Shown here: piece after piece, positions 1 to 64,000 of the stretch
How positions within the stretch are numbered: position 1 is the first letter of the stretch
Layout: every line of letters begins with the position of its first letter
Source: a virus
Direction: 5' to 3' (one strand)
Virus record (IMG/VR): IMGVR_UViG_3300031578_000013
Coordinates: 12,162-76,161 of that record
Length of the DNA: 64,000 nt
Program-made: the position numbers and the translations under genes
Notes under the pieces: model-generated
What the model was told of the DNA's origin: nothing
The model's input: only the letters and a program-made list of their open reading frames with translations
The model's database searches: none

Positions 1-494
1 TATGCAAATTATCATGAGACCATCTTTATTTCTTTTATCTTTATGGAATTCAGATACGGATTTTGCACAATTGCACTTAGTACAGATTTTTATTCCATTT
101 ACCGCTCTTGGCATACTTACAATATTTGGATTCAAAATATATATAGTACGTCCCGACGATTTTACAGGAGTGAGAAAATTTAGAAAAAAATTTTTTTCGA
201 GGTGAAAATTGACCGGTACGTCCCGCCACTTTTGGGTGCACGTATCGACGCGCTCTGACCATTGGTTTCTTCTTAAAAGGGGGATGGGGGTACGGCCTTA
301 GTATTTTGATTAGAAGAAAAAAATTTTTAAATTTTTGAGGGTGCGTCCCTATTCGCACATCGGCCATAATTCCCACCGATCGCCATCTCAACAATTTTGC
401 CATTACAGGGTATATCGGTTAAGCACGGTTTTTCCGATGGACTACCAAAGATATCCCGGTTTTAATTGGCTTTTAGATTGTGTGGTTTTTTTGG

Positions 495-550
495 GGATAG
501 TTATATAAACTAGTAATAACATATTAGAAAGTGCCTAACAGGTTAAGGAG
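495..550 (+). promoter_or_regulatory. Archaeal TATA promoter, short 5' hairpin and SD for the early operon
   Basis: TTATATAA at 501-508, AT-rich AACATATTA downstream, hairpin CCT-AAC-AGG, then TAAGGAG before ATG 551. Confidence 0.65.
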
Positions 551-907
551 ATGAGAAAAATGCCGTACGCAATAACAAATGGAACGGAATGGTTAAGTGG
601 TGTAATTACCGCCGGTAAAACACGACCGATATTAACAAAGCTCACAGAACGCCGGTACGAGTACGACGACTATAACGCTGCTGATGACGTAATTACGGGA
701 TTATATCAAAACGGGTACGGCCCGGTAGCTACCACTCTGCGTATTGTACCGGTACGAACACTCTCACTTTTTGCCCGGATTACGCCCGGACTCGTAAACA
801 GATGTATTGTGATTGCGATATCCTGTGGGGAGCGGGAGCACCGTGGTACGGTCGCAAAGAACACAGTGGATATAGTATTCAGGTGTGATCATGTCAGTAC
901 TGGATAA
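551..907 (+). CDS. Hypothetical protein
   Basis: 118-aa ORF with AAGGAG SD, first gene after promoter. Confidence 0.6.
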   Translation: MRKMPYAITNGTEWLSGVITAGKTRPILTKLTERRYEYDDYNAADDVITGLYQNGYGPVATTLRIVPVRTLSLFARITPGLVNRCIVIAISCGEREHRGTVAKNTVDIVFRCDHVSTG

Positions 908-1346
908 AAGACAGGATATCGAACAGATTACCGATGCACTGCTATATGATGCAATGGGATCGCGGCGGTTTGTCCATGCAGTATGCAACGACCTGAACGC
1001 TTTTTCGGCCAATGTTGAGGATTACAAAGGGATCATCTATGCATGGGCTAACCGGCTATACATCGCTAATCAAATTGCGTATATTCTCACCTATTCGCAT
1101 AATGATGACTGCGATATGACCATTGTGCAGCTCAACGACACGGACCACTTAAACCACGGTGGGCATCTGATGAAGGATATTGCCCGGTGGTATAGGATGT
1201 TGGAATCAATTAAGTATAATTTGTTCTCTAACGGCGGGCAGGTTATGTTATGCCGTGAGGATATGGAGCGCCTTGATACTCTAATGAGCGTACTGAGCCG
1301 GGAAATAGTCGGAATGTATCAAAAGGAAAAAGGAAAGGTGAAATAA
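885..1346 (+). CDS. Hypothetical protein
   Basis: 153-aa ORF, AGGTG SD-like sequence, tightly packed. Confidence 0.7.
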   Translation: MIMSVLDKRQDIEQITDALLYDAMGSRRFVHAVCNDLNAFSANVEDYKGIIYAWANRLYIANQIAYILTYSHNDDCDMTIVQLNDTDHLNHGGHLMKDIARWYRMLESIKYNLFSNGGQVMLCREDMERLDTLMSVLSREIVGMYQKEKGKVK

Positions 1347-1348
1347 TT

Positions 1349-1702
1349 ATGAATTGGCTAAACGCAGTGCAGGAAGTAAAGAGAGATCATCAATTTTGTA
1401 TGATACACACCCCAACCGGCAACAAGGTAACAAAGAGAAAAACAAATTTCTATATCGATACATTAGAATCTATAGAAAATTTGGAGACTGAAGGATCTTC
1501 GGATAAAGCAATTTGCAAAATATTACCAACCGCAAAAAAGGTACTGAAAACCGATTGTGTGTTAATGGATGCTGTAACCGCAAATATGCTATGCTGTATC
1601 TACGATGCACTATCACCGGATAACCAAAAGAAATTCGCAGGATTTAAAATCGATTTTGCAGTAAAAACGGGATGGAAATTATACGAAAAATGCAAGGTGT
1701 GA
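1349..1702 (+). CDS. Hypothetical protein
   Basis: 117-aa ORF, AGGTGA SD. Confidence 0.7.
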   Translation: MNWLNAVQEVKRDHQFCMIHTPTGNKVTKRKTNFYIDTLESIENLETEGSSDKAICKILPTAKKVLKTDCVLMDAVTANMLCCIYDALSPDNQKKFAGFKIDFAVKTGWKLYEKCKV

Positions 1703-1848
1703 TCATGACTGAAGTATTGCAATACATCAGGAAAAACCGGGGCAGGTTGCCAAAGATGTTTCTGCCCTTCTCTCTGTTAAGAACATCACAGAGATCAGGA
1801 TAGTAAAGAGAGAAAAAGAAATATTCGTTTATTCGGGGAGTGAGTAAG

Positions 1849-2034
1849 ATGTCACAATTTATCTTGAAAATCAAGTTAGGCAATGAAGCAATGCTAACAG
1901 GTTATGACATTGCAGGCGCATTAAGAGAGATTGCCGATAAGGTAAATGATAATGAAGATATGAGAGAATTTTCAGGAGAAAAAAGGATACTGGATATTAA
2001 CGGTAATAGCGTTGGTACGTGGTCAGTAAAGTAA
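1849..2034 (+). CDS. Small hypothetical protein
   Basis: ORF ending in an ILDINGNSVGTW motif of the kind common in small phage proteins. Confidence 0.65.
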   Translation: MSQFILKIKLGNEAMLTGYDIAGALREIADKVNDNEDMREFSGEKRILDINGNSVGTWSVK

Positions 2035-2037
2035 ATC

Positions 2038-2103
2038 TACCCTCATAAACCTTTTAGGGTTTTTGCGTTCAATCGCATTGAGGGTATACCTGCGCAGGCA
2101 GGG
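2038..2103 (+). ncRNA. tRNA-like structured element copy 1 (closing stem, hairpin, T-loop arm, then 3' hairpin)
   Basis: TACCCTCA 2038-2045 pairs with TGAGGGTA 2079-2086; AAACCT/GGGTTT hairpin; TGCG-TTCAAT-CGCA; CCTGC-GCAG-GCAGG. Confidence 0.6.
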
Positions 2104-2124
2104 ATTAGAGGAGATGTAAAGACA

Positions 2125-3168
2125 ATGTTGGAAGTGTTTGTAATCTATCAGCATAGAAATATGCAGAAATTTGTATTCGGATATACAAAGGATGAAAAAA
2201 TCGCAGTATCCGAATTAATGCGATTGACGAATGAATCAAGCGAAAACCATTTTTCGATGGAATATAATTTCATCCCGTTTAATGGTGTATTGCTAAAGGA
2301 TAATTCACACAAATAAGGAGATGTAAAGTAATGCAAGCAAAAACCAGATATTCGGTAAATGTGATGGATCTCACAAAAGACGATGTCTTAAGCACCTTTA
2401 TGATCGCGCCGGTGATTCAATCACGAATAATTGTAGATGTTGAAAAAGGGCGCATTGATGGTAAAGCAGTGGTGCTTGATTGTCCTGAAGAGCAAGCATT
2501 AGCGATAATTGAGATCATCCATCAGAAGTATGGGAAAAATGAATTCAGATGCTATAAGGGCACAAAGAGGATTTAACCATGCCAAAAACAATTAAAATTT
2601 CAATCATCCAAGATGAGATCAATCGACTACTATCACTGGATAACATCGACGAACAAACCAAAATTACCCTTTGTAATTTCATCGAAAAAATCCTTATGGA
2701 TACCAAAAACTATAAGGGTTTTAATCACATCGACTGGTCAAACGGAGGTTTCGATCAATGGGAAAAAGACGGCGAACCGGGGTTTCCTGAAAAATCAAAA
2801 TATCTCGGAAGGGAATATTCAAGGGTATATTACAAAAGTGAGAAGTTGATTTAACCATGTCACAAATTACCACTCACAGAAAATCCCTTTTTGATATCTC
2901 ATTACGGGATATCCAATTAGACAAACATATGATAGTGATACGAGAAATAGAACCGGCGTATAATGATTCGTTCGCATATTACCTTTGTACAATTAGGGAA
3001 ATTCATAATCCAGAAAGTAAAGACCCTGTAGTATGTGTCTGGATTAAGGCTATGTCTTTTGACGATAAAAGATGGTATAAATCATCATCCACATTAGCAT
3101 GGTTTAGAGCATCAAAAATATTGAGGATTGATAATAATCTTCAATATGAATTATTACCGGAGCCCTGA
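2125..3168 (+). other. Four coupled small hypothetical genes (2125-2316, 2331-2576, 2579-2854, 2857-3168)
   Basis: Consecutive ORFs with 2-14 nt gaps; GGAGATG SD before the first two. Confidence 0.7.
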
Positions 3169-3373
3169 TCATTATGCAAAAACAGAAAGGTGAATAACAA
3201 TGATGAAAATGGAGCGACCAATATCATACAAAGCAGCGGTATCCGAAAAACGATCACTAATGAGATGTGGTATAAAATGTCACGTAATTGAATCAAAAAT
3301 ATTTAATTTGGATTACTTATACAATCGTAATGAACCTCAATGGATATCCACCTACATGGTACAATTATTATAA

Positions 3374-3433
3374 TCCCATTTTTACATCGGTAATAGCGTT
3401 CAATCGCAAAATGGGAATACCCTGTAATGGGGT
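3374..3433 (+). ncRNA. tRNA-like structured element copy 2
   Basis: TCCCATTT 3374-3381 pairs with AAATGGGA 3409-3416; TTAC-ATCG-GTAA hairpin; GCG-TTCAAT-CGC; ACCCT/GGGGT hairpin. Confidence 0.6.
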
Positions 3434-3451
3434 TAAGGGAGATGTCAGACT

Positions 3452-6400
3452 ATGAGAAACACAAAAAAACTGGATGCTCTATTAATCGAAAAATCGGTTA
3501 ATATGGCACGCCGAAAAGGAGACGAATATAACGGTTTCCTTTTTGCACAAATGAATACAGCGCGTTTAACCGATGCTGAAAGAAGATCCTGCAATGTGTA
3601 TCTATTCGGTGCAATGTGGGATAGGATGACCATTGAAGATTTGAAGGCATTACCATGATGCAAATATCATCAACCCGAAAAAACATTGCTATGGTTGTGT
3701 TTACCATTGGTGATACAATCCATTTTACACCACTGGACAAATACAACCCTAATGTAATGGATGCAAAAGCACCGGTGTTCGATGGAACTTTTGATGACTG
3801 CGTGACATTCATTTCAGAGGTTTTATAATGGATGCCTATTTCACAACTTGTAAAGATGCTGGTCGCACTGCATACCTGTTAGGGCCATTCACCACAGAAA
3901 AAGCATGTAAAGTATTTGCAGAATTCCCGGAGGATAACCCAGAATCCAGGCACACTGAAATATATGATGCATGTTGTGAGATTGATCGCAAGGCGCACTT
4001 TTTCGCATATGGTATGTGTCGAGTAAGGGATTTTAAACCGGGTGAAATAACCGGGATTTTGAATAGAGTTGATAAAGAGAAATGGGATAAGGTGTTAGGA
4101 TGACGTTCGATAAAGTAATACCATATCGTTGCTCAACTGGGTGCAAGCCCTTTATGCTAGCAACAAACATCAATGCACCAATTTGTCCAACGTGTAAAGA
4201 TCCGATGACACGATCAAAAGAGCATTTTGCACAAAAGAGGAGATATTACCATGTTGATTAATTACGCTATCCGAGATATCAATACGGGAAAATATTACCG
4301 TCATCCAAAAACCGATGTAACCGGCGAACGACTAGAGTTGGTATCTGGTATAAACCGGGCTATGACATGGGTACAATCAGATGATGGAGAACCACGTACA
4401 GCCCGCTATGTAATCTGTCATCATAACCTAATCGGTTGTGAAATTGTAGCATGTTATGAACATGAAAATCTTAAGAAAGGGAGATTGTATAACCGGGAAG
4501 TTAAGGGAGTTGTATCATGACCACAATTCCTGAAAAAGAATGGAAAAAGATACAAACTCTATCTGATACTATCAAACGTAAAGTATGGGAGATTGAGAAC
4601 GATATAGAAAATCTGGATAACCTCTTACACGCTTTACATGGAGAAGGTATTAGAAACCGAAAATATACCACGAGTGGTTATCCGCAGGTATTTCAAAATG
4701 GGGAATGGGTTGATCGGTGATGGGATCATGATAGAATTCGCAGATAACAAAACAGGTAAAACCATTATGGTATCCCATGCAGAATCCTTCAAGTACGGCT
4801 CTGAAAATCAAAGACGTTTTGCGGATAAGATATCTGCAAAATATATCCTGATAACAGGAGACAATAGAGGGCGATTGCCACTATGGACAAAGCGTATCTT
4901 GAAGGAGAATAATCTTTGGTATAGAAAGATAGGGCGCACCACGTATAAGAGTAATACTTTTGCGTTGTATGACGAGAGGATGAAACCATGAATCAAGTAT
5001 TCAAAGATATTGATGCTATCCTTACTGAATACAAAGTAAAAGGATTCAAAGTAACTGATGGTGAAATGATCGCTATAAGGAAAAACCATCTTTGGTATTA
5101 TTTCAGATGGAATTGCAAAGAAAATGGATTAATGCTATCGGGTGAAACTGATCGTTATGAAAGGAGATGGTAAAACAATGACCCCAGAAGAAATTGCAAA
5201 AAACAAAAGATTGCAAGATACGCAATGGAACAAACAACCAATACCGGATAAATTCGATATGCAGGGGATAATCAAATACCTGCACGAATACTCAGGGAGA
5301 ATCCCCAACGAGAACGAATGTTTACGATTCAATATGTTTCTTGAATCATTCCAGGGGAAACCATCAGAGCGGGAATGCTCTGATTTCTTACAGGTATTGG
5401 GGATGGTTAAGAAATGACCCCCTCCAAAAAATCCCTACTCAACCTCTTCAAAGCAAACACCGGCAAAACACAACTCAGAGTGCCACAGATTGATGAGCGG
5501 AGGATAGTATTGCAAGGGTGGCAGAATAGCAAGGTAAAGAATTATAGGAAGTGGTGATGATGAAAATTACAAAAGATGGATACTTTAAAAAAGGCGCATT
5601 TAAACTGGGTGTAAACCCAACAATGATCGGACAGAAGATCATACACGTTGATCGGTGTGAAACTCCATACGGTTATGATGGATCTTATTGCACGATTGCT
5701 GGAATAGGAATTCCACAAAATCCAAAATATGAATATGTGATCTTGAGAGAAATTTGTAAGGATAGATCACTCGTGATTGAATGGAATCCCCGCATATTCC
5801 CGGGCGAATTATCCAGATTAGAACCGTGGTGGAATGATGGCAAATGGGTTTTGCTAGAGAGTATAGTATGACCCTCTCCCACTTTGCAAAATCCTATCTC
5901 CATCTCCAGGGTGTCGAACTCCTAAAACCGCGAGAGAGAAGCAAACCCGTTGGGGATAGACAGGGTGAGACTATGATTAAGGTTGATCAATGTGAAAGGG
6001 GAGATTTATCATGAATATTGAAATTGGTTGCATTGACAAATACGATGCTATGGAAAAATTCGGAAATGACGAGATTGACATTCTATTCCGCACATGGAAC
6101 GAACAAAGAAATCGGATGACCGGGTGGAGATCATTCCAAAAAGTATGCAAAACTATTGCCAGTCCAGTATGGCCGTGGGAATATCCATGTTCACAAGTTG
6201 AATGGAAATATGTGAGGGTATCATGACCGATTTATCAGATGTCGAAATACACTTGTATGTAGAGTGTGTTAAGATGAACTACTCAAAAGAACAATCCGAG
6301 AACTTCTTTAAGAGTGTGGATGAGACGATTAACTTCGAATTTCTTAACATCTTACGAGAACAGTATGGGAAGGAGAGGTTATGAAACCAGAAACCAATGA

Positions 6401-6925
6401 ACTGATACGAAACTGGTTTTATCAGTCATGTCTTAACCATCAGACATTTAAAAATCTAAATTATCAAAACCAGTATAACGTAAGAAATCTCCTTGCTGGA
6501 TTTCTTCAGGCGTGTGAAACATTCAAACACATTACTCGCGATGAAGGCACAAAGTTATTTGAAGAGTTGACATCATGATACCCAAAACAATCCAGGATGC
6601 AAATACACTCTACAACCCCAAAGTCCTCTATGATGTTTCAGATGAGTATGACACACTCCTGCAAAACGGAATGGGGTTCAATAGAGGTGAATCTAACATC
6701 GTTGCTATTGAGTCTGATACAGCAAAGCGCAACAAGAAATTACAATCCCTGCGAGAGAAGAATCCCTTGCAGGAATACCGTGTGCAAGGAGATTATATAG
6801 ACGCGATATGTTACTATCCCATGCACGGCTCGGATGCAGATGTGCTTCAGGATGATAAGCAGGATTATGAATGGTCAGGGGAACAGATGGGTGTTTTGAC
6901 GATGCCCTTTGATGGGAGGAAATGA
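3452..6925 (+). other. Array of small hypothetical early genes (e.g. 3452-3658, 3828-4103, 4251-4520, 4517-4720, 4988-5173, 5551-5871, 6011-6226, 6381-6578, 6575-6925)
   Basis: Same-strand ORFs with frequent ATGA stop/start overlaps. Confidence 0.65.
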
Positions 6926-7240
6926 AGTATGCAAAAAACCCTCTTCGATTGCGCACGACGCCCGGCATTCAAAATCTGCGATAGGTATGACATAGATGGC
7001 GAGTGGCATCATAAGCAAGGCATCGATCCATGTATCGTTGTTGGCTACACCGATACAGGAATGGTTTTCAAGTCGGAGGGGGTGGTCGATGCCTAACACT
7101 GTCTAACAACGCTATTGTATATCTCCTCAAATACCAGCACTGCACTACAAAGTGCAGCAATGCCACACGATGTAGCAATACAATACCCAATAATTTTCAT
7201 CGCCGTATAAATCCTCACAATGAAAGGGGAGTACAGGGGA

Positions 7241-7630
7241 ATGAGAATGAATCTTAAACAAGCCAATAAAATCTCTAAAAGATTATCATCACAGTATGGG
7301 ATTATCAATCCTCCCGTGGTGCAATCTTTACCATATTCCAGGATGGGAAAGAAAGTAATACTTGGGTATTACGATAACCTTGCAAATCAGATAGAGATAA
7401 ACAAGTATGCTTTGGAATTGTGGAACGCCCAACAAATCACCGATACCATAAAGCACGAGTTGATGCACGCCAGATGTTATCAGGACTTCGGGCATGGTGG
7501 ACACGGAAAGCAATTTGGGTTACTATGTGATTTGTATGAATTAACCAATGATATTAAAAGAGCAATCAAGCGACCACACGTATACCACATTAACAAAAAA
7601 GCACTACTGGAAATGCGAAGGGTGATTTGA
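7241..7630 (+). CDS. SprT-like zinc metalloprotease
   Basis: TIKHELMH (HExxH) followed by HGKQF; LGYY upstream; TATA-like GTATAAAT at 7205. Confidence 0.75.
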   Translation: MRMNLKQANKISKRLSSQYGIINPPVVQSLPYSRMGKKVILGYYDNLANQIEINKYALELWNAQQITDTIKHELMHARCYQDFGHGGHGKQFGLLCDLYELTNDIKRAIKRPHVYHINKKALLEMRRVI

Positions 7631-7896
7631 GTTATGCAGGTAATTTGGGATAGAAGGGGATATCCCGCGTGCTGTGAAAGTGAGGGGGTAAAAGTGGTGG
7701 TGGCGAAGGAACGATATATACGTCCAAACCCCGCTACATTTTATGACGTTTGTGCAAAACGGACACACTTCCCAGTCAAAAACGGATGCCCGTTTGAATT
7801 AGGCAATATCATACGATGTCTCGATTATCACGTCGATTGTATCACGTGCATTAAGATGTATGCGTATTGCCGTAATCTTACTGGAGTTGGTCGGAT

Positions 7897-8481
7897 ATGA
7901 AAGTTATTGTTGGTTGTGAAGAAAGCCAGGTTATCTGCAAGGCATTCAGAGCAAAGGGACATGAAGCATACTCGTGTGATATTATACCTTGTAATGGTGG
8001 ACACCCCGAATGGCATATTCAGGATGATGTTTTAAATCATCTTGGAGATGGTTGGGACTTGGGAATCTTCCATCCGATGTGTACGCACCTTGCTGTATCA
8101 GGAGCGAGATGGTTTAAAGAGAAAGAGATTGTGCAAAACGAAGCGATCGTATTTTTCTTTGAGTGTGTCAATGCACCCATACCGAAAATCTGTATCGAAA
8201 ACCCCATCGGAATAATGAGCACCCTGTACCGTAAACCCGATCAGTATATTCAACCCTATGAGTATGGACACCCCGAAACAAAGAAAACCTGTCTATGGCT
8301 TAAAGGATTGCCAAAACTTGTAGAGACAAACAACGTTCGTGATGGAATGTTGTTGTTACCAAAGAAACAACAGAATCGAATACACTATATGTCTCCATCT
8401 GATAACCGGTCATCTGAAAGATCAAAGACCTACACGGGATGGGCAGAAGCAATGGCAACCCAATGGAATTTCAAGGAGTAA
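7897..8481 (+). CDS. Phage-type short DNA cytosine-5 methyltransferase-like protein
   Basis: VGCEESQ..AFR..GHEAYSCD, HPMC (motif IV-like), IENP (motif VI), KKTCLWL, RSKT. Confidence 0.8.
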   Translation: MKVIVGCEESQVICKAFRAKGHEAYSCDIIPCNGGHPEWHIQDDVLNHLGDGWDLGIFHPMCTHLAVSGARWFKEKEIVQNEAIVFFFECVNAPIPKICIENPIGIMSTLYRKPDQYIQPYEYGHPETKKTCLWLKGLPKLVETNNVRDGMLLLPKKQQNRIHYMSPSDNRSSERSKTYTGWAEAMATQWNFKE

Positions 8482-8595
8482 CTTTATGCAAAACCCAACA
8501 CCGGCGCAAGCCCTACTCTATATCAAGTCCCGCTACCCACATCATCGCTTGATATGGAATGACTACCTGAAAGCGCCGAAGGTAATGAAGGTTGA

Positions 8596-8630
8596 GAAGA
8601 TATAAATAATAGTAGTAATATAGTAGATAA
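8596..8630 (+). promoter_or_regulatory. Archaeal promoter
   Basis: GAAG followed by ATATAAAT (8600-8607) in an AT-rich gap. Confidence 0.55.
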
Positions 8631-8651
8631 TGCGAAACGGAGCACAATGGA

Positions 8652-10413
8652 ATGACAGACTTAAAAAAAGCAACCAAAGAAGAATTGCAAGCGGGGATGG
8701 ACAGACGAACTACATTAGCAACCCAAATGGACATTGCAGATAAGATAGCAGATATTGCAGGACATGGAATTTCTGGCAACATCGTATCTATATGGAAAGG
8801 TGCGTTGTTATACAAGTCGATTGATAAAAACAACCCCGATATGACACGCTATGTAACATACCTTGTCCGAACAAATATAAAGAAAATCGAGGATGACTAG
8901 TCATGCAACCACAATGCACACCCCCGGTAACCGTCCTGCACCTCCCGCTCCATTGCGGGGCAAGAGGATATGGATGTAAGGTAAGTGGGAATGAACTCAT
9001 AGTGACACACAACCCACTGACGGTGAAAGCCTTTGAGGATGTAAAGCCACGAGTGACTACGATGGTAAGAAGTCGTTGGAATGATTTGGTGGTTTGGAAG
9101 GAGTGAGATGGAATGACATACTTTGCAGTGATAACAAAAACTCCAACATCGGATGATGGAAATCGTGCGTGCTCTACAGTGTATATCAACCCGCACGGAG
9201 AAGAGCACGTTGTTGGATCTCGCATAATAATATCCCCAAATAAATTCGAGGATGATCTGTTTGCAAAAGCAATCACTTCAGTGTGTATGAATACAATTGA
9301 TCTATCAGAAGAGCAGGTTCTTTTCTGTATGGTTCCGGTATTCAAACTCGGAGAAATTCTTGTTATGGATTGTAATAGTGATAGAACAATTCCAGATGGA
9401 AGAAAACCTTCAAAATGGGATGTTGAATATGAAACCTTCAATGATATTGAGAGTGCTGTTAAAAGAGCAATCGAGGTGGTGGAATGAACATCGCAGAACT
9501 AATAGCAATCCCTGGAAGATTACACTCCCGATTGCCCGTGTACATCAGAGAATGGGATAGCGAGTCTGACTGTGAGGATTTAATACCAGAATATATCAGT
9601 ACACAATATATTACGGTGGTTGATGAAGACGAAGAAGAGGATACGGAAATAAAAGCACTTGTGCTTGGAGAGATGGAATGAACAAATTAACATTTACCCC
9701 CCTCATTAAAAAGCGACGTGCAAAGTATATTGTTAAAGATGATGGGCAAATTATGGAAAAGTCTGGATCAACCCCTTACTACTACTATATCTGCTCAAAT
9801 AGAAAATGCACGTGGGAATATCGATGGGTAAGTAGAGACCCTGAATTAAAATGTCATTGCTGCGGGAAACCAATGATACTGGTTGCTAACCCGCAAGCGT
9901 TTGAATTGAAGGTGATAGATGGATGATAATTAATACAGGATCAAAAGCGTTTTGGCTTGGGGCATTATTCTTTGTCCTGATTTGTGATAGTGTTATTAAA
10001 ATAATTGCAGGTCTTACTCACATGCCGAAACCCACGCATTACAGATTTTCAAATCCATTAGATGGACTTTTAATACTGGTGATATCTCTCGGATGGTGGT
10101 TTGGATCATGACCCTCGAAACGGATAACCTGGAAAAAGAACTCGAAGAGAACCGCCTTGAAATTCAAGGTTTGGAAGCGAGGAATGCCGAAATCACAAAG
10201 CAGTTGATTAAGGCGTTTCATGGTATCGAAGTTGGGGATATTGTATTGCACAAAGGCAATGAATATCAAGTCAAAAGGATTGAAATACTACGACCCTGGA
10301 GCGTGTATGAACAAACACATAAGCCGTGGGTATATGGTTATGCAAAAAAGAAAGATAACACATGGGGATGTTTAAGGGCGCGTTGTTTGTATACCGAGTG
10401 GGTGAAGGCATGA
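8652..10413 (+). other. Coupled small hypothetical genes (8652-8900, 8903-9106, 9113-9487, 9484-9681, 9678-9926 Zn ribbon, 9923-10111 membrane, 10108-10413)
   Basis: ATGA overlaps; Cys pairs in 9678; hydrophobic segments in 9923. Confidence 0.65.
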
Positions 10414-11483
10414 CTATTATATTACCCACTGCTACAGGAGGATTAAAGTACACGAGCCAACTCGCCAAATTTGCACTCGGTCTTATCGAATTGTCTGATG
10501 AAATCGGATTCCGTATGTCAGCCCGTGGTTGGGCATATACATTAGAAGGATTGCGTCTTATCAACAAAGACCAATTCAATCGTGTTGAATCCCTTATCAA
10601 TACCTGTAGAGAACGCGGGTACTTACCCATTGACTTTACAGCAGAGGAAGAGGGACGTAAATTTGCAGGCATTGAAACGCCCACAAAAGAAACAGTACCG
10701 ACATTTCTAAATAAATATGTTAATTATGTTGCGCACTGCGAACGCTCGTTTGTCCCGGAATGGTGGGATGGAGAGAAATATTATATTCAAATGCTCGTTG
10801 AAAAAATCGATCTGAAAACATTATTTGAACCAGTTTGTGAAAATTATAAAATACCAATCGCCACTTCAAAAGGCTGGTCATCTATGCTTCAACGCGCCGA
10901 GTATGCCAAAAGATTTAAAGCAGCAGAAGAAGTCGGACTTGAATGTATCTTACTATACTGTGGTGATTTAGATGCAGATGGTTTACGAATTTCCAAATTT
11001 CTATTTGACAACTTGGATCAAATTAAAAATATCGAATGGGCAGATGGAACCACTGGGTATGATCCTACCAATCTTACGATAAATCGATTTGGTCTCAATT
11101 ATGATTTCGTAACCCGTCATGGATTAACATGGATTGATAATCTCATCACGGGTTCTGGAAAAAATCTGGCGAGCCCAAAACACAAGAATTTCAAGATGCC
11201 CTATGTGCAAGAATACCTAAAAACAATTGGAGAACGCAAATGTGAAGCAAACGCCATTGTTAAAGATCCACCACTAGGACGAGCATTGTGTCGAGCAGCC
11301 ATTGAAAGTTACTTAGGAAAAAATGCTGTCGGTAGATTTAAAGCACGGCGAGAAAAAATAAACGATGGATTTGACACACTGCGGTGTTGCCTATCAATTG
11401 ATGTTCTCAACGAAGGAGATCAACTAACATTAGATAGGTGTATAGATATGTTCTCACACAAGTTGGAGATGATGAACGAATGA
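10410..11483 (+). CDS. TOPRIM-domain protein, Topo VI-A/Spo11/JetD-like
   Basis: SARGWAY helix, LVEK (conserved Glu), KGWSS, LYCGDLDADG (DxD), EANA. Confidence 0.7.
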   Translation: MTIILPTATGGLKYTSQLAKFALGLIELSDEIGFRMSARGWAYTLEGLRLINKDQFNRVESLINTCRERGYLPIDFTAEEEGRKFAGIETPTKETVPTFLNKYVNYVAHCERSFVPEWWDGEKYYIQMLVEKIDLKTLFEPVCENYKIPIATSKGWSSMLQRAEYAKRFKAAEEVGLECILLYCGDLDADGLRISKFLFDNLDQIKNIEWADGTTGYDPTNLTINRFGLNYDFVTRHGLTWIDNLITGSGKNLASPKHKNFKMPYVQEYLKTIGERKCEANAIVKDPPLGRALCRAAIESYLGKNAVGRFKARREKINDGFDTLRCCLSIDVLNEGDQLTLDRCIDMFSHKLEMMNE

Positions 11484-12317
11484 CACTCCCACAATGGATG
11501 ATCGAACTTATCGACAAAACACAAAGCAATACCTTTGATGTTATGGTTGAGCAGATGAAGATAAACCCCGATGCTATGGAAGCGTTGTATAGTAACTCGG
11601 AGTTGCGGCAATGACACTCTCCCACTCCGACATCGAAGCATTCAAAACCCTTCCCGCACCCCCAGACTTAACAGACGATAATTTCTATCGCTTTAAACTC
11701 CAGCGCTATAGAAGCAAGTGTTTCCTGGATGCGGTGAAGAAAGACTTGCTCATTGAAGGGCATCCCAAGGCAGACTTGCTGTTGAGTATTGCATGGAGCA
11801 ATGGGCATGCAGGGGGATACCATGAAGTGTACCGGGAAGCGATGGAGTTGGTGGAGTTGCTTCGATGAAATACAAAGTGTGTTATTCGGAATTTTCCACG
11901 CACGAAATAGAGATCAATGCCAAGAGTGCCGAAGAAGCAGAGCGTATGGTATTGGATGGTGATGGTGTTGATTATACCACATCGCATGAACGGGATGCCG
12001 AACTAGTAAGTGTGAATAGCGTGGAGGTGATTGGGGAATGTTAAACGATTTTGATGGATTTGTATTACCGTGCTTATGTATGCACTCGGCCGGATTTGAC
12101 GAAAAAAAGAAAAACGTTGTGAATGGATATGATTTATTTAATATACGAGAACTCAATGGTGTTGTCATTATTCCATTCAATCGTGTTGCTGATATCAAAG
12201 CCAATGCGAAAGATTATCCGAACTCTTGGATATCAGTACTTAACGCTGATGTGTTCTATGACGACATACCATTTTTCGTGAGGGATCATTGAGGAATGAT
12301 TGGGAGATGAGTGAATC

Positions 12318-13196
12318 GTGATTGATATTACCAAAATCAAATATCCACACCTTGAACGGATTTACAATCTGAAGCCAAACCCGGAGATCCTACTCGGACA
12401 GGAAATTTTTTGGACTGAAAAACGGGACGGCTCAAACATCGGGGCATACCTCACAGAAGATGGGGTACAGTTACGGAGTCGCAATCAGGACAAAGCATCA
12501 GAGGATTTCTATAAAGCGTTCAATGCTTCAGAACAAGCAGTGGGAATCCTTGAACTGTTACGGGATGCCTCTAATTGGGGTAACGAATACGTTATTTTTG
12601 GCGAAATGCTCACAATGGGCAAAAGTCCAACCCGGATAGAAACCCATGAGAAAAACGAGTTTATTGTATTCGACATCTGGGATTCAAAGCATCAGGGATT
12701 CATGAACTATAACGCAACGTTCCAGCATTGTCACCACTTCGGACTTCCGATAGTTGAACTCTATGGAACATCCAATGTATGCACCGTTGAGGCGCTGTAT
12801 GCCTTTAAGGATCAGATGCTCGAAAAGGCAAAGGAATGTGGGAGAGAGGGCGCTGTTGGGAAAGCGTGGGGAGAGACAGCGTTTAATCGTGGTGAGAATG
12901 CAGGATGCTCTCGTAATATCACCTACTTCAAAGAGAAGAACGATCTACCTGCGCTTGAGAAAGTGCCACGATCAGAACAACCTGGATATGTCATTCTCCC
13001 GGAACTTCCAGATTCTGAAATATATGGAGCCACAGAAAAGGTTCGCACCGATATTGGGGATGAGAAATTCCGTGATATCAGGATCGCCATGCCTTTGATC
13101 GCCCGTTACGTTGGTGAGGAATGTAAGAAACACAATTCAACTGGGCCAAAGAACTTGTATCAATACTATCAACAGCGTTTGAAGGATATTTCATGA
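12318..13196 (+). CDS. ATP-dependent RNA ligase-like nucleotidyltransferase (Rnl2-type)
   Basis: TEKRDGSN (motif I), SRN, IFGEM (III), FIVFDI (IIIa), REGAVGK (IV), YFKEK (V); no OB domain evident. Confidence 0.8.
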   Translation: MIDITKIKYPHLERIYNLKPNPEILLGQEIFWTEKRDGSNIGAYLTEDGVQLRSRNQDKASEDFYKAFNASEQAVGILELLRDASNWGNEYVIFGEMLTMGKSPTRIETHEKNEFIVFDIWDSKHQGFMNYNATFQHCHHFGLPIVELYGTSNVCTVEALYAFKDQMLEKAKECGREGAVGKAWGETAFNRGENAGCSRNITYFKEKNDLPALEKVPRSEQPGYVILPELPDSEIYGATEKVRTDIGDEKFRDIRIAMPLIARYVGEECKKHNSTGPKNLYQYYQQRLKDIS

Positions 13197-13533
13197 CAGA
13201 ACCATTAACTGTTAAGGATTTGAATTGTGGGAATTGCATCGTGCCGCACAAAGTTGTAAATGGATTAAGCAGGCATCCTAAATTTTATTGCAATGATGTG
13301 GAGTTACCCATTTCAACATATCAAGTGGTATGTGAACGCGGTTGCTGTACAAACCCCCTCGCCCTGCAAGTATTGGCACAGGGTGTTGTGAAAGAACTGG
13401 AACAGAAAGCAACACACTACCACAATGAGAGTGAAGGATATGCAGAATCATTAAACAAGCCCCTTGAAGAAAGGTTGTGGGGGGAATGGCTGGGAATAAC
13501 AGAAGCAATCAAACTCCTGCAAGGTGATACCAA

Positions 13534-14190
13534 ATGAGTTACACCGGCGTAAACAAAAAGTGGTTGGAAGATCACGACAAAGCCATCCGCAATGCCGCAC
13601 TGGATAAAGCGATAGAAGAAATCACATCTCAATTGAACGACATGGATCGGAATTGGAAAGGCATGAATAAGTCCATTGGGATTATTAAATCGTTGCGGAG
13701 TGGGGTTATGGCTGAAGAGCACCAATTGAAATATATCATTACAGAAGAACTTATGAATGATATTAAATTTTGTTTATGTGTTGGTTGTGATGGTACATTA
13801 CCCAACGAACGTGAATTGCTCAACGCTATTGTTAAGTACGCACAACCACTCTCCAACGAACTCAGAAAAGAGCGAGTAAAAGTAATGGATACATTTGGAA
13901 TCCTACACGGTGAAGATGCAATTCGTTTTAATAAGTATCTCAACTCCCATGAACCTTTGAACCAGCGAGCGCAGGAGATTGTCAGGCAAGCAAGGGATTT
14001 GGTTGCTGAAGATAAGAACCGTGAAACCACACACATATTGAACGATGCATTCTTTTCGATGGATATCTTCTTTGGGGATATTCCTATGGACGAACACATT
14101 ATAAAGTGGGCTGTATCAAAACAGGATTCGTTTGTTACAGCAGCAATGGCGTGTTATTTAGAATCAAGGAAACTTCGAGGTACATTATGA
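13534..14190 (+). CDS. Hypothetical modular protein
   Basis: 218-aa ORF; shares short modules with 16716 and 17117. Confidence 0.65.
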   Translation: MSYTGVNKKWLEDHDKAIRNAALDKAIEEITSQLNDMDRNWKGMNKSIGIIKSLRSGVMAEEHQLKYIITEELMNDIKFCLCVGCDGTLPNERELLNAIVKYAQPLSNELRKERVKVMDTFGILHGEDAIRFNKYLNSHEPLNQRAQEIVRQARDLVAEDKNRETTHILNDAFFSMDIFFGDIPMDEHIIKWAVSKQDSFVTAAMACYLESRKLRGTL

Positions 14191-15516
14191 TCCCCTGCTC
14201 CACATGCAGCATCAAAGACACCTGCAAGCGCAAACTCTCCCACCCCAATGTCTGCACCCACAAACCCGTCTTACTCCCAAGAAGCATTGTCAGACCTCCA
14301 GTGTGGCATAGACCCAACAATGTTATCGAAGGCCCGAACTACATTACAAGAATGATGCGACAAGAGAGAGTATTACGAGCGGGTATTACGGAGGGGAGCA
14401 GGGATGAATACTAACGAAACGCCCCCCATCTGTAAAATCTGTGGTAAGCCGATCCACAAACACATCATTCAAGAAGGTGCACGATTTCATGTTACATCAT
14501 ACAAGCTCGTCGTTCGGGATAGTGCTGAACACGCTATTGTAAGATGTAGTGATCCGTTATGCGAACACAATCATGGTGATGGGGTTGGGGGGTGTGGTGA
14601 TGATTAACCTTGACGACATCACATCTCCAGATTATTTCCAGATGCGAGAATGTAAAAAAGAAAGATATCGCAACAATATGCTTTCACAATGTCAATTTGT
14701 TTGTCATCACAATGAAGAGTGTCTCAAGCGTGTAGGAATTGATGCAGAGATTTGGAAAGAAGAATATATGTTTAAGGTGTTTAATGGATGAGTATTAACA
14801 TGCTATCACGAAGCCAAAACCAGAACCCATTGTGTTGCAGGAAAATATTCCGAAACTGTGATGGTTGCTTAACATGCAACTCGGAAAATTATGAGTATGT
14901 ACGAACAAAATGTATTGATGGATATGGACATTGCAAATGCCGTGTGAATAGATGGACAGGAAAAACGGATATTGATGGCATTCCCAAGGGTGATGAGTAA
15001 TGCCAGCACTCCCAAGAGCACAGAAAGCACGAGAGTATCTGGATCAACTTATCCCAACTCGCACGAGCGGTTCGGTGCTATTAACGGAAAACATCGCCTC
15101 GTCGCTTAGTACTAGATTTCGCTCGGTGCATAGCAAAACCGTTGGACTTGCTATGCGAGAGAGAGACGATGTGGAATTGATAAGCAATGGAAGATGGAGG
15201 GTGAAGTAACTCTTTACCCCACATGTTTTTAAATCCACAAAACAATTACTATCCATACCCTCAATGATACACCTTCGCAGTTTCATCTCCTTCTGCGAAG
15301 ATGTGGAGAACGAAGCATGTAAGACATGCCCAGCACTGGAGTGTGCACCAAGAACAACAAGAGCGCCTGTCAAACCAGCAACCACAATTCAGAGTGGGCA
15401 TCTCTATCCCATAGTAAGTCTCTTCATGATGCACCGGGAATCTCCTTACCAGCATTTGGGATTCCTGGTGCTGACTCTTTTTTAGGACTCTTTTTAGAGG
15501 GTGGGTTTGGATAGGG

Positions 15517-15555
15517 GATACCCTTAAATAAGGGGAACCCCTATGTATATGTATG
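15517..15555 (+). promoter_or_regulatory. Archaeal promoter, leaderless start
   Basis: CTTAAATA at 15523, ATG at 15553. Confidence 0.55.
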
Positions 15556-16095
15556 ACAACAAAGCGATATAAAGTTCATTTCAGTGAACAGGATGTTTTT
15601 GTGGATGCAACCGAAGAAGCAGAAGCGATGTTCCTTGCGCAGTCAGATGTTGAATGCAATTCAATAGATGAGTGTGACACATAATGACAGGAAAACCACA
15701 AATTGTTGTAATGCCTTCTACGGATAATGCAATTACCGTAAATGGAATGTCTGAAGGAAATGAATGATTACTACCCACACTTGGGATAAGGACATTTAGC
15801 CACTCCTTCGAGATTGTAGTTGTTGATCTCGCAGGGGATTTGGTTCATACAATTGTTGTAAGACAGAATGGAGAAGTTGAGGTGGATAAGTAATGACAGA
15901 AAACGACAAAATATTTTGGGTTGGGGTTATGGATCATAAACACGCAATCGGATATCTCGCCTTTGAGATTATCCCCAACAAATTCTTAATTTATTATGGT
16001 GGGCACAAATTCTCACCTGGGCACGGAGAACATTTTATTCGAGTATCAGAGAATTGCTACGACAAAATTGTAGATAAATCAAAGAGGGTTGTATA

Positions 16096-16272
16096 ATGCC
16101 CTCCGCTAAATACTCAATCTCCAAACCCTCTGCTATCATCGCCCTGAAGTATGGCAAGAATGTCAGCCGGGGGATACTGGAAATGCAGAAGAAGATTGTG
16201 GAGCAGGAGGAAGAAATCTCAACAATGGGTGCATGGATTGCTGGCTTTCTCCAAAAGATTTGCGAAAAATAA
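16096..16272 (+). CDS. Small RHH-like protein, paralogue of 53822-53986 (absent from ORF track)
   Basis: 58 aa, MPSAKYSISKPSAIIALKYGKNVSRGILEM... Confidence 0.55.
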   Translation: MPSAKYSISKPSAIIALKYGKNVSRGILEMQKKIVEQEEEISTMGAWIAGFLQKICEK

Positions 16273-16715
16273 TAAAGGAGTGTGTGAAATGAACGAACTT
16301 GAATATTTAATGCATGTGGCTGATATGTTTAATTCTCAAATTATCATTCATGTAAGGAATTTTTTTGATGATCCGAATGCGATATTTTACGCACAAATTG
16401 AACACGTTGAGGTATCAGACACCCCCGGCTTCCTTACAAGTAAATGTGGTAATGGGGCAACCGCAGATGTCGCACTTCATGATTACCACGATTGGATACG
16501 AGGCAAAGTCCTTGTCAAACATGCTGGATGTTCTAATGAGATTCGGCGGAGGGTATAGGAATGTGTGGAATGACTGACAAACCCTACATATCAGAAGAGA
16601 ATATTATCGATCTCCGTGGTATTGCAGCGAGTATGCATAGGATAGGTGTAATTAAAAATAACACCATTGATGATTGTATATCCGAATTGATTACGTATTG
16701 GATGCGTGATGATGT

Positions 16716-17120
16716 ATGACTGATATCCCGCATCGCATGATCATAATGTCCGAAGATGATTTTGATATGATTGTCAAAAATACCTTTGGTAATACATTTA
16801 TACAGGAGTTAATCGAGCGTGTCCGTTCTAGCCACCGCACCACCCCCGCACCATCCCCAAGCACCCCCAACAAGATGAACTTCAATGGTGGGAAATGCAC
16901 CTGTGATGAATTTTTTAATTGCCATGATTGTAGAGACTTGCTTCGGTGTAATAAAGAGCATGATGCCGAGGTGAGGGAGAAAGTGCTGGGTGATCTGATT
17001 ATACATTTCAAAGGATTTGAAAATCAAAGAACATTCCAATATAGTGCGGCAGACATAATCCAGTATTTGGAAGTATTCCAGAGAATGGAATCCCTCCGCA
17101 CCAACAAGGAGGAGCAATGA
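16716..17120 (+). CDS. Hypothetical Cys-rich modular protein
   Basis: RTTPAP linker, CxxC, HDAEVREKVL, ESLR. Confidence 0.65.
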   Translation: MTDIPHRMIIMSEDDFDMIVKNTFGNTFIQELIERVRSSHRTTPAPSPSTPNKMNFNGGKCTCDEFFNCHDCRDLLRCNKEHDAEVREKVLGDLIIHFKGFENQRTFQYSAADIIQYLEVFQRMESLRTNKEEQ

Positions 17121-17785
17121 CCGATAACCCACAACACCCAGATCCCTGCCAGATCTGTCGATACAGGACTCAAGCATGTGCTTACATAATGGATGGTAAT
17201 AAGAAAGAAGATGCCTGTTTAGATAAGATGCGATGGTTGAGAAGAACCACACCGGCACCCCAACCACCACAGTTCACCATCGATGCCGTATTGCGAGCAG
17301 AGGTGATAGAGACCCTCCGTAAGGCAGGATGTCCATGTCTGGCGGAACAAGTGCGAGATGAGACCACGCCAAATTATCATTGGTGTTCGGGGGTAAGTAA
17401 TACCCCGAAGCAGGCAGAAACCATGACCGATCAGCAGAAATACCTCATCGATGATGCAATGCTTCTCCAGTGGAGAGCGGGGTGCATTCGAGCAGCCCCA
17501 ATCAATCCCGATTGTGACGGCTGTGAATTTGACAACGAAACACGTGGTGGTTGTGATTTCGACGATGACGAAATGCAGAAAATATTCCAGTCCCGCCCAT
17601 ACAACGGTGTCACACTCTATACTGCGGGCATGGTGGCCCATCGGGTTGCACACGCAAAAAAGGAGGTGCTGAATGAAGTAATCAAAATTGTAATGGCATA
17701 TGAACGGAAGCCCAAATATGATTATGAAGCAACACTTTGTAGTGTGATTGTGGAGAGTTTAGAATCCCTACGGGGTGCACCATGA
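17117..17785 (+). CDS. Hypothetical Cys-rich modular protein
   Basis: CxxC motifs, RTTPAP, KYLID, KKEVL, ESLR. Confidence 0.65.
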   Translation: MTDNPQHPDPCQICRYRTQACAYIMDGNKKEDACLDKMRWLRRTTPAPQPPQFTIDAVLRAEVIETLRKAGCPCLAEQVRDETTPNYHWCSGVSNTPKQAETMTDQQKYLIDDAMLLQWRAGCIRAAPINPDCDGCEFDNETRGGCDFDDDEMQKIFQSRPYNGVTLYTAGMVAHRVAHAKKEVLNEVIKIVMAYERKPKYDYEATLCSVIVESLESLRGAP

Positions 17786-17853
17786 GCGAAGCCCTCTCAA
17801 CCCTTTTTGAAGGGCATGAAATCAGAGTATTGGAACAGGACAATGATCTATGA
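17782..17853 (+). pseudogene. Bro-N domain N-terminal remnant
   Basis: MSEALSTLFEGHEIRVLEQDNDL* stops where the conserved WF would be. Confidence 0.45.
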
Positions 17854-18375
17854 AGATGAGAAGGGTGAATATTTTGTTGAGAGAGGAAGTAAAAGATGAC
17901 AATGCCAGAATATGATGAAGAGTGTGATTGTGATCTCTGCAAGCAGTTGCGAGAACGCGGGATACCAACCAAACTGAAAGCGAAAGGATATGCAAGTGTA
18001 AGAAGTCAGATATCAACAAAGGATCAAATGGGTGCTCTTTTTAAGAAAATTGAGAATCTGATTTATGCGGCAGAGGTGGCGTGTCATTCGATTAGTGACA
18101 ATGAATATCATTGTGCACTTGGGAGAGAATGTCCGTTCAAAAATATTGGGAATCTATATTTCAGTTGCAGGGTAAATAGTATGCGATCTGTAATGGGCGA
18201 ACGCCCGGAGCAGCACGACATCCCGCACGTGGAGTTGAAGGAATGACAGACAAAGAACGATTTGGGATGATGGGTTGTCTTATTATGACAGACGAAACGG
18301 ATTATAATATCACATGGTATTGTGGGTGGACGGAATGACACACGAACGCAAAGATAGTAACACCGCTGGTGTAAA

Positions 18376-19434
18376 ATGAAAATCCTAATCGTTGATGCAG
18401 ACAGCACAATTCCAAATCGTGCTTGCTGTCAATTGAATGCCTACTGGAAAACAAAGGAGTGTGACATAACATTCCTTCGATTGGGAATATCGGTATATGG
18501 AAAATCAAAACACCACACCATCGATTGTAATGGATATGTTCGATCATTCATTAGTTCCATATTTGATACAACTCCACAACACATCGAAATACTAACAGGA
18601 GATTGTATTGTTGATTGCGGCGGTACTGGTTACGACATTAAAAAGAAACTCCCTCCAGAAATTGCAGCGTGTAAACCAGACTATTCAATCTATCCAGACA
18701 ACGACACAACATATGATTTCATATCGAGGGGGTGCTTCCGTAATTGTGATTTCTGTATAGTCCCACAGAAAGAAGGTGGTATGCACCAAGAGGTTCAGAG
18801 TGTAACCGAATTAATACAACACAAGAAAATCAAATTCCTTGACAACAACTTCCTTGGACTTATCAATCATAAGATGTTTCTCAAAGAACTCGTAGCATTA
18901 CAGATCCCATGCCAGTTTAATCAGGGTTTGGATATCAGACTTATAGATGATGAAACCGCCAGACTATTACAGCAACTCAATTACATTGGGGAATACATCT
19001 TTGCCTTTGATCATATCGAAGATAAAAAAATCATAGAAGAAAAACTAGCAATTGTAAAAAAGTATATCACAACACCGTGGAAGATAAAATTCTTTATTTA
19101 TTGCCACCCAAAGATGGATATCGAATCGGATGTCCTCGCTCGGATAGAATGGTGTAAAGAAAATAAAGTTCTCCCATACTTCATGCGGGATTTGTCATGT
19201 TGGCAATCCGAGAATGCCAGAACCTACAATGACTTTTCCGCGTGGTGTAACCAACCCGGAATATTCAAGCACCACTCGTATAGAGAGTTTTGTTTGAAAC
19301 GTCGTCCACAACCGAATAGGGTGGATGTATTCCCAGAATGGTTAAATGGGCAAATCACCCCGCATCCAACTCAACCTATATTAACTATTAGTAACATATT
19401 ACTTGTTAGAAACAAAGTGGTGATTTTGAAATGA
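18376..19434 (+). CDS. Radical SAM protein (phage type)
   Basis: SRGCFRNCDFC (CxxxCxxC), GGTG, FLDNNF, FNQGLDIRL. Confidence 0.85.
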   Translation: MKILIVDADSTIPNRACCQLNAYWKTKECDITFLRLGISVYGKSKHHTIDCNGYVRSFISSIFDTTPQHIEILTGDCIVDCGGTGYDIKKKLPPEIAACKPDYSIYPDNDTTYDFISRGCFRNCDFCIVPQKEGGMHQEVQSVTELIQHKKIKFLDNNFLGLINHKMFLKELVALQIPCQFNQGLDIRLIDDETARLLQQLNYIGEYIFAFDHIEDKKIIEEKLAIVKKYITTPWKIKFFIYCHPKMDIESDVLARIEWCKENKVLPYFMRDLSCWQSENARTYNDFSAWCNQPGIFKHHSYREFCLKRRPQPNRVDVFPEWLNGQITPHPTQPILTISNILLVRNKVVILK

Positions 19435-19779
19435 GATTTGAAGAGTACTTAGATAATTCAAAATTGGGAACTATCCTGCGTGTGGAAAATGATCGCGGGG
19501 AATGCATCAATCTGTGCGAAGCAGATATCCGGGAGTTATCAGAATGGCTTGTAGAACATCGCAGCGAAATGATTGTTGATGTAAGGATAAAGCAGCGCGA
19601 GAGGGTGAATACTATGAGGGAAAGGTTGGATGGGGTGGGTGCATGACTTGCGACTGTGATGCGACTCCCTTTACCCTCATCGGCCTTACATTCTGTATCC
19701 TTGCTGTCTTAACCGGCATAGTTGTTATCAAGTTTATATCCGTGTTCGATACTTACCGGCGGGATAGGGATGAGCAATC

Positions 19780-20361
19780 ATGACTTATGAGCAAGGCAAA
19801 CTCCTCGCGTGCTGGCGCAAGAAGTCTATCGATGTCACTGCGAAGTTGGTTCTCTATGCGGCGTGTGTGATAGATACTCTCGCTGTGGGAATTATAACAT
19901 TTCTTGCGTCAGTATGGACATATGAGAATTTTTATTCGCCCACAGTTAGTTTGTTCACTGGCATTGTATCGCTTGTCTCACTCATCATCGCATTCGTGCC
20001 GTGGTATGTCTGGCTTGGCGTTGGGGTTATAGTGGCGATACTTGTTTATTCGTATGCGTGGTGTGTAGCGAGGGAGTTTACGGATGAGGATTGGGCGTGT
20101 GAAAATACTTTTGTAAGCGTTAGTGTAATAGGTATATCCGGTGGAATTGTATCAATCGTGCTTGCATATGCAACTTCGGTGTTTATAATTATTTATCTTG
20201 GGGGTCAGGCAGATGGGTTGCTTGTTGGAACAATTGGCCTGTGGTTTATTTATGTTTTCATATTATTAGGTATCGGTATGTCTCTTGTGGGATGCAAATG
20301 GATTTGGGTTTCAGATGTGTATCTCCACTACCGCAAAAGAATCAAGGGTGAGAAGAAATGA
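19780..20361 (+). CDS. Multi-pass membrane protein
   Basis: About 4 hydrophobic segments. Confidence 0.7.
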   Translation: MTYEQGKLLACWRKKSIDVTAKLVLYAACVIDTLAVGIITFLASVWTYENFYSPTVSLFTGIVSLVSLIIAFVPWYVWLGVGVIVAILVYSYAWCVAREFTDEDWACENTFVSVSVIGISGGIVSIVLAYATSVFIIIYLGGQADGLLVGTIGLWFIYVFILLGIGMSLVGCKWIWVSDVYLHYRKRIKGEKK

Positions 20362-20809
20362 CTCCATCATGGCAAGTAGATCCAACAACCATCTTCTTCG
20401 AGGAACTCCAGCGCAGGATGAAGTCCGGCGAAGTAGTGCAATGCAATGAATGCAAGTCCTACATGGTGTGGGAGAAAATACCCAGTGATGATATCATCAC
20501 ACAAGGAAATGGTGTGCTATCCTTCTGGGGTGCACCCTGCGAGGAAATCATAGTAGTGGGGTTTGTATGCCCTGCTTGTACAGCATCGAATGAATTGTAA
20601 AGAGGCATTGAAATGACAGCATCAGAATTACTTGAATCACAAATGAGAGAAATGCGAGAGGATATGGCATCACTCAACCGAGCACTCGGAGCATTGCATA
20701 TCCACTTGCATAGAATTGATGAACTGACAAAGGATTACGTTGGCAGAGAAGCCATAACGGAAGAACTTCAGAAAGCACAGAATATCATCAGTAGAAGAGA
20801 AGGGGTGCG

Positions 20810-21298
20810 ATGATGGAACCACAAGCAGAAGCACAAAGCCTAAAATCCGAACCACTCCCGGTATCAGAGAAAGAGAAAACCATTCCCACCCAAATCCACA
20901 CGCTTGACATTCACATCTCACTCCTAAAGGAAAACCTCGCCCATCTGCAAGCCCAGATTGCTGACTCGGAGACAGACAGGAAAATCCTCATCTCCAAAGC
21001 AAAGGAGTATCACATAACCACAGACTCAAACTACAAAATCATCGAAATCCCTCTCTATCCAAAGAAGCATGTCGATGTCGAGCTATTGAGAACAAAGTAT
21101 GAAGATAAATACACGCTTATCATTGCGAACAAAAGAGCACAACTCCGGGACAAGATAGAGAGTGAGACGCAGAAGTTGCTTGATGTGATTACACAGGCTG
21201 ATTTGAAGGCAGTTGTTAAGGATAAGGCGGCGTTGGCGATGTTGATACCAGAGCCGAAGGAGCCGAATGGATTTGAAGTGAATGTGGTGCGGCGATGA
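20810..21298 (+). CDS. Hypothetical coiled-coil protein
   Basis: 162-aa ORF overlapping both neighbours. Confidence 0.7.
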   Translation: MMEPQAEAQSLKSEPLPVSEKEKTIPTQIHTLDIHISLLKENLAHLQAQIADSETDRKILISKAKEYHITTDSNYKIIEIPLYPKKHVDVELLRTKYEDKYTLIIANKRAQLRDKIESETQKLLDVITQADLKAVVKDKAALAMLIPEPKEPNGFEVNVVRR

Positions 21299-22083
21299 AT
21301 AATTCACTGTTTGTATTCGAGCAAGGACACGTCAGTATAACATTCGTGAATGGTTATAGAATATCAATGACAAATTATTCGTGTGCACATTGTGATTATA
21401 ATTCATTACGATCAGATATTCATCGTTCGGTTTCATTTAATGTGGAGGTGATGATATTTGATCCATCTATGAATGATATCACAAAGGTATTTTTCAAGGA
21501 TGCATCACCAGACGCGGGGCATATAGATTCTGCTGGTATTGCTATAATTATTAATAAATTACGATACTACAAAGACTCGTTTACAAAAGAGGATTTAGAA
21601 TGACTGGCATATTCCCACAATGTTTTGCGTGTTACTGGTGCAGGGATAGCGATGATAACAACCCATCTCCTAAAAAAACATACGCTCTGGATAAGGGAGA
21701 ACTCACTTGTAAGTGTTCTGGTTGGATTGATCCAATGCCTATACGGTATATGGATTATTTATTTATGAAATCGGTTGGGTGTCATACATTTGCGTTGAGA
21801 ACGGATGGTATTGATTTAAAGGCGGTGTGAGTAAATGCTATCTATCACCATACAGCACCCCGATACACCATTCCTTCAATATTGCCCCTCGTGCAAGCGC
21901 AAGCACTACATGCTTCACCAGTCTTGTCCAACATGCAGTGTCTACGAAACCCCACAGCCGGTGTCGGATAAAGTCTATGATGCTTGTGGTGCGGATTATT
22001 CATGCGATGGATGCGAGGCATATAAGGAGCATCTGGCATGACTTTGGAGAATGGTAAGACGGTTTATACAAGAGAGGTTTGAA

Positions 22084-22563
22084 ATGAAAGAAAACTGTTT
22101 CAAAGAAACACTAAAGCGAGACTTCAAAAACATTGGAACTTGCGCACTTTTAATATGTGCAATTGGTATAGCAGGAGTTGTTGGATGGTTGGGTACAGTT
22201 GCCGTAAATGCATGTATCATTCCAATAGTCATTCCAATAGTATTACCACACATTACAGGATACAATTGTTATATCGTTGCTTCGTGTGCTGCGATTTTAA
22301 TCGGGGTGTTTATCTCGTTGACCACGAATGATTCAGATGATTGTAAATCATTATCTGATGCCGATGCAACGATTTATTTGCTTGGTACGGAATTATTACT
22401 TGCTGGTGTATACACTTACACGGTGATATGGGCAAATCTTGCGGGGGTTGTTGTCTATCTTCCACCACTTATGGTAGCACCAACAATTGAATGGATTGCA
22501 TTCTCACTCGCAGCACTCGTAATTATTACGGTTGTTACAGCATATGCACGATGCAGGGACTAA
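22084..22563 (+). CDS. Multi-pass membrane protein
   Basis: About 4 hydrophobic segments, GAGGT SD. Confidence 0.7.
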   Translation: MKENCFKETLKRDFKNIGTCALLICAIGIAGVVGWLGTVAVNACIIPIVIPIVLPHITGYNCYIVASCAAILIGVFISLTTNDSDDCKSLSDADATIYLLGTELLLAGVYTYTVIWANLAGVVVYLPPLMVAPTIEWIAFSLAALVIITVVTAYARCRD

Positions 22564-22999
22564 CAATGCCCCCAATGAACGGTAAGAAAAGCAAGGGTGG
22601 GGTCTCCCAGAAAACCTCCACTCACAGGTTGGTTCTCGTAAGACAAGGAAAGGCGAGTTGGCTTCCGATAAGATTGATGAGCGTTGAGGATGCTTGCAGG
22701 AAGGCGGGGTTGGAATGGGTAAACTAAAGTTTGAGAGATGCACTCGCTTTGACACGCTATGCCGCTTTTGTTCCAAAGAAATGGTTGTGATACCATATTC
22801 ACCTTTAATCACAGATCCTAGAAGCAAACGGCTAATAGCGGGCGCTGTTGAGTATCGTGGCGAGTCTTTGGGCGAATGGTGTAATAATTTATCGCAATGG
22901 TGTAACACTGTTAACAAGTGTCCCGCCAGGGAAGGGCTTGCCGCTTACGGGTGTGGGATCAAGGCTGATGGGTGTGGGGTGTATGCGGTGATTAAATAA

Positions 23000-23349
23000 T
23001 GGGTAATAATAACATATTACAGAAAATTTTGGAGCAGTTAAGTATTTTTAATTTATATAATAGAATGTTAAAGTAATGGTATGATTTATACCTACTTCGC
23101 AGAATAATTTTTAAATTCGTTTATTTGTCTTGAATACGAATTAATATCCACAGTGGTGTTGGAATCGACTTTTTTTACTAGTCCCACTAATCTCTTTAAT
23201 CTCCTAAAGAACTCTTAACTCTTTTAACGCGAATAAGATGTAGTATATAAAGACTTAAAAGAGATTAAAGAGATTATAGAGATATTAGAGATATAAGTGA
23301 TATAAGAGACTACTAATTATTATAACGCCGATATCAGGCGTATAAAAAA
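23000..23349. repeat. AT-rich candidate replication origin with inverted and 9-bp periodic repeats
   Basis: Perfect 16-bp IR TAATCTCTTTAATCTC 23188-23203 / GAGATTAAAGAGATTA 23261-23276; AGAGATWW-type units continue to about 23310; lies 3' of the primase gene. Confidence 0.55.
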
Positions 23350-25617
23350 TTAGATTACTATATGATACATTCTTTTGTTGCCATCCTGAATCATCTTTAT
23401 CTCTTCGCTTTCAATCAATGTTCGGATAGCCCTGGCGAATTCGGTAGAATCCATCTTTGTTCTTTTCAACAATGCAGTGTGTTTAGCAATGCCACCAAAT
23501 GCTTTGAGCGACTCTAATACATGCAGTTGCTTATTGGTGACATCAACCTTATTTGAATAGTCGACCACTATCATCATTCGTGGTAGAAGATATTTCTCAA
23601 CAATTAGTATCGCCTCACGCACCCAACGTTCGGGTATCTCTACTCGAATCGGATAATCTGATCTGCCCAAAACCTCTTTCTGAAAATCTGGATCAAACAT
23701 GGCAAGCACCATAGCAATCTTATAAACGTGGATAACACTTCTCCCGGTTGCCGCCTGATATGTTTCATCATCGCTTCGTTTGCTGATGTCCATACTCCAC
23801 TGTTCAATTATATCATTAACCGTGAAACATATAGAGTCTGGTTGCATTCGTTTTAGAACAGTTCCTATGTTGACCAGTTCGTTTTTAATATCCGCAATAT
23901 CTTTTAAATCACCCGTGCTTGCCGTCACGTTTTTTTTCTTTTCACCACCATGTTCTAAAAACCATAACCACCTGTAAAAGAAACCACTTCCAACAATCTT
24001 ATTGGTGGATGCTTCTTTTAATTGGTTGATAGTCATATTAAATAATAAACTCAAAAACGGCGTGGGGCATATCCATTTGTTATCTTCTGAATCGGGTTTG
24101 TTGCTTTTATTGGATCGTGCGCTTTCAAGCGACGAGCCATCATACGCAGTACATAAATTACCTATGATTGGTGCATTCCAACCCCGCTCTGAACTCTCGT
24201 CAAAGAATTCTTTGGCCTCGTCATAGTACCACAGCATATTGTGCGACTTGCTTAAATCCTGTACCAATCTTGGGTTGCTACAGGATTTTCTTTTTAATAC
24301 TGTGCTATCGGTTGGATTTACAAGCGTTGGTATATTTACTGTTGGTATTCCCAACTCCTGTATTGCCGTATCCGACGAGAATGATTTCCCCGATATTGTG
24401 CTTGTCCCAACCAACATCATATTAAAATTGGTATAGGTATATTTAGTTGAAATCAAAACCCCGACGCGCCTACCCAACGCCATAGCTGCGATTGCCAGAA
24501 GGTTTCCAAAGTGATATGACTTGTGGGAATACATCAGTCGCCCTCCCACTTCCATCCACTTCTTAAATAGTGGGTGTGTTATCTCTGGGAGAGGCGGGAG
24601 ATTGTCGCATAGTTTAATCGCGTCGCGTATTACTTTTATCTCGACTTGGGTGAGTTGTTGGGTGGAAGTAGTTGAAACCGTTTGTTTTGTTTTTTTGAGA
24701 AACGCAGTTGCGATTTCGCTACCGTGCTTGATATCTCCAGTAGACGTGGGTTTGTAAAAACCAGTACATGTGTCAATTGCTTTCCGAATTGTAATCTGTG
24801 ATAGATATGTTTTGTGACTATTCCACTTATCTCGTAATAATCCCGATTGTCGCATTATGCGTTCAATCTGGTTTGCGTCTCTGGTGTAGAATGCCAGAAT
24901 ACTTGCGAGTGCCATATCTGAACTACTACGATCCGATCCGCCATCTCCATTCATAAGGCGCAGGAATTTATCGGATGATGTCGAGTGTGAAATTATACTA
25001 ATGATATCTTCATCGGATAAGTCGTTGGTATCGGTTGGGGGGGTGAGATGTTTCGGTGGTGTTGGATTAAGAAACGGATCACACAATAGCCGGATCAATT
25101 CAGCCGGATATTCCTTTATGGTTGATGGAGTGCCAACAAATTGATTTCCCGTAACCGTGAAATATCTACCTTCCGAATATATTTCCAGATCGCCTTTCTT
25201 TCTACCAGTGGTATAGGGTTTTGTTTTACAACGGAGTATAAGATGTAATCCAGTTCCAGATGGAGATATTTCAGTATATGTTTTTAGTTGTGTGAGAATA
25301 AGGGCAAACTTGTCAGAAACGTTGCCATCGAGTAAACAGTGGTCTAAATCTATACCAACAATACCGTTACCATCGAATACAAATCCTATTCCCTTATCAG
25401 GTGCGGGTGGAATAGACCGAACCTCTTCATATGATCTCCACGTTGTTTTATCTGTGGATATTGCGAGTGTTCTCTTATCGGAGTATGGGAGTTTTGTTAG
25501 TTTGTTATCTTTGGTTAATGTTAATTTCCACCCCACCCAGTTTGGTAGTTGCTTAAGTTCCTCTGGAACGGTGGAATAGTCATCTGGTGGTATCTGCGGT
25601 GAATGCACAGAGATCAC
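23350..25617 (-). CDS. Primase-polymerase (AEP, NrS-1-like) fused to a DUF3987-like P-loop/helicase domain
   Basis: GIDLD, EISPSGTGLH, EIYSEGRYFT, DRSSSDMALASILAF, GTSTISGKS, YYDE. Confidence 0.85.
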   Translation of the reverse strand: MISVHSPQIPPDDYSTVPEELKQLPNWVGWKLTLTKDNKLTKLPYSDKRTLAISTDKTTWRSYEEVRSIPPAPDKGIGFVFDGNGIVGIDLDHCLLDGNVSDKFALILTQLKTYTEISPSGTGLHLILRCKTKPYTTGRKKGDLEIYSEGRYFTVTGNQFVGTPSTIKEYPAELIRLLCDPFLNPTPPKHLTPPTDTNDLSDEDIISIISHSTSSDKFLRLMNGDGGSDRSSSDMALASILAFYTRDANQIERIMRQSGLLRDKWNSHKTYLSQITIRKAIDTCTGFYKPTSTGDIKHGSEIATAFLKKTKQTVSTTSTQQLTQVEIKVIRDAIKLCDNLPPLPEITHPLFKKWMEVGGRLMYSHKSYHFGNLLAIAAMALGRRVGVLISTKYTYTNFNMMLVGTSTISGKSFSSDTAIQELGIPTVNIPTLVNPTDSTVLKRKSCSNPRLVQDLSKSHNMLWYYDEAKEFFDESSERGWNAPIIGNLCTAYDGSSLESARSNKSNKPDSEDNKWICPTPFLSLLFNMTINQLKEASTNKIVGSGFFYRWLWFLEHGGEKKKNVTASTGDLKDIADIKNELVNIGTVLKRMQPDSICFTVNDIIEQWSMDISKRSDDETYQAATGRSVIHVYKIAMVLAMFDPDFQKEVLGRSDYPIRVEIPERWVREAILIVEKYLLPRMMIVVDYSNKVDVTNKQLHVLESLKAFGGIAKHTALLKRTKMDSTEFARAIRTLIESEEIKMIQDGNKRMYHIVI

Positions 25618-25787
25618 AACGGGGTTTCTAGGTAATCCGATAATTTAACAACCGTCCCATAACTTACATTTCCAGGCATCCCTTTGGCGATGCGCCACAC
25701 GGTAAGATATGATACTTCAGAGCGGCGGGATACTTCCGTGAGTTTTCTATCTTGTAAAATTTTTGTAATTTCTTCTAAAGTGAGCAT
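25614..25787 (-). CDS. Cro/XRE-like HTH protein (absent from ORF track)
   Basis: 57 aa, MLTLEEITKILQDRKLTEVSRRSEVSYLTVWRIAKG...; GTGA overlap with primase. Confidence 0.75.
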   Translation of the reverse strand: MLTLEEITKILQDRKLTEVSRRSEVSYLTVWRIAKGMPGNVSYGTVVKLSDYLETPL

Positions 25788-25941
25788 GAAAGTAAGTTGT
25801 GCTTCCTTCTATATATCATTTACCAAATGATAATTTTTGTTTATCAGAAGATATAAATACTAACCTATCTAACATAGTATCGCAGAGCGTTAACACGCCG
25901 AGCAACCAACCAATCGAACAACCAATCGAACGGAGAACACC
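25788..25941. promoter_or_regulatory. Divergent archaeal promoters of the replication module
   Basis: GATATATA on minus strand (25817-25810), ATATAAAT on plus strand (25851); 12-bp tandem AACCAATCGAAC 25908-25931. Confidence 0.6.
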
Positions 25942-26718
25942 ATGATCGATCTCAAATCAATTTCAAAAAACACGGTTAAATCACCACGCATTGTAGTGTA
26001 TGGGCCACCCGGAGTAGGTAAGACTACCTTTGCAGCGATGTCTGAACAACCAATTTTTATTCTAACAGAAGAAGGTCTTGGCGATTTGGAGGATATACAC
26101 GCGATCCCAGTGGACGAATCTGGAAAGCCCCACGTCGCAACAACATTCGCAGATGTTATAGATTGTTTTGCAGCACTTGGAAGTCAGGATCACGATTTCA
26201 AAACAGTCGTGATTGATAGTCTTGATGCGCTTGAACAACTCATATGGGCATCTACTTGCAGGCGCATGGGTTATTCTTCAATCGAAGCCCCAGGATGGGC
26301 CAAAGGATATAGAGAAGCAAACACAGAGTGGGATGAATTTTTCGCATGTGTGTCGGCATTACGCGACATAAAGAATATGACTGTAATTATGATTGCGCAT
26401 AGCGCATACACTCATATTAACGATCCAGAGCGCCCGTCCTATGATACCAACACGTTGAATGTCCACAAGTATGCTATTCCCATAATTGTTGGTACAGCAG
26501 ATATTGTTGGGTTTGCAGCACAGAAAGTTTACACGCAAGCGGATGCCATCCCCGGTAAAAAGGATGACAAGCGTGTCCGTGCGGTTGCTGGAGTTAAACG
26601 CGAACTTCGCCTATCTATCTCCCCCGCATTCACCGCAAAGAACCGCTATCATATGCCAGACAGTGTACCGCTATCGTGGGAAGAATTTGCAAAGTATTTA
26701 CCGAATGGAGGAACCTAA
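25942..26718 (+). CDS. sak4: Sak4-like AAA ATPase (AAA_24) single-strand annealing protein
   Basis: YGPPGVGKT, TEEG, VVIDSLD, MIAH, AKNR. Confidence 0.85.
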   Translation: MIDLKSISKNTVKSPRIVVYGPPGVGKTTFAAMSEQPIFILTEEGLGDLEDIHAIPVDESGKPHVATTFADVIDCFAALGSQDHDFKTVVIDSLDALEQLIWASTCRRMGYSSIEAPGWAKGYREANTEWDEFFACVSALRDIKNMTVIMIAHSAYTHINDPERPSYDTNTLNVHKYAIPIIVGTADIVGFAAQKVYTQADAIPGKKDDKRVRAVAGVKRELRLSISPAFTAKNRYHMPDSVPLSWEEFAKYLPNGGT

Positions 26719-26721
26719 ATT

Positions 26722-27234
26722 ATGGCAGCAATTAATTTTGATTCAAACTTGGTTGAACCGGCTGGTTCATTCGAGCCACTACCGATTGGAGAATACACCG
26801 TTGTTATTTCAGCATCGGAAATCAAACCAACAAACAAGGACAAGGACAAGCCCGAATCCGAACAGAGGAATAAGTACCTTTTGCTAACGTATGATGTTGC
26901 AGACGGTAAGTTTCAAGGCAGGCTGATATTTGATCGGCTTAATATCAAAAACGAAACCCCAAAAGCACAGGAGATCGCAGAGCGATCATTATCGGCAATA
27001 TGCAGAGCAACCGGAATTTTGCATCCAGATGTAACCGAAGAGTTACACGGTATCCCATTCATCGTGAAACTTGGTATTAGGCCAGGAGACGATAAATATG
27101 GCCCTACCAACGATATAAAGGAATACAAACGCATTGACGGGGTTAAACTTTCCGAAGTGTGCGATAGTGCGCCGACAGAAAAGAAAGCAGCAGCACCCGC
27201 AAAGAAGAAGATGCCGTGGGAGAAGAAGGCATAA
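26722..27234 (+). CDS. ssb: DUF669-family ssDNA-binding protein
   Basis: FEPLPIGEY, DRLN, LSAICRA, ELHG, C-terminal PW tail; follows Sak4. Confidence 0.8.
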   Translation: MAAINFDSNLVEPAGSFEPLPIGEYTVVISASEIKPTNKDKDKPESEQRNKYLLLTYDVADGKFQGRLIFDRLNIKNETPKAQEIAERSLSAICRATGILHPDVTEELHGIPFIVKLGIRPGDDKYGPTNDIKEYKRIDGVKLSEVCDSAPTEKKAAAPAKKKMPWEKKA

Positions 27235-27292
27235 ATTATTTTTTATGACAATATGGCATCGTGTAGCCAGTTGTTATGTACGAGGTTTAACA

Positions 27293-28273
27293 ATGTCTAA
27301 ACTACCAACCGAGCAAACACTAACAGTAGACTTGATCTACAAAATGTATGAAGAAAAGAACGGTGACTGGAGACGCAACCATATGGGAGCATCACAGATT
27401 GGGCATTCATGTGAACGTAAGTTGTGGTATGATTTTCTGTGGTGTTCCGAACCAAAGTTCGATGGGAGAATGCTGCGGTTGTTCCAGACTGGATTTAGGG
27501 AAGAGTCCCGCATCATAGATGAATTGCGAGCGAACGGTATAACCGTCTATTCGGTTGATCCGTATTCGGGCAAGCAGATCCACTACGAGGACTTTGGTGG
27601 TCATCTTGGTGGTTCACTTGATGGCGTAGCAATTGGGTTTCCCGAAGCACCAAAAACATATCACGTTCTCGAAATTAAAACGGCAAATACCAAATCAACC
27701 AACGCATTAACGAAGAATGGCGTTGCTGCTGCAAAACCAGTCCATTACGCACAGATGCAGATATACATGCGGTGGGCGGGTCTTGAACGGGCAATGTATC
27801 TTTCCGTATGCAAAGAAACGGATTTCATTTATGAAGAGCGGGTTTACTATGATGAAGCGGTTGCCCTTCGGTTGAAGAATAAAGCAGAGCGTATTATTTT
27901 CTCTGCTTCCCCACCACACCAAATTGGAACTCCAGACAATTTCGAATGCAAATGGTGTAACCATAAAGATGTTTGCCACCAATGGAAACTCCCGATAATC
28001 AGTTGCAGAGTTTGTGCATTCGTGAATGCAGAAGAAAATGGAAAGTGGATGTGCACTAGAGAGGGCAGGGTGTTGTCTCCGCTCGATCAGCGAATGGCGT
28101 GCGAGAAACACTGCTTCGTCCCTGGGGTTGTTCCACTCGAACAAACTGATGCATCTGAAGAGAAAGGAACCATAACCTACGGGGATATCACTAACGGATT
28201 TGGAGAGGTGCTGTCGAAGGATTTACAGGGGGTTGTTGATTGTCAAACTGGGCACGCAGACAAAGTTGGGTGA
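27293..28273 (+). CDS. Cas4-like PD-(D/E)xK exonuclease
   Basis: GASQIGHSCER, GSLDG, LEIKT, QMQIYM, CKWC...C. Confidence 0.85.
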   Translation: MSKLPTEQTLTVDLIYKMYEEKNGDWRRNHMGASQIGHSCERKLWYDFLWCSEPKFDGRMLRLFQTGFREESRIIDELRANGITVYSVDPYSGKQIHYEDFGGHLGGSLDGVAIGFPEAPKTYHVLEIKTANTKSTNALTKNGVAAAKPVHYAQMQIYMRWAGLERAMYLSVCKETDFIYEERVYYDEAVALRLKNKAERIIFSASPPHQIGTPDNFECKWCNHKDVCHQWKLPIISCRVCAFVNAEENGKWMCTREGRVLSPLDQRMACEKHCFVPGVVPLEQTDASEEKGTITYGDITNGFGEVLSKDLQGVVDCQTGHADKVG

Positions 28274-28311
28274 CGAAAGATACTCATACTAATATCGTAA
28301 AAGATATTACT

Positions 28312-28437
28312 ATGATAACAGACAAAGAGTGTAAACGTTGTGGTCACAAGTGGATCCCCAGAACACATGATGATCCCATAGTATGCCCGGTTTGTAAATC
28401 TCCTTATTGGAATAGGGATAGGAAGGATCGGCGGTGA
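28312..28437 (+). CDS. Small zinc-ribbon protein
   Basis: CKRCGHKWIPR...CPVCKSPYW. Confidence 0.7.
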   Translation: MITDKECKRCGHKWIPRTHDDPIVCPVCKSPYWNRDRKDRR

Positions 28438-28817
28438 ACCATATCGGAGTGTATGGGAGAAAAAGGGGAACCGCAATAGTTGACACACCCAAAGGAATTG
28501 TTGTAGTTAAAGGTAAAGATCCCAATTCAAAGTTTATTCTTCCGGGTGGTGGGCCGAAAGGAAGAGAATCCAGATTGGAGGCATCTGTTCGTGAGTTGCG
28601 CGAAGAGACAGGATTGATTGCAAGGGGTGTTTTATTTATGTTTGATTACCAAAAATCAAAGGTATTCCTTATAGACGCGATTGGACTTCCGCACCACCAC
28701 CATGAGATTGCTGCTATCGGATATTATACTCCATATAGTAACGTTGCGATTACATACGATACTCTAATGGTGATAGAACAATACTTAAGAATGAGGAATA
28801 GGATGAGAAGAAAATGA
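28434..28817 (+). CDS. NUDIX hydrolase
   Basis: LPGGGPKGRESRLEASVRELREETGL Nudix box. Confidence 0.9.
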   Translation: MNHIGVYGRKRGTAIVDTPKGIVVVKGKDPNSKFILPGGGPKGRESRLEASVRELREETGLIARGVLFMFDYQKSKVFLIDAIGLPHHHHEIAAIGYYTPYSNVAITYDTLMVIEQYLRMRNRMRRK

Positions 28818-29527
28818 CCACAAGAGTTTGCACGCAGTGTGGTGTAGAGAAAGACGTGGGTTTATTTTATATAGAAAATAGGAGTAAAAAACCAAGATCG
28901 ACGTGTATTAAATGTACCAGTTCCGCATGCAAACGATACCGAGAAAACAATGCAGATGTATTAAAGGAACACGCAAAATTATATCGGTGCGCCAACAAGC
29001 AGGAGATATCGGAACGCAGTAAAGTGTATCGTATGCAGAATTCTGAGTTACTAAAACAAAAGAAACGAGAACGGTTTGCAGCAAATTCCGAAGTATTGAA
29101 TGCAAGACATAGAGCAAAGCATCAACAAAATAAAGATTACGACAACGCAAAAACCAAAGAATATCGTGATGCAAATAGAGAAAAAATCAGGGTGTCGGAT
29201 AGAGCATATTATCTCAATCCAATACGCCAAGCAAAAACAAAATGGTATAGTCATAATCGGAGGCAGAGAATTTTGAATAGTGATGCATCTCTTACGGTAA
29301 AACAGTGGATGAGAATTATAGAGATGCAGAATAACAAATGTTCCAATTGTGGGCGTATGTTCGGTGAACATCTAAAACCAACAAGGGATCACATCATTCC
29401 TGTATCGCTTGGAGGAGGCTTGACGTTTGGTAACGTTCAGGCACTTTGCCACTCGTGCAACTGTAAGAAGAGTAGTAGCGTCATATTCACAAGAGCATTA
29501 AATGAATTGCTGGTGAACCCATGCTAA
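28814..29527 (+). CDS. HNH homing endonuclease
   Basis: CSNC...DHIIP..LGG...NVQALCHSCN; N-terminal CxxC and helical repeats. Confidence 0.9.
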   Translation: MTTRVCTQCGVEKDVGLFYIENRSKKPRSTCIKCTSSACKRYRENNADVLKEHAKLYRCANKQEISERSKVYRMQNSELLKQKKRERFAANSEVLNARHRAKHQQNKDYDNAKTKEYRDANREKIRVSDRAYYLNPIRQAKTKWYSHNRRQRILNSDASLTVKQWMRIIEMQNNKCSNCGRMFGEHLKPTRDHIIPVSLGGGLTFGNVQALCHSCNCKKSSSVIFTRALNELLVNPC

Positions 29528-31203
29528 CCCTTCGTCCATATCAACAGAAAGCAATACGAGACTTATTTGAGTTTTGGGAGTCTGATAAAGGAAATAACGC
29601 CGTCGTGGTCATGCCAACGGGATCTGGGAAAAGTTTATTAATCGCAGATTTCTGTAGACAGGTGGGTTTAGAAAATCCACTTGTAAGAATACTAATCGTT
29701 ACTCACTCAAGAGAACTCGTTTGGCAAAACGAAAAGGAATTAAAGTTATATTGGCCAGAAGCAATAACTGGTATATATTCGGCTGGTCTTAAATCAAGGG
29801 ACACGGATAAACCAATTCTTTTTTGTGGAATTCAAAGCGTCTATAACAAAGCATTCGAGTTTGGGAAGATAGATATTGTCGTGATTGACGAGTGTCATGC
29901 GATTTCAAGAAAGGCGGGTTCGCGGTATCAGCAATTCTTTAAAGATTTGCGTATTGCCAACCCGAATGTTGTGATTTGGGGATGCACCGCAACACCATTC
30001 AGATTGGAGAGCGGTTTAATACACGAAGGCAAAGATGCCATATTTGATGAAATCGTGCATGTAACAGAGATCAAAAATCTTATTAAAGATGGGTTTCTCG
30101 TTCCGTTGATATCAAAGGGTGGTATGAGATCAATTGACTTGACAAATGTAAAAATAAAGGCTGGCGAGTACGATGCAAAAGATTTAGCATATGCCGCAGA
30201 CGATCCAATACTTGTAAAACTTGCAGTAGAGGAGATTGTGACGTGTGGAGAAAAGCGTAAATCGTGGATTATATTTGCGGCTGGCGTTGCACATGCTGAA
30301 CACATTGTAAGTGCGCTGCAATGGCGTGGTATTGACTGTCACCTTATTACTGGTGAAACCCCACTGGATGAGCGCGATAGAGTCATCTCAAAATTCAGAG
30401 CGGGTAAGTTGAGATGTATTGTAAACATTGGCGTTCTCACTACAGGGTTCAATGCCCCTTGCACGGATTTGATAGCACTTCTATTTTCGACATTATCTAC
30501 TGGAAAATATATACAAGTCTGTGGGCGAGGTATGAGAACACATACAGGCAAAAGAGATTGTTTGTTGTTAGATTTTGGTGGCAACATTTTAAAACACGGA
30601 CTTATTGATGAACTTGATCCCGTAAGAAAAAAAGATATATTGTGCATGCCTATGGCAACCCCTCCCATGAAACAGTGCGAAAGATGTAATGCAATTGTTC
30701 ATCCGAGAGTTTTGATATGTCCAGTTTGCGAACAGGCATTCCCGGTAATATCTCCGCATGGAACTACCGCATACGAAGGGCCGGTTCTCTCTACGCAAGT
30801 TCTACCATTCATAGTAGAAGTGAAAGACCAGTGGATAAGCAGGCACAAGAAACAAGGAGGCAAGGACTCAGTCAAGGTTGCATTTTATGACTCGATTGAA
30901 AAAGAGTATGCGTTGTGGTTAGCACTTGATCACGGAGGATACGCTTCCGAAAAAGCAAGAGCACTTGTTAAACAATTTGGGGGTAGTGCCACAACCGTTG
31001 ACATGGCATTGAAAGAACAATTCACCTGGAAGAAAGCAACGCACATCCGCGTAAGAAAAGAAGGCAAATTCTTTCGTATAGATGGGTTTGTGTTTGCACC
31101 CAGAGTATTGCAGCAGACAATTCATACGCAGCAACAAACCATTGGTGGTGGCGTACCGATTGACGATCAATTTTGGAATGAAAAAATAAGGAGAAAAGTA
31201 TGA
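29521..31203 (+). CDS. SF2 DExH helicase, RadD/YejH-like with Zn finger
   Basis: LRPYQ, MPTGSGKS, DECH, TATP, LTTGFN, QVCGRGMR, CxxC pairs. Confidence 0.9.
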   Translation: MLTLRPYQQKAIRDLFEFWESDKGNNAVVVMPTGSGKSLLIADFCRQVGLENPLVRILIVTHSRELVWQNEKELKLYWPEAITGIYSAGLKSRDTDKPILFCGIQSVYNKAFEFGKIDIVVIDECHAISRKAGSRYQQFFKDLRIANPNVVIWGCTATPFRLESGLIHEGKDAIFDEIVHVTEIKNLIKDGFLVPLISKGGMRSIDLTNVKIKAGEYDAKDLAYAADDPILVKLAVEEIVTCGEKRKSWIIFAAGVAHAEHIVSALQWRGIDCHLITGETPLDERDRVISKFRAGKLRCIVNIGVLTTGFNAPCTDLIALLFSTLSTGKYIQVCGRGMRTHTGKRDCLLLDFGGNILKHGLIDELDPVRKKDILCMPMATPPMKQCERCNAIVHPRVLICPVCEQAFPVISPHGTTAYEGPVLSTQVLPFIVEVKDQWISRHKKQGGKDSVKVAFYDSIEKEYALWLALDHGGYASEKARALVKQFGGSATTVDMALKEQFTWKKATHIRVRKEGKFFRIDGFVFAPRVLQQTIHTQQQTIGGGVPIDDQFWNEKIRRKV

Positions 31204-31529
31204 GCGACGAGCACTCGGGGCAATCGGGGTTTGTTCGGTGGTTTCGTAATAAATATCCAAGCATCTTAATTTTTGCCATCCCTAACGGAAGTTACAGGGA
31301 TATGTCAACTGCGAAGAAATTAAAAAAAGAGGGGGTTGTTTCGGGTGTCCCCGACTTGTATGTACCGAAGTACCATTTATGGATTGAGATGAAGCGCAAA
31401 GAGGGCGGCGTGTTATCAGAGGAACAAAAGGCAATGCATCACTACTTAACTATGATAGGGGATACGGTAATAGTTGGTTACGGTGCAGAAGACGCAAGCC
31501 GCAAAGTTTTAGGGGTGATTGGATGGTAA
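31200..31529 (+). CDS. VRR-NUC nuclease
   Basis: AIPNG, GVVSGVPDL, IEMK, LSEEQ. Confidence 0.85.
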   Translation: MSDEHSGQSGFVRWFRNKYPSILIFAIPNGSYRDMSTAKKLKKEGVVSGVPDLYVPKYHLWIEMKRKEGGVLSEEQKAMHHYLTMIGDTVIVGYGAEDASRKVLGVIGW

Positions 31530-32584
31530 TCGTAATTGAAGGGGATTGTCTTGATGTCATGAAGATGTTTGATAATGATATGTTCGACTCCATCGTGACT
31601 GATCCACCAGCAGGGATTTCATTCATGGGAAAAAAGTGGGATCATGACAAAGGTGGGCGTAACCAGTGGATAGCGTGGATGACAACCGTTGCTACCGAAT
31701 GTCTGCGTGTCATTAAACCCGGTGGACACGCATTGGTATGGTCTATTCCGAGAACGAGCCATTGGACTGCTACAGCGTGGGAAAATGCGGGGTGGGAATG
31801 TCGCGACAAAATTGTACATATTTTCGGAAGTGGGTTTCCGAAAAGTTTAAATATAAGTAAATCTTTGGATGCGATGTTGGGAGCAGAGCGGGAAGTTATT
31901 GGGAATAGAACGAGAGTATATGGTTACGAGAAGGACTATCACAATTCGTTTGATAATGCATTGTTTGATGTGGGAAACAATAATAAAATTACCGCTCCCA
32001 CAACAGACATTGCTAAACTTTTTGACGGCTACGGCACCTCACTCAAACCGGCGCACGAAGATTGGTTGCTCTTTCGTAAACCATTGGCGGGCACAGTCGC
32101 GCAGAACGTTTTAAAATATGGCGTGGGTGGGATTAACATTGACGGGTGTAGGGTTGAGTTAAACGGAGAAAAGCCATTCCACTATCCAAACGGTGCGGGG
32201 GGTAGCGATCCTAATCATATGTGGCGAGGTAGAGAGAAGGGAGATGGTGACATTCCGCAGATGGGGAATGACAAAGGACGTTTCCCTGCGAATTTAATTC
32301 TTGACGATAGTGAATGTGTGAGGGAGTTGTTTCCACATAGCAAATCTGGGGCAATGACAAAGCCATATGTTTATACAAATACGGGCCATTCGTTAGGTAA
32401 GCCTGCAGGTTCCACAAAAACACTTTGTGAATCAAGTGAAGGTTCCGCAGCCCGTTTCTTCTATTGTGCGAAGGCGAGCAGAAGCGAAAGATCAGAAGGA
32501 TGCGAAGAGTTTTATACTTTAAACAGCAATATATCTACAGATGACATAAACGAGATTGTTAAAATACTCGCTTTTGTTACATAA
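31523..32584 (+). CDS. Beta-class N6A/N4C DNA methyltransferase, N-terminal part
   Basis: GDCL, VTDPPAG (motif IV), RVIKPGG, GRFPAN, AARFFYCAKAS; lacks the SAM-binding motif I. Confidence 0.85.
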   Translation: MVIVIEGDCLDVMKMFDNDMFDSIVTDPPAGISFMGKKWDHDKGGRNQWIAWMTTVATECLRVIKPGGHALVWSIPRTSHWTATAWENAGWECRDKIVHIFGSGFPKSLNISKSLDAMLGAEREVIGNRTRVYGYEKDYHNSFDNALFDVGNNNKITAPTTDIAKLFDGYGTSLKPAHEDWLLFRKPLAGTVAQNVLKYGVGGINIDGCRVELNGEKPFHYPNGAGGSDPNHMWRGREKGDGDIPQMGNDKGRFPANLILDDSECVRELFPHSKSGAMTKPYVYTNTGHSLGKPAGSTKTLCESSEGSAARFFYCAKASRSERSEGCEEFYTLNSNISTDDINEIVKILAFVT

Positions 32585-32593
32585 GGTAATATT

Positions 32594-33292
32594 ATGGGTA
32601 AGCGAACGGTTTTTAAAAAATATATAATAAAAAAATGTATTTTTTGTGGTGTTGATATACTAAAACGCTCAAATGAAAGCATCAATACCTATTATAAACG
32701 AAAGTTTTGCAAATTGTCTTGCCAACATCAATGGAATGCGAAAAATAAAAGTAGCGATGTCAAATGTGATTTTTGTGGAATTTTATTAAGACGGAGAAAC
32801 AGTGGCATCGGGGTTCATAATTTTTGTTCAGAACGTTGCCAATATAAATATTATTCTCAAACTCACACAAAAATCGCTTCGTGTAATTGGTGTGGGAAAT
32901 CATTTACTAAAAAATTATCGGATCGTAAAACCAAAAGAGTATTTTGTACACGAAAATGCATGGGTGAGTGGCAATCTAAATATGTTATAGGAGAATTGTC
33001 CCCCAGTTGGAATGGGGGATCGTCTTCACTGAATCGTAGAATACGTAGTTTGGTGAAATATGTTACTTGGATGAAACGAGTTTATAATAGGGATAATTAT
33101 ACCTGTCAAGTGTGCGGAGATGCAGTTGGTGGAAATTTAAATGTGCACCATATTAAATCTCTTTCAAAAATTATCAAAGATTGTGGTATAAAATGTATTG
33201 CAGATGCCATCATTTGTTCCGAGTTGTGGGATATAGAAAATGGTGTAACAGTTTGTAAAAAATGTCATGCAATTAAACACAGGAGGAAATAG
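32594..33292 (+). CDS. HNH endonuclease inserted in the methyltransferase
   Basis: Three CxxC...FCS-type zinc fingers, WNGG, RDNYTCQVC, VHHIK, NGVTVCKKCH. Confidence 0.9.
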   Translation: MGKRTVFKKYIIKKCIFCGVDILKRSNESINTYYKRKFCKLSCQHQWNAKNKSSDVKCDFCGILLRRRNSGIGVHNFCSERCQYKYYSQTHTKIASCNWCGKSFTKKLSDRKTKRVFCTRKCMGEWQSKYVIGELSPSWNGGSSSLNRRIRSLVKYVTWMKRVYNRDNYTCQVCGDAVGGNLNVHHIKSLSKIIKDCGIKCIADAIICSELWDIENGVTVCKKCHAIKHRRK

Positions 33293-33293
33293 A

Positions 33294-33566
33294 ATGATAA
33301 TATCAAAAGAGCAATACAATAAACTTCCAAAAAATTTACAAGATTGCTTTGAACCTATGAAAAATATTCATCCTACGGTCAAACCCATTGCCCTCTGCAG
33401 ATACCTCTGCCGTCTCATCACACCCCCAAAGGGATTAATCCTTGATCCTTTCGCGGGTTCTGGTTCCACTGGGGTTGCTGCTACTAATGAAGGGTTTGAA
33501 AGTATCCTGATTGAGTTAGAACATACATCGTGTGAAACTGCACGAATGAGGAATGGCTTACATTGA
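33294..33566 (+). CDS. DNA methyltransferase, C-terminal (SAM-binding) part
   Basis: HPTVKPIAL, LDPFAGSGSTG; own AGGAGG SD at 33281-33286. Confidence 0.85.
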   Translation: MIISKEQYNKLPKNLQDCFEPMKNIHPTVKPIALCRYLCRLITPPKGLILDPFAGSGSTGVAATNEGFESILIELEHTSCETARMRNGLH

Positions 33567-33590
33567 TGAATACCGCAACGGAGCAAAACA

Positions 33591-34352
33591 ATGATTGAAC
33601 CAAACCGAATATACTGCGGGGATAATGTAAAAGTAATGCAAGATATCCCAGACGAAAGTATTGATCTGACGGTAACATCCCCACCATATGACAAACTGCG
33701 AATATATCAAGGCTATTCCTTTGATTTTGCACGAGTAGCACAGGAGTTATATCGTATAACAAAGAAGGGTGGTGTTGTTGTCTGGGTTGTTGGTGATGCC
33801 ACAATTAAAGGAAGTGAAAGTGGAACTTCTTTTAGACAGGCACTTCATTTTAAAGAGATTGGATTCAATCTGCATGATACGATGATCTATGCGAAGAATA
33901 GCTATATGCCACTTACACACAATAGGTATGAGCAAGCGTTTGACTATATGTTTGCTTTCAGTAAAGGGAAACCCAACATATTCAATGCTATAAAAATACC
34001 TTCGGTTACCGCAGGGACAACCCGCAACCGTGGTGGTAGCAAGGCAAAAGAAGTCACATATTCAGAACGAGTGAGAAATGAAAAAACCGTGGTGTCTACG
34101 ACAAAGCAGCATCCGAATATATTCTATTATGATGTCGGAAAAAATGATAAAACAGAACATAATGCACCATTCCCAGAACGGTTAGCAAATGATCACATCC
34201 TCTCTTGGAGCAACGAAGGTGACATTGTTTTAGATCCGTTCAATGGTTCTGGGACAACTACAAAAATGGCAAAGAAAAACAATCGCAAATTTATCGGAAT
34301 CGACATCTCTCAACAATATTGTGATAATGCTATGGCACGATTAGAAATGTGA
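33591..34352 (+). CDS. Beta-class DNA methyltransferase, probably N4-cytosine
   Basis: VTSPPY, HNAPFP, LDPFNGSGTT. Confidence 0.9.
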   Translation: MIEPNRIYCGDNVKVMQDIPDESIDLTVTSPPYDKLRIYQGYSFDFARVAQELYRITKKGGVVVWVVGDATIKGSESGTSFRQALHFKEIGFNLHDTMIYAKNSYMPLTHNRYEQAFDYMFAFSKGKPNIFNAIKIPSVTAGTTRNRGGSKAKEVTYSERVRNEKTVVSTTKQHPNIFYYDVGKNDKTEHNAPFPERLANDHILSWSNEGDIVLDPFNGSGTTTKMAKKNNRKFIGIDISQQYCDNAMARLEM

Positions 34353-34380
34353 TTTTAACATCCCTCTTTTCCCAACACCC

Positions 34381-34420
34381 AAACACCTTTAAATATTAAT
34401 ACAACTTATATTATAGTATG
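34381..34420 (+). promoter_or_regulatory. Archaeal promoter, leaderless start
   Basis: TTTAAATA at 34388, ATG at 34418; T-rich terminator-like tract just upstream. Confidence 0.65.
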
Positions 34421-34844
34421 ACAAACTTTGTTATACGAAGGTTAGGTGAAGATGTATTTTTGGACATTACAGGTATCAAACATATCCTCGTGACTAACAG
34501 TGGAACCCGCGCCGAGATACAATTATCAGAGGGGGATGTTATGATGCTGCGGGAGGCATTGCGATGACAAACATTACGATGATGAAACTATGCCCGTTGA
34601 TGAGCAGGGGGATACACCCGGCAGATTGTTATAGTCATTGTATGGCTTACATCCCCCCAACCGATCACTACTTCGCTTGCACCCTTGAACTCACAATAAA
34701 AAACTACAGCGAGTTATGCAAGTCAGAACGCTACATCGAAGCCCCAGATACCCCGCAGGAAATGACTTGTGATGGGTGTGAGTATTACAAGAAGATCCAG
34801 TGCACTCCCATTCCTGCACGGTGTAAACTTATGGAGAGGAAAAC

Positions 34845-35177
34845 ATGACATCTAAAACAGAAAACCTAACCATCCTCAATGTCCCGCGAACCGTAGCAGG
34901 AGTACTCGAAGTCCTGGCAGACTACCAACCCCACACAATGCACGACATCGAACGCAAGTCCGACTTGCGACAACCCGAAGTAAGCCTTGCTATTGGAGGG
35001 GCATTAAGTGCGTATGTTACCGTGGAGGATGTGAAGCGAGTAACACCGGGTAGACCCGTTAAGATCGTAACAATGAAACACGAGGCATATGATGAGTATA
35101 TCGACGCATGTCTTGCTTGCTTTGAAGCAGCGTATGATGTTGCGAAGGAGGCGGCGGGGGAGTTGCGAGGGAGATGA
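34845..35177 (+). CDS. Archaeal winged-helix regulator, COG4738-like
   Basis: IERKSDLRQPEVSLAI and GRPVK motifs typical of euryarchaeal members. Confidence 0.7.
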   Translation: MTSKTENLTILNVPRTVAGVLEVLADYQPHTMHDIERKSDLRQPEVSLAIGGALSAYVTVEDVKRVTPGRPVKIVTMKHEAYDEYIDACLACFEAAYDVAKEAAGELRGR

Positions 35178-36530
35178 GAAATGATAATGCTCATATCGGA
35201 ATTGTAGGAGCATTCGCGCTCTTTAGCGTGTCTATTGTTGCGATATTTTTTGGGGTTGCCGCGTATACAGTCATATCAAGTAGTTATCCGAGTTCCTATG
35301 ATAACGTAACCATTCTTGACAAAACATCATATGATGTGTCACAAGGATTTTTTTCGTCCAGAGAAGGATTCTTTGTATTTACAGATAAAGGAAACTACGA
35401 GGTTGGAACTACTGGGAATGTTGCAGATGTATATGCATTGTATTCTCGTTTGAAGGTTGGACATACATATAACATAAAAGTATCTATGGGTTTGGTATTA
35501 GGAGCAGAGGAGGTGAAAGAGAGATGATCCAAAATCCCATAGATGATTTCAACGAACAATACAAGAAAATACAAACGGATTATGATCAGGAAGAACTAGA
35601 CGAACTCCGCGAGCGAGAGCATACCAGATGGCAATTGAAATCCATAGCGGCGCGACTGGTTGGGTTTTTCATTAAAGTTTGGATTGCATATTGGATATTC
35701 TCACTTGCTTATATTGGGGCAAGAGAGTTGTGTAGACTTGATTATGCGTGGATTGGATTATATACAGTGTTGATATATTCGAGCTCGTGCATATGGATTA
35801 TCTACGAAGCAATGTCCACAACGATATACAACCCAATTCGAGAGGATGCACAAAAAGGATTTGAAATCCTTGGTGGCAAACTCAAATGTGCGATAAAGGG
35901 TTGGAGAGAATGTAAGGTGGGGGAATAGTAATGAATGGATTAAGAACGTACATAAAAAAATTAATTTGCTGGAAATGTCGTCACTACACCACATTCTCAC
36001 ATAAGTGTGTGTTTGATCCATCACCCCGCGAAGAAGATAATACTTGTAAATTGTTTGAGCTAGATAGTGGGGGTTACGTGTGACTCCTAATGTAGATACC
36101 ATACCCACAAAATATTCCCTAACCATTCTGGGCTACACCATCCCCTTAGAACCAGAACTGTTTGAAACACACGAAAAGATTGGATGGATATTATATGTCC
36201 TTATCTTTTTCTATACCTACACTATATTCAGTATCTTCTTGACTACTTACATTTGGTTGCTGGTGAATGTATTTGGATTCAGAGTTACTGGAACAATCCT
36301 TGGGATATGGGGGATGTGAGATGACAGACTACTACGTTGTGATAATTGAGAACAAACATGATAATACATCCCGCAGCGTCTTAAAGAATTTCCTGCGCAA
36401 GCGAACAAAGGTAGATATGGGAATAACACAGATTTCAGCAGAGGGTAAAACAGCAAAGGAAATACTCACAACTCTTTTTAGGATCGTGCAGGCTAATCCC
36501 CACCAATTCATTGGTGGGATACAGCCGTAA
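35174..36530 (+). other. Small membrane/hypothetical genes (35174-35527, 35524-35928, 36080-36319, 36321-36530)
   Basis: Hydrophobic segments; coupled ORFs. Confidence 0.6.
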
Positions 36531-36760
36531 TTCATGTCAACCACAAACTTTATTGTTCGTGGGGTTCTATAATTAATTACAATTACAAAAGAACAAAGCG
36601 GAAGATGCTGGTTCTCACGATTTTCATGTTTCTTCACCTGAAATATGTAATTGTGTAATTTCAATACCGGATTGGGGCTACAATCCGTTGGTGAAACTCC
36701 ATAGATGCCCGTCAATTTATTGGCGGGAGTGGTCACATAACCAACTTTTCCCAACCCCAC

Positions 36761-36811
36761 AGCAAAGCCTTAATATACTCTTACTACAAACATATTATAG
36801 GTGACTCAATG
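36761..36811 (+). promoter_or_regulatory. Archaeal promoter
   Basis: TTAATATA at 36770, AACATATTA, AGGTGA SD, ATG 36809. Confidence 0.55.
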
Positions 36812-37695
36812 AGCATCACGACACAAGTTAGTTTCCCAAAAGAACGAGAAATCCAACTCTCGCGGATCTTCGCAAAGTGTCCCGATCTTGCCGAACTCGG
36901 CACTTCCGGGGCAATCTATAAGATCCTCTTCGATGCGATGGATCGTATCATCCCGCTTGAAAAGAAAGGTGACGCATAATGATCCTCGATGAACAAGACT
37001 ACACAATTGAATTCTCCCTTCTCATGCCCAACGCCCAGAAAACAACTTCCTACCCCATCACGGTAAAGGCATCGTGCATGGAGGAAGCCCTTACAAAAGC
37101 AAAGGCCAAGTGGGAAGAAATCACATCGCAGTATAGCGTTAAGATTAACGCGGTTAAGAAATAACCGTTTCAATTTTTATTTTCTCTTTTAGGAATGTTT
37201 ATTACATATTGCAGCATATTACTACATATGGTAACATTCTGTAAAGCGCGAACCGTAGCAAGGGGCGAAAAGATATTCCATGCTCCGAGGGATGCAGAGG
37301 GATATTTTGAGTGCACGGAGAAGCGCGATGAAGATGGGATTTTGAAGGAAGTTGTTTTTAGGAAGTATGAGGTATGACTGGCATACACGACTATTGGAAA
37401 TCCAAGCGTCTGAACTATGATGATGTTTTATTCTCACACATAAAAGAACAAACCGCTTATATGGCAGATGTGGCTGGAGATAATGCTAGACAGTGTAAAG
37501 ATAAAAATTCCGAAGAGTATCACTACTGGGCTGCATTCTCTGATATAGTGGGGAAATTCAATTCGCTGGCGGCATCGGAACACGTCGGGGAATTCGCGTT
37601 GGGAAAAAATCGTATTAAAGGTATGCTTGATGCAATGAATGTAATTTGCAACGGGGTATCGAAAGGGGATTTTTCAATCGGGGAACGATCATAAT

Positions 37696-38436
37696 ATGAC
37701 GCTCTCCTTAATCTACGGTGCTGATGCAACCGGTAAATCCCTTCACTGCAAAACCCTCTGCGAAGCATCCGAGACTCCGCTTTACATCAGTCTTGAACTT
37801 AAAAACCGAAGAATGCTATCCCTCGATGCAAGAACTGGTGCAATGACGAAAGACACACCCTTTGATGTGTTTGAAGCAATCGTGTTGGAAAAAACTCCGA
37901 AATTTAATACCGATTTGATCGCCACTTACAATAAATTGGGTGAGGTGTTGGAGAAGATCCTTAATAATAAAGGATTTGATGGTAAACCGAAACACTATGA
38001 TGTTGTTGTAATTGATGGCGTATCTGACTTGTCAAAGATGGCAGAGAAGATTGTAATTAAAGAGTTACAAAAGAAACAATCAACAAGACAGGAAATTGGA
38101 AAAAATGATCTTGCATCGTGGGAAGTCAGAAATAATCTTGCGTGTATGCCATTGGAACGACTTGCAAATTGGGCGCAAATAGAAAGCGTACATGTTATTG
38201 TCACTTCGCTTCTCACAGGAGAATATGTTAATGATACTAAGGTTGGTTATAAGATTGCGGTTCAGGATCGTATAAAAGAAAAGGCAAGTGCAATACAGGT
38301 GAAACTGTTAAAGGATGGTCGGGGGTATATTGCCGATTTCGAGAAAGTGCCAAACTGGGCAAACGATGGTAATCAAACCGTGAAGGTGATGCGTGGGGGT
38401 TTGGTTGCGGAGTTTGGCAAGAGGGGCTTATTATGA
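37696..38436 (+). CDS. Second P-loop ATPase, AAA_24/RecA-like
   Basis: YGADATGKS Walker A, VVVIDGVSD Walker B. Confidence 0.75.
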   Translation: MTLSLIYGADATGKSLHCKTLCEASETPLYISLELKNRRMLSLDARTGAMTKDTPFDVFEAIVLEKTPKFNTDLIATYNKLGEVLEKILNNKGFDGKPKHYDVVVIDGVSDLSKMAEKIVIKELQKKQSTRQEIGKNDLASWEVRNNLACMPLERLANWAQIESVHVIVTSLLTGEYVNDTKVGYKIAVQDRIKEKASAIQVKLLKDGRGYIADFEKVPNWANDGNQTVKVMRGGLVAEFGKRGLL

Positions 38437-38610
38437 CTTACTCGCCAGACACACCAGTGACTTATGAAGTATCAGTGCGTGTGTTCAGAAAGACATCAAC
38501 ACCAGCAGATGATAAATTACTCGCTTATACAAACATACCGTTCAAGACAATCAAAGAAGTGACGGACTGGATAGAGAAAGCAGGAGTGACTTTCATATGA
38601 GGCACGATAG

Positions 38611-39303
38611 ATGGAGTGGGGGTGTATCATTATTTGCATAGACACACGCGAATGTTACCGCGATGAAATCAAAGCGAAGTTAGACAGGATAGGCAATGCC
38701 TCGGAAATATGCACCTTCTCCCAATGGACGGGGTGTGACTACTATGTTGTTAATTTGCATGGTTCGGCGTGCATCCAACGAAAAGACAGTGCTGCGGAGT
38801 TATGCTCTCAAATGGAAGAGTTGCGGTATGATGTGCTCCCACGGTTGATCAACTTCGCATCCGAACTCAATTCCAATCCTGTCTTACTCGTAGAAGAAAC
38901 GCATACGATTGGTGACGTGGGGTATATCTTCCGAAGAGGAAAGAGAGGGGTATTTGTTGAGACTGGTTTGCACATCTCGTCTTACTACGGCTTTCTCCAA
39001 AGTGTGAGGTTGATGGGTATCGATGTTGTTACTACGAAGGGCTTATCAGAATCAATCTGGTATCTCTCTGCCTTGGATGGCTTTCTATCAAGGCAACACT
39101 ATCCCAGGCATAACAAGTCTTACAAACCCCACCAGCAGGCGCTTGGGGCTTTGTGTTGTATTCCAACGATTGGCTCTAAAAGGGCAACGAAAGCACTTAC
39201 AGAGTGTTCCATTGCAGAGATGCTTCATGCGAAGGAAGTTGAGGGGTTGACGAAAGTGCAGTTGGGGAAGGTTAAGAGAGTATTGAGGAGTAGATTGACA
39301 TGA
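38611..39303 (+). CDS. ERCC4/XPF-family nuclease with HhH
   Basis: IDTRE, CDY, IQRK, LLVE, IPTIGSKRA; exact start uncertain. Confidence 0.75.
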   Translation: MEWGCIIICIDTRECYRDEIKAKLDRIGNASEICTFSQWTGCDYYVVNLHGSACIQRKDSAAELCSQMEELRYDVLPRLINFASELNSNPVLLVEETHTIGDVGYIFRRGKRGVFVETGLHISSYYGFLQSVRLMGIDVVTTKGLSESIWYLSALDGFLSRQHYPRHNKSYKPHQQALGALCCIPTIGSKRATKALTECSIAEMLHAKEVEGLTKVQLGKVKRVLRSRLT

Positions 39304-40898
39304 CACCAGATGAAAAAACCGCACTCGCATTCTTTCTGATACTTCTGGCATTATTCGCTGGGGTAGCACTGGGAAACTTTTATGCATCATTTTCTATCCC
39401 GTCCTGTAAAGTGTGGGATTCCCCAAGATTATACGATCATATCCTCATAGCAGATGATGTGGTATGTACATCGTGGAATGAAGTGAATGCCACGTATTAT
39501 CGCTATGATACTTTGGTGTTTAACGGGACAGAGTATATCGTGCAGAAAGTAGAGGTGGAGAATACGACAGCGAAGAGTATTATTGTTTGTAGTGGAGGGA
39601 GAGTATGACACACGATAAGATAAACCCGCTTGCTATTCTTGAAGCGTGTATCGAAAACGATATGGACGAATGCAAGTTTGTTTTTACAGACTGGAACGAT
39701 GAGGGTGAAGTTGTTCTGGATTGTTTCGAGATTAAACTCATTATTGAAGAACTCCGCACAAACCCAGAGGCAGTTTGTGAGCGTGGAAGAAAAGAAGGGT
39801 GGTTGGAGTGATACTCTATGTTAACTGGGACAAGGACGATAAATATCATATTCATGTTGGCCCCGCAGTTCACAGATGTACTAAACAAATTAAACAAGAA
39901 ATACCATTTGGTATCAACCCATGTATCAATTGTGACACGCACCAAACTGGCAAAGTTATAAGGTGTGATCCGTGAATGACACCCATTGAAATATGTTTGT
40001 CGCATCTAGCATTGGTATTAGATGGGGTTCCCCCACTATTGTTAATATGCGGTATTACAGGATTCTCATTGTGGGTAACACACGGGCTGTTCAATGGCGA
40101 TTAAAATGACCCTCACAAAATACCCACACGAATATATCAACGTCCCATTTCTGGTGTTCGTTGCATCTCTAACCATACTCATAACATCCGTCATAGTTCC
40201 CTCGTGGTGGGTGAATACACAACCAATCGGTCTGATCGGTTTTTGCTGTTCTACGAATTGGTATGATGAGTTTATGTTTGCCCCATGGTATATTCAAATA
40301 TTGAATTGGGTTTGGATAAAGATCATATGCCTCGTGGTAATGGCTATATCGGTATTATATCAGTTAATTCCTACTGGTGAAGAAAAGACGTGTGAGAATT
40401 GTAATAACTATAAGAGGAAAAAAGAATGAAACAAAAAACATGCATTTTATATTACGGTTTCGGAGTAACAATCCCCGAACGCATAGCAGACATTTCAGGC
40501 GATGGAACATGCATTGGTTTATTCACACCAGATGGGGGTTACAAGTCCTGCCGTGAAGCAATTGCTGCATTGAAATGCCCGAAGAAGAGAACAACTTGGT
40601 TGGAGGGATGAAAGACGATGAAAGTAATTCATAGCAACCCCAAAGAAACAGTCGGTATTGTAACTGAACTCGTAGGACTCACAACAGTGGGGGAGTTTGA
40701 TCTTGCTATATTAGAAGAGTGGATCAAACAAGTGCGGGATGTATTCGGTGATGATGAGTATATCCACGTGCAGTTCAAGATGTCCGATGATGCAAGAGAA
40801 CCTGGATATATGATTACCGCGTGTCACGGCAATACAGACCCCAAGATTGCAGTGTGCGGGACTTACAAGAAAGACGGGACAAAGTGGGAGAGTGGGTG

Positions 40899-41819
40899 AT
40901 GACTTTCGATATTAAATCATACCAACAGTATCATCATGATATAAAAGTTGTTATAACTAAATCTCTCATAGAAAATTACTATAACGAAAACGGCGGGAAA
41001 GTGTATGTTTCATTCTCCGGTGGGTTGGATAGTAATGTCCTGCTTCACATTGCAAGGCAAGTAATACCCACAATGAAGGGGGTGTTCTCGAATACAGGAT
41101 TGGAATATCCAGAGATTGTTAAGTTTGTCAAAACCTTTAATAATGTAGATATAGTAAAACCCAAGATGCGATTCGACGAGGTTATTGAGAAACATGGCTA
41201 CCCCGTTGTGAGTAAGAGGATTTCCCGTTATATCAAAGACTTGCAAAACCCAACCGAAAATAATGTTAATGTCAGAAACTTGCGCCTCACTGGTATTAGC
41301 AGTGTAACACAACCTGGTAAACTTCAAAAATCAATGCAACTCCCCAAAAAGTGGTTATATCTTGTAGATGCCCCATTTAAGATATCTGATGTATGTTGTG
41401 ATAAATTAAAGAAAGAACCACTTAATCGCTATGCGAAAGAAACCGGGTGTAAACGTATTATTGGTGTGATGGCAGATGAGAGTGATATGCGTATGCAGCA
41501 AGCACGTAGGGATGGATGGTCAGGAAAGGATTTACTACAACCTATGATTTTCTGGACACGCCTTGATGTTCTTGCATACACCAAACTTCATAATCTCCCA
41601 TACTGCTCGGTGTATGGTGATATTAAAGATGGACAACACGGGCTTGAAACAACTGGAGAACACCGCACAGGTTGTATGTTCTGTATGTTTGGGGTTCACA
41701 TGGAGAAGGGAGAGAATAGATTTCAGAGGATGAAGAAAACACACCCCAACCAATATAATTATTGTATGGATAAACTTGGGTGTGGAAAGGTATTGGATTT
41801 CATAGGAGTTAATAAATGA
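40899..41819 (+). CDS. PAPS-reductase-family PP-loop protein
   Basis: SFSGGLDS, NTGLEYPE, CCDKLKKEP, RTGCMFC. Confidence 0.85.
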   Translation: MTFDIKSYQQYHHDIKVVITKSLIENYYNENGGKVYVSFSGGLDSNVLLHIARQVIPTMKGVFSNTGLEYPEIVKFVKTFNNVDIVKPKMRFDEVIEKHGYPVVSKRISRYIKDLQNPTENNVNVRNLRLTGISSVTQPGKLQKSMQLPKKWLYLVDAPFKISDVCCDKLKKEPLNRYAKETGCKRIIGVMADESDMRMQQARRDGWSGKDLLQPMIFWTRLDVLAYTKLHNLPYCSVYGDIKDGQHGLETTGEHRTGCMFCMFGVHMEKGENRFQRMKKTHPNQYNYCMDKLGCGKVLDFIGVNK

Positions 41820-42180
41820 CCCCTACCCCTTCCGAGAACCTCCGCAAGCACATCAATACCCGCACTCGCAAAACCGTTGCCCAGTTAGAAACAAAAGTTG
41901 GTTCTCTCAACCCACAAGAGAAGAAATCCCCCTCGCAGAAGCACAGCGAAGCGATGCGCAAGAAACTAAATCGCGGGGTTGTTCCACCGGCGCAGATTGG
42001 TTATGATTGCAACGACTGCTCTAAATACCCGTGTGGTGAAACAACAAAGACATGCTCGGAATCAACTCGTAAGAATCGCTGTGCCAAGTGTGGAATGGTG
42101 GTTGTGTATCGCTTTGTAGCAGAGGGTGAATGGCAGTATTGTTTGCCTTGCCGGGAGGGATTTAAACGAAAGTCGTAAAC

Positions 42181-42489
42181 ATGCATACCTGCAAACCCCC
42201 ATTCGGGCAGGTGGGTGATATCCGCATTGACAGGAAAACCAAGTGGGGTAATCCATACCCACTTCCATGCGATACACCATCGTTGAGAAGTGCAGTGATT
42301 CGGAAGTATGAAGTCTGGGTGAAACAACAGATGGCAGAGGGGAAGTTAGACATTGATGAACTTGCGGGTGTTGCGAGGTTGGGGTGCCATTGCAAGCCTA
42401 AGGAATGCCACGGGGATGTTCTGGTGAGACTGCTTGGAGAGAAGTATAAACGGGAACAGACTACTTTGATATCGGAGGGATTTGAATGA
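42181..42489 (+). CDS. DUF4326-family protein
   Basis: IDRKTKWGNPY, LGCHCKPKECHGDVL. Confidence 0.8.
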   Translation: MHTCKPPFGQVGDIRIDRKTKWGNPYPLPCDTPSLRSAVIRKYEVWVKQQMAEGKLDIDELAGVARLGCHCKPKECHGDVLVRLLGEKYKREQTTLISEGFE

Positions 42490-42673
42490 TGACAAGGAAA
42501 GACATGCAGCAAATATATGGAATGACAACAAAGGAAGACAGCATGGCTCTCGATACCATGTCCTGCATTCTCCATGCAGCAGAGCAAGGCGTGGCATTCG
42601 AGACTTACATGGATAGTGTGAGGGATTGTGGCAGGAAGAGGATTAGAATGATAAGCAAGGGGTTGGTTGCGGA

Positions 42674-42979
42674 ATGACAAGCAATGTTGGTAAATTAACA
42701 GTGAAACAAATCCACGCAATCCACAGGAGCACAAACAACTTCGTTGGATTGATGAAATTGAAACTAATGGAGAATGCCGACAAGGGATTGTGGGATAAAG
42801 AATCGTATGAGTGTCTTCGTTCACGAGTGAACGATGAACTTATAGAATTGGATACAAAAATTGCATCTGGAGAATACTTGAACGCACGATTAGAATGTGC
42901 CAATGCTGCGAATTTCCTGATGATGATAAGTGATAATATATCATATGGGAAATTTGAGGAATTTAAGAAGGAGCGGTAG
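42674..42979 (+). CDS. MazG-like all-alpha NTP pyrophosphohydrolase-like protein
   Basis: MKLKL..N..KG.W, DELIEL, ECANAANFLMMI. Confidence 0.5.
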   Translation: MTSNVGKLTVKQIHAIHRSTNNFVGLMKLKLMENADKGLWDKESYECLRSRVNDELIELDTKIASGEYLNARLECANAANFLMMISDNISYGKFEEFKKER

Positions 42980-44175
42980 TAATGACTTCCTACAATTGTT
43001 GCGCCTACCCAGGTTGCTATATCAAAATCCCCTACGAAATCGGTGACACCCCAGAGAAGTATTGCGAGAAGCATCTGGGAAGAAATCGAAGCAATCTATT
43101 TACAACTCCACTACCAGTCGCTACAACCCCGATGGTAACATTCCGATGCAACGAGTGTCATGCCAAGCGTGACATTGATCGGGAATTGTGGATGGGTGGT
43201 GCTGTGCCATTGTGTTGCGAACAGAAGATGGTGTTTCATAAGGAGGTGTAGGGATGAACTCCATACAAGTTCTATTTGTACATTTTGGATTGACTATACT
43301 ATCGCTAATGCTAACACTAATATTTGGAGCAATAGTTGGATTTCCATTCTTTTGTCTATCAACGGTTTGGACTGTATTGAAGTGGAATGACGTTAAACAC
43401 GAGAATGATATTGTGTGGAGTGGATGAATGAAAATAGAACGTGAAAACATCGGACTAGACCTTGCCACCATCGCAACCATCATTTCCGTCGCCGGAGTCC
43501 TTACAAATAATTGCGCACTTGAACACATCGCGGCCATGTGGATCTGGCTACCAAGCAATCTCCTCTTCATCATCTACTTCTATGGCAGGGGCAAAGAGTG
43601 GTGGGTGGATGGTTTGAGTGCCAGGATGATATGCATTAATTACTGTGTGATGCTGATAAGTGGTATAGTCGGATTGATGCAGATTTATGGAGTGGTGTGA
43701 ATGTGTGGAGATAAACCAATGTGCGGTGATATGAAACAAATCCCAAAAGCAAAAACAGCCCACGAATTATTACTCGAAAAACAATCAAAGACACAATCAA
43801 CCATGTGGTTCAATGAAGAGCATTGCCCGGAATGCGAGGCTCCGATTTACACCGATGGTAAACTAGAGTGGTGCAAGGCGGGGTGTGGTAATAATGGAAC
43901 GCGGGGTATTGACAGAGAGGGGTATATGGGATTTATAAGTGATGTTATCCGGTAGCACCCCAACCAATTAATCCTTTCAAATCCAACTATTAAACATGAT
44001 ACCAAAAGATCAACCCTGCAATTTTTTAGACACGTCAAAGAAATCAATAGTAGAATGCCGTGCTCATAGCGTGGGGAGTTGCCCCAAGAAGGTTTCGGTA
44101 GATAGAAAAAGAACCATCACCCAATTATGCTGGAGGGTGAGGAAATCTCCAAAGTAACTCTTTTCAGAAATCATC

Positions 44176-44212
44176 GCAACAGTATAAATACTATAGCGTG
44201 TCTATAGCATTT
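44176..44212 (+). promoter_or_regulatory. Promoter of the membrane operon with a CTATAGC direct repeat
   Basis: TATAAATA at 44183; CTATAGC twice (44191, 44202); GTG at 44213. Confidence 0.6.
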
Positions 44213-44332
44213 GTGGCAAAACGTAAAATTTCTTCTATACAATTATCAGAACCGGCAAAACTAAAATTGAAGCGTAAGAAGCGCGAATATGAAACCTACG
44301 AGGAATACCTGCGAAGGATAGGTGTTGTATGA
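44213..44332 (+). CDS. Small RHH-like DNA-binding protein (absent from ORF track)
   Basis: 39 aa, MAKRKISSIQLSEPAKLKLKRKKREYETYEEYLRRIGVV; ATGA overlap with next gene. Confidence 0.6.
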   Translation: MAKRKISSIQLSEPAKLKLKRKKREYETYEEYLRRIGVV

Positions 44333-44895
44333 AACGCCTGTTAATAGTTTTGTTAATTTTGTGTTTCGTACTTCCAGTCATAGCAGTATCTCCATATATC
44401 AACGATCCGATTACAGAAGATTCGTTCGTGTATAAGGAAGCATCAAAGTCGGAGATACAAACCCCCCCGCTAGTAACTATAGATATCACTCCCTTCCTAT
44501 CAAGCGGGGCTAAATTAAATAGAAATATCCACGAGAAAGAACTTCCTTACAATCAAATGGTTACAAATCTCGTCGAGCACGTAAACAACGGGGTTAAGAA
44601 AATCAAGACAGTGCAGATATATCCAGAGTCTATTTTGGAAATGTCCGACGATGCCGAGACAATCAAGCAAACTATGGATGGTAGGGTGAGGCTTGAATTA
44701 TATTACGGATATCAAACCGCAAAGCCGTGGGCGCAATATTACAAAGTAGAGAATTGCGACGCTACAAAATGTAGGGTTGTGAGGGCAGACTTTGCTACAC
44801 GACAAGTCTGGATAGAAACAATCACAGTAGAAATTGCGAATGGGATAACCGGATTGCCCGAATATAATGACTTGCCCAAAGGAGTGAAGATATGA
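44329..44895 (+). CDS. Secreted hypothetical protein
   Basis: Signal peptide MKRLLIVLLILCFVLPVIA. Confidence 0.75.
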   Translation: MKRLLIVLLILCFVLPVIAVSPYINDPITEDSFVYKEASKSEIQTPPLVTIDITPFLSSGAKLNRNIHEKELPYNQMVTNLVEHVNNGVKKIKTVQIYPESILEMSDDAETIKQTMDGRVRLELYYGYQTAKPWAQYYKVENCDATKCRVVRADFATRQVWIETITVEIANGITGLPEYNDLPKGVKI

Positions 44896-47800
44896 AACTC
44901 TCACATAAAATCCTCATAGGGTTAATCCTGATCGGGATGCTGGTTGTGCCGGTAAGTGCAACCGTTTATGGTGACAACTTCGCTCCTATAATGTCAAGCA
45001 ATACCCTATCTAACGGCGTAACTGGCAATACAACGAGTGCGAGCAGCGAATATAATACGGGGGCTTATGGGGCGTGGGCGGCGTTTGACCGTAATATATA
45101 TTCCAGCCCAACTCACGGGTGGGTTACAAAAGATAATATTGTTGCGGGTTGGCTACAGATAGAAATGCCAACGGGGAAGGTGCTTAAAAAATATACTTTG
45201 TCACAGAGTAATTTTTCGAGTCTTGCAGCCAACGCCCAAGCAGCTCCGAACCAGTGGAATGTTAATGCGTCAAATGATGGCACAACGTGGACGGTTTTGG
45301 ATACGCAAACTGGTATTCCGTGGGATAATACCGCGAGTGTCCCTCAAACATTTACAATCTCAAATACCAACTCATATAAATTTTATCAGATTAATGCAAC
45401 GGCAAATGCCACAAATCCTGCGGCGGCTCTCGGTATTGGGGAATGGTACTTATACGATGAACTGGTGGCATCGTTTACACCAGTTACTTCTACGGGGTCA
45501 AGTCCGTATGGAGTTACATTCACCGATACATCAACCGGGAGTCCGACAAGTTGGAACTGGAATATTACGGGATATGGAACTAATACATCAATATATTCAA
45601 CTGCAAGCACATCACAGAACCCGCCGTTCACGTTCTTAACGGGCAATTTCACTGTTAATCTCACGGTTACAAATCCATACGGTTCAAACATCTCAACGCA
45701 GGTAACGTGGGTGAATGTAAGCACCCCCGCACCAGTTGCATCATTCACCCAAAACAAAACCAGTGGGCAATCCCCCCTTGCAGTTCTATTCACAGATACG
45801 TCAACGGCAAGACCGATGTTCTGGAATTGGTCTGTTAATAGTACCGACTGGACAACCCGCACATGGTATAACTACACCACATCAACCAATCTGGTTCAGA
45901 CATTCACAACTGCCGGTATCTACAACGTCACCCTGTCAGTCCAGAATATAACTGAAAGTCCAGACATAAGTACAGTCCAACACGACGTTCTAGTTAATGC
46001 AACTCTCATCGCAGATTTCGTAGGAGCGCCACTATCGGGACACGCAACGACAGACGTATCTTTCGTTGATTTCTCTGTAGGTGGAGGAATATACTCGTGG
46101 GATTGGGACTTCGGAGATGGTGGTACTTCTACTGAAAGAAATCCAACCCATCCATACTCAACAACAGGAACCTTTGATGTGTCTTTAACTATAGATGGCG
46201 CAGATGGAACAAACACAACAACGATGCCGGGCTATATCACGATAACGGAAGCATCAGATATCAACCCAGACAGTACCTACCGGTTCAAACCCGATAACAA
46301 CATCATTAGTAATCTCACGCTTTATAACCGTACAATAGAAATGGGTAATGTAAATAATGCCACGTATGCCTTGGGATCAACGCTTTTCGACAAAGATCAT
46401 ATTCGAGTTATGCGGGTGCTTCCGAATGCGACAACGTATGGTGATATCGTTCTTACGTCTTACTCTATGGACAACACCACCGGCATAGTGAATTGGAATG
46501 TCACCCGCCCCGGAGGATTTGCTCCCATTGCAGCATTCGTTCCGATACTGGATATCGAAATGTTTTATGATCGATATAGTCCCGGAGTTACCGGAGCAGC
46601 GTGGGGTAGTGGAACTTTGATCAATGGCACATACCGCAATTCGTTCCCGGTAACAAACTTATTAGATTCGCCACTAACATATTCGTGGACAACATACAGC
46701 AACTTCAGCGTTGATAATAACGCACCTATTCTCTTCGAGGATGCGGTTATATTTACCCCAATTGAATTAAACTTCACTCCGAACAGGTGGTTATGGGATT
46801 TCGGGGATGGAAATACAACACTCTTAACAACTCCGAGCAGCATAGCGCACATCTATTCGGGAACACCCAGTACGCTCAACCCCTCACTGACGGCATACAT
46901 CATAGAAAACACAGCAGTAACAAACACCACGACATTGTATGGCGCGATTGTTACTGCATGGAATACAAGTTATGTTAAGGCAGATTTCTCCGCAACCCCA
47001 ATCACCGGAACTCCCGGCGTTGCAGTTTCGTTTACTGATTTATCACAGTGGGGTAGTACAGATGCAGTAAGTGGTCGAACATACAATTGGAGTTTTGGCG
47101 ATGGGTTGTATTCATCATCACCCTATTCGGATGTAACTGGAGATGTCTTGCATGTTTATCCAACAGTGGGCGTTTATTCCGTCAATCTCACTGTAAATAA
47201 CACAATTGATTCTGATCATGTGGAAAAATTAAATCACATTACTGTCGCTATAAGTCAGGTTCAGCAAACAACGTGGTACACCCCAAAGCAAATAGGCATC
47301 ACTGCGGTGTACCGCGATCCCGCAGGCATTCCCATTCCCAACACCACCCTCACCGTAACTGCAATTGGTTCGAGTATCCCGGCAACTGCAACAACTTCCA
47401 CGGGAGAATCGTTACAGGCATTATATGGTATAAATCCTACCGCAGCAAACCTTATGCTCAACAACACACTTATCATGTCTGGCACAACCGGTGGTGATGG
47501 TTCGGTGGCGTTTATTGTAGTAGCAACTATATCATACTCGGTTGCAGTGACAGATCCAGCAACGGGACTGATATGGACAACGACTCTCTTCCCATCTGAT
47601 CCAACAGGACTGTATACAGTGTGGGTGGGAGAACTGCCCTACACATCCCTTGGAAATACCACCCTGACTTATATGAATGCCACGCGGATATATTACACAC
47701 AACCCGATATTGGCAATGTCACATTTCATATTGATTATCAGGATATAAGTGGATATACCACGAATGTCTTGTTTGAAGTTATTGATGCTGGTAATATGAC

Positions 47801-47924
47801 TACGGTGTATAGTGCGAATCTTGGAGCACCAGGCACCGGTTTATTACAAGCGAATTACACACTGCCTAACAAGATGGGTTATACCTACTACTGGGGATAT
47901 AATGCTACGAGGGATACACCGTGA
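44892..47924 (+). CDS. Large secreted glycoprotein: discoidin/F5-8C-like domain plus about 5 PKD repeats; candidate adhesin
   Basis: Signal peptide; ASSEY..AWAAFD..GWLQ..SNDGTTWT; FTDTSTGSPTSWNW and WDFGDG repeats; very many NxS/T sequons. Confidence 0.85.
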   Translation: MKLSHKILIGLILIGMLVVPVSATVYGDNFAPIMSSNTLSNGVTGNTTSASSEYNTGAYGAWAAFDRNIYSSPTHGWVTKDNIVAGWLQIEMPTGKVLKKYTLSQSNFSSLAANAQAAPNQWNVNASNDGTTWTVLDTQTGIPWDNTASVPQTFTISNTNSYKFYQINATANATNPAAALGIGEWYLYDELVASFTPVTSTGSSPYGVTFTDTSTGSPTSWNWNITGYGTNTSIYSTASTSQNPPFTFLTGNFTVNLTVTNPYGSNISTQVTWVNVSTPAPVASFTQNKTSGQSPLAVLFTDTSTARPMFWNWSVNSTDWTTRTWYNYTTSTNLVQTFTTAGIYNVTLSVQNITESPDISTVQHDVLVNATLIADFVGAPLSGHATTDVSFVDFSVGGGIYSWDWDFGDGGTSTERNPTHPYSTTGTFDVSLTIDGADGTNTTTMPGYITITEASDINPDSTYRFKPDNNIISNLTLYNRTIEMGNVNNATYALGSTLFDKDHIRVMRVLPNATTYGDIVLTSYSMDNTTGIVNWNVTRPGGFAPIAAFVPILDIEMFYDRYSPGVTGAAWGSGTLINGTYRNSFPVTNLLDSPLTYSWTTYSNFSVDNNAPILFEDAVIFTPIELNFTPNRWLWDFGDGNTTLLTTPSSIAHIYSGTPSTLNPSLTAYIIENTAVTNTTTLYGAIVTAWNTSYVKADFSATPITGTPGVAVSFTDLSQWGSTDAVSGRTYNWSFGDGLYSSSPYSDVTGDVLHVYPTVGVYSVNLTVNNTIDSDHVEKLNHITVAISQVQQTTWYTPKQIGITAVYRDPAGIPIPNTTLTVTAIGSSIPATATTSTGESLQALYGINPTAANLMLNNTLIMSGTTGGDGSVAFIVVATISYSVAVTDPATGLIWTTTLFPSDPTGLYTVWVGELPYTSLGNTTLTYMNATRIYYTQPDIGNVTFHIDYQDISGYTTNVLFEVIDAGNMTTVYSANLGAPGTGLLQANYTLPNKMGYTYYWGYNATRDTP

Positions 47925-48748
47925 TTGCTATAACTCGCCCCCGCATTGTTTTACTGGTTATTGCAGCATTTGGATTGCTGGTATCCACCGCAAGTGCAGT
48001 TGTATCCTATGCTCCGGCATATTCGGGGTTGACAATGTATGGTGATTGTCCCGGCGGGGCGATGGTATGTCTTGGGTTTCCCATAGAGTTTGTCTATTTT
48101 TATAATTACATATCTATCGGATTCTTATTTCTCATAGCATCGTCTGCTTCGGAACGTAATTCATCATTCTTTGCGATTTTGCTACCATTGTTCGCTGGTT
48201 TGTTTGCATGGTGGAGATGGCTTGTTCTGCCGTCATTCGAGCAGGTGGGTGGGGTGATTATATGCTGCGCTGTGCTTGCCGTTGCGATTTATATAAAGAG
48301 TAAACAGCAGGAGAAGTTTGGTATCGCAGGGCCGGGGTCGCCCTTCCTCAACATCGTGTTCTGGATGGTGGTGGTTCAGGCATCGATTGGTTTTATTAAT
48401 TCAATGGGGATGTTTGAATATAACGTGATGGTTACACCAGATGTATTCCAGAATGTCGTTCTCGCAGACACCGTGGCAATGCATGTGGGTGCGGGTGGGT
48501 TGTGGTCGGCAATCACATCGGTAGCATATCTCACAGGTGGGCTTGCAATATCGGCGCTAATGATGATGATAAATACTCTGCTGGCTATCGTGTACTTCAA
48601 GGGGTTGGTGCTGAGTATAATTCCATTCGCAGGAGGTATTCCGGTTGTGGAGAATATGCTCACGGTTATAACTGTAGGGATTGATGTTGTAATTATATTT
48701 GCGATATTCTTGTGGCATTACAAACCAGGAGCGGGTGAAACTGTATGA
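47921..48748 (+). CDS. Polytopic membrane protein
   Basis: About 7 hydrophobic segments; GTGA overlap. Confidence 0.8.
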   Translation: MIAITRPRIVLLVIAAFGLLVSTASAVVSYAPAYSGLTMYGDCPGGAMVCLGFPIEFVYFYNYISIGFLFLIASSASERNSSFFAILLPLFAGLFAWWRWLVLPSFEQVGGVIICCAVLAVAIYIKSKQQEKFGIAGPGSPFLNIVFWMVVVQASIGFINSMGMFEYNVMVTPDVFQNVVLADTVAMHVGAGGLWSAITSVAYLTGGLAISALMMMINTLLAIVYFKGLVLSIIPFAGGIPVVENMLTVITVGIDVVIIFAIFLWHYKPGAGETV

Positions 48749-49002
48749 GTTCTCAATCTTTTATCGGGTATGCGATCATCATCGCGTTCTCGCTCATCAT
48801 CTGGGGAATGGCTGGATATGCAATAGATTTGATAGTACCGTGGGGCAACAGATTTCTAATAGGGTACGCGCAAAGTCAGGATAGTTTAAACACGGCGCAC
48901 CTATTACTTCAGATTGTCGTTTCATCGCCATTCATCGGACTGCTTTTGTGGGGCTATGATCATATCAACAATTCAAACTCTCAATCTGGAGGGGATAGAT
49001 AG
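48745..49002 (+). CDS. Small two-helix membrane protein
   Basis: 85 aa with two hydrophobic helices. Confidence 0.75.
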   Translation: MSSQSFIGYAIIIAFSLIIWGMAGYAIDLIVPWGNRFLIGYAQSQDSLNTAHLLLQIVVSSPFIGLLLWGYDHINNSNSQSGGDR

Positions 49003-49280
49003 TGGCATCGGCACAGGCAAAAATGGAGGCGATGGCACTCTGGGTTGGGGGTTCAATTTTATGTCTGACAATGTCATTCTTCGGTACGCCATTATGGAGT
49101 ATCATCAATGGCATCAATTCAGCATTCCATATCACCGGGGAAATGGGAATGAGCAATCTTCACAGCGTCCAGCCAATTCCAATGATCTACTACGGCTTCC
49201 TCGTCGTGTTCGAAATTGCCCTTATCGTCAGAACAGCCTTTGTGGTATGGAGCTCTGGTAGTTATGAATCGGGGTACTAA
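49002..49280 (+). CDS. Small two-helix membrane protein
   Basis: 92 aa with two hydrophobic helices. Confidence 0.75.
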   Translation: MASAQAKMEAMALWVGGSILCLTMSFFGTPLWSIINGINSAFHITGEMGMSNLHSVQPIPMIYYGFLVVFEIALIVRTAFVVWSSGSYESGY

Positions 49281-50010
49281 TACACTACTCGATAGATTGC
49301 AGACATCCAACATAGCAACCTTCGTAGACAAACATCACCAGAGTATCTTTCTACTATGGATAGTGTTGTGTGCACTTGGCATTCTCATAACTCCTGTTGT
49401 TGCAATTCCGACAACAGGTGCAGCAACTCTAGTAGGAAGTAACAACGCCACACTTGCAGCGACAGGTGGTGGTGTAGATTGTTGGTTTACGTATGGTACT
49501 AATTCTGGCAATCACTACTGGATCACCCCAAACACCACAGCAGCCGCAGGAGTGTTTTCACAGAGGATACACTCTGCTCCATTGACGGGCAACACCTTAT
49601 GGTATTATGCAGCGTGTGATGAAACGGGTTGTGATGCCGAACAGTCATTCTTCACCTTACCCGTCACTCCACTCCAACAGACAAACATGGGGGGGTTCTA
49701 TCGCAACATAACGCAGAGTGGTTTTAATATTCCTAACATGGCTGCGAACTTGATAGGCCCGTATGTCTGGAATACCAACATCCCACTTGTGATCGTGTTC
49801 CTGCTTATCTTCATGCCCGTATTTGTTGGGATCTGGTTACGGAGCAGGAGTGCTATCATGGTGATGATTACAGGTTTCATCACTGGGAGTTTTATCCTGT
49901 ATGCAGACAGGGGTTTGCAACTTGGGATTCCGCCTGATGTGGTGCAGGTGGCACAGGCGATGTGCTACGTGGCGTTCGCCGGGGCTGTGATTTATATATT
50001 GAAGAGATAA
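49264..50010 (+). CDS. Membrane protein with a beta-rich ectodomain and 3 C-terminal TM helices
   Basis: N-terminal hydrophobic segment, sequons, hydrophobic C-terminus. Confidence 0.75.
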   Translation: MNRGTNTLLDRLQTSNIATFVDKHHQSIFLLWIVLCALGILITPVVAIPTTGAATLVGSNNATLAATGGGVDCWFTYGTNSGNHYWITPNTTAAAGVFSQRIHSAPLTGNTLWYYAACDETGCDAEQSFFTLPVTPLQQTNMGGFYRNITQSGFNIPNMAANLIGPYVWNTNIPLVIVFLLIFMPVFVGIWLRSRSAIMVMITGFITGSFILYADRGLQLGIPPDVVQVAQAMCYVAFAGAVIYILKR

Positions 50011-50025
50011 CATTTTCTTTTTCCC
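50011..50025 (+). terminator. Oligo-T archaeal terminator
   Basis: CATTTTCTTTTTCCC directly after the operon stop. Confidence 0.5.
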
Positions 50026-50181
50026 GCGTGTGGGGTTCTGTTAACTTGGTGAGGGATAAAAATGAGTGTTAACCAGAGTGGGATAATCAATAGAAAGAAC
50101 TCGATTTTTCCTTGGTATAACAAAATCAATCATAATATTATAATAATGGACTCCCCCAATAGTCAATTGAGGCAGAAACCC

Positions 50182-50973
50182 ATGACGATTTGTATAGCAG
50201 CGATATCTAAAGATGGGGATGATGAGTGCATTGTGCTTGCAACGGATCATATGGTTTCGTTGGGAGAGGATATTCAGTTTGAACACAACATAAAAAAATA
50301 CAAACGAATTAACAAAACAACCATTGCTTTATTATCTGGTCAATTTTTAATGTTTGATGATTTAATAAAATTATCAGACGAGAATTTATGCTATTCTAAC
50401 ATTGCAGAAGAAATATTGCAGAACTTTAAAAATATACGAAAAGAGAGAATAAAAAATGAAATTTTAGATAGGGCGCAAATAGACCGTGATTTCTTACTTT
50501 CTCGTTTATCTGAATCAGAAACAAGTCAAATAATGGGTGCACTTTTTAAACAAATATACGAATATAGCCTGAGCACAACAATCATATTAGCAGGGTTTGA
50601 AGGAAGTAAAGCCGTAATTGGCGAAATTTCTGAAGATGGAATTGAACATACCCGAGATATGTTCTTTACAACGATTGGAATTGGAGACATAGAAGCACAC
50701 AATACTCTTCTCTATCAAAAGCACAATATTATAGATCCTGTTAGAAAAACAATTTATAATGTTTTCAAAGCGAAAAAGCATACAGAACATTTACCCGGAA
50801 TTGGTAAAGATACAGAAATTTTAATCCTTAAACGAGATGGCTTAACAGAATTTACCGATTTGGAAATTCTTGAGAAATTATTTAAAAAAGAAAACGATTT
50901 TGGTAAGAATCACGAGGACTTAAATAAAATAAAAATTAATAGGTCACAGGAGGTTAATGATGTTAAAAAATAA
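50182..50973 (+). CDS. Proteasome-beta-like Ntn hydrolase (IS passenger)
   Basis: M-TICIAAI...IVLATDHMVS...KY...ALLSG...IILAGF...TIGIG pattern; N-terminal Thr if translation starts at 50182. Confidence 0.75.
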   Translation: MTICIAAISKDGDDECIVLATDHMVSLGEDIQFEHNIKKYKRINKTTIALLSGQFLMFDDLIKLSDENLCYSNIAEEILQNFKNIRKERIKNEILDRAQIDRDFLLSRLSESETSQIMGALFKQIYEYSLSTTIILAGFEGSKAVIGEISEDGIEHTRDMFFTTIGIGDIEAHNTLLYQKHNIIDPVRKTIYNVFKAKKHTEHLPGIGKDTEILILKRDGLTEFTDLEILEKLFKKENDFGKNHEDLNKIKINRSQEVNDVKK

Positions 50974-51076
50974 GAAAAAAGTTACTAACGAAGATTATTT
51001 AAAAAAAGCATTGGATAAAATTATTAACCGGCCATATGATGATATGTTCAAGAGAAAAGTAAAGGGGAAACTATAG
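50957..51076 (+). CDS. Small basic protein (IS passenger)
   Basis: 39 aa, strong AGGAGGT SD, overlaps the Ntn gene end. Confidence 0.5.
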   Translation: MMLKNKKKVTNEDYLKKALDKIINRPYDDMFKRKVKGKL

Positions 51077-51085
51077 ATCCCGATT

Positions 51086-51247
51086 TCACTCCTCTTTTTC
51101 GATAATTATTTTTTTCCCATCAATCTTCATTTTTAAGTTATCATTGGGTGCAAACGGAAACGCGCTATCTCTAACAAATTCACTTGGTAGATTTATGCTG
51201 TGCCGTGATTTTACGGCATATAGTTTGACCTTTGCTTGGTTCACCAT
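51086..51247 (-). CDS. AbrB/SpoVT-like regulator
   Basis: SINLPSEFVRDSAFPFAPNDNLKMKIDGKKIIIEK. Confidence 0.75.
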   Translation of the reverse strand: MVNQAKVKLYAVKSRHSINLPSEFVRDSAFPFAPNDNLKMKIDGKKIIIEKEE

Positions 51248-51280
51248 AGTTATTCTTTGGGTTATACGGTATTTAATACT

Positions 51281-51348
51281 TTGGTGTATACCAAAGTGCA
51301 CACATAAGTATAAATACATACAATAGTATATACTATAGTATACACCAA
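51281..51348. promoter_or_regulatory. Divergent promoter with inverted-repeat operator
   Basis: TTGGTGTATAC 51281-51291 / GTATACACCAA 51338-51348 flank a TATAAATA box. Confidence 0.6.
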
Positions 51349-51363
51349 CAAGAGGTAAACAAA

Positions 51364-52470
51364 ATGACACAAACTTACGAACCATTAACAACAACCCGCG
51401 AGGAACGTGGTGAAGCCATCGCAAAACAGAACGGTCAGATTGCGCGACTTGATGACAACCATTACGCAGTTAAATCCCAATCGGGAAATGGAATTTATGA
51501 AGTAATGCAGACAGAGATCGGATGGAGATGCACATGCCCCGACCATCAAACACGCGGCGTAGAATGTAAACATATCATCTCCGTGAAATTAAGCTTTGCG
51601 ATAAGAAAACACATTGAGAAAATCCGGATTGCACCGGTTAATTCAACGGCTGATATATGCGTATTCTGTGGTTCATCTCTCATTGTAAAGGACGGGGTGC
51701 GGCACAACCAATACGGCGACATACAGGTTTTCTACTGTAAGGAATGTAATCAGCACTTCACCTTAAACGCAGGATTCGAGGGTATGAAAACATTACCGCA
51801 GGATATTACAAGCGCGATGCAGCTCTACTTTAGCGGACTATCATTCAGGAATGTTACCAAGGCGCTCAAACTGCGTGGTGTAAATGTCTCTCACGTTGCT
51901 GTCTACAAGTGGATTAACAAATACACAACCCTGATGGAGCAATACATCGAGAAGATCCAACCTCAGGTATCCGACACATGGAGAGCGGATGAGATTTACA
52001 TTAAGATCAAGGGTAATATGAAATACGTTTTCGCCGTGATGGATGATGAGACCAGATACTGGATCGCACAGGAAGTAGCGGGTTCAAAATTCAAGCACGA
52101 CGCAGCAAAGATTTTCCGAGATGCACGGGAAATTACAGGAAAGAGGCCGAACGTCCTAATCACCGACGGACTCAAAGCTTATCACGATGCGTTTAATCAG
52201 GAATTTTTCCAAATGGCTCACCCCCAATCAAAACATATCAACGCGATTAAGATAACTGGCCATGCGAGTGATGCGAACAATAACAAGATGGAAAGAATCA
52301 ACGGAGAAATCCGAGATAGGGAAAAGACAATGCGCGGCCTAAAGAAAGTCGATACAAAGGTTCTTCCCGGTATGCAGATTTATCATAACTTCATCCGGGG
52401 TCACGAAGCCCTAAAGGGTATGACACCCGCAGAGGCATGTGGAATTGTGGTTGAAGGAGATAATAAGTAG
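51364..52470 (+). CDS. tnpA: IS6-family DDE transposase with N-terminal SWIM finger and Zn ribbon
   Basis: CTCPD..CKH, CVFC/CKEC, GLSFR HTH, WRADE, ITDG, MER, HNFIR.H, TPAE. Confidence 0.92.
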   Translation: MTQTYEPLTTTREERGEAIAKQNGQIARLDDNHYAVKSQSGNGIYEVMQTEIGWRCTCPDHQTRGVECKHIISVKLSFAIRKHIEKIRIAPVNSTADICVFCGSSLIVKDGVRHNQYGDIQVFYCKECNQHFTLNAGFEGMKTLPQDITSAMQLYFSGLSFRNVTKALKLRGVNVSHVAVYKWINKYTTLMEQYIEKIQPQVSDTWRADEIYIKIKGNMKYVFAVMDDETRYWIAQEVAGSKFKHDAAKIFRDAREITGKRPNVLITDGLKAYHDAFNQEFFQMAHPQSKHINAIKITGHASDANNNKMERINGEIRDREKTMRGLKKVDTKVLPGMQIYHNFIRGHEALKGMTPAEACGIVVEGDNK

Positions 52471-52574
52471 ATGACTCTAATTCAGAATGCAAGCCAAATG
52501 GCGAAGGCAAAATAACTTTTTGACGATAAATCAAATCGGATGTTTTTAATATAATGTCTTTTATCTTTTAATCA

Positions 52575-52898
52575 ATGAAAGCATCATTACTCATAATAGG
52601 TGTATTATGCATTTTATTTTTATATACTGTACCTGTTCCAATTTATCCTCAACCACATACCGTAATGGGCTCAAATACTTACACGGATTTTAGCACAGGA
52701 CAGACATTACCATGTCCTCAATATTCGTCTTTGACCATATCTCAATTATCGGGATCTGTTTCAGATCCAGTAATTATGGGTGGCCTGAGTGCTTGCTCTA
52801 TTATTATTGGGGGTCCGGCATATGAGTTATACACCGGTATATTTTATGTAGGGTGGATTATCGGTGCACTTTGTGTTTTATCCGGTTTTTCAAAATAA
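52575..52898 (+). CDS. Small membrane protein (IS passenger)
   Basis: Hydrophobic N- and C-termini; lies inside the right TIR. Confidence 0.65.
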   Translation: MKASLLIIGVLCILFLYTVPVPIYPQPHTVMGSNTYTDFSTGQTLPCPQYSSLTISQLSGSVSDPVIMGGLSACSIIIGGPAYELYTGIFYVGWIIGALCVLSGFSK

Positions 52899-52978
52899 AA
52901 AAATGCTGTTTTTTAAAGTATCCCACGACAGTTAACACCATTTTTGATCCCACATAGAGTTAACAGAACCGCGTGTGG

Positions 52979-53016
52979 TAACCTTTATCAGTTGGTAACC
53001 TCAATAGATATATATG
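52979..53016 (+). promoter_or_regulatory. Archaeal promoter, leaderless start
   Basis: TTTATCAG at 52984, ATG at 53014. Confidence 0.5.
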
Positions 53017-54755
53017 AAATACAAACCTTGCATTTTGTTCACAACTCTGGCAGTTGTATCGTTTTGCATCACGATGATAATGTATTACGGTGCGATATCA
53101 TATCCTGATTTTAGTAGCGTATTTATTGTAATAGCACTAGCAACACAAATGTCAGTTATTTTTATAGTTGTTGCATATGTTTATGGGATTGATGGAATTG
53201 TAAGTGGTGAGTATAGAGAGGTGTGATTAAATGACAAAATTGGGATGTCTTATTAAGAAGAGTGCGGGAGGATATGCTACATTACCCGGTGGGTCGTTTG
53301 AAATCATATCGATTCTTGTTACACCACATAGTCGTGAAGGTATGAGTGCAAAGTGTACGGTATTTTCATATCTTTGTATTATTATTTCATATTTATCATT
53401 TGAAATTATAACTGATGTTCACAACCTTGTGGGATTTGCAGTAATGCTAATCGGTTCTATTATTCTGTCAGTTTGTATGATGCCTATCTACTCCGCATAT
53501 TACGACTGCTACATTGAAGGTGATAACTGATGACAGAACAATACATAAAAAAAATCTGATGTGTTTAAAATGTTGCGCGCAAAGATCAGCGAGTGTATCA
53601 AAGGCAAAGATCAATCGCTAATGTTAATTGAACTGTTTGGAGATATTGGGAAATTACCAGTTGTTGGAGGTGAAAGAAATGGAAACTAACCTGTATAATG
53701 TTATTGAGTGGTATAAAAACCACGTTGTTGAAGTTGCAATGTTTGGATTGTTTTTCGGAATTATATTCGGAGCAGTTGCGCTCAGCAATCATATTAGAAT
53801 AGTATAATGAAGGTGAAACAAGTGTCAACCAGAACTTACAAAACCGGCAAAACCTGGAACACCGGTTCTAAAAAGTATGCCATCTCCGACTCAAACGCCG
53901 AGATTGCTTTGAAGTATGGCAAGACGGTATCGCAGGGGATTGGAGAGATGGAGAGGTTGCTTGGGGGAAAGATGTATGGGAATTAAGTGGTACTTTCCGA
54001 TTTACTTTGGGCTATTGATTTTAATAGTAATGGCGTGTCTGGCGATGCCAAGTGTGCTATCGTATAATATCCAACACGACAATGCTATTAATCAAAATCC
54101 CCAGTTTGAAGGGGAGGTGGGGTATGATAACCAGTGGAAAAATAATGACAGTGGTAATGGGTATTGCATTCGTCGCACTTATCGTAGCAGATGTACATGC
54201 ATTATTTATCGCTAAAAGTTTTGTATGGTTTGCACTATTAACAGTCGGTGCTTGTATGACGAGTGTTGCTTGGATGGTTATGTACGAATCTTCATTCATG
54301 GTGAGGAGGACTAAAGAATGACACAACATATAATTAAACAAGTAGGGTCTGAAACAATCTGTCTGAATAGCAACGACCCGATTAGCAAAATTGGAGCAAA
54401 AACGTTATTCCTATTAGGGGTGCTATATTTGCCTATGATAATTTCAATATTATATTTATTTTTTACAGCCAAGGGTATAAATTCCGATTCTATAGACACG
54501 GTTTTATGGGTTGGGGCGTTTGGTATTACGGCAACGATACTTTATGTGTTATTCTATGATTCCATACTTGAATATGAACCTGCCTATTGCGTCTACATCG
54601 AAGGGCATTACGACACTTCAATCACAATCCCCAAAACAAATGATAAAACCGATCAAGATGAAATCTGCAAGGCTATGAATAAATTGGTTCCGGTTGCACA
54701 GGGGTTTGTCGATCATAGGAATAAGATTGAGAAAATTGTAGAGAAGTGTAGGTGA
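53014..54755 (+). other. Cluster of small membrane proteins (53014-53226, 53231-53530, 54124-54321, 54318-54755)
   Basis: Two hydrophobic helices each; GAGGTG-type SD motifs. Confidence 0.65.
53822..53986 (+). CDS. Small RHH-like protein, paralogue of 16096-16272
   Basis: KYAISDSNAEIALKYGKTVSQGIGEM; AGGTGA SD. Confidence 0.55.
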   Translation: MSTRTYKTGKTWNTGSKKYAISDSNAEIALKYGKTVSQGIGEMERLLGGKMYGN

Positions 54756-54849
54756 AAGAAAATACAGATTAAAATTAGATCAATTCCATTTTCTATCCAA
54801 AAACTTAATAACCCTATACAACCTTACTTTGCAGTAGGAGCATCAAATT

Positions 54850-55035
54850 ATGCCGAACCGAAAAATTCGTAACACAAGGTTGGCCGCGAATGTAGGGAAC
54901 GCCTTATATGATTCACGTACACCAATCCGTCTGGATGTGATGGGTAGTCGAGAAAGTGGAGTCGCGTGGTACAAGGAAACCAAAGAAGCACGTGATTTGA
55001 AAGAAGCAAGGATGATTAAGATGAAGGGGCTGTAA
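54850..55035 (+). CDS. Small basic protein
   Basis: 61 aa, AGGAG SD, TATA-like CTTAATAA near 54804. Confidence 0.6.
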   Translation: MPNRKIRNTRLAANVGNALYDSRTPIRLDVMGSRESGVAWYKETKEARDLKEARMIKMKGL

Positions 55036-55200
55036 TTATGCGAGGATGCACACGAAATCTACCAAGTAGCAGGGTTGTAAAAGACGCACGAGTCAAACCC
55101 GATAAAAAGAGGGTTTCTGGCTCAGGTGATGATGGTATTGCTGCTGGAAAAGATATGTACAAGCGCTTTTATGGTAAAGGCAAAAACAGGCGCTATGTAG

Positions 55201-55389
55201 GTGATGATTGATATGAGATACACTCTCAATCGGGGCAGTAATGATAAGGATGGCAAGGCCAGGAAAAGGGATACTCGCGATGCCGGTGATACTGCGGTGA
55301 AGGGTATTGTGGATGTTACTAAGATTGCCGTTGTGGGAAGCGTTGCTGCGGGGCTTATCGGAGGCGTGGGGGCAGCGTTTAAGAAGTAG
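55201..55389 (+). CDS. Small protein with basic N-half and one hydrophobic helix
   Basis: KIAVVGSVAAGLIGGVGAAFKK. Confidence 0.65.
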   Translation: MMIDMRYTLNRGSNDKDGKARKRDTRDAGDTAVKGIVDVTKIAVVGSVAAGLIGGVGAAFKK

Positions 55390-55395
55390 GTTGGT

Positions 55396-56235
55396 GTGGG
55401 TATGGTGAAGAAGAACGGGAATAAAGATAGTGACGAACGGACTTTTAAAGATGGAGTTGATGTAACTGAAGAGGTGAAGGCACAAGAAGAATTGGATGAA
55501 ATTGAAAGAAAATTGGATTTGGAACTTGCAGAGGAGCAAGGTTCAAAAGATTTAGAACAGTTTGGCGATCCAAATGTTAAACCCAAAAAGAAACCCGAAA
55601 CCGCATTGGATAGAGAACTTGAAAACGTACTAAAATCGGACAAAGACCTTGCCGAAGAGAAACGCGACGAAGAGTTTAATGCGTGGGATGTGAAAGGCAA
55701 CTTATCACTCGGAGAAATGAACAAAAGCAAAGCGGATGCGTTTACATTTGGTGAGCGTGTCAAGTCCGGTGTTAAATCCTTAGTATCAGATTTAAATTTC
55801 AAAAAAACCAAAGCGGGAGATTCCCCCATACGCAACCTGTTTGATGATCTCGCATCGGGGCAATTCTCAACCAAAGAAACCCGCACTTTCTCTCGTGGTG
55901 TGTCTGATTTGAAGGAGAAGGTTGCAGCAGAGCGTGGGGGAACCGGCAAACCTATCTATGGACTATACCCAGTATCCCAAGCGGGTAAGCGATCGAGTGG
56001 TAAATCTCAAGCAATGCCAAAACAATCCAAGCAAGCGCATACCCAAAAGCGACCAGTGCAGTCTGGTTCTCCAGTGTTTCGCAATCTGGGAAAAAGCAGC
56101 GCTGGTAACATTAAGTCAACCAACATGGATTTTGTCCAACCACTTTTCGGGAATCCCCCCAAAGTTGCGAAATCGAATCGTAAAATGCCAAATGCCAGAA
56201 AAGGCAATCCATATAATCTGAATTTCAGATTCTAA
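55396..56235 (+). CDS. Charged protein with acidic N-half and basic C-half
   Basis: 279-aa ORF followed by a T-rich terminator-like tract. Confidence 0.75.
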   Translation: MGMVKKNGNKDSDERTFKDGVDVTEEVKAQEELDEIERKLDLELAEEQGSKDLEQFGDPNVKPKKKPETALDRELENVLKSDKDLAEEKRDEEFNAWDVKGNLSLGEMNKSKADAFTFGERVKSGVKSLVSDLNFKKTKAGDSPIRNLFDDLASGQFSTKETRTFSRGVSDLKEKVAAERGGTGKPIYGLYPVSQAGKRSSGKSQAMPKQSKQAHTQKRPVQSGSPVFRNLGKSSAGNIKSTNMDFVQPLFGNPPKVAKSNRKMPNARKGNPYNLNFRF

Positions 56236-56382
56236 CTTTTCTTTTTCCCCAAAGCAAGTCTTTCTCCAAAGTAAGACTTTCTCCAAAGGCTTTAATACAA
56301 CACAATGCTATTCTCTTTTAAGTTGGTGAATGGTATGCCAGATATAAAAGTTTGCGAAGTAATTGCGTGGAGAGTGGGGTAG

Positions 56383-56871
56383 ATGTTAAAGAATCCATTT
56401 GATAGATTTAAATTGTTGTTGGAACACGGCGCACAAGCATCAGATGATTATTATTCGTCTTCCGCTGGTGGGGGAGATACCACATACAGTGCACCGGCAG
56501 CGTCAGCACCGGCGGCATCCGCACCAGCATCATCAGCACCGTCGGCATCGGAAACCGGGGTGGATTCATACACGCCTTCTGTTCCGGCAACACCGGCACC
56601 ACTCAGTAGGGCAGCCGGAGAAGCGTCACTTTCATCAAAGGCGTTTGTCGGAACACTGTCGGCATTGGGTGGTGGTGGATATGCGGGTGGTTTTAGTGGC
56701 AAAGGTGCGACAAAATCACAACCCGCACCCCGCCAGCCTGTTGTCCCATCTGGTCGTCTTGGTATGTCGTATAGCAGAGACACACCCCGATTTGCGAACG
56801 ATGGTAAAAATCACGCCGATGTTCTCAGAAGCAAATTCAAACTGGGACTTGTCAGAAACCGGAGGCGGTAA
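56383..56871 (+). CDS. Low-complexity Ala/Ser/Gly protein with basic tail
   Basis: 162 aa; shares an identical segment with the next gene in the same protein frame. Confidence 0.75.
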   Translation: MLKNPFDRFKLLLEHGAQASDDYYSSSAGGGDTTYSAPAASAPAASAPASSAPSASETGVDSYTPSVPATPAPLSRAAGEASLSSKAFVGTLSALGGGGYAGGFSGKGATKSQPAPRQPVVPSGRLGMSYSRDTPRFANDGKNHADVLRSKFKLGLVRNRRR

Positions 56872-57376
56872 CAATGTCTAATCCCCCACCGGGTGCTGCG
56901 GGATGGCGCCCCGGTGGTGAAACCGAACAACAAAAAATAGCAGCACGACAACGAAACTTTAGAGCCGCACTAGCAGATCGTGCTCGATATGGATCTACGC
57001 CTCCTCAGGGAATTGGACAGTCAGCCCGTAGTGGTGGTGGTGGGGGTGCATTGGTCGGCGGACAACCAGCACCGGCGTATAGTGGCCCCGGTTCTGTGGT
57101 ACATGCACAAGCAACACCGGCGTCGTATAGTGGCCCCGGTTCTGTGGTACATGCACAAGCAACAAATGTTGCATATCAGGCAGCACAAAACGCGCCATTA
57201 GCAACTGGTTCTGCCGCATGGTGGGCCATAGCAATCTCACAGGGAGTAGACGCGGCGAAAGCAGCAGCCGCACCGGCAGCGCCGGACACTGGGGTGGATT
57301 CATACACGCCTTCTGTTCCGGCAACACCGGCACCACTCAGTAGGGCAGCCGGAGAAGCGTCACTTTCATCAAAGGC
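56557..57376 (+). repeat. 86-bp identical direct repeat (56557-56642 and 57291-57376) plus a 41-bp near-tandem repeat (about 57075-57165)
   Basis: Direct comparison; encode GVDSYTPSVPATPAPLSRAAGEASLSSKA and YSGPGSVVHAQAT. Confidence 0.9.
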
Positions 57377-60300
57377 ATACGTTGGTACAAAATCTGCTTC
57401 TGCCGGTGGTGGATATGCTGGTGGTTTTAGTGGTGCTGGTGCAACCGCAGAGCAAGCATCAGCAGCAGCAGCAACGGCAGCAGCAGCAGGGGATCATGCA
57501 AGAGCAGCAGCCATTGTAGCAGCGACAGACCCAATCAAATCGGCACAATTCGCAATACAGCAAGTGCGTTCAGACGCGGCCATCGATGCTGGTATCATGG
57601 GTACTAACATACATGCCGTTGGAACGCCCGAATGGTGGATATTTGAAAAAGCATCCAGAACTCTAACGGCATCATCAAACGTGCGTGCAAGCCCCGCATC
57701 GATACCAACACCAATACCACAACCACAGATTGTAATAGCACCACCCGATCCAACAGGGTTGGGGTTGCCCGGCCCGATGGGAACAACCGTAACAAATATC
57801 TATGATATCATCAGACCACAACATAGGACTACGTTACCCGGCCCGATGGGAACAACTGTAAAGGGGTTATATGGTATATTTGGTACAACTTCGGTAGTCC
57901 CTAAAGAACCAGAACAATATCGGATGCCCCCCCGTAGTGGTGGTGGTGTTCTTGATACGATTGGTTTTGGGATGTTGGCACTTGGAACAGCAATGGCTAC
58001 AAACACTGAGGATTTCTTTTCGGAAGTTGAAAAAAATATACCGTCTAATATTCCGTTCGTATCCACCAACCTTAAATTTATCACAGGTGTTGTAGAGGCA
58101 ACACCACAGGTGGTATCTATGGTTCCACTCATAGGTGGTTCTGCATATGTTTTTGGTCGTGACGTTAAATGGGGAACATCACAGATAATTCCCACTGGGA
58201 CGGAAATCGCAACGGGAATGTATGAACGTGCGATAGAAAAACCAGAAAGGACTGCTGGCAATATAGTTGGTGCTATGATTTTAGGAGAGGTTGGAATACC
58301 AAAAGCCGTCGAATCGATAAAATATCTCTCACCCACTGGTATTGATATTATAGAAATACCAGCATCAACGGGAGCACGTTCGACCATAGCCTATGCTTAT
58401 ACAAAACCATTCGCATCTGGTATGGAACAAGCGACTGCTAGAGGGACAATGGCATTATCAGCAGTATCAGAACCGGCAAAACTTATTGGTAGTCCATCAC
58501 TTGCTGCACCGCCGGGATCAATAAATATTGTTGGTGGCAAAGTTCCGAGTTTTTCAAGTGTTGAGGTTGCGGTACAAACATATGATGCTCTTGCTGGTAG
58601 AAAAGGTTCGTTCCTACATGGGACTACCGATGTTAGGTTTGTCCAATCTTTGCTTGAAGAGGGAGAGGTTATAGTAGGCGCAGGAGCAAAAGGTACGGAA
58701 CCACTCTATGTATCATCGGTTCCAGATGTGGTGTATCAACGTTTCTTATTGGGTGCACAAGAAGCACAACCCGGTTCTTCTGCTATCGTAAGAGTGACCG
58801 GAGCACCAAAAACGGTTACAGAAGCACTTGCGTATGAAGGTTCGATATATTCACCAGAATTAACACCCGGTTTATATCCCGGTGTAAAACCCCTTAGTGG
58901 TTGGACTGGAACACTATCACGCTTTTTTGGTTTACAACAGGAAATGATAGTTCCTGCTGGATCAAAACTTGCTGTTACCGATGTATCATTTATAGAGATT
59001 GGTGGTGTAAAAGTACCAATCATAGATGTTGTTGTTGGTAAAGCGAATATCCTGCAACGAGCAAAGGTTGGTATAAAACAGTTTGGATACCGAGCAAATG
59101 CGGCAACACTACCAGAAGTGGGATTGGGCAAACCAACGGAGTTTTTGAAAGGGTCGGATATTGTAATGCCAAATCCACTACAGGTTGGTTCGGAATGGAC
59201 TGGAGCACAACGGGCTATTTTAGATCCATATATCAAAGAGATGGCAGCAAAACCTGGTGCGCCATTGGGACTAAAAGCAGTAGCGGCGGGTAGGGAAGCA
59301 TTACCACTATTCCGAGAGGTTACATTTGTTCAGAGAGAACCCGTGGGTCAAATTCTTGCAGGAAAAGAAATGAGTGAATCTACCATTGCCAAAATATTTG
59401 AAAGTCGCGCTGCTATGGGAGAAGATGTTGTATCAGGCGGTTCAACAACTATACGTGCCAATCTTGGTAAGGGTTTCTTTGACAAGTCTATGATTGGGGA
59501 TATAGATGCGTGGTTAAAATCAACTAAAGTTGCAGAGCAACAATCAAAAGAAATCGCCATTATTGCACGCGATCAACCATCTGCTGTAACATCCAGAGCA
59601 CCCGGATTGCAAGAGGGGTTCCCCGTGGCAGAAGTTAGAATACAAGGGGCTGCACACCCTCTCACAGAATTGCATAGTATTGAGGCGTTTCCAACTGTTG
59701 CAAAAGCAGAAAATATAGGAACACTCGAAGCAGTTGGTGGTACAACAGTAACAGGCCCAAAAACTGGGTATACTGGTGGAGTCCTAAAGTCATCTGCTGC
59801 GTTCGATAACATCGCTCTGACACAGCGCCCCGGTGGTGTAATGGATATTGCACTAAATCCCAAAGGTATAAAACACGCCGTTGGTACATCCGCAGTTGCA
59901 AAAGAATCTGCATCATTATTCTATGGTCGTGATGTTGAAATAACTGGTATGAAACCGAGTTACGCTAAAGGTCGTGTAATGGAGAGGTATGCGAGTGCAT
60001 TAGATGAACTTTTGAAAACACAGAAGGGGGAAGCCGCAAAGACCGTAAAGAGGTATCAGAGTGCTATTGAAATAAACCCGTTGGATTTGCCAGAAACAAA
60101 GGCTGCAAAAGCGAAAGCATACGCGGCATCTGGACAAGCACCATTATCGCAGATACTTGGTATTGATATAGGAGTGCCAACACCAAGAACCGCATACCCA
60201 GTACGCGCAGCAACAAGGTCAGTAGCACAAGCACCGGAATCAAGTGCGGCATACTCAATCATAGCGGCGTTGGGATTTGTAGTTCCACGGGCTATAACTC

Positions 60301-61103
60301 CCACTACAACCTATCCAGCGCAGCGTGATTACTCAACTAGTGAAATACCAACAAAGACGGTAATCACCAATTATCCGATTGGTGAAACACAAATAGACAA
60401 AAACGTTTCGGGATATTCATTTACAGGTGTTCCACAAAAGACTGGTGGTTATCCAGCAACGACACCGATAACAACCCATGATATACCGGTTGGTGATTAC
60501 CCAGTAAGTGATTATCCACCAACCGATTATCCACCGTTTACCCCCCCACCAACAACCCCACCCACTACAACACCCACAACACCCCCCCCGCCACCAGAGA
60601 AAACAATAACGGAATATGCCCCGATGCGACAAATTCCGGTTCCATTGAAAACTTTTGAAATAAATAAAGAGAAAAAGAAAGAAGAGCAGAAATACAAAAT
60701 GCAGACGAGAAAATACTTCCCCTTTGTGGAATGGTTCAGAGTGGGTGAGGGTGTAGAGTGGGAATCATTTATGGGAGTTGTGCCAACACGCTCTGCGCGG
60801 ATAATCAAAAGCCATCCGAAGAGTATTCCGCCGGAGAAAACGCCGGATAAATTTTATTCGATGAAGGAATATGCACCGGTTCCAGTCAATATGAAGAACC
60901 CCGTACAATTCGGATTTCTCGAACGGTCTCTCGCATTTCACGCAGGGCAGAGATTATCGAAGCCACAGCAATTACAAAAAACAGCAATGCAACGCAGAAC
61001 CGCGCCACCCACGAGAGTGATACAGAATAGACCCATCGTTGGTCAGACAAAGAAAAGCAAGCCGATCAAATTTGGTAGTAGAAAGAAAAGTATGAGGTTC
61101 TGA
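56874..61103 (+). CDS. 1409-aa polyvalent protein with putative ART and pol-beta-type nucleotidyltransferase domains
   Basis: FLHGT...LYVS...QQEMIVPAGSKLAV; VSGGS...GDIDAW; low-complexity ends. The ORF is certain, the domain calls are tentative. Confidence 0.7.
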   Translation: MSNPPPGAAGWRPGGETEQQKIAARQRNFRAALADRARYGSTPPQGIGQSARSGGGGGALVGGQPAPAYSGPGSVVHAQATPASYSGPGSVVHAQATNVAYQAAQNAPLATGSAAWWAIAISQGVDAAKAAAAPAAPDTGVDSYTPSVPATPAPLSRAAGEASLSSKAYVGTKSASAGGGYAGGFSGAGATAEQASAAAATAAAAGDHARAAAIVAATDPIKSAQFAIQQVRSDAAIDAGIMGTNIHAVGTPEWWIFEKASRTLTASSNVRASPASIPTPIPQPQIVIAPPDPTGLGLPGPMGTTVTNIYDIIRPQHRTTLPGPMGTTVKGLYGIFGTTSVVPKEPEQYRMPPRSGGGVLDTIGFGMLALGTAMATNTEDFFSEVEKNIPSNIPFVSTNLKFITGVVEATPQVVSMVPLIGGSAYVFGRDVKWGTSQIIPTGTEIATGMYERAIEKPERTAGNIVGAMILGEVGIPKAVESIKYLSPTGIDIIEIPASTGARSTIAYAYTKPFASGMEQATARGTMALSAVSEPAKLIGSPSLAAPPGSINIVGGKVPSFSSVEVAVQTYDALAGRKGSFLHGTTDVRFVQSLLEEGEVIVGAGAKGTEPLYVSSVPDVVYQRFLLGAQEAQPGSSAIVRVTGAPKTVTEALAYEGSIYSPELTPGLYPGVKPLSGWTGTLSRFFGLQQEMIVPAGSKLAVTDVSFIEIGGVKVPIIDVVVGKANILQRAKVGIKQFGYRANAATLPEVGLGKPTEFLKGSDIVMPNPLQVGSEWTGAQRAILDPYIKEMAAKPGAPLGLKAVAAGREALPLFREVTFVQREPVGQILAGKEMSESTIAKIFESRAAMGEDVVSGGSTTIRANLGKGFFDKSMIGDIDAWLKSTKVAEQQSKEIAIIARDQPSAVTSRAPGLQEGFPVAEVRIQGAAHPLTELHSIEAFPTVAKAENIGTLEAVGGTTVTGPKTGYTGGVLKSSAAFDNIALTQRPGGVMDIALNPKGIKHAVGTSAVAKESASLFYGRDVEITGMKPSYAKGRVMERYASALDELLKTQKGEAAKTVKRYQSAIEINPLDLPETKAAKAKAYAASGQAPLSQILGIDIGVPTPRTAYPVRAATRSVAQAPESSAAYSIIAALGFVVPRAITPTTTYPAQRDYSTSEIPTKTVITNYPIGETQIDKNVSGYSFTGVPQKTGGYPATTPITTHDIPVGDYPVSDYPPTDYPPFTPPPTTPPTTTPTTPPPPPEKTITEYAPMRQIPVPLKTFEINKEKKKEEQKYKMQTRKYFPFVEWFRVGEGVEWESFMGVVPTRSARIIKSHPKSIPPEKTPDKFYSMKEYAPVPVNMKNPVQFGFLERSLAFHAGQRLSKPQQLQKTAMQRRTAPPTRVIQNRPIVGQTKKSKPIKFGSRKKSMRF

Positions 61104-61267
61104 TATGGAGCAAAAAAGCAAGCGCGTCGTCGCAAACATCCCAACGCGAATACTAGATGATCTCGTTAAGCACAATGAGATTTCTATAGATAGTCTGGGG
61201 CGTGCGCGGGGTTTCTCGTCGCATTATGCCAGGCTGTATGCGAAAAAAGATGAGAGGGTGAGATGAT

Positions 61268-61645
61268 ATGATTGCAAATTGGAACGCAGTTGTAAGCATT
61301 TGTGGCAAGTGGAACTGGCTCGGCTTGAATAAATGGGCAATTGCGCTCTTAAAGAGAGAGGAGTCCACCCTTGGAACTACGATTGCGTCTATAGAACTAA
61401 AAGAGGAAGGAACGCTATTTCTTCCGCACGCTGCAATGAATCATACGGCTGAAGTTCTCGGAACGGTTTATTCGGAACGCTTTGTTTTTGAATTTCCAAC
61501 GATCCGACAATTCACTGATGATGAGTACGAAGCGTGGCATCGTGAGAGAGCGGTAAATATTGCGAAAGGTATTAGCGCCCCGAGTGAATCGGCATTCAAT
61601 ACAATCATGGAAAGCCACCACCATCACGGGGTTGAGTTCGGATGA
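61268..61645 (+). CDS. Hypothetical protein
   Basis: 125-aa ORF with GGGTGA SD. Confidence 0.6.
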   Translation: MIANWNAVVSICGKWNWLGLNKWAIALLKREESTLGTTIASIELKEEGTLFLPHAAMNHTAEVLGTVYSERFVFEFPTIRQFTDDEYEAWHRERAVNIAKGISAPSESAFNTIMESHHHHGVEFG

Positions 61646-62196
61646 CTTCAAAAAACCCGGATTAGAAGATCGGATATGCGTTTGCAAAATCAAAATTATT
61701 GTGTGGAGAGCCAGTGCACGAGAGTGAGGTTAAAGCGCGAATTCATATTGGCAAAATGGATCGTGCTCTCCCTTGTCAAATCCTCGAACGATTGCATGGA
61801 CATTATAAAACCCATACAGAAATGGCGTTTGTAGGTGGTGAGTGGGTACTTTCACCCACATCAAGCAGAAATCGCGCGCACAAAACCCCCACAGCCACAA
61901 TCCCAAACCCAGCGCATACAACGCCACGTTCCCAAAATCCCAACAATCCCCCTGCTTCGTGGTGGGCTTACATCCGGGGCTAGTAGGACAGGTGGGCCAA
62001 AATTCCGCCAGTTTACCCAGTTCTCAGAACGTTTCAATGTTGGAAGGGGCATATCCCAAAGTGCCTTCTTTGACGGTGGAGAGAAATTATCCTTAAAGAA
62101 GCGTGGGATTATCTTTGGGAAACGGTGACACTCTTTTTTTTAAACATTTTTAACACCCACATAATCATTAAATAGTATTAAGTCAAACTATTAAGT

Positions 62197-62328
62197 ATGA
62201 CAAAATGTCCGAAGTGTTCTCACGAGTGGGAATATACTGGAGAGGCGAGGTATATCACTTGCCCGAAATGTAGGTCGCTGTTTAAGAATCCCAACTGGAA
62301 GGGCTTTGGGAAGGTGGAGAGGAAATAA
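62197..62328 (+). CDS. Small zinc-ribbon protein, leaderless (absent from ORF track)
   Basis: MTKCPKCSHEW...TCPKC; ATTAAATA at 62167. Confidence 0.7.
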   Translation: MTKCPKCSHEWEYTGEARYITCPKCRSLFKNPNWKGFGKVERK

Positions 62329-62861
62329 TGACAAAATGTATTGAATATTGGGAAAAATTAAAAAAAGAACCGGGGTTCTGTGGCTTGGGGTCTACATTAA
62401 AATCGCAACTTGACTATCTTGAATACACCGATGAGATTTCAGAGAAATTTGATATCCCAATTCGTGTTATTTACAAAAACGCTTCACACGGCGCGCTCAA
62501 ACCCGTTTTGCGTTTCAGAAAGGGAAGTCAAGTTAGAGATAAAGCAACGGCCGCGATTGTAGAAACTATAAAAAATAAGCACGCGATAACGGGAAAATAT
62601 ATTAACAGCATTATTGGTTTTGATCAAAAACCAAAGAGGATGATTGAAGATCCAAAAGTAATTGTTGCTCCTATATCAGAACCACACAGAGAACAAATTA
62701 ATAGTAACTCGGTTAAAGACAAAATAAGACTTCTTACGAGTGCTTTGACATCTGGACAGATGGATATTATTAATGAGGTTATTAAATTTGAAGGGTTAAA
62801 TAATGAGTACGAGGCGATGGCACTTGTTATCAAATGGGCTGCCATGAGGATTGGGAAATGA
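62328..62861 (+). CDS. Hypothetical protein
   Basis: 177-aa ORF, TAATG-coupled. Confidence 0.7.
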   Translation: MTKCIEYWEKLKKEPGFCGLGSTLKSQLDYLEYTDEISEKFDIPIRVIYKNASHGALKPVLRFRKGSQVRDKATAAIVETIKNKHAITGKYINSIIGFDQKPKRMIEDPKVIVAPISEPHREQINSNSVKDKIRLLTSALTSGQMDIINEVIKFEGLNNEYEAMALVIKWAAMRIGK

Positions 62862-63592
62862 AAGAAGTTGTAAAACGATATCCGAAAATACACGTAGACG
62901 TTCCAAAAACCATATCGTTGGAACAACAATATATGAATTTAAAACAAAGTAAAGAAACAGAGTTGAAAAATAACCTTGATTTTCTTACATTTCGCAATCT
63001 TGTGATAAAACAACTTATATTAAAAGCAGAGATGACGTATTCCCAAATTGGAGCGCAATTTCTACCACCATTGTGTGAAGATTCTATACGTATGATCGCC
63101 AAACAGATGGGTGTGCGTAGAAACCGTACTCATAATTATTCCGGATGGTCAGAAAATGATATAAATATACTAAAAAACGACTATGGAAAAATACCGAGTA
63201 TACAGTTGGTGTATAAGTTTAATAGATCCATTGGAAGCGTGCATGTTAAAGCATCCCAACTTGGACTTACAAAGCAAGGGCCGGGCGCAAGGTATTCTAA
63301 TGAGGATGATGAATTTATTAAAAACAATTTACATATGCCTTTGGAGGAAATGGCAACACATTTTTGTAGAACACCAAGGGGACTGAAAAGTCATATAAAA
63401 AAGATGGGGTTGTTTCTCGAAGGGTGGGTTGGCGAAACAAACCACTGGTCGGGATCTGAAGTACAATTTCTAATAGACAATCAACACCTTCGACGAAAAG
63501 AAATTCAGAAGTCGCTTAATAGGTCTGAAAAATCTATAATAAAAAAACAACGTAGATTGGGGATTGTATGTAAATACAAACACAATCGTTGA
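62858..63592 (+). CDS. Protein with three Myb/SANT-like helical repeats
   Basis: WSENDINILK, YSNEDDEFIK, WSGSEVQFLI, each followed by RS/RT...LG. Confidence 0.7.
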   Translation: MKEVVKRYPKIHVDVPKTISLEQQYMNLKQSKETELKNNLDFLTFRNLVIKQLILKAEMTYSQIGAQFLPPLCEDSIRMIAKQMGVRRNRTHNYSGWSENDINILKNDYGKIPSIQLVYKFNRSIGSVHVKASQLGLTKQGPGARYSNEDDEFIKNNLHMPLEEMATHFCRTPRGLKSHIKKMGLFLEGWVGETNHWSGSEVQFLIDNQHLRRKEIQKSLNRSEKSIIKKQRRLGIVCKYKHNR

Positions 63593-64000
63593 CTGTGAAA
63601 AGAGGGATTGCTAAATATGACTCCAAAATGTCTGAACCCAAATACACATCCAAAATACACAACAATAAAATCAATGGGCTTCGGTTTCATCATCATAGGG
63701 TTTGCAATCTGGTTTGCATTTCTATTCCTTGTGATAACAGATCCAGATAATACCATTGAGTATCTCGGACTTCCTACTCTCGCAATGATAATTATGTATC
63801 TCGGTGCGGAAATAGAAGTCGTCCGACTCAACAATGAATTATTACGAGTACCTGGTGATCAACATTCCAAGCACCAAAACTAATATACCATCACAAACAT
63901 CATCTATTATATGATGATTAAACCCACCCCCCTCATTTTTGCAATCCTGCTCCTGATCCTGCTCCCGTGTTTCGCAATACCAGTCTCTGCCGAGAACAGC

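Follow-up and report, generated by a model that had tools for sequence, protein, structure and literature searches.

The stretch of DNA analysed here (the window; 64,000 nt of a viral record of 76 kb) carries an early operon, preceded by a TATA-like box that may represent an archaeal promoter (Table 1). Transcription may start near G531, as judged from the sequence, and no three-way junction is found in the leader of the first early gene. Behind two later cistrons of the operon, the stop codon is followed by a compact three-way RNA junction (designated E1 and E2), and then by a second hairpin, the sequence GGAGATG and the ATG of the next gene, as originally predicted. The first paired base lies 0-3 nt past the upstream stop, and the last paired base is separated from the next start by 35-38 nt. 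The leader at 531-553 had been proposed to have the same shape as the leader that a cut 3' of each element would leave. The layout of a hairpin followed by UUAAGGAGAUG is indeed shared, but the 3-bp hairpin of this leader is no better than those of shuffled sequences (z 0.28).

Table 1. Features of the early region of the window (positions in the window; SD, Shine-Dalgarno sequence)
Feature	Position	Strand	Details
TATA-like box before early operon	501-508	+	TTATATAA; putative archaeal promoter, read from sequence
Leader of first early gene	531-562	+	GUG; CCU-AAC-AGG 534-544; UUAAGGAGAUG; SD GGAGAUG 547-553
Likely true start of first early gene	560	+	ATG; SD-to-ATG 6 nt, in line with 7-8 nt at other GGAGATG sites
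Stop of ORF 1840/1849-2034	2032-2034	+	TAA; 3 nt 5' of E1
E1 three-way junction	2038-2086	+	Fold, pair count, models R1 and R2
E1 closing stem	2038-2045/2079-2086	+	TACCCTCA/TGAGGGTA; 8 bp
E1 hairpin 1	2047-2052/2057-2062	+	AAACCT/GGGTTT; loop 2053-2056; last pair U-G
E1 hairpin 2	2064-2067/2074-2077	+	Loop UUCAAU 2068-2073
E1 downstream module	2087-2127	+	Tail UA 2087-2088; SD GGAGAUG 2110-2116; ATG 2125
E1 second hairpin	2089-2102	+	CCUGC-GCAG-GCAGG
Stop of ORF 3200-3373	3371-3373	+	TAA; abuts E2
E2 three-way junction	3374-3416	+	Fold, models R1 and R2
E2 closing stem	3374-3381/3409-3416	+	TCCCATTT/AAATGGGA; 8 bp
E2 hairpin 1	3382-3385/3390-3393	+	TTAC/GTAA; loop 3386-3389
E2 hairpin 2	3396-3398/3405-3407	+	Loop UUCAAU 3399-3404
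E2 downstream module	3417-3454	+	Tail AU 3417-3418; SD GGAGAUG 3438-3444; ATG 3452
E2 second hairpin	3419-3433	+	ACCCU-GUAAU-GGGGU

The 12-mer GCGTTCAATCGC is present just twice in the window (2065-2076 and 3396-3407), each time on the + strand. As a repeated 12-mer in 64 kb is unremarkable alone, support for E1 and E2 comes from the surrounding structure. By RNAfold, the three-way junction was obtained for both cores, with -18.9 kcal/mol for E1 (z -4.33; matched by 0 of 200 shuffles) and -12.0 kcal/mol for E2 (z -2.88; matched by 2 of 200). In the alignment of E1 with E2, 91% of the cells were paired and six compensatory pairs were observed, a result equalled by 7 of 500 shuffles; at most two pairs differing on both sides were detected when the register was slid. 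The scores with model R1 were 70 bits for E1 and 57 bits for E2, and its search of the 76-kb record detected no copies beyond these two. All the sequence statements of the original prediction, of paired stems that share GCG-TTCAAT-CGC and differ otherwise, were borne out on the window, and E1 and E2 are homologous, covarying structures of the sense-strand RNA at cistron boundaries. As to the limits once assigned to the elements, 2038-2103 and 3374-3433, only the parts up to 2086 and 3416 belong to the junction proper; the remainder is the second hairpin.

No known Rfam family or terminator was found that explains E1 and E2. Even at E<=10, E1 and E2 had no counterpart in Rfam. Identity with an intrinsic or archaeal oligo-T terminator was rejected, because neither a U tract nor a T run follows E1 or E2. 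Between positions 1 and 6000, sigma-70-like promoters and intrinsic terminators were not in excess, and no terminator-like sites were detected on the + strand, the count being equal to that of shuffles. Stop-codon readthrough was also rejected: although the spacer of E1 is open and shares the frame of the genes on both its sides, that of E2 contains an in-frame TAA at 3425, and the spacings of the phage type described below are not divisible by three.

Covarying homologues, the absence of which would have refuted the original proposal, were found in abundance and form two subfamilies. The window-type subfamily is represented by 12 distinct sequences from related contigs of soil; in 10 of the pairs both partners are changed, a result equalled by none of 500 shuffles. 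The GC-rich subfamily includes 130 copies, 95 of them distinct, in about 100 uncultured phage contigs; among the 95 distinct sequences, 96.2% of the cells were paired and 279 double changes were observed. The loose patterns TNGCGTTCAATCGCA and GTTCAATCN{6,8}GGGNATAY mostly match unrelated DNA, and the counts use model-confirmed matches only. The invariance of CCCC, parts of hairpin 1, GTG, TTCAAT and GGG is partly by construction, as the search patterns prescribed these letters. Of the 95 distinct GC-rich copies, 94 have the loop UUCAAU and one has UUCGAU, with TTCAAT fixed in the patterns; the second copies recovered by the model alone likewise have UUCAAU. The stem of hairpin 2 is 100% paired in this subfamily and free in sequence. 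Its closing stem consists of 7 bp with a bulged C and conserved CCC/GGG, whereas the longer closing stems of E1 and E2 lack the bulged C; compared with the GC-rich type, the window copies are AT-rich and their hairpin 1 is longer or looser. The invariant unpaired letters of the GC-rich subfamily are the bulged C, UG, UUCAAU, A and the AC tail. At columns that the pattern left free, conservation is higher in the 3' tail than in the 5' flank (tail: A in 85 of 95, C in 93 of 95, next almost never C, then a purine), and the tail reads ACUR in the GC-rich subfamily vs (U/A)AU(A/G) in the window type.

When the window was searched with model R2, built from the GC-rich phage type with the window copies left out, E2 was detected at rank 1 (19.1 bits, E 0.0044) and E1 at rank 2 (14.5 bits). 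A junction of GC type is also carried by an AT-rich virus (G008) that shares two proteins with the window virus. Two tertiary contacts were considered and rejected: the sole candidate AUUGAA kissing-loop partner for UUCAAU in the phage contigs is part of a long ordinary hairpin, and the column counts disagree with Watson-Crick pairing between the loops of hairpins 1 and 2. These results altogether provide good support for the conclusion that the junctions constitute a structured-RNA family, new to Rfam, of over 100 distinct sequences. No published description of the family was found; a catalogue of 10,006 structured-RNA candidates from IMG/VR may include it (PMC10690425).

All copies are oriented with the genes. 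In 91 of 106 contexts, the match to the GC-rich model begins 1-10 nt past the upstream stop; from this match to the next start, the distance is mostly 36-47 nt. Up to eight copies are found in one 8-kb early operon with a single TTGACA promoter in front. The junction often precedes a hairpin and RBS. Such an arrangement might be taken as that of a translation-level element acting without cleavage, either an insulator or standby site, or an operator at which UUCAAU is bound by a conserved host protein, ribosomal or other. Both distances are fixed (1-10 nt from the stop, 35-47 nt to the start), and ribosomes terminating at the stop would unwind the closing stem by way of its 5' strand. Hairpins bound by proteins typically combine an invariant loop with a stem of free sequence; in phages of the GC-rich type, the SD is enclosed in a small hairpin of its own, and the full-length fold of E2 allows an alternative pairing with the second hairpin. 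We nevertheless regard regulation at this level as rather unlikely, because the junction is too distant from the SD for occlusion, the first gene of the operon lacks a junction, no viral protein is shared by the carriers, and the junction of G008 precedes a promoter-like box instead of an SD leader.

Comparison of related soil strains indicated that the junction is exchanged as a module. Mosaic joins were identified at 2034/2035, 2090/2091, 3374/3375 and 3419/3420; in contigs of four soil runs, breaks and new joins coincide exactly with the borders of E1 and E2, the same junction being flanked by different genes, and read depth on E1 and E2 is 2-4 times that of the flanks. The joins at these borders indicate that the junction is a separate unit and that the second hairpin moves with the downstream gene. 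In the block downstream of E1, other strains carry different CC..GG hairpins followed by an identical SD, and a strain variant of E2 carries the alternative hairpin UCCCCAGGUUGGGGA, again with an identical SD behind it. In strain variants of E2, position 3374 is followed by an additional C, and 8 nt are inserted into the loop of hairpin 1; the length of hairpin 1 varies among E1, E2 and the strain variants. In the same slot, related strains carry the loop CUCAAC, or AUCAUUC on GCGCG/CGCGC.

The breaks and the raised depth would also be expected of a DNA-level recombination or cassette-boundary repeat that shuffles early genes, comparable to the PeSL cassettes of T4 or integron attC. This explanation is highly improbable. 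The pairing is strand-specific, since the 39 U-G pairs at one position of the GC-rich subfamily become A-C mismatches if read from the opposite strand. The stems covary as the sequence drifts, which lowers DNA homology, and every copy is gene-oriented and fixed relative to stop and start codons. An attC-like core at the stem base is absent, the conserved letters being in the inner loop, and exchange at a shared regulatory sequence is an expected by-product.

The elements were originally labelled as mini-tRNAs with a T-loop, and cleavage by RNase Z or RNase P, or a release of decoy mini-tRNAs, was put forward as a hypothesis. The label holds in part: UUCAA fits the T-loop consensus U-U-C-R-A, which is present in E1, E2 and the GC-type loops, and the closing stem, of 8 bp in E1 and E2 and of 7 bp plus the bulged C in the phage type, resembles an acceptor stem placed at the border of an mRNA. 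Both RNase Z and RNase P recognise a stem with a UUCRA loop. Several other tRNA features do not agree with the label. The junction loop is 6 nt on a stem of 3-4 bp, but that of the T arm is 7 nt on 5 bp; the loop-closing pair varies freely (GC 38, AU 29, CG 28), with no fixed G53-C61; and a linker of 1-2 nt lies between the loop stem and the closing stem. ARAGORN detected 0 genes in the window and the carrier loci, and the tRNA-clan model of Rfam gave no match over E1/E2 even at E<=10. In having UUCAA closed by a Watson-Crick stem, the junction resembles the tRNA T arm and tRNA-like domains (tmRNA, YrlA, mascRNA and the plant-virus TLS); it differs from them in the sizes of loop and stem, in the closing pair and in the topology of stacking. 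G18-G19 of the tRNA D loop may have a counterpart in the conserved 3' R-G of the nearby hairpin 1, the loop of which ends in R-G with an invariant G that is pattern-fixed in the pattern-found copies. The nominal partner of this G is C in 51 copies, U in 39 and another base in 5, and the G and the loop C never vary.

Among the closest known parallels are the t-elements. In plant mitochondria, tRNA-like t-elements direct cuts by RNase Z and RNase P at mRNA ends (PMC1920247), and in Haloferax volcanii, tRNase Z and RNase P cleave a t-element of the 5S rRNA (PMC4326828). With these and with mitochondrial tRNA punctuation, the virus junction has in common a small RNA of stem plus arms at cistron boundaries, an acceptor-like closing stem of 7-8 bp, a UUCRA loop and the proposed use of RNase Z and RNase P. 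It differs in lacking an anticodon arm, in its 6-nt loop and free closing pair, in being invisible to tRNA models, and in its occurrence in viruses of prokaryotes at up to eight copies per operon.

Early mRNA of phage T7, and of phages of the SP82 and SPO1 type, carries RNase III sites between genes. The virus operons are similar to that of T7 in having one promoter, a long early message, a structure in nearly every intercistronic gap, and expected products with a 3' hairpin and a defined 5' leader. The stem of about 20 bp is, however, absent. Identity with an RNase III site was rejected, because about two turns of double-stranded RNA are required for such a site and the longest helix of the junction is 8 bp (at most about 14 bp when stacked). 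Some carrier phages possess a separate class of long hairpins that is more RNase III-like.

With respect to the host, the transposase of the window virus is 79% identical to a protein of a Methanoregula MAG. From this transposase and the appearance of promoters and terminators, we consider the virus to be probably a soil virus of methanogenic archaea. Elsewhere, the family is carried by bacterial myophages. No DNA match to the window or to one carrier contig was found in 50,697 phage records, and protein matches to cultured phages showed at most about 36% identity; a search for close kin with PrimPol yielded three fragments, none with a junction. All-against-all BLASTP of the carrier genomes detected no protein common to all carriers, and a shared viral reader protein was rejected. 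As the carriers have nearly no proteins in common, the signal is most likely recognised by some universal factor of the host.

The same junction in viruses of apparently different host domains, with almost no shared proteins, would also agree with a mechanism that needs no host enzyme, namely self-cleavage by a small ribozyme of a new type, by which each cistron would be released. Small ribozymes are frequent in phage DNA, and RiboJ, a synthetic insulator, consists of a ribozyme and a hairpin before the RBS; a natural counterpart might be seen in a three-way junction of about 45 nt with few invariant unpaired letters, often followed by a hairpin and RBS. Still, the Rfam ribozymes (hammerhead, twister, twister-sister, pistol, hatchet and HDV-like) did not match at E<=10, and the junction strands of 0-2 nt are too short for a hammerhead core. 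The conserved set becomes smaller once both subfamilies and the AUCAUUC and CUCAAC variants are compared, and the tail, the likely site of a cut, is not conserved between subfamilies. That the junction represents a new ribozyme class, or another host-independent cutter, serving as insulator in both bacterial and archaeal viruses is therefore very unlikely.

We propose, with a probability of about 40%, that E1 and E2 are a conserved cis-acting module that punctuates the early polycistronic mRNA, for which cutting by RNase Z, with or without RNase P, is the best candidate mechanism. The RNA of the gene strand folds into the junction right behind the stop codon of one cistron, followed by a tail of 2-4 nt, the small hairpin, the SD and the next start codon. 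The data demonstrate the fold with its covariation, strand, placement, family and exchange between strains; cutting, its enzyme and its site are inferred. RNase Z would cut at the 3' side of the junction and RNase P possibly at the 5' side. After the cut, the upstream message would retain a folded 3' cap, and the downstream message would begin with a leader of hairpin plus SD, like that of the promoter-proximal gene. Such a leader is plausible, as the tail is more conserved than the 5' flank and the mosaic breaks separate the tail from the second hairpin. The leader of the first gene, a unit of hairpin and SD with no junction, is in agreement with this cutting model. The absence of a protein common to the carriers favours a host factor over a viral one, as does the finding of only two pattern matches among 185,579 prokaryote genomes. 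Against cutting by these enzymes, the tRNA features are only in part present, the slot variants CUCAAC and AUCAUUC would not be tolerated by a strict T-loop reader, and the tail differs between the subfamilies.

A rival explanation is a passive role in mRNA stability, which we consider unlikely. The junction would then cap the upstream message at its 3' end and the second hairpin the downstream message at its 5' end. The cut would fall in the short unpaired tail or an A/CA-rich spacer and be made by an endonuclease of general function (bacterial RNase E, Y or J; archaeal aCPSF or an RNase J-type enzyme); alternatively, exonucleases would merely halt at the structures. UUCAAU would then aid internal folding, for instance by docking on the CCC/GGG stem or the bulged C, with no mimicry of tRNA. 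The compact architecture, the conserved CCC/GGG and the bulged C agree with such a role, as does the acquisition of an equivalent extra C by the E2 strain variant. In many lineages, the spacers past the junction are single-stranded and A/CA-rich; furthermore, other loops are tolerated in the slot, and the junction fails as a member of the tRNA class. On the other hand, a plain cap would not require all six loop letters to stay constant among 95 distinct copies and in virus groups as different as these two, and ordinary hairpins serve elsewhere in the same phages. Taken together, the junction most likely serves as a signal between cistrons, for cutting or for stability, that a universal factor of the host recognises.

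Whatever its mechanism, the junction family is suited to an Rfam entry and to structure determination. If the junction is a cutting signal, viruses of prokaryotes would use a punctuation hitherto described in mitochondria, in plant organelles and in a single haloarchaeal rRNA operon, and an RNA of 45 nt would function in hosts as distant as actinobacteria and methanogens. It would then provide a compact, portable part to separate genes on a single transcript, a marker by which early operons of uncultured viruses can be recognised, and a way to study how tRNA enzymes of the host are recruited into viral gene expression.

RNAfold analysis indicated that E1 and E2, the two copies of the UUCAAU element in the window, adopt an identical three-way-junction architecture, consisting of a closing stem, hairpin 1 and hairpin 2 (GCG-UUCAAU-CGC). 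The sequence GCGTTCAATCGC occurs exactly twice in the window, at 2065 and 3396. In the pairwise alignment, 91% of cells were paired. Of the six pairs with double-sided changes, four belong to the closing stem and two to hairpin 1; slid registers gave at most two such changes. The first paired base is located 3 nt (E1) or 0 nt (E2) from the preceding TAA, and each junction is followed by a tail of 2-3 nt, a separate second hairpin, GGAGAUG and ATG, the last paired base lying 38 nt (E1) or 35 nt (E2) from ATG. The original prediction was correct in describing stems that pair despite differing in sequence, a stop codon before and a hairpin plus leader after them; both elements are real, but their boundaries had been set too wide and were trimmed to those in the table. 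The minimum-energy structure predicted for the full E2 region pairs 3371-3380 with 3426-3435 and leaves the junction unclosed; this pairing may represent an alternative conformer.

The source record of the window (bases 12162-76161) is a 76-kb uncultured virus in IMG/VR. Small plus-strand ORFs are densely packed in a row from near 551, behind a 400-nt repeat-bearing gap, and within the first 4 kb of this row two structured inter-ORF gaps, 2035-2124 and 3374-3451, carry one element copy each; a third gap, 1703-1839, showed no fold comparable to E1 or E2. The promoter-proximal leader is made of the hairpin and SD unit alone, without the junction. The listed start of the first early ORF, ATG 551, closes a copy of GGAGATG, the ribosome-binding motif that recurs here; the true start is probably ATG 560. 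The ORF at 1840-2034, the E1 spacer and the ORF at 2125-2316 share one frame, interrupted solely by TAA at 2032-2034; since the E2 spacer carries an in-frame TAA at 3425, the single frame is probably due to chance. Upstream of the operon, the gap at 146-328 contains three copies of GTACGTCCCG..TTTT at about 70-nt spacing and two palindromic AGAAAAAAATTTTT boxes, which may be origin or regulator binding sites.

The UUCAAU junction family is absent from Rfam. No match was detected with Rfam 15 over the entire window at gathering thresholds, over E1 and E2 at E<=10, or over the phage-type copies. ARAGORN detected tRNAs neither in the window nor in the carrier loci, no T run is present 3' of E1 or E2, and terminator-like and sigma-70-like sites were not in excess in window 1-6000. 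Neither an Rfam family nor a T-run terminator, the explanations against which the elements were to be checked, therefore accounts for E1 and E2. A literature search gave no description of the family, which may be among the unnamed candidates of PMC10690425; that the element represents a new ribozyme is considered highly unlikely.

Within the whole record, the covariance model built from E1 and E2 matched only these two copies. IMG/VR was scanned with the core 13-mer; matches were mostly unrelated DNA, and the same model selected the contigs with full architecture, in which extra copies without the seed word had compensated hairpin-2 stems (GAC/GUC, CCCG/CGGG, ACCG/CGGU). A second model was built from 12 GC-richer, phage-type copies, leaving out E1 and E2 (95.9% of cells paired; 0 of 500 shuffles equal). 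With filters off, this model ranked E2 first (19.1 bits, E 0.0044) and E1 second (14.5 bits, E 0.088) in the 64-kb window. Covarying homologues, as sought for the prediction, are abundant. Whole-record searches gave eight copies on a 21-kb contig, all in its first 8 kb, six on another contig, four in a 95-kb genome (99% complete), two in a 36%-GC virus and one in a 44-kb genome with terminal repeats. With a pattern that took the structure into account, 103 viral contigs were matched, but only two places in a set made up of one genome per species from 185,579 prokaryote species.

Over the pattern loci the second model identified 130 copies, 95 of them distinct, with 96.2% of cells paired and 279 cells changed on both sides (matched by 0 of 500 shuffles). 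In hairpin 2, the three pairs covered by the model were 100% paired and free in sequence. The loop was UUCAAU in 94 of 95, an invariance to which the search itself contributed, as for all pattern-fixed letters (CCCC, C-R..T..G.Y-GTG, TTCAAT, GGG); the pattern left the covarying pairs and the 3' tail free. One stem pair is U-G in 39 of the 95 sequences and would read A-C on the opposite strand; the fold is therefore that of the gene strand, and a cassette boundary acting at the DNA level is scarcely credible. The model match started 1-10 nt after the upstream stop in 91 of 106 distinct contexts (mode 3), and the next start codon was mostly 36-47 nt downstream; seeming exceptions also have SD and ATG at that distance, and E1 and E2 conform to this geometry. 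For an element so placed between stop and start, a role as translation-level insulator or operator is conceivable, but unlikely. The junction was followed by a second hairpin with 6 bp or more in 59 of 97 contexts versus 11 of 485 shuffles; in other lineages a GNRA mini-hairpin or CA-rich spacer takes its place. Phage-type contigs also contain a second class of intercistronic leader, composed of a GNRA-capped hairpin (catggcGCAAgccatg), a long hairpin of 14-19 bp, more RNase III-site-like in appearance, and an SD within a small hairpin.

One metagenome scan with the AT-rich, window-type core and tail gave 13 contigs. Twelve distinct sequences, confirmed by the E1-E2 model (E up to 1e-5) plus E1 and E2 themselves, included 10 pairs with double-sided changes (0 of 500 shuffles equal), and all variants kept the junction fold with a CC..GG hairpin next. 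In related strains the corresponding slot has either a CUCAAC loop or a divergent filler with loop AUCAUUC on GCGCG/CGCGC, without clear hairpin 1. When contigs from four soil runs were aligned to 1800-3700, joints and loose contig ends fell at 2034/2035, 2090/2091, 3374/3375 and 3419/3420, one and the same junction was flanked by differing genes on either side, and alternative second hairpins kept an identical SD. Depth on the elements was 2-4x that of the flanks. Some strains have an additional C after 3374, which is the bulged C of phage type, and in some the hairpin-1 loop is longer by an 8-nt insertion. These observations altogether indicate that the junction is an independent module, and that the second hairpin and SD go with the downstream gene.

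Coordinates of junctions and related leader elements
Feature	Location	Strand	Remarks
E1	2038-2086	+	RNAfold -18.9 kcal/mol, z -4.33
E2	3374-3416	+	RNAfold -12.0 kcal/mol, z -2.88
Divergent slot elements (AUCAUUC or CUCAAC loops)	L264:960-1009, L260:752-802, L263:542-590, L269:611-659		strains related to the window's virus
Second leader class	L148:4560-4660, 4940-5040, 5770-5870, 7490-7595; L149:7360-7460; L107:5760-5860		phage-type contigs
Junctions followed by TTTAACTAATTAT box	L150:3635-3730, 4651-4745		36%-GC virus (G008)

The 95-kb carrier, a myovirus, encodes sheath, portal, terminase and PolA-type polymerase, and has a TTGACA promoter and palindromic operators upstream of its early operon; the best helicase matches were to Arthrobacter phages (about 34%). 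No head-tail genes were recognisable among the large ORFs of the window's virus. Its IS6-type transposase (51364-52470) shares 79-83% identity with proteins from contigs of 58-511 kb, one named Methanoregula MAG, with further matches at 62-68% named Ca. Methanoperedens, and its atlas clusters are archaeal. Together with TATA-like boxes and gene ends bearing T runs, these matches make an archaeal, methanogen-like host likely but not proven. All-against-all BLASTP detected no protein common to all carriers; only the 36%-GC virus shares proteins with the window's virus, namely a 352-aa protein and a methylase. In that virus the second hairpin is missing and the junction is followed by a conserved TTTAACTAATTAT box that may be a promoter.

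Since the module is kept across viruses without shared proteins and is absent from cellular genomes, and since it sits only between cistrons and is missing from the promoter-proximal leader, we suggest that the junction is a cis signal at cistron boundaries, read by something universal. To our knowledge, among stem-borne UUCRA loops only the tRNA T arm is recognised universally. Its readers are RNase P, RNase Z, the CCA-adding enzyme and T-arm modification enzymes. tRNA-like t-elements direct RNase P/RNase Z-type cuts at mRNA and rRNA ends (PMC1920247; PMC4326828). The junction may be a punctuation signal cut by tRNA-maturation enzymes, to which we assign a probability of about 40%. The tRNA mimicry originally proposed holds for the UUCRA-type loop on a stem, but a strict tRNA reading is opposed by the 6-nt loop, its freely varying closing pair, the short hairpin-2 stem, the linker between this stem and the closing stem, the contiguity of hairpin 1, not hairpin 2, with the closing stem, the other loops in sister variants, and the invisibility of the element to tRNA models. 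The nearest known kinds are t-elements or tRNA punctuation, which the family resembles in working at best, lacking several of their membership features, and RNase III sites such as those in early operons of the T7 type.

What is new here is an AT-rich subfamily in a soil virus, probably archaeal, a bridging form in the 36%-GC virus, and strain-level evidence for the junction as an exchangeable unit. The 3' tail is better conserved than the 5' flank and the mosaic break falls between tail and second hairpin, which fits a cut on the 3' side of the junction. A general nuclease might act there with the junction as a passive cap, which we regard as a minor possibility. After a cut on the 3' side, each cistron would begin with an identical hairpin and SD 5' end.

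Follow-up and report, generated by a model that had tools for sequence, protein, structure and literature searches.

How can a phage gene remain functional after a homing endonuclease gene has been inserted into its coding sequence with almost no non-coding DNA around the insert? Homing endonuclease genes usually spare the host gene by sitting in introns or inteins. The window analyzed here, a 64,000-nt stretch of a soil virus genome, contains a beta-class (PF01555) DNA methyltransferase gene interrupted by an intact HNH gene. The initial annotation of the locus proposed that the HNH cassette had brought two peptides that rejoin the halves of the enzyme. We analyzed the organization of the locus, its relatives, and the origin of the two peptides.

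Organization of the split methyltransferase locus

The identified ORFs and Pfam matches agree with the earlier description of a methylase gene divided by an HNH gene, with the DPPA motif in one half and HPTVKP and LDPFAGSGSTG in the other (Table 1). The N-half aligns to positions 2-80 of PF01555 and the C-half to positions 155-219 (E = 8e-17). The location of motif IV in the N-terminal part and of motifs X and I in the C-terminal part, together with a Rossmann-type fold modeled for a fused relative, assigns the enzyme to the beta class. The N-half is 54-64% identical to many unsplit methylases of 400-450 aa, and its ERNxGCE(G/E)L stretch also occurs in unsplit homologues. At the junction, each half carries an extension, hereafter the tail (C-terminus of the N-half) and the head (N-terminus of the C-half).

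Table 1. Features of the interrupted methyltransferase locus (positions in the window)
Feature	Position	Strand	Details
Methyltransferase N-half ORF	31523-32584	+	353 aa; motif TDPPAG; TAA stop 32582-32584
N-half host-derived core	31523-32509	+	ORF, PF01555; motif IV TDPPAG, target-recognition region, ...FFYCAKASRSERSEGCEE
Tail (C-terminal extension) plus TAA stop	32510-32584	+	FYTLNSNISTDDINEIVKILAFVT; tail itself 32510-32581
9-nt spacer	32585-32593	.	N-half stop to HNH start
Free-standing HNH homing-endonuclease gene	32594-33292	+	232 aa; Pfam PF01844/PF13391
AGGAGG Shine-Dalgarno-like sequence for C-half	33281-33286	+	inside last HNH-gene codons, 7 nt before ATG
C-half ORF	33294-33566	+	90 aa; ATG at 33294; HPTVKP and LDPFAGSGSTG
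Head (N-terminal extension)	33294-33365	+	MIISKEQYNKLPKNLQDCFEPMKN; start of C-half
C-half core	33366-33566	+	PF01555; motif X HPTVKP, motif I LDPFAGSGSTG, stop
Low-G+C block over tail, HNH gene, and head	roughly 32500-33360	.	27-35% vs about 45% in flanks

The spacer between the HNH gene and the C-half is 1 nt long. The ribosome-binding site previously reported for the C-half was confirmed, in the context CAC AGG AGG AAA TAG a ATG. Judging from the drop in G+C content, the insert is compositionally distinct. A second, complete methylase gene of the same phage is located immediately downstream (33591-34352); the phage may therefore be able to do without the split one.

Tail and head belong to a conserved family of extensions

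Megablast against the phage collection gave no match, and tblastn against annotated phages retrieved methylase bodies only, with no match reaching the first residues of the head. The head was absent from all 80 loci found with the C-half alignment, which matched via a generic methylase pattern, and no close relative of the N-half was found in viral contigs. A head-only word-index search of longer proteins, for which this part of the query is too short, returned nothing significant. Scanning of genome contigs with the head pattern gave two matches, considered to be due to chance and located in unrelated genes; a relaxed head DNA pattern retrieved mainly small basic proteins of marine phages, which form an unrelated family. 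Both sets were discarded.

The junction peptides had been regarded as novel. Instead, many split methylases carry tails and heads of the same conserved family. The tail is also present in P0002 and P0060, and 11 other loci preserve its pattern Y.LK..(T/V)P.(E/D).I.EIK.LL while varying at synonymous sites; its last 3-5 codons change together with the type of cargo. The head also starts about 25 short C-halves; residues M1, I3, S4, Q7, Y8, K10, L11, P12, F19, and N24 are invariant among 25 split C-halves, the bodies of which are only 51-63% identical, apart from one 90% relative. At the nucleotide level, the beginning of the head, ATATCA.AAGA.CAATACAATAAATTACCA, is nearly invariant between loci, and in the DUF559-type loci the head overlaps the last codons of the nuclease gene. 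Because of this near-invariance and overlap, the constraint on the head may act at the DNA level rather than through protein docking.

Among the 120 and 150 matches listed, no unsplit protein contained the tail or the exact head, with the exception of L081. The linkers of unsplit homologues are 11-65 aa long (a few are longer) and unrelated to either peptide; in five unsplit proteins (P0366, P0279, P0311, P0302, and P0273), the linker is shorter and bears a weak similarity to them (FYW...I.K.EY.KL). In the unsplit methylase L081, a single ORF contains tail and head contiguously, and the Met that was formerly the start marks where they meet. Considering L081 and the weakly similar linkers, a native linker could be the origin of all or part of the two peptides. 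The occurrence of both peptides in an uninterrupted homologue had been named in advance as evidence against their delivery by the cassette. Taken literally, L081 is such a homologue; however, it is most likely a secondary fusion of the kind documented for MobA elements.

Nuclease genes at the junction

The HNH ORF encodes three C-x2-C...FC-x3-C zinc-finger repeats and an HNH nuclease, and matches PF01844 in Pfam (E = 2e-5) and the HNH endonuclease family phrog_1271 in PHROGs (E = 1e-25). L098, L138, and L156 carry HNH genes at this junction that are 50-57% identical to that of the window and match zf-FCS. A nuclease motif, a DNA-binding module, a free-standing gene, and insertion into a conserved gene are the properties of HNH homing endonucleases, and all were found here. 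The HNH protein presumably drives homing; the intact HNH motif and the exchange of cassettes in metagenome contigs, described below, bear on this.

In about 15 metagenomic loci, the same tail/head junction holds HNH, DUF559/Vsr-like, or GIY-YIG nuclease genes, with the Vsr/DUF559-type family occupying it in most related loci. The proposed search for the two peptides next to HNH genes in other split genes thus revealed their co-occurrence, with other nucleases as well as with HNH. The suggestion that the HNH cassette brings the peptides was right in one respect, in that they are most likely element-borne, as the polyphyly of their hosts indicates (see below). It does not hold as regards HNH, considering the DUF559/Vsr-like and GIY-YIG loci and one nuclease-free split. 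In the latter, the "empty" locus L154, the nuclease is gone, while the split, both extensions, and the last 11 codons of the nuclease gene remain, and both ORFs are intact. The nuclease gene of L083 is fragmented, and the N-half of L095 has shrunk to 77 aa; these two loci are decaying relatives. Another relative, L136, contains a stop-led 9-nt insert, which may be a miniature counterpart of the MobA bypass cassette.

Spread among divergent hosts

In the phylogenetic tree of methylase N-domains, built without the tails, genes bearing the tail-head module occupied at least four well-supported places among unsplit genes. An approximately unbiased (AU) test under LG+G4, performed on a 39-row subset of the 84-row set for a group chosen after the first tree had been seen, rejected a single clade of module-bearing methylases (delta lnL 368, p = 7e-6). 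The nearest relatives of L081 are devoid of the module. Since the methylases carrying tail and head are polyphyletic among relatives with unrelated linkers, it is most likely the mobile element, rather than the host gene, to which these peptides belong and with which they spread.

Exchange of the cassette also occurs in nature, as a related variant with a different 820-nt cassette between the same flanks was found in soil metagenomes. The recombination breakpoint is at the ATG of the head, so that the head was left with the host gene when this exchange took place. No allele with joined halves was detected in contigs from four soil runs; two long "skips" in these contigs were disregarded, their sides being under 30 nt.

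Selection and predicted fold

Between split genes, dN/dS values were 0.08-0.24 for the C-halves and 0.27-0.36 for the N-halves, with dS near or above 1. By this measure, both halves are under purifying selection. The tail keeps its residue pattern while synonymous sites vary.

The fused protein L081 was modeled with AlphaFold2 using an alignment, since the single-sequence run reached a pLDDT of only 30. The module was predicted with a pLDDT of 75-88 as a strand (391-394), a helix (399-405), and a second strand (411-413), followed by short helices; MAFFT had scattered the last tail residues in the underlying alignment, so the support is weaker for the tail than for the head. The whole model matches the beta-class methylases M.BceJIV, CcrM, and M.RsrI (E = 1e-11).

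Alternative explanations

Removal of the insert by splicing, as a group I or II intron, an archaeal BHB intron, or a split intein, would yield a single-chain enzyme. HNH genes do often occur within group I introns, and phage "fractured genes" combining split inteins with a free-standing nuclease gene exist (PMC2677866), but the locus leaves just 10 non-coding nucleotides, and splicing is extremely improbable here. Consistent with the initial annotation, which had noted no room for a group I/II ribozyme, no intein motifs, and no clean BHB, we obtained no signal from Rfam, Pfam, or junction pairing. Rfam gave no group I/II ribozyme match even at E <= 10 over 31000-34500, although covariance models have difficulty in detecting a core into which a 700-nt ORF is inserted. 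Pfam revealed no intein/Hint family. A split intein would comprise an N-intein of ~100 aa beginning with Cys/Ser and a C-intein ending in HN before Cys/Ser/Thr, whereas the extensions are 24 aa each and the Asn of the head is followed by Ile. Across loci this residue varies (I, S, T, F, D) and lies in the motif N.HPTVKP shared with unsplit enzymes. The energy of the junction duplex (-25.6) was no better than that of shuffled sequences (-23.5 +/- 4.4). The single BHB-like match equals the chance expectation, estimated at about 1.4, and would retain the stop codon. Finally, L154 remains split without any insert.

It is likewise improbable, although less so, that the split methylase is a disrupted gene being lost, the halves of which, if made, do not reassemble, and whose junction is kept by homing-site or co-conversion constraints. 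The complete methylase next to it, the decayed relatives L095 and L083, and the conservation of the head at the DNA level are compatible with gene loss. On the other hand, all catalytic and SAM-binding motifs, the ribosome-binding site, and the coupled start are kept, the dN/dS values of the split lineages are low at dS near or above 1, the tail is conserved as a protein despite synonymous change, and both ORFs of L154 have stayed intact after the nuclease was lost. A more serious alternative, which we nevertheless consider unlikely, is that tail and head form a small native strand-helix-strand linker insert of one methylase sub-family, the loop of which, next to a Met codon already in place, simply receives homing endonucleases of several kinds. 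In that case, the peptides would be host-derived rather than cassette-borne. Such a linker would account for the contiguous peptides of L081, the weakly similar linkers of the five unsplit proteins, the presence of three unrelated nuclease types at one junction, the retention of the head in the soil variant that changes its cassette, and the confident predicted folding of the module inside the fused protein. However, methylases with the module are dispersed among relatives whose linkers are unrelated, their single origin was rejected, and the relatives nearest to L081 have no module. Even between hosts with synonymous saturation in the gene bodies, the head DNA hardly differs, which fits horizontal spread, and MobA elements show that secondary fusion can retain both extensions.

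Proposed mechanism and implications

The locus probably encodes a phage DNA methyltransferase of the "genes-in-pieces" kind, which arose through a mobile homing-endonuclease element. The host ORF is divided into two ORFs with their own stop, ribosome-binding site, and ATG around a free-standing nuclease gene; uninterrupted homologues, L081 excepted, do not have the in-frame terminal extensions; and polyphyly, the AU test, and the head DNA point to the extensions traveling with the element into divergent hosts. The element would sit in the variable linker between the catalytic/target-recognition and SAM-binding parts of the enzyme. It would comprise about 24 in-frame codons plus a stop, providing the N-half with a C-terminal extension (a short strand and an amphipathic helix), the nuclease gene, here HNH with zinc-finger repeats, a ribosome-binding site in the last codons of that gene, a start codon, and about 24 codons providing the N-terminal extension of the C-half. 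The two polypeptides would be made separately, without RNA or protein splicing, and most likely reassemble non-covalently into one Rossmann-type fold, in which the two extensions would pack against each other at the junction. From the sequence data we infer that the halves bind, that the extensions help binding, and that the enzyme is active; the protein-level conservation of the tail and the confident predicted fold of the fused module would be indirect evidence for a need of the extensions in assembly or activity.

More tentatively, tail and head could constitute a portable, element-borne strand-and-helix "clasp". It would suffice to rejoin the two parts of methylases that differ strongly from each other, and it would be retained irrespective of whether an HNH, Vsr-like, or GIY-YIG nuclease drives the element. 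The near-invariant 30 nt with which the head begins would serve additionally as a recombination arm or nuclease-binding site. This proposal goes further than the genes-in-pieces assignment, and we consider it somewhat less than evenly probable. If it is true, tail and head would amount to a compact pair of natural tags for split proteins, and the methylases would be a third independent case, making terminal extensions a general splicing-free way to neutralize gene breakage.

The third route besides introns and inteins, in which the gene is split and the element supplies extensions, rests on the biochemistry of nrdA/MobE and the comparative genomics of topoisomerase/MobA. A widespread methylase version, with its short extensions, interchangeable nucleases, nuclease-loss derivatives, and one re-fused derivative, would make this route look general. 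Because methylation can be read in E. coli, it would also serve as a small model that is easy to assay, and split-protein engineering might obtain short natural tags from it. As regards genome annotation, 90-aa "methylase fragments" starting with M.IS.EQYNKLP are probably working halves and not pseudogenes.

Comparison with known systems

The initial annotation presented rejoining of the halves as a splicing-free alternative to introns and inteins; this idea is not new (Crona et al. 2011, PMC3045599; Manning and Atkins 2022 preprint). Splitting with terminal extensions has been described for two other phage enzymes, but apparently not for methylases. In the nrdA-a / mobE / nrdA-b "genes in pieces" of Aeromonas phage Aeh1, the tails are essential for activity (PMC3045599). 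That system shares with the methylase the absence of an intron or intein, C- and N-terminal tails derived from the insertion, and a two-chain product, here inferred. It differs in its host gene, ribonucleotide reductase instead of DNA methyltransferase, and in its tails, which are unrelated in sequence. Aeh1 was studied biochemically, the methylase locus by sequence analysis. The tails of the methylases are combined with nucleases of three families, and the host genes that carry them are many and divergent.

MobA elements in the T4-type topoisomerase gene 39/60 display terminal extensions, nuclease replacement by VSR/GIY-YIG, nuclease loss with the tails kept, and secondary fusion (bioRxiv 10.1101/2022.08.31.505936), features that have counterparts here in L154, L081, L103, and the DUF559 loci. 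Common to both are the layout, in which a C-terminal extension, an HNH gene, and an N-terminal extension follow each other, and repeated independent insertions at one site of one gene family. The target genes differ, as do the extensions (about 24 aa here vs about 44 aa in MobA), and the DNA-binding part of the nuclease consists here of zinc-finger repeats. MobA-type translational bypass does not apply to the C-half, the ORF of which is continuous through HPTVKP and FAGSGST.

In "fractured genes" (Dassa et al. 2009, PMC2677866), as at our locus, a phage DNA-metabolism gene is in two parts with a free-standing nuclease gene between them, and the Vsr-like endonuclease family involved is the one found at most related methylase junctions. 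The methylase locus has no split-intein halves, and trans-splicing is not possible. Orphan methylases of actinophages are a hot spot for selfish inserts, which occupy conserved sites and are transferred horizontally between divergent methylases (Gosselin et al. 2023, PMC9957025). Those inserts (an intein, a LAGLIDADG domain, and the ShiLan domain) are in-frame and leave the gene unsplit, unlike the element described here.

Architecture of the split methyltransferase gene

In the 76-kb contig of the virus record, a PF01555 (beta-class) DNA methyltransferase gene is split by an intact HNH gene; the ORF map, the sequence and Pfam all agree with the layout and coordinates of the initial annotation. 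The spacers are 9 nt between the N-half and the HNH gene and 1 nt between the TAG of the latter and the ATG of the C-half. The C-half does possess its own AGGAGG and, since this lies 7 nt upstream of its ATG inside the end of the HNH gene, is arranged for coupled translation. The G+C content falls from ~45% to 27%–35% over about 32500-33360, a block that takes in both junction peptides, the ~24-aa C-terminal extension of the N-half ("tail", 32510-32581) and the ~24-aa N-terminal extension of the C-half ("head", 33294-33365). Soil metagenomes contain DNA near-identical to that of the window.

Features of the split methylase and of related loci (L, viral and metagenomic loci)
Feature	Location	Strand	Description
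Methyltransferase N-half	31523-32584	+	353 aa; TDPPAG near start; end ...FFYCAKASRSERSEGCEE-FYTLNSNISTDDINEIVKILAFVT-TAA; PF01555 positions 2-80 (Pfam)
HNH gene	32594-33292	+	232 aa; TAG stop; HNH families (Pfam); phrog_1271 HNH endonuclease, E = 1e-25 (PHROGs)
AGGAGG	33281-33286	+	in final codons of HNH gene (CAC AGG AGG AAA TAG)
Methyltransferase C-half	33294-33566	+	90 aa; MIISKEQYNKLPKNLQDCFEPMKN-IHPTVKP...LDPFAGSGSTG; PF01555 positions 155-219 (Pfam)
Second, free-standing HNH gene	28814-29527		237 aa; PF14279/PF01844; among replication genes, directly upstream of helicase gene
Helicase gene	29521-31203
Second, complete, unsplit methylase	33591-34352		253 aa; PF01555; SPPY; directly downstream of split methylase
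HNH genes between tail and head	window, L098, L138, L156		226-232 aa; zf-FCS-type zinc-finger repeats
DUF559/Vsr-like nuclease genes between tail and head	L082, L095, L105, L107, L112, L135, L143, L144, L148; in pieces in L083		237-239 aa; same zinc-finger repeats
GIY-YIG/NUMOD3 gene between tail and head	L103
Nothing between tail and head	L154
Shortened N-half	L095:3802-4032	-	77 aa
Large N-half inserts	L082:417-2648		nested ORFs 830-1423, 2111-2536
	L143:2974-4566		nested ORF 3873-4256
C-half with 9-nt insert	L136:714-860		MTITKEQYDKLPEHLRGYFDRVGFNSHPT-TGA-GAA-ACT-TGC-AAG-CCC (KPIKL...)
Small basic proteins	e.g. L086:9274, L104:6460, L121:5334		MPSxxAxKALKxxx-IT(K/Q)KQYDKLPxxLLDKV...KKKK

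Absence of splicing signals

Rfam matched no intron family between 31000 and 34500 at E <= 10, and Pfam detected no intein/Hint domain in the split-methylase ORFs, which bears out the claim that neither is present. Junction-to-junction RNA pairing (-25.6 kcal/mol) was not better than that of shuffled sequences (-23.5 +/- 4.4). A brute-force search for bulge-helix-bulge (BHB) motifs gave a single match against ~1.4 expected by chance by our estimate, and cutting there would retain a stop codon; the earlier statement that no clean BHB exists thus holds. Finally, the related locus L154 is still two ORFs without any nuclease gene, which rules out an intron as a general solution in this split-methylase family. 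Splicing of any of these kinds is therefore not supported.

Junction peptides as a family

Homologues of the N-half are mostly single-chain methylases of 400–450 aa, in which the linker from CAKxSxxER to HPTVKP is highly variable (11–65 aa, few longer) and bears no relation to the tail or head. Two homologous proteins, P0002 (83% identical) and P0060 (48%), end at the same point as the window N-half, with the similar tails LFVLKSNTSQETIDEIKKLLNN and LFILKEKVPQEDIGEIKQLLSL. About 25 short C-half homologues start with M(I/Q)IS(K/Q)EQYNKLP..L...F....N-HPTVKP, in which 10 head positions are invariant, their bodies being only 51%–63% identical to the window except for one 90% relative. The junction peptides, initially regarded as novel, are therefore not unique to this locus.

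Loci with both tail and head were recovered from viral and metagenome collections using a degenerate DNA pattern of the head. The predicted co-occurrence of the peptides around HNH genes in other split genes was found at three of them, and the same pair flanks DUF559/Vsr-like genes, a GIY-YIG gene and the empty split of L154, so that the peptides are not specific to an HNH cassette. L154 retains the final 11 codons of a DUF559 nuclease (EVYANITRTIQ*) and therefore arose by deletion of the nuclease gene, with the split left in place. The last 3–5 codons of the tail and its stop co-vary with nuclease type: (I/L)L(A/D)(F/I).. with HNH and LLSI with DUF559. In contigs of a related phage from three soil metagenome runs (X4, X5 and X6), another sequence of 820 nt takes the place of 32473-33293; the N-half side is ~8% divergent, and identity with the window resumes exactly at the ATG at 33294. 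The cassette appears to be swapped naturally as a unit.

About 60 marine metagenome loci (L084-L162) encode small, very basic proteins that share I(T/S)xxQYDKLP with the methylase head and are otherwise unrelated.

Origin of the junction peptides

Both peptides were also found in an uninterrupted homologue, an observation that the initial annotation would have counted against element-borne peptides. Locus L081 encodes a single 507-aa methylase with contiguous tail and head (...ERLFGLEGYILKQDTPEDIQKEIGNKF-MIISKEQYNKLPEKYQKYF...HCTVKP), and the host- or element-borne origin was therefore examined on a tree of 84 methylase N-domains, truncated ahead of the tail, from 8 split genes, L081 and 75 unsplit genes. 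Genes bearing the peptides occupied separate, well-supported positions: the window and P0002 grouped with unsplit P0005 (support 99), P0060 with unsplit P0051 (99), L148/L143, L154/L082 and L112 fell in another clade (99) with unsplit P0263 and P0324, and L081 in a third (95), otherwise consisting of unsplit genes with unrelated linkers. The tree requires at least 5–6 changes of state, and a single clade of such genes was rejected by the AU test (39-row subset, LG+G4; delta lnL 368, p = 7e-6). The window N-half is 54%–64% identical to unsplit genes versus only 31%–51% to other split genes, its close relative P0002 aside, and the HNH proteins are 50%–62% identical versus 28%–38% for adjoining N-half segments. 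In all loci the head DNA, ATATCA.AAGA.CAATACAATAAATTACCA, hardly varies at synonymous sites, while gene-body dS is ~1 or more. Together with the tree and the co-variation of tail and nuclease, these sequence comparisons indicate that tail and head travel horizontally with the mobile element. For L081, a secondary fusion that retains the former start methionine is the best reading.

Some weight remains with the alternative that the peptides are native to the host methylase linker. A shorter linker with weak similarity, FYW...I.K.EY.KL, occurs in five unsplit proteins, and the element's coding ends may first have been captured from a native linker of this kind. The exchange in the soil variant also left the head with the downstream gene, but the invariant head DNA could instead have acted as the crossover point. 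As initially proposed, the peptides are most likely element-borne; with three kinds of nuclease between them, they are not tied to the HNH gene.

Functional state of the halves

Both halves retain all family motifs, DPPAG being the family consensus. Between split genes, dN/dS was 0.08–0.24 for C-halves and 0.27–0.36 for N-halves, with dS close to 1 or higher. Codons of the tail vary synonymously while the pattern Y.LK..(T/V)P.(E/D).I.EIK.LL is conserved, pointing to selection at the peptide level. Modelled by AlphaFold2 from an alignment, fused L081 (mean pLDDT 72.6) matches the beta-class methylases M.BceJIV, CcrM and M.RsrI. Tail and head (pLDDT 75–88) form a strand (391-394, YILK), a helix (399-405, PEDIQKE), a strand at the head start (411-413) and short helices, so that split genes are broken at the loop joining the tail helix to the head strand. 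In this fold, the cut divides a catalytic half (motifs IV-VIII and the target-recognition region) from a SAM-binding half (motifs X and I-III). The circular permutations that distinguish the methylase classes also have their boundary here, and fragment complementation at this point is plausible. Signals to the contrary are the phage's second, complete methylase and decayed relatives, namely, L083, with its nuclease in pieces, and L095, where an internal deletion after splitting shortened the N-half and kept the tail.

Other inserts in related methylases

Each of the large N-half inserts of L082 and L143 carries an HNH ORF out of frame with the methylase, whose own frame is open throughout (0 stops; free-standing HNH genes have 12–17 in the corresponding frame). 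Translated in the host frame, one of the inserts is similar to database proteins such as P0306. The arrangement suggests overprinting of a nuclease gene within an in-frame insert, a different route to tolerating a homing endonuclease. In L136, a stop-led 9-nt insert within the HPT|CKP motif, flanked by the Thr codons ACG and ACT, could be a miniature gene-60-type ribosome hop shielding the nuclease target site, or merely a broken gene. Seven unsplit methylases (P0276, P0282, P0286, P0296, P0327, P0035 and P0061) carry at the same linker site a 140–165-aa insert of odd sequence, conserved among themselves and beginning with G(L)D(G)(Y/C)(I/L)T(I/V)K...; this could be a domain or a further selfish insert in frame. 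Among L112, L154, L156, L082, P0269 and P0332, several have RFFKSIIYQAKAS or RFFKVIEDDYPRFIYCAKAG replacing RFFYCAKAS in the motif region before KAS.ER; these extra residues coincide exactly with the second HNH insert site of L082 and so may have been left behind when an element was excised.

Comparison with known systems

The initial interpretation is partly supported: the locus encodes a methylase in two chains that arises without splicing, through a mobile element from which both junction peptides most likely derive, and these peptides may, as proposed, dock the two halves to each other. Our literature search found no description of a methylase split by this kind of element. Actinophage methylases accumulate in-frame selfish inserts (Gosselin et al. 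2023, PMC9957025). Of the proposed splicing-free alternative to introns and inteins, the absence of splicing stands, while the principle is not new: after mobE insertion in NrdA of phage Aeh1, the resulting tails on the split protein are essential for activity (Crona et al. 2011, PMC3045599). Dassa et al. 2009 (PMC2677866) defined a Vsr-like homing endonuclease family together with "fractured genes" that carry split inteins; the methylase loci share the nuclease family but lack the inteins. The MobA element repeatedly enters one site of topoisomerase genes and comprises a C-terminal extension, an HNH gene, an N-terminal extension and a bypass cassette; in some metagenomic copies its nuclease is swapped for VSR or GIY-YIG genes, the nuclease may be lost with the split and tails retained, and secondary fusions retain both tails (Manning and Atkins, bioRxiv 10.1101/2022.08.31.505936). 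With the exception of bypass, every MobA state has a counterpart in the methylase element.
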